14,173 nucleotides of DNA from Candidatus Thorarchaeota archaeon. GTDB taxonomy: Archaea; Asgardarchaeota; Thorarchaeia; Thorarchaeales; Thorarchaeaceae. Numbering within the stretch: the first letter of the stretch is position 1; each line of letters starts with the position of its first letter. The notes beneath the pieces are model-generated. The model searched no databases. It was not told where the DNA came from and saw only the letters and a program-made list of their open reading frames with translations. This document shows positions 1 through 14,173 of this stretch, piece after piece. A program made the position numbers and the translations under genes. The stretch is taken from contig PRDI01000062.1 of the NCBI GenBank assembly GCA_003345595.1, forward strand, positions 1 through 14,173. Direction: 5' to 3'.

Positions 1-61
1 TGGCATCGAAACGGAGAGAATGCGCTTGCGTGGCTTCCTAGGCCAAATGGGCGAAAGAAAC

Positions 62-78
62 AGTCACATCATGTGACT
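62..78. promoter_or_regulatory. Perfect 8-1-8 palindrome, candidate transcription-factor operator
   Basis: AGTCACAT-C-ATGTGACT, ending about 30 nt upstream of the TATA box at 109-116. Confidence 0.5.
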
Positions 79-108
79 CTGTGCAGTGACCCCTGAAAGT
101 GGCTTCGC

Positions 109-116
109 TATATATA
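109..116 (+). promoter_or_regulatory. Archaeal TATA box for the micro-ORF operon
   Basis: TATATATA 32 nt upstream of ATG 149, which is the usual archaeal spacing. The motif is symmetric, so it could also serve a divergent gene. Confidence 0.6.
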
Positions 117-148
117 CTCAGTCTGAGCAGCATTACTCGTGAACTAAT

Positions 149-262
149 ATGGCACACGAAGCAAACACTCGAAACACATCTGTTGGGAAGAAGAACACCG
201 GCATCGCAAAGGCCCAGAGCACCGATGCAATCGCCTACGCCTACGCCACTGTTGTGAGGTGA
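149..262 (+). CDS. Micro-protein 1, 37 aa (MAHEANTRNTSVGKKNTGIAKAQSTDAIAYAYATVVR)
   Basis: Hand-translated ATG..TGA, downstream of a TATA box. Shares the MAH start, S-x-D/E-AIA and C-terminal VR with the next ORF. Confidence 0.65.
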   Translation: MAHEANTRNTSVGKKNTGIAKAQSTDAIAYAYATVVR

Positions 263-267
263 ACAAA

Positions 268-375
268 ATGGCTCACATGAAGACTGACATCAATGTTAGG
301 AAGGCCGCAGTCCGCAGAGTCCAGATTTCCGCCGAGGCAATCGCCCTCGTCCGCTTCATAGGGCTTGTAAGGTGA
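268..375 (+). CDS. Micro-protein 2, 35 aa (MAHMKTDINVRKAAVRRVQISAEAIALVRFIGLVR)
   Basis: Shine-Dalgarno (SD) GAGGTGA at 256-262 overlaps the previous stop, lies 5 nt before the ATG and is complementary to this genome's 16S 3' end (TCACCTC). Paralogous to ORF 149-262. Confidence 0.65.
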   Translation: MAHMKTDINVRKAAVRRVQISAEAIALVRFIGLVR

Positions 376-381
376 AACTAA

Positions 382-504
382 ATGAACGTTGATTCTGCCA
401 AGCGACTTAGAGTCCGTCCTACCAGCCTCAATGTGCGGAATCCCAATTCATCCAAGACTCATGTGTTGACTGTGGCTGAGGTTTTCGCGTGGGAGGCAAC
501 GTAA
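382..504 (+). CDS. Micro-protein 3, 40 aa (MNVDSAKRLRVRPTSLNVRNPNSSKTHVLTVAEVFAWEAT)
   Basis: SD AGGTGA at 370-375 overlaps the previous stop, 6 nt before the ATG. NVR and AEVFA echo NVR and AEAIA in ORF 2. Confidence 0.55.
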   Translation: MNVDSAKRLRVRPTSLNVRNPNSSKTHVLTVAEVFAWEAT

Positions 505-520
505 TACCTCCCCTCTGTTT
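491..520 (+). terminator. Terminator-like hairpin with pyrimidine tract
   Basis: GGGAGG (491-496) pairs with CCTCCC (507-512) across the ORF3 stop codon, followed by CTCTGTTT. Confidence 0.35.
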
Positions 521-648
521 ATGCTGAATATGCACGACCCTGAGTTCCGTACTGCTTCTTCTGACTTTGTGATCTTCCATACTTCTGTGTGATTCCGAGG
601 TAATGCATGCCATTGGCTGGCCACTGTCCAGAATCTGCGCATAGAGAG

Positions 649-760
649 TGGTGCCGAGGGAGGGATTCGAACCCACGGACTCCTACGAGAGTGGATTTCT
701 CAGCGGAGTCAGGCGCCGATCTTGAGTCCACCGCCTTTGACCTGACTTGGCAACCTCGGC
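649..760 (-). tRNA. tRNA-Leu(CAA) with 24-nt intron at 37/38 (697-720) and encoded CCA
   Basis: GCCGAGG/CCTCGGC acceptor stem, discriminator A plus CCA, anticodon arm GTGGA-CTCAAG^A-TCCAC, long variable arm, GTTCGAATC T-loop. TATAAA about 30 nt upstream (789-794). Confidence 0.95.
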
Positions 761-904
761 ACGTCGGTCTGCATCTCCTGCTGGTTCGTTTATAGCCGTT
801 TTCCCTTCTTCCTTGCTCATAGTAGAGGAATCAGCCTTCGGCGTAGTTTATCAGCAAGTAATCATATGCCGCAGCCATTTGACCGAACGACTGGAGCTAG
901 CCAT

Positions 905-1690
905 ATGCCGTATATGAAGACTCAAGACTTCTCGATGTACTACGAAACCATCGGGACGGGACCGCCCGTGCTCCTAATACATGGTCTGGGATCTGACCAT
1001 CGCGGGTGGGAATATCAAGAGAACGACTTGAAACAGCATTTCCGTCTGGTAGTGCCTGACCTTCGTGGACACGGTCAATCCGAGGGCGGTTTCACTGACT
1101 TCATCCCGGCACACCAGTTTGCAGAGGACCTAGACCATCTGCTGACCCACCTCCACCTTGACCGAGTACGTGTAGTTGGACATTCATTGGGCGGCATTGT
1201 GGCACAGCAGTTTGTGCTAGACTTTCCCCATCGCGTTGAGAAGCTCGTGCTGGTCGATACCACGCCCAAGGTCACAGAAGAAATCGCCGATGTTGTGTTA
1301 GGCTGGCGTGAGGCACAGCTTGAAGGTGGAAACGAGGCATACTTCTGGGCGACTGTACGGAGCGGTTTCACTCCTCAATGGGTCAAGAACAATCCTGACA
1401 TTGTCAATCATCTGAAAGAGCGAGCTGCCGATATCAAGATAGAAGGAGTTGTTGCTGCAGGTCTTGGCCTTGCAGTGACAGACCTAGTGGATCGCCTTCA
1501 GGAGATATCAGCTCCGACTCTCATACTCCATGGAGATCGTGACGGCATAATCAACATCAAGATGGGAAGGCTCATCAACAAGGGCATAAAAGGTTCGAGT
1601 CTTCACGTCTTCAAGAGATGTGGCCATTCACCGACCGTGGAGAAGCGCGCTGAGTTCAATCGTGCTCTCATATCATATCTGAAGGACTGA
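905..1690 (+). CDS. Alpha/beta-fold hydrolase (enol-lactonase/esterase-like)
   Basis: HGLG oxyanion motif, DLRGHGQS, nucleophile GHSLG, HGDRD acid and terminal GH. Start 905 is preferred over 866 because GGAG precedes it and a TATA-like TTTATC lies near 847. Confidence 0.9.
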   Translation: MPYMKTQDFSMYYETIGTGPPVLLIHGLGSDHRGWEYQENDLKQHFRLVVPDLRGHGQSEGGFTDFIPAHQFAEDLDHLLTHLHLDRVRVVGHSLGGIVAQQFVLDFPHRVEKLVLVDTTPKVTEEIADVVLGWREAQLEGGNEAYFWATVRSGFTPQWVKNNPDIVNHLKERAADIKIEGVVAAGLGLAVTDLVDRLQEISAPTLILHGDRDGIINIKMGRLINKGIKGSSLHVFKRCGHSPTVEKRAEFNRALISYLKD

Positions 1691-1724
1691 TTGCTAAGCG
1701 GGTCCTCTGGAAACTTTCCGGGGT

Positions 1725-2030
1725 CTAGGAAGTCACCTTGTGCATTTCCTCTAGGAACGGCCTGATCTGGCGGTAGAAGTCAGCAATGACCTTGCTCCTT
1801 GCATCCTCTGTTTCCAAGATGAAGAGTCGTATCTGCTGACCGACCCTTATCTCCTTGACAAACCCTATGTCGACGAGGGGCTGCATCACTCTATGGATTG
1901 TGGAATGTGCGAGTCCCGTTTCCTTGGCAATCCTACTCAGGTTGAAGAACTCCTTCGGCCTGTCAAGGAAATGCTGGACGACTCTTGTCTGAGCTCGTGA
2001 GGCAAAGATCTTCTCAAGTAGTTTCTGCAA
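1725..2030 (-). CDS. Winged helix-turn-helix DNA-binding protein
   Basis: FNLSRIAKETGLAHSTIHRVMQPLVDIGFV HTH plus wing. TTG start with AGGAGG SD overlapping the pyrH stop. Confidence 0.8.
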   Translation of the reverse strand: MQKLLEKIFASRAQTRVVQHFLDRPKEFFNLSRIAKETGLAHSTIHRVMQPLVDIGFVKEIRVGQQIRLFILETEDARSKVIADFYRQIRPFLEEMHKVTS

Positions 2031-2044
2031 CTCACAATGCCTCC

Positions 2045-2746
2045 TTAGGTATCTTCCTTTTGACCGTGCACAATTGTGGTCCCAATCTTCTTTCCCTTGA
2101 AGAAACGAAGAAGATTCTCCGGGTCTCTGCCATCAAACACCACGGTTTCAATTTTGGACCGTTCCACAATCCTTACCGCGACCGGGTCGAATAGTTTGTA
2201 CTCCCCTGCACGCGCGCTAGTTGCCGCAAGAATGGTCTTGAGCTGCTTGATGTCGACTGTGTCTAGCTTCTTGGCGCCGGGCTTGTCAGGGTCTTTGTCA
2301 TAGACTCCATCGACATCAGTAGCATTCAGAAGCTTGGCACCTCGTACCACTTCCGCCGCAAGAGCAGCCACTGCGTTCGTCGACTGCCCAGGAGTCAGTC
2401 CCCCCATCAAGACAACCCTCCCGGAGCACATTGCTGTTTCAAGTTCATCTAGGCCTTCGACGACTCTTGGATATGCCGCTTCGCCTAGAGCCACGCAGAG
2501 CAGTTCCGCGTTGTGACGAGCGAGTTTAATCCCAAGCCAGTCACACTGCGTTTCAGTTGCGCCAAGATCCCGGGCAGCACCTATGAACGTTCGTGCTGGT
2601 TTCCCTCCTCCCACAACTATCACCAGCTGGTGTCCCTCCTTCAGCAGAGCCCTCACTGACACGGCGTACTTCGTAATCCTATCGGTGAGCACCTTGCCTG
2701 TGTCATCGTAGAGAAGCGAGCCTCCAATCTTGAGAACCGCGCGCAT
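2045..2746 (-). CDS. pyrH: Uridylate (UMP) kinase, archaeal type
   Basis: VLKIGGS, VVGGG, D-x-LGI, PGQST, ATDVDGVYDKDP and GTTI motifs. Start set at MRAVLK with GGAG upstream. Confidence 0.93.
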   Translation of the reverse strand: MRAVLKIGGSLLYDDTGKVLTDRITKYAVSVRALLKEGHQLVIVVGGGKPARTFIGAARDLGATETQCDWLGIKLARHNAELLCVALGEAAYPRVVEGLDELETAMCSGRVVLMGGLTPGQSTNAVAALAAEVVRGAKLLNATDVDGVYDKDPDKPGAKKLDTVDIKQLKTILAATSARAGEYKLFDPVAVRIVERSKIETVVFDGRDPENLLRFFKGKKIGTTIVHGQKEDT

Positions 2747-3097
2747 ATTCTGCTCTCCACTGCGCTGTCCAAACAAACAAACATTCTGTGGGCTCCTAAA
2801 GAAGCTTTCTTGAATGGAAAGAACTGTTCGATATTTCGCTAGTCCTCCTTAGCACCCAAGATAGATGGGGCGGGCTTTTTGTTCTCTGTGACGCAGCCAA
2901 CGACTAGTAGGCAGAATCGGACACCGTGGATCTTGTGCAGGTCCATTCATTGCAGGTCGCCAGAATCTGTGGGCTGCATATACGCTGCAGAGCTCGTGGG
3001 CAAGTGCCATTGCCCACAATCCTTTTAGCAGGAGGGCATTGTTCGACTCGGGAGCGGGCCATGCCGGGCCCTTTCGTTATCAAGGAGTCCGAGTGTC

Positions 3098-5572
3098 TTG
3101 TCGAAGTATGTGCCGAGGATCACGTCTAATCGCTGGACCCCCGATGATGAGGCTGTTCTGCTAGAAGACTGGTTCAAGGACAACGTATATGCCTTTGATT
3201 CAAAGAGCAGGAAGAAGATCTACTCGGTAGACACTCCTCCGCCTTATCTTTCCGGACACGTGCACATCGGCCAGCTGTTGCACTACACGCAGATTGACAC
3301 AATTGCAAGATACAGACGCATGCAGGGGCTTGAGGTGAACTTCCCCTTGGGCATCGACCGCAACGGTCTTCCGGTCGAGCTCCGTGTCGAGAAAGAGTTC
3401 GGCATGAATATGCACACGACACCGCGTGCAGAGTTCGTTCAGAAATGCAAGGAACAGCTCGATCTATACGAGGACGAGGTGGTTGAGAGCTTCAAGAGAA
3501 TGGGCATCGGCTTCAACACGTATGATGACCAGGGTAGCTACAGGACTGACAGCCCAGAGTACAGAGCTGTGACCCAAGCGACCTTCATCGGCCTCTGGAA
3601 CCAAGGTCTGGTCTACAGCGACTACAGACCAAACAACTGGTGCTTTGAATGTGGCACAACAATCGCAGACGCTGAAGTGGAATACGATGAGCGTCCAGCG
3701 ACTCTGAACTATCTCTACTTCCAAGTGGATGGAATGGACCCCATCAAGATTGCCACAACACGTCCAGAGCTCTTGTGCGCCTGTGGTGCGGTCTTTGTAC
3801 ATCCTGCAGATGAACGCTATCATGGCTATGGAGGCAAGAAGGCTCGAGTGCCCATCTTCAACCTAGAGGTGCCGATTATTGAAAGCGCGACAGCCCAGAT
3901 TGAGTTCGGTACGGGTGCGTTAATGGTGTGCAGTTACGGCGACATGGCTGACGTGATGGCTTTCCGCGATTACGCATTGAAGACAATCGCTGCAGTCTCT
4001 CCTGATGGCAAGATGACCTCGGCCGCAGGCAAGTATGCCGGGTTCACCACTGAGGATGCAAGAAGGCAGATCATCGAAGACCTCAAGGCGCAGGGAATCT
4101 TGTACAAACAGGAGGCAATCAACCAGAGGGTGCCTATCTGCTGGCGGAGCAAGACCCCAATAGAGTTCATCGCCATGGACGAGTACTATCTGCGCCAAGC
4201 CGAGTTCACAGAGGCCTTGATGAAGATCGCAAGGGAAACCAAGTTCTATCCTGAATCTCACAGGCAGATACTGATTGACTGGATCAACAGGGTCACCGTG
4301 GATTGGCCAGTCAGCAGACGAAGGTACTACGGGACAGAGATGCCAATCTGGTACTGTAACGCCTGTGGTAAGCCAGTCGTGCCTGAGCCCGGGGAACTCA
4401 AGTACTACCAGCCGTGGCGAGAGGACCCCCCATTCAGCAAGTGCCCAAAGTGCGGCGGCCAGAAGGGATTCAAAGGTGAGGACAGGACATTCGACACCTG
4501 GATGGATTCATCAATCTCGGGTCTCCAAATAATCGGATACATGCGAGATCAGGCGCTGTTCAAGAAGGCATTTGGCAGAGTCATCAGGACGCAGGGAAAG
4601 GACATTGTCCGCACATGGCTGTTCTACTCACTCCTCAGGACCTACCAGCTGCTGAAGAAGCCCGCATTCAACGAAATCTGGGTGTCTGGACATGTGGTGG
4701 ACGAGAAGGGCGAGAAGATGAGCAAGTCTAAGGGCAATTCTCCGCCGCCGGGTCCTTTTATCAGTAAATACGGCGCAGACGCCATGCGACTCTTTGGTGT
4801 GCTCGAGGCCGGATTGGGCAGTGACGTACGCTTCTCGGAGGACAGGCTTTCGGGTGTGTCAAAGTTCATGACCAAACTATGGAACATAGGTCGTTTTGTG
4901 TCCATGTTCTCATTCCCTGAAGGGATTCCATTTGAGGAGCTTACCCCTGTTGATCAGTGGGTACTTGCAGAGGCCAACAAGATGGTCGAGGGAATAGCGC
5001 CTGATTGCGAGCTGCTTGACTTCCATAAGCCTGCGACTGACGTGAAGACCTTTGCATGGAGTTTCCTTGCTGACCATGTGCTGGAGATGCTGAAGGGTCG
5101 CTGCTTCAACAGCGAGAACCAGTTCACTCCAGACGAGCAACGCTCGGCATGGTTTGCCCTACACGAGGCATTGAGGACAGTGTTGAAGGCTCTGGCCCCG
5201 GTCACCCCGTTCATCACTGACAGAATATACAGAGATCTGTACAACAAGAAGGGTGTTCACCGGGAGAGGTTTCCAGTGCCAGATAATGATTGGCAGTCTC
5301 CTCTGACCAAGCACACGAATCTTCTACTCCAGACTAATGCAGGTTTCTGGAAGTTCAAGCGTGATAATGGCCTGTCACTCAGGCAAGGCATACCTGAGGC
5401 TTGCATATCCGGGAAGCTGAAACCGTGGGCAAAGGATCTTCAGGCGATGCATGGAATTGGGAAGCTAAGGTTCACGAAGCCCAAGGGCGGAGGCTTTGTC
5501 GAAGTGAGCTTGTCAGAGTCCGATGAGGTCATCTATGTGAGGCTGCCTCAACCTACAACATCTGGTTCCTGA
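3098..5572 (+). CDS. valS: Valyl-tRNA synthetase (archaeal type)
   Basis: DTPPPY-SG-H-HIGQ (HIGH-like), IATTRPELL editing domain, DWPVSRRRYYG, DTWMDSS, QGKDI and KMSKSKGN. Confidence 0.95.
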   Translation: MSKYVPRITSNRWTPDDEAVLLEDWFKDNVYAFDSKSRKKIYSVDTPPPYLSGHVHIGQLLHYTQIDTIARYRRMQGLEVNFPLGIDRNGLPVELRVEKEFGMNMHTTPRAEFVQKCKEQLDLYEDEVVESFKRMGIGFNTYDDQGSYRTDSPEYRAVTQATFIGLWNQGLVYSDYRPNNWCFECGTTIADAEVEYDERPATLNYLYFQVDGMDPIKIATTRPELLCACGAVFVHPADERYHGYGGKKARVPIFNLEVPIIESATAQIEFGTGALMVCSYGDMADVMAFRDYALKTIAAVSPDGKMTSAAGKYAGFTTEDARRQIIEDLKAQGILYKQEAINQRVPICWRSKTPIEFIAMDEYYLRQAEFTEALMKIARETKFYPESHRQILIDWINRVTVDWPVSRRRYYGTEMPIWYCNACGKPVVPEPGELKYYQPWREDPPFSKCPKCGGQKGFKGEDRTFDTWMDSSISGLQIIGYMRDQALFKKAFGRVIRTQGKDIVRTWLFYSLLRTYQLLKKPAFNEIWVSGHVVDEKGEKMSKSKGNSPPPGPFISKYGADAMRLFGVLEAGLGSDVRFSEDRLSGVSKFMTKLWNIGRFVSMFSFPEGIPFEELTPVDQWVLAEANKMVEGIAPDCELLDFHKPATDVKTFAWSFLADHVLEMLKGRCFNSENQFTPDEQRSAWFALHEALRTVLKALAPVTPFITDRIYRDLYNKKGVHRERFPVPDNDWQSPLTKHTNLLLQTNAGFWKFKRDNGLSLRQGIPEACISGKLKPWAKDLQAMHGIGKLRFTKPKGGGFVEVSLSESDEVIYVRLPQPTTSGS

Positions 5573-5595
5573 GTAGCACTGGTATCGTATCTGCC

Positions 5596-6030
5596 TCAGC
5601 CCACAATAACGATATTCTCGTGCTCCGTGGGGCACTTCATACTGTTCGAAACCAGACAGTACTTGGCTGCCAGTTCCAGTGCTCTCTCTGCTTTTGGTTT
5701 CGTTTCCTTAGAGTCTACGACCACCCTCGTCTTCAACAGGAGCTTCGTGAACTCGAAGCCTCTCTCGAGCTTCTCAAGTGTGCCCGTCCCCTGACAGGAG
5801 AAGGACTCGAAGTCAAAGCGCATTCTCTTTGAGAAAGTAGCAAAAGTGGTCATGAAACAGGATGTGGCCGCTGCGACGAAAAGGTCCTCTGGTGAAATGA
5901 TTCCCTCTGGTCCCTCAAACTCTGGCGGCGCCGAAACCTTCGTTGTGGGCTTTCCTTCAATGAGAAGGTCGCCAACGCGATCATCTGTCCAGTCTACTTG
6001 TACGTGGTACTCGTGCGACTCTTGGCTCAA
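5596..6030 (-). CDS. OsmC/Ohr-family protein (copy 2)
   Basis: PPEFEG..SPEDLF..A..SCF and KYCLVSNS, the two conserved Cys. TTG start at 6030 is preceded by AGGTGAGG; the track start at 6063 is probably too long. Confidence 0.88.
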   Translation of the reverse strand: MSQESHEYHVQVDWTDDRVGDLLIEGKPTTKVSAPPEFEGPEGIISPEDLFVAAATSCFMTTFATFSKRMRFDFESFSCQGTGTLEKLERGFEFTKLLLKTRVVVDSKETKPKAERALELAAKYCLVSNSMKCPTEHENIVIVG

Positions 6031-6094
6031 GATCCTCACCTGAATGCACACTGGAAGCTCCACGAAAAAGCGTTTGGGTCTGGTTCCTCATCTG

Positions 6095-6535
6095 CTATCG
6101 GACGACTATCTCATTCTCATACTCTTTGGGGCATTTCATACTGTTTGCAACATAGCAGTACTTTGCTCCGAGTTCCAATGCCCTAGCCATCTTGCTTCTC
6201 AGGTCCTCCGATTCTATGACGACCTTGGTCTTCATGTGCAGATGAGTGATCTCGTAGCTCTGTCCCACTTTCTCCAGAAGTCCCTTTGCTTCCACCTCGA
6301 AGGACTCGAATCTGATATGCATCTTCTCCGTGAAGACAACAAAGGAGTTCATGAAACAGACAGAAGCTGAAGCCACGAACAGGTCTTCCGGGGAATGAAA
6401 CTCTTTGGTCCCACCGAACTCCGGAGGACTTCCAGTCCTTATTGTTGGCTTGTTACTGACCAGCACATCACCCGATTTGCCACCGGTCCAGACCACTCTC
6501 ACCAAGTACTCACGAGATTGATCACTCAATGACAT
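6095..6535 (-). CDS. OsmC/Ohr-family protein (copy 1)
   Basis: PPEFGG..SPEDLF..CF and KYCYVANS. Clear paralog of the adjacent gene. Confidence 0.88.
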   Translation of the reverse strand: MSLSDQSREYLVRVVWTGGKSGDVLVSNKPTIRTGSPPEFGGTKEFHSPEDLFVASASVCFMNSFVVFTEKMHIRFESFEVEAKGLLEKVGQSYEITHLHMKTKVVIESEDLRSKMARALELGAKYCYVANSMKCPKEYENEIVVR

Positions 6536-6679
6536 CACTTGAGTGACCGTGGTGATTTCCTGTTTGAATAAGGTTTGGGCACGTTCATCTCACATCAACA
6601 TTCACAGCTTCCTTGCACTGACCGCGAGGAAGACGGGGATGCGCCTCTGTTTATCAAAGAACTCATTGGACGACGTGCA

Positions 6680-6754
6680 TGGTGGACCAGGCGAGAATCG
6701 AACTCGCGACCTTCTGAATGCGAATCAGACATTCTACCACTGAACTACTGGCCC
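6680..6754 (-). tRNA. tRNA-Ala(CGC) with encoded CCA
   Basis: GGGCCAG/CTGGTCC acceptor stem with the G3:U70 Ala identity pair, TCTGA-TTCGCAT-TCAGA anticodon arm, GTTCGATTC T-loop. TTTTAAG about 30 nt upstream. Confidence 0.96.
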
Positions 6755-6801
6755 GCTTGTTCCAGGCTCATCGTACGGGCAGTTCTTAAAACCTTGTCTG
6801 C

Positions 6802-7095
6802 TCAAATCTCGATGCCGAACGCTTCGGAGAAATGCTCTACTCTCACGAACTCTCTAAGAAAGTCACGTCCCTTCTCGGTGAGTACATACATCCGGCTGTC
6901 CTCGCTGTCCTGTGACTCCAGCACAAGCGCTTTCGCGACCAGTTCGTCAAGATACTGTGTGAGCCTGTCATGGGAGAGATTAGCACCGTAGAGGATCTTT
7001 GTGGGTCCCGCTCCGTTCTCACCTTCACTCTGGATGGCGCGCATCATGTCCGCGAGGATGCGCATCTTTGAACGGTAGGGTTTCTTCGACCTCAT
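6802..7095 (-). CDS. Small archaeal wHTH transcriptional regulator
   Basis: RSKMRILADMM..PTKILYGANLS..YLDELV..Y-LTEKGRDFL, a typical archaeal small wHTH pattern. ATGA overlap with the upstream gene. Confidence 0.85.
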   Translation of the reverse strand: MRSKKPYRSKMRILADMMRAIQSEGENGAGPTKILYGANLSHDRLTQYLDELVAKALVLESQDSEDSRMYVLTEKGRDFLREFVRVEHFSEAFGIEI

Positions 7096-7718
7096 GCCTC
7101 TCGGCCCGCCTTGACCAACATGACCAAGAGCGCGATGAATCCTAAGAACTGGAATACTTGACTAAGAGCATAGCCTCGCACGTCGTCCTGTGATGGTATT
7201 GCCGACACATGGCTCAGGAGCAAGAACGAGAAGCCGACAAGTACGTAGAGGGCGTATTTGGTCCTGACGTTGAGGTAGTTGACAGTCGACTGTAGGACTA
7301 CGACCAGCAGCACTATGATTGCTACCATGTCAAGGTTCGGGTCAACGAGAACGGGAAGAGCCATCAACATGGGGAGGATAGTCGGGCGGCCTCCAAGAGT
7401 GGGGCGGGTGGAAACCGCAAACAGGATGTAGGCCATCACCTTCATCGCACCATACGCTATGGTGACAACAACGATTAAGCTGTTCCCACTGGAAGGGTCC
7501 CCTCCGTCCGAACTGAGCACGAAGAAATACCATGTACCGATGACTCGTCCGAACATGGCAGCTGAGAGTACGAGAAACCCTGTCGAGAGGTCTGACAGCC
7601 TCTTCTGACCAGTCAGCCTGTAGGCCTTGCTCGCATAGTGGCTGAGTGCAAGGGCGATTAGGCCTGCAATCGACTCAAGCAGGAGGTCCACCCTTATCAA
7701 TGCGAGCAGGGCCTGCAT
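7092..7718 (-). CDS. Multi-pass integral membrane protein (about 6-7 TM), function unknown
   Basis: Repeated hydrophobic segments of about 20 aa with short loops. AGGAG upstream; coupled to the wHTH gene. Confidence 0.8.
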   Translation of the reverse strand: MQALLALIRVDLLLESIAGLIALALSHYASKAYRLTGQKRLSDLSTGFLVLSAAMFGRVIGTWYFFVLSSDGGDPSSGNSLIVVVTIAYGAMKVMAYILFAVSTRPTLGGRPTILPMLMALPVLVDPNLDMVAIIVLLVVVLQSTVNYLNVRTKYALYVLVGFSFLLLSHVSAIPSQDDVRGYALSQVFQFLGFIALLVMLVKAGREA

Positions 7719-8043
7719 AGCTCTACAATCACGTCTCCTGGACTCATCTTCTCAGGTCATATTGACATTGGATGAATCATCCTTGGCTTTTCTCCGAATT
7801 GGTGATGAAGGCAGAAGGGCATTCTGGCTCATGTATGATTCATTCAGAGCCTTCCTTCATCGCCTCTTTATAATGAGTTGACGTACAGGAAACATGAGAT
7901 GGAAGAAACTGACAGCTGCAGGCAGTCGATAGAAAACCTCGATCTCTGCCAAAAGAGGCGGGTCCCACCCGCCCTTCCATCACCTCTCGCTTGTTGTTCA
8001 CCACAGATATAATATGGGCCTCTTTGCACCATCATAAGAGCTG

Positions 8044-8484
8044 ATGTGCATGGACAAGTGTTCAGTCTGTGGGAAACCGATTTCGCCTGCCTTTGCCGAG
8101 AGGCTCCGCAGTGTTTCCGCCGGCGGTCTGCTCATGTGCCGGGCATGCGCGATGAAGAAGATCAGGTCTGGCGACATGCCCTCTCTCCAGTGCAAGAGAT
8201 GCGACGGGCCGATTGAACCGGAGATTATGCGAAGAATCATTGCGGCTAGGAGGAGAGGAATCCCAGCTCCAATGCTCTGCAGAAACTGCTATTTGACTGT
8301 GAGGAGTCGTTCAGGGATTCCTGAGAAGCGCCTTCACGGAGGTGCACCACTTGAGGTCGAGGAATGGGCCTGCGTGAAGTGTGGTGCATCCCTTGAGCCC
8401 GAAGAAGTTGACGTAATCAAACATGGGCAGAGCATAGAGTGCCCGTACTGTGGAAGCACAATCACTCTAGACCTGTTCAGATGA
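8044..8484 (+). CDS. Triple zinc-ribbon protein
   Basis: Six CxxC motifs: CSVC/CRAC, CKRC/CRNC, CVKC/CPYC. TATA-like ATATAATA near 8007. The start may be 8050. Confidence 0.8.
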   Translation: MCMDKCSVCGKPISPAFAERLRSVSAGGLLMCRACAMKKIRSGDMPSLQCKRCDGPIEPEIMRRIIAARRRGIPAPMLCRNCYLTVRSRSGIPEKRLHGGAPLEVEEWACVKCGASLEPEEVDVIKHGQSIECPYCGSTITLDLFR

Positions 8485-8688
8485 TATGAAGTCCCAGCCT
8501 CAGACATGCAGGTCCCATTCGGGTATCGGAAGGCGCCTATCAAGGGGGAACCTCCGCCCTGTTTGTGAGATAGCTGGAGTGATTTACACACGGAGCTGGT
8601 GGGTTGTCCACAGCAGGAGTCGATGGTAGCAGCTCAGTTGGAGCTAGAAGTGGACGCCCACTGCTTGACAGGTACGTGGAGAAACGGT

Positions 8689-11313
8689 TCACTTCTTGTC
8701 CGTCTTATCCTTGAGCACTGCTTCGACTTTGCTCAGCCTATCCTTTAGCTCCTTGTTGTCTCTCTCAAGCGACTCGACACTCTTTCTCAGCGAGTCTATT
8801 TCAGTTGTGTCCTTCTTCTTGCTCAGAGCCCTGACTGCCTCTCTCGCATATCGGACAAGACGACCCTCAATCTCGGTGTCCGCCGCTCTCTCAAGTGCCG
8901 GTATCAGAGCAGCATCTCCGTAGGTCTTGGCTGCGCCCAGAGCATTCACGCGCACGCGGAATGACCTATCCCGCAAGAGCATCTCCAAGTCTGATTTCAC
9001 TTCTGGCTGTTCCTTCTTGTACCGTTTGCCAAGTCGGGCTAGGAGAGCTGGGATGATCCTCCTGATCTCATCGGGTATGCCCACTACAGAATACTTTCTT
9101 AGAATATCTATGACTTCTTCCTTCTCGGTTTCGACTAGGCCGTTCAGATATCCCTGCTGTACCAGGTGGTGCCAGCTCGGAGCCGCTTTCTCAAGACCTG
9201 CTCTGAGGACTTCGACTGCCTTGACATGCTGCGTCTTTCCTATCGAGGTCGCCGCGGCCGCTACGACGAAGTAGCTATCTTTGTCCTCGAGCATAGTATT
9301 GAGTGCTTCAAATGCCCTGTCACTCTGATAGAACTGGCCCAGTGCAGTGGCAACCGCTGTCCGCGCTCTCGTGTCCTTCTGTCCGACTGCTGTCAGGAGT
9401 TCATCCAGAGCCGATTCGCTCTTCACAGAACCCAGAACCTTTGCCACCTCAAACTGAACACCCCAGAAACTGTCTTCTCGAAGTGCTCTGCCCAATGCTT
9501 CCATAGCCCTTGGTGTTGTCTTCTTGGCAAGAGCCTGTGCAGCTCTGATTCTCTGGATGACATTCGAGCCATGATCTAACTGCTCAATCCACATTGGCTC
9601 AGGTTTCTCTATTGTGGCGTCCATCAGAACAGCATAGTCGGGGTCGACGATTATCTGCTTTGGTTTCTGCTTCACGGGATAGTAGAACGAATGTATGCGT
9701 TCCTTGACCTGCATGGTGCATCTTGTTCGACTGTCGTCGCTATTGACGAACTCGACTGTAAGGGGGAACCTGAAAGTTTCAGGGGTCATGTTGTCGCTTG
9801 TCTGAGTCTGTTCAATCTTGACCAGAGCATGACCGTTCTCCTCATCGTGAGAACAGCTTATCTTGCACTCGGGGTAGCCTGCCTTGTACAGCCATTGTTC
9901 AAAGAACCATCCGAAGTCCTCTCCTGTCATCTCAGTGAACAAGCTCTCGAGATCGTGCGTGTAGACTGAAGTATATGAGTGGCGCGTCAACCACTCGCCG
10001 AGTATCTTCCACCACCTATCTTCGCCAACGAGGTGCTTCAGCATGTAGTACCTCCATGCACCGCCCGGATAGAGATGTCTGTCGAAAACGTCGCCGCCTC
10101 GCTCCCATTCATTCTGGACGATTGGCCGGCGGTAGTTCTCCTTGTCCTCATCAAAGTATGCCGTCTGTTTGCCGTACTGCTCGTAGAGGTACTCATCATC
10201 ACCCTTGTCATGTCGTCTCCACTCGTTCTGCATCTGCGTGGCCCAGCCTTCATTGAGCCATCCGTGAGACCAAGTGCGGCAGGTCACGAGATCTCCACCC
10301 CACTGGTGAGAGAGTTCATGTGAAACGAGTCCGTCTGACTCGAAATCCAGGTGCGCCTTCGCGTCGTGCAGAGTCGCATCAGTCTGGGTCGTCGCACTTG
10401 CGTTCTCCATGCCACCGAAGATGAAGTTCGCGACTGCGACCTGTGCATACTTGTCCCATGGGAACTTGACGCCGAGCTTCTGTTCAAAGAACCTAATCAT
10501 CTGCGGTGTCTTACCAAAGGAGCGGTATACCGTTTCCCGGTCCCACTTCGGGTGAGCGTAGTAGCTGACCTCAAGCCCATCGAGGCTCTCCTTGTACTCG
10601 ACGAACTTAGACACTGCAACCGTCATCAGGTATGCAGGTATTGGTTTCTCATTGACCCAGTGGAATGTTTCCGTGTCATCATCGTTCTTTATCCTCTCCT
10701 TCAACACACCATTTGACATTGCATAGAATCCCTGTGGCACGGTCACTATGATTTCGACCGGGTGCTTGTGGCTCGGGTTGTCGTAGATTGGGATGACGTA
10801 ACGTGCATAATCATCCTGCAACTGAGTCCATGCGCTGGCTTCGATGTCAGGGAACTCTGGAGATGGGTTTGTGAAGTACAGGCCGCCCCTCGGATGATCA
10901 ATCGTGTAGCTGAACGTGAGTTCGTCCCTCTGGCCCTCTGTCAGGCGGTCTGCAAGATACACGACAAGGGTTTCGTCCTCTGGTCGCACATCCCATTCGA
11001 GTTCGTTTTCCTTCGAGTCTCTTACCCCGCTGATGTTCAGCTCGGCTGCATGCAGGACGAGTTGATTCAGTTCCGGCACTATGGACTTAATCTTCAGCTT
11101 GGAGATTGCATCGACATGCTCATGCTCAAGGTTCATTCTCCAGTCGATAGTCACACGCTCAATATCGTAGTGGCGCGGCGGCGCCCATTGAGGGCGAGCA
11201 GTGGCAAAGGTGAACTGCTCTCTGTCTATGGAGAGATACTTCTCGGCCCTGTGTAAATCGCCGCGCATGAGCGATTCTAGATAATCATGAAAGTCAGTCA
11301 TCTGGTTCTCCAC
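8689..11313 (-). CDS. M1-family zinc aminopeptidase with HEAT repeats and C-terminal coiled coil
   Basis: GGMEN exopeptidase motif, HELSH-x18-E zinc site, catalytic Tyr region (LYPGG), HEAT-like repeats, heptad tail LRKSVESLERDNKELKDRL. Confidence 0.92.
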   Translation of the reverse strand: MENQMTDFHDYLESLMRGDLHRAEKYLSIDREQFTFATARPQWAPPRHYDIERVTIDWRMNLEHEHVDAISKLKIKSIVPELNQLVLHAAELNISGVRDSKENELEWDVRPEDETLVVYLADRLTEGQRDELTFSYTIDHPRGGLYFTNPSPEFPDIEASAWTQLQDDYARYVIPIYDNPSHKHPVEIIVTVPQGFYAMSNGVLKERIKNDDDTETFHWVNEKPIPAYLMTVAVSKFVEYKESLDGLEVSYYAHPKWDRETVYRSFGKTPQMIRFFEQKLGVKFPWDKYAQVAVANFIFGGMENASATTQTDATLHDAKAHLDFESDGLVSHELSHQWGGDLVTCRTWSHGWLNEGWATQMQNEWRRHDKGDDEYLYEQYGKQTAYFDEDKENYRRPIVQNEWERGGDVFDRHLYPGGAWRYYMLKHLVGEDRWWKILGEWLTRHSYTSVYTHDLESLFTEMTGEDFGWFFEQWLYKAGYPECKISCSHDEENGHALVKIEQTQTSDNMTPETFRFPLTVEFVNSDDSRTRCTMQVKERIHSFYYPVKQKPKQIIVDPDYAVLMDATIEKPEPMWIEQLDHGSNVIQRIRAAQALAKKTTPRAMEALGRALREDSFWGVQFEVAKVLGSVKSESALDELLTAVGQKDTRARTAVATALGQFYQSDRAFEALNTMLEDKDSYFVVAAAATSIGKTQHVKAVEVLRAGLEKAAPSWHHLVQQGYLNGLVETEKEEVIDILRKYSVVGIPDEIRRIIPALLARLGKRYKKEQPEVKSDLEMLLRDRSFRVRVNALGAAKTYGDAALIPALERAADTEIEGRLVRYAREAVRALSKKKDTTEIDSLRKSVESLERDNKELKDRLSKVEAVLKDKTDKK

Positions 11314-11524
11314 CTTTGTGGTTCAGTATATTGCCCACTAAGAAACCTTCGAGGTAGGAGCTGGGGGCGGCCTAGATTCTGATAAACTCTGCCTTTCCGG
11401 AGGTATTGGTTGTCTGCGTGTGGTCTTCGAGAATGTGTATACCTTTGCACACGCAGCTGACCCAGATTGAAGGCCTGATATCGCTTATTTCACCGGAATC
11501 ACGGCCCCGAGAACAAAGTCCCTT

Positions 11525-11539
11525 GGAAAGCTTTTTATT
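11525..11539 (+). promoter_or_regulatory. BRE/TATA-like promoter for the 16S rRNA transcript
   Basis: GGAAAG-C-TTTTTATT upstream of the structured 5' spacer. Confidence 0.55.
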
Positions 11540-11860
11540 GAAACGTTTGGGGGGTATGTTTGCTTCGCGTCATACGGTGTCAGGTCTGATGCTGTTGGCT
11601 ACTGCCAAGCGATGATGACCGGTGCATTCCAAGCGCGATCAAATAATGCGGGCCGGAGATAGACCGGTGCGTGAGAGTGCCGGAATACCCTCGGGTCTAA
11701 GACATGCTCAACAGTGTGCAGGCTATAAGGGTAAGGTCTTTCAACTACCCCCGTAGGCCTGTACTTCTTCAAGCAATAGCTCAAGTGTGCAAAACGTGCG
11801 TGAAGGCCGAACACCAGTTCGGTATACCTTGCCGGTCATGCACGAGATCAGGATTAGCTA

Positions 11861-13392
<1,532 letters not shown>

Positions 13393-13659
13393 ACGTTTTA
13401 CCATCTTGAAGATGGTAAACAAGGCTCACCTGTCTTCGGACAGGTGGAGGTACAGGCGGGTAGATAGCGTACAAGGGGACTTGCCCTTCTTCACACTGTT
13501 GAGCACCCTTTCATTCTCTTTTCGATGGATACTGCTTCAGTCAGTATCAGGAATGCTTTCTTTGTGCAATCAGCTTATGTGATCTTTCTGACGCTTACGC
13601 AATGACTCGTTGAGTCCATGCTCTTAGTGAAAGGTCTACGTGTACCGACCCCAATCCCT

Positions 13660-13968
13660 TCACTCTGAGATTTTCTTCTCATTTTCAAGCTGATGTTGGC
13701 TTACTCTCTCAATCGCCTGAAATACTTCGTCTATCTTCTTCTGAGAAAGAATCGTTCTGATCGCATCAAGTTCGAGCCGGTTTCTTATTATGACCCCTAT
13801 CTTATTGATTGGATTTCCGCTCTTGTCAACCGGATTGATCTCAACAGCCAAATAGGTTGGTTCATTCTTTGATTGAGGTATCTTTCTGATGAATATCCCG
13901 GGCTCAGTGGTCCTCATCCGTTCGAATTTTCTTCCGTGCTTGAGCATATCTCTCAGTGATTCTTCCAT
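13660..13968 (-). CDS. Small archaeal hypothetical protein
   Basis: 102-aa ORF with GGTGA SD. PGIFIRKIP..LAVEINPVD..G resembles an archaeal hypothetical family as I recall it; not verified by search. Confidence 0.75.
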   Translation of the reverse strand: MEESLRDMLKHGRKFERMRTTEPGIFIRKIPQSKNEPTYLAVEINPVDKSGNPINKIGVIIRNRLELDAIRTILSQKKIDEVFQAIERVSQHQLENEKKISE

Positions 13969-14077
13969 TCAAATCACCCAATCATTTTAGTCATGAGGTC
14001 GATTTTGTTGGTAGTGGAGCGGTCGCAGCGCCGCTTTCCGCCTGAGTTTTCGAACAGTTTTCAGATTCCGATGCTGA

Positions 14078-14173
14078 CTATGTCTTAGACTCGATTGCCG
14101 AGACAATATCTCCGTAGAGCCGGTGAATGAAAACCTTGTCGAATTCATACTCTTCATTCAACATAGCATCTAG
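14078..14173 (-). CDS. 3' end of a CDS running off the window (..LDAMLNEEYEFDKVFIHRLYGDIVSAIESKT*)
   Basis: Open frame from the window edge to TAG at 14078-14080 with protein-like composition. Too short to assign. Confidence 0.5.
   Translation of the reverse strand, partial: LDAMLNEEYEFDKVFIHRLYGDIVSAIESKT

Follow-up and report, generated by a model that had tools for sequence, protein, structure and literature searches.

The described systems that come closest to the locus reported here are families of small proteins and peptides. The phenol-soluble modulins of staphylococci (viz. psm-alpha 1–4 and psm-beta) are tandem paralogous peptides of 20–44 amino acids (aa) encoded in the core genome, and they are strongly amphipathic, membrane-active and exported by ABC transporters. 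The multi-peptide leaderless bacteriocins (viz. aureocin A70, garvicin KS and enterocin L50) are hydrophobic and Trp-rich, show a patchy distribution between strains and are encoded together with an ABC transporter and immunity genes. The alpha/beta-type small acid-soluble spore proteins of Bacillus and Clostridium are DNA-binding proteins of 60–75 aa, which are encoded by monocistronic, sigma-G dependent genes. The enterobacterial proteins AcrZ, KdpF, MgtS, MntS, and SgrT (30–50 aa) bind and modulate pumps, and most of them are single hydrophobic helices encoded by single-copy genes.

The archaeal micro-protein cassette described in the present work shares some characteristics with each of these systems. 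Like the phenol-soluble modulin operons, it encodes tandem paralogous peptides without a leader or modification enzymes, behind a promoter with a dedicated (here putative) regulator, but its peptides are hydrophilic and only weakly amphipathic, no ABC exporter was seen and the two groups have no sequence similarity. The back-to-back arrangement of two to four similar cationic peptides of ~30–44 aa, again without a leader, is also that of the leaderless bacteriocins, whereas the cassette peptides are hydrophilic, occur almost universally within a single archaeal family and are mostly stand-alone. A dispersed multigene family of small proteins with one promoter type, for which bulk production and stoichiometric binding would also apply, recalls the small acid-soluble spore proteins, although these have no homology with the cassette proteins. 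Co-encoding or co-regulation with pumps is a feature held in common with AcrZ, KdpF, MgtS, MntS, and SgrT, but the cassette proteins differ in being basic and soluble and in having multiple copies, most of which do not lie beside a pump. In contrast to RRNPP-type peptide signalling cassettes, the cassette analysed here has no adjacent gene for a cytoplasmic receptor-regulator.

The stretch of DNA analysed (hereafter the window) is a whole contig of 14,173 bp (C62) from an archaeal MAG that is 83% complete, and it also carries an archaeal 16S gene. The initial annotation, which was made from the letters alone, had reported three same-strand ORFs of 37, 35, and 40 aa near the left end of the window, with starts 119 and 114 nt apart and near-repeats at their junctions. 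All three are present at the positions given in Table 1, where they are termed genes A, B, and C; the ORF listing bears out the spacing of the starts and gives gaps of 5 nt (A–B) and 6 nt (B–C), and the near-repeats are found in the sequence. Gene B has an alternative GTG start at position 259, which would yield a protein of 38 aa, and its copy in the window has a longer, genus-specific C-terminus. The arrangement of the ORFs is far beyond chance, because dozens of loci across many genera show the same lengths, layout and junctions. A search for other records containing the stretch 40–560 gave only DNA contigs of wetland metagenomes and no RNA run.

Table 1. Positions of the cassette features in the 14,173-bp window, and of diverged relatives on two other contigs (C8 and C129) of the same genome.
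Feature	Position	Strand	Characteristics
17-bp perfect palindrome, core GTCACA-N3-TGTGAC, operator-like	62–78		Preserved ahead of A in 27 different cassettes, which come from many genera
GTGACCC, repeat of the operator half-site	86–92	+	Column block at least 80% conserved in the promoter alignment
GTGGCTTCGC block immediately before the TATA box, where a BRE would lie	99–108	+	Half-site-like; not a consensus purine-rich BRE; conserved in cassette promoters
TATA box	109–116	+	Core invariant among the aligned promoters; spaced 32 nt downstream of the palindrome in all cassettes checked
Initiator region and short 5' leader (TCTGAGCAG ... GTGA) before the start of A	122–142	+	Putative transcription start
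Gene A	149–262	+	37 aa; basic micro-protein; C-terminal motif Q-S-T-D-A-[IL]-x-Y-A-[YF] ... R
Shine-Dalgarno site of B, GAGGTGA	256–262	+	Last codons and stop of A
Gene B	268–375	+	35 aa; more basic than its paralogue A; family motif S-T-[KR]-A-I-A-x-x-Y-F-R-R
Shine-Dalgarno site of C, AGGTGA	370–375	+	Last codon and stop of B
Gene C	382–504	+	40 aa; third micro-protein, unrelated to A/B; variable polar N-part, acidic C-terminal motif (family consensus E-V-L-A-L-E-A-T)
3' end: 6-bp GC hairpin overlapping the stop of C, then short T-containing tract	491–522	+	Probable terminator region
Diverged A-like gene	C8:12505–12612		Behind a different inverted-repeat promoter
Diverged A-like and C-like pair	C129:54383–54122		Behind a different inverted-repeat promoter

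Our searches of related genomes have identified a large family of such cassettes. A profile built from 19 A sequences matched 68 of the 76 genomes of the Thorarchaeota family to which the window belongs, with one to eight intact frames of 33–39 codons in each and without internal stops, and matched none of the 224 genomes from 29 other Asgard families. The A protein of the window itself matches the family profile at 8.8e-19, and its B protein aligns with 17 B sequences. When A was used as the query against 41 related genomes, 24 of which are from the same family, 18 of these 24 were found to contain intact A frames of 33–39 codons. In nearly every locus fetched, a B-like ORF follows A after 5–8 nt and a C-like ORF often comes next; C is present in 49 of the 76 family genomes and was not found in 27. 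Judged by these profile matches, the cassette family is restricted, among the genomes searched, to one family of Thorarchaeota, in which it occurs in one to eight copies per genome. The same A profile gave 38 matches at E ≤ 0.001 among 1.84 billion representative proteins, nearly all of them 29–46 aa in length; the few members of the cassette family that are on record, one of them from Thorarchaeota, are listed as 'hypothetical protein'. Searches of Pfam and NCBIfam with A, B, and C returned nothing up to E 10 except for one irrelevant weak repeat match, an ESM Atlas feature search with A gave scores of 0.80–0.81 to unnamed clusters, which is the level of chance, and no publication on the cassette family was found in a literature search. 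The A/B micro-protein cassette family is undescribed.

The substitution patterns within the family are those of genes. Pairwise dN/dS values are ~0.40 for A, ~0.48 for B, and ~0.57 for C, with an excess of change at third positions. A conserved Ser is encoded across the family by both TCN and AGY codons, and two to four synonymous codons are used at each of the conserved Thr, Ala, and Tyr residues (three or four at the invariant Thr and Ala). Both the frame conservation and the synonymous bias that the initial annotation had proposed to look for are thus found in the family, and these codon-level tests (viz. dN/dS and codon turnover) rule out a purely nucleotide-level repeat or RNA. On the same patterns of codon change, A, B, and C are conserved protein-coding genes under purifying selection. 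A new RNA would not be expected to belong to an Rfam family; nevertheless, the notion that the ORFs arise by chance within a conserved non-coding RNA or repeat is already contradicted by the conservation of frame, length, start and stop in hundreds of copies without internal stops, and by codon periodicity and synonymous turnover at conserved residues. Positions 1–640, furthermore, gave no Rfam match, and the probability of this notion is close to nil.

The initial annotation had regarded the three ORFs as tandem paralogues. This holds for A and B, whose profiles align with an hhalign probability of 97% (E 1e-10) and which are, on this comparison, paralogous, but C has no detectable relation to A or B (hhalign probability <1%). 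The motifs NVR and AE-x-x-A, which had been cited as evidence of kinship between the second and the third ORF, are coincidental, because the latter is not a detectable paralogue. The features shared by A and B, which vary in length from 27 to 38 aa, are a Met-Ala start, a basic polar N-half, the motif S-T-x-A-[ILV]-[AT]-x-x-[YF], and a C-terminal Arg, and in all three proteins the N-part is variable and the C-part conserved.

The junctions between the genes suggest how the three proteins are produced together. The 3' end of the 16S in the window reads ...GGATCACCTCCT and it is therefore complementary to GAGGTGA at the end of A and to AGGTGA at the end of B, in agreement with the earlier observation that the AGG TGA ends of the first two ORFs double as Shine-Dalgarno sites. 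The final Arg codon of A is AGG in 26 of the 27 A genes; across genera, A ends in ...AGG TGA, which is followed after 5–7 nt by the ATG of B, and B ends in ...AGG AGA TAG, which is followed after 6 nt by the next ATG. Each downstream ribosome-binding site is thus built from the terminal codons of the preceding gene, which argues for coupled translation. The third cistron varies among cassettes: it may be C, it may encode a Ser-rich acidic peptide of no relation, or its place may be taken by a further B or by a large gene. Many cassettes, including that of the window, end in a terminator with nothing downstream. The 3' hairpin proposed in the initial annotation does exist, with 491–496 pairing with 507–512, but its folding is not superior to that of shuffled sequence (z 0.43) and it is conserved only within the genus; in other genera, T-rich tracts directly follow the stop of C.

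Such an arrangement could also be read as a set of cis-acting leader cistrons, viz. a portable module of promoter and small ORFs in which the expression of any downstream gene depends on translation of the small ORFs by way of their embedded Shine-Dalgarno sites, and the peptides themselves matter little. One module of promoter and micro-ORFs does head different downstream genes, its Shine-Dalgarno sites do lie within terminal codons, and the 100 nt upstream of A are more strongly conserved than the genes. We consider this explanation improbable, because motifs far from the junctions are kept through synonymous changes, including the switch between Ser codon families, and because many cassettes terminate with nothing downstream. 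Furthermore, some copies keep the terminal Arg by means of CGN codons that abolish the Shine-Dalgarno site, and the terminal Arg-Arg of B is encoded in this way in a cassette that has no detected downstream cistron.

The conserved region upstream of A includes the TATA box and the upstream palindrome, both of which had been recognized in the initial annotation. Positions 62–116 of the window carry the pattern of cassette promoters (viz. GTMACA-N3-TGTGAC, GTGACCC, the GTGGCTYCGC block, and the TATA box), and the promoter of the window matches the promoter profile in nhmmer with an E value of 1.2e-23. Further blocks that are conserved in the promoter alignment, TGAG..TA and CTTGTGAA, lie in the initiator and leader. 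In five genomes, the palindrome pattern gave 34 strand hits as compared to 6 for a reversed control pattern, and nearly all of the palindrome sites in these genomes precede micro-ORF cassettes. With its own promoter and operator, its Shine-Dalgarno coupling and its coding genes, the locus agrees with the overall proposal of a regulated, duplicated and diversified small-protein cassette. An archaeal promoter of comparable structure is known from the TFB-RF1 regulon of Pyrococcus furiosus, where a transporter operon is driven by a promoter in which a palindrome precedes a non-consensus BRE and the TATA box (PMC5937170). The TFB-RF1 site itself, TCTGAA-N-TTCAGA, differs from GTCACA-N3-TGTGAC and it was rejected as the motif of the cassette operator (PMC5937170).

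The palindrome is also found upstream of genes for larger proteins. One of these encodes a protein of 412 aa, whose orthologues are 44–59% identical; when this protein was searched in 41 family genomes and up to 2 mismatches were allowed, the palindrome was located 61–98 nt before the start of the gene in 27 of 28 evaluable loci from many genera, and a related GTGGTTCCGC block lies ahead of its TATA box. The AlphaFold2 model of the 412 aa protein is a confident beta-solenoid (pLDDT 95). A sub-threshold match to the FapA beta-solenoid was its only match in Pfam, a Foldseek search of the model against the PDB gave nothing significant, and VIA-align retrieved generic beta-helices with Z up to 19; with such matches only, its identity as a bactofilin is not confirmed. 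In four loci, 6 nt separate B from the start of a gene for an EntS/Mef-like MFS pump. A second MFS family is found behind micro-ORFs under a cassette-type promoter in three genera (its orthologue in the genome of the window, C58:29707–28316, has only a decayed copy of the promoter), and an S41 peptidase is located in the same manner in one genome. This palindrome is common to the micro-protein cassettes, the gene for the 412 aa beta-solenoid protein, and the micro-ORF-led operons for the two MFS pumps and the S41 peptidase.

No regulator gene adjoins the cassette of the window. The nearest HTH gene (1725–2030, minus strand) lies beyond a tRNA gene and the gene for a hydrolase, and it is seen only in orthologous loci. 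A gene for a 176 aa protein that is divergent from a type-2 cassette was dropped as a candidate regulator, because the protein has no sequence match in the PDB and occurs only in orthologous loci of the SMC context.

The window begins 61 nt before the palindrome, and the cassette is followed by a convergent intron-bearing tRNA-Leu(CAA), an alpha/beta hydrolase, a small IclR-type HTH gene, an amino-acid kinase, a class I tRNA synthetase, OsmC, and an M1 peptidase. The left flank is represented by an orthologous contig (L021), which carries DNA polymerase X, URO-D, HDAC, and a methyltransferase. None of these neighbours hints at a function for the cassette. Neither in the window nor in this orthologous flank is there a RiPP enzyme, an ABC exporter, or an immunity gene near the cassette; hence, the earlier statement that the window has no modifying enzyme is borne out, and the inspection of the left flank that had been suggested brought none to light. 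This bears directly on the suggestion that the peptides are RiPP-like precursors, which would have to be modified by enzymes encoded elsewhere in the genome. Their small size, their multiple diversified copies, and the conserved Ser-Thr and Tyr residues would suit such precursors, but inspection of the window, of its orthologous left flank and of further cassette contexts revealed no RiPP-system gene for a radical SAM enzyme, a YcaO protein, a lanthipeptide synthetase, a peptidase or an ABC exporter. Additionally, Cys is essentially absent (a fraction of 0.001–0.006 in the A, B, and C families), and the expected combination of conserved leader and variable core is reversed, the conserved part being the C-terminus. 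We thus found nothing that speaks for this suggestion, and it is very improbable.

The syntenic contexts in which the cassettes are found number at least three and are unrelated to each other. One genome contains five copies that are 88–98% identical over exactly ~410 bp, from the palindrome to ~15 nt past the stop of C, while their flanks are unrelated, which indicates that the unit that was duplicated is the complete transcription unit. In 16 of 26 cases, the paralogue from the same genome was closer than any copy from another genus, an observation that is no more than suggestive of concerted evolution among the cassette copies.

The physical characteristics of the proteins limit what they may do. 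The family-average net charge is ~+4.5 for A, ~+6 for B, and ~0 for C, the C-terminus of which carries ~−2. All three are hydrophilic, with an overall GRAVY of ~−0.6 and a maximum Kyte-Doolittle mean over 15 residues of 0.2–0.3, which is too low for a membrane segment; no signal peptide was found in any of them, Trp is at ~0 in A and B, and the helical hydrophobic moment of the C-termini, 0.2–0.4, is that of weakly amphipathic helices. Membrane-active peptides, which had been offered as one possible identity, fit these values poorly. AlphaFold2 represents A as a single helix over residues 8–36 with modest confidence (pLDDT 64), and a prediction of the A+B+C complex with alignments gave an ipSAE of 0.02, a value that, without controls, speaks neither for nor against a complex.

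Positions 62–522 constitute one self-contained transcription unit, with an operator, a TATA promoter, a short leader, three coupled micro-protein genes, and a probable terminator region. Based upon these results, we assign a probability of roughly 45% to the explanation that the micro-proteins of this unit act as inducible cytoplasmic binders. One sequence-specific dimeric transcription factor, either an activator or a repressor, would switch the whole regulon, and A, B, and C would be unmodified cytoplasmic products made in bulk upon induction, which would explain the amplified copy number of the cassettes. They would act by stoichiometric binding, and the candidate targets are a polyanion (nucleic acid or ribosome) or co-regulated envelope proteins, to which they might bind in the manner of small accessory subunits. 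The charge of A and B points to a polyanion or to acidic partners, for which the pumps, the beta-solenoid protein, and C are candidates; C may pair with the basic A and B or buffer them. Cytoplasmic binders are favoured by the charges of the proteins (A and B being basic and C ending in an acidic motif), by the hydrophilic composition with Cys near 0, by the lack of a membrane segment and a signal peptide, and by the lack of exporter, immunity and modifying genes in the locus and its orthologous flank. Against them, the small accessory subunits of transporters are usually hydrophobic, unlike A, B, and C, and the linkage to pumps and to a peptidase of the C-terminal-processing type would fit exported, processed peptides as well.

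The main rival to cytoplasmic binders is leaderless export, in which A, B, and C would serve outside the cell as signals, surfactant-like peptides or antimicrobials, with the MFS pumps exporting them and the S41 peptidase trimming them. The analogy here is with phenol-soluble modulins, multi-peptide leaderless bacteriocins, or peptide quorum signals. Tandem paralogous cationic peptides of 27–40 aa without a leader would be expected in such a case, as would the EntS/Mef-like pump immediately after B in one locus class, the second MFS family and the S41 peptidase behind micro-ORFs under the same promoter, and the conserved C-termini, which could be read by a peptidase that recognises C-termini. 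However, genes for a transporter, immunity or a protease are missing from the surroundings of the window's cassette and of most others, and the peptides are hydrophilic, Trp-poor and weakly amphipathic, unlike the known leaderless bacteriocins and modulins, and match no peptide family in Pfam or NCBIfam. MFS pumps normally carry small molecules rather than 4-kDa peptides, and the near-universal, syntenic occurrence of the cassettes within an archaeal family differs from the usual patchy distribution of bacteriocins. Signalling or antimicrobial peptides, as the initial annotation had proposed, are therefore possible but not the best fit, and we regard export as less likely than cytoplasmic binding.

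The opposite charges of A/B and of the C-terminus of C could alternatively point to a toxin-antitoxin-like system, in which basic A and B would arrest growth and the acidic C-terminus of C would neutralise them, and small cassettes that are multi-copy and dispersed would agree with this. Such a system is quite improbable: C is missing from many cassettes and from over a third of the family genomes as searched, none of A, B, and C has the single hydrophobic transmembrane helix of type I toxins, and the loci are not mobile but are maintained vertically and in synteny, with no relatives of the cassette found in a scan of viral contigs.

When the regulon is considered as a whole, a broader scheme can be put forward, although we hold it to be rather doubtful. 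The cassettes may represent an inducible micro-protein programme without a described counterpart, in which operator-to-terminator cassettes of ~410 bp multiply around the genome and share one regulon with a possibly filament-forming beta-solenoid protein, efflux-type pumps, and a C-terminal-type peptidase; the basic peptides would then be intercellular signals or weapons, or caps or cofactors of beta-solenoid assembly.

Gene callers systematically miss genes of the A, B, and C type in the genomes of Thorarchaeota. No part of archaeal genomes has been charted less than their small proteins, and the Asgard archaea are the closest known relatives of eukaryotes. The defined promoter, operator, and regulon provide experimental handles, the operator being usable to fish out the regulator, and the cassette, at ~460 bp, is easy to express. 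For the biology of these archaea, the co-regulated beta-solenoid protein, the two efflux-type pumps, and the S41 peptidase point to an envelope or stress response.

Five dispersed copies of the cassette (88–98% identity) were identified in the genome G012 (loci L056–L060), and the part that they have in common is exactly the unit of ~410 bp extending from the operator to the terminator, while the flanks of the copies are unrelated to one another. No terminal repeats were seen at these five copies, and transposition-like movement and gene conversion are both candidate modes of their spread.

The cassette in the window is convergent with a tRNA-Leu(CAA) gene, which was not detected by ARAGORN under default settings and was found by Rfam and by ARAGORN with the intron option. 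A tRNA occupies the equivalent position in orthologous loci from the same genus and from one other genus. Synteny of the cassette with a gene for an IclR-type protein, whose operon partner is an amino-acid kinase, is seen in six orthologous loci.

Table. Coordinates of features related to the cassette (G000, source genome; G012 and G022, other genomes; C, contig; L, locus)
Feature	Location	Strand	Detection
tRNA-Leu(CAA), 12-nt intron in anticodon loop	window 649-760	minus	Rfam; ARAGORN with intron option
IclR-type winged-helix gene, 101 aa	window 1725-2030	minus	
412-aa operator-controlled protein gene	G000:C123:12654-13889 (= L048:1585-2820)		
Further diverged cassette, source genome	G000:C129:54122-54500	minus	
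Decayed cassette promoter	G000:C58:30416-30500	minus	nhmmer E 7e-8
Operator with divergent A-like and C-like genes	L046 (G022:C2, around 75264)		
Operator and promoter with unrelated micro-ORF	L061:5944-6136 (G012:C4)		
Second promoter and operator type	G000:C8:12505-12700; G000:C58:30040-30140	minus (both)	

The structural model of the 412-aa protein controlled by the same operator is a beta-solenoid that is long and regular (pLDDT 95), and significant relatives of the protein were absent by sequence and by Foldseek. Of 40 further genomes of the family that were searched, 37 contain a match to this protein, and all but one of these contain just one.

In L046, the operator is followed by a divergent A-like gene and directly thereafter by a C-like gene, without B; in the genus of this locus, the A profile has no match in most cases. 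The diverged cassette on C129 comprises a 35 aa A/B-like gene and then a 46 aa C-like gene, and its promoter is unlike the usual one, with an inverted repeat (TTGGTCAC ... GTGACCAA) immediately 5' of the TATA box. No micro-ORF is recognisable behind the decayed promoter on C58, which lies ~700 nt 5' of the gene orthologous to the second family of MFS pumps. At L061, a cassette-type operator and promoter, located 5' of the second MFS pump, drives a 33 aa ORF that ends in a Tyr/Trp-rich motif and is unrelated to A, B, and C; hence, the promoter module is able to carry other micro-ORFs.

A second type of promoter and operator, consisting of TGGTCAC / GTGACCA inverted repeats and the common string AGCATATCAAGTGACCAG, is present upstream of a solitary A-like gene on C8 and immediately 5' of the MFS pump gene on C58, and it may represent a genus-specific variant of the switch.
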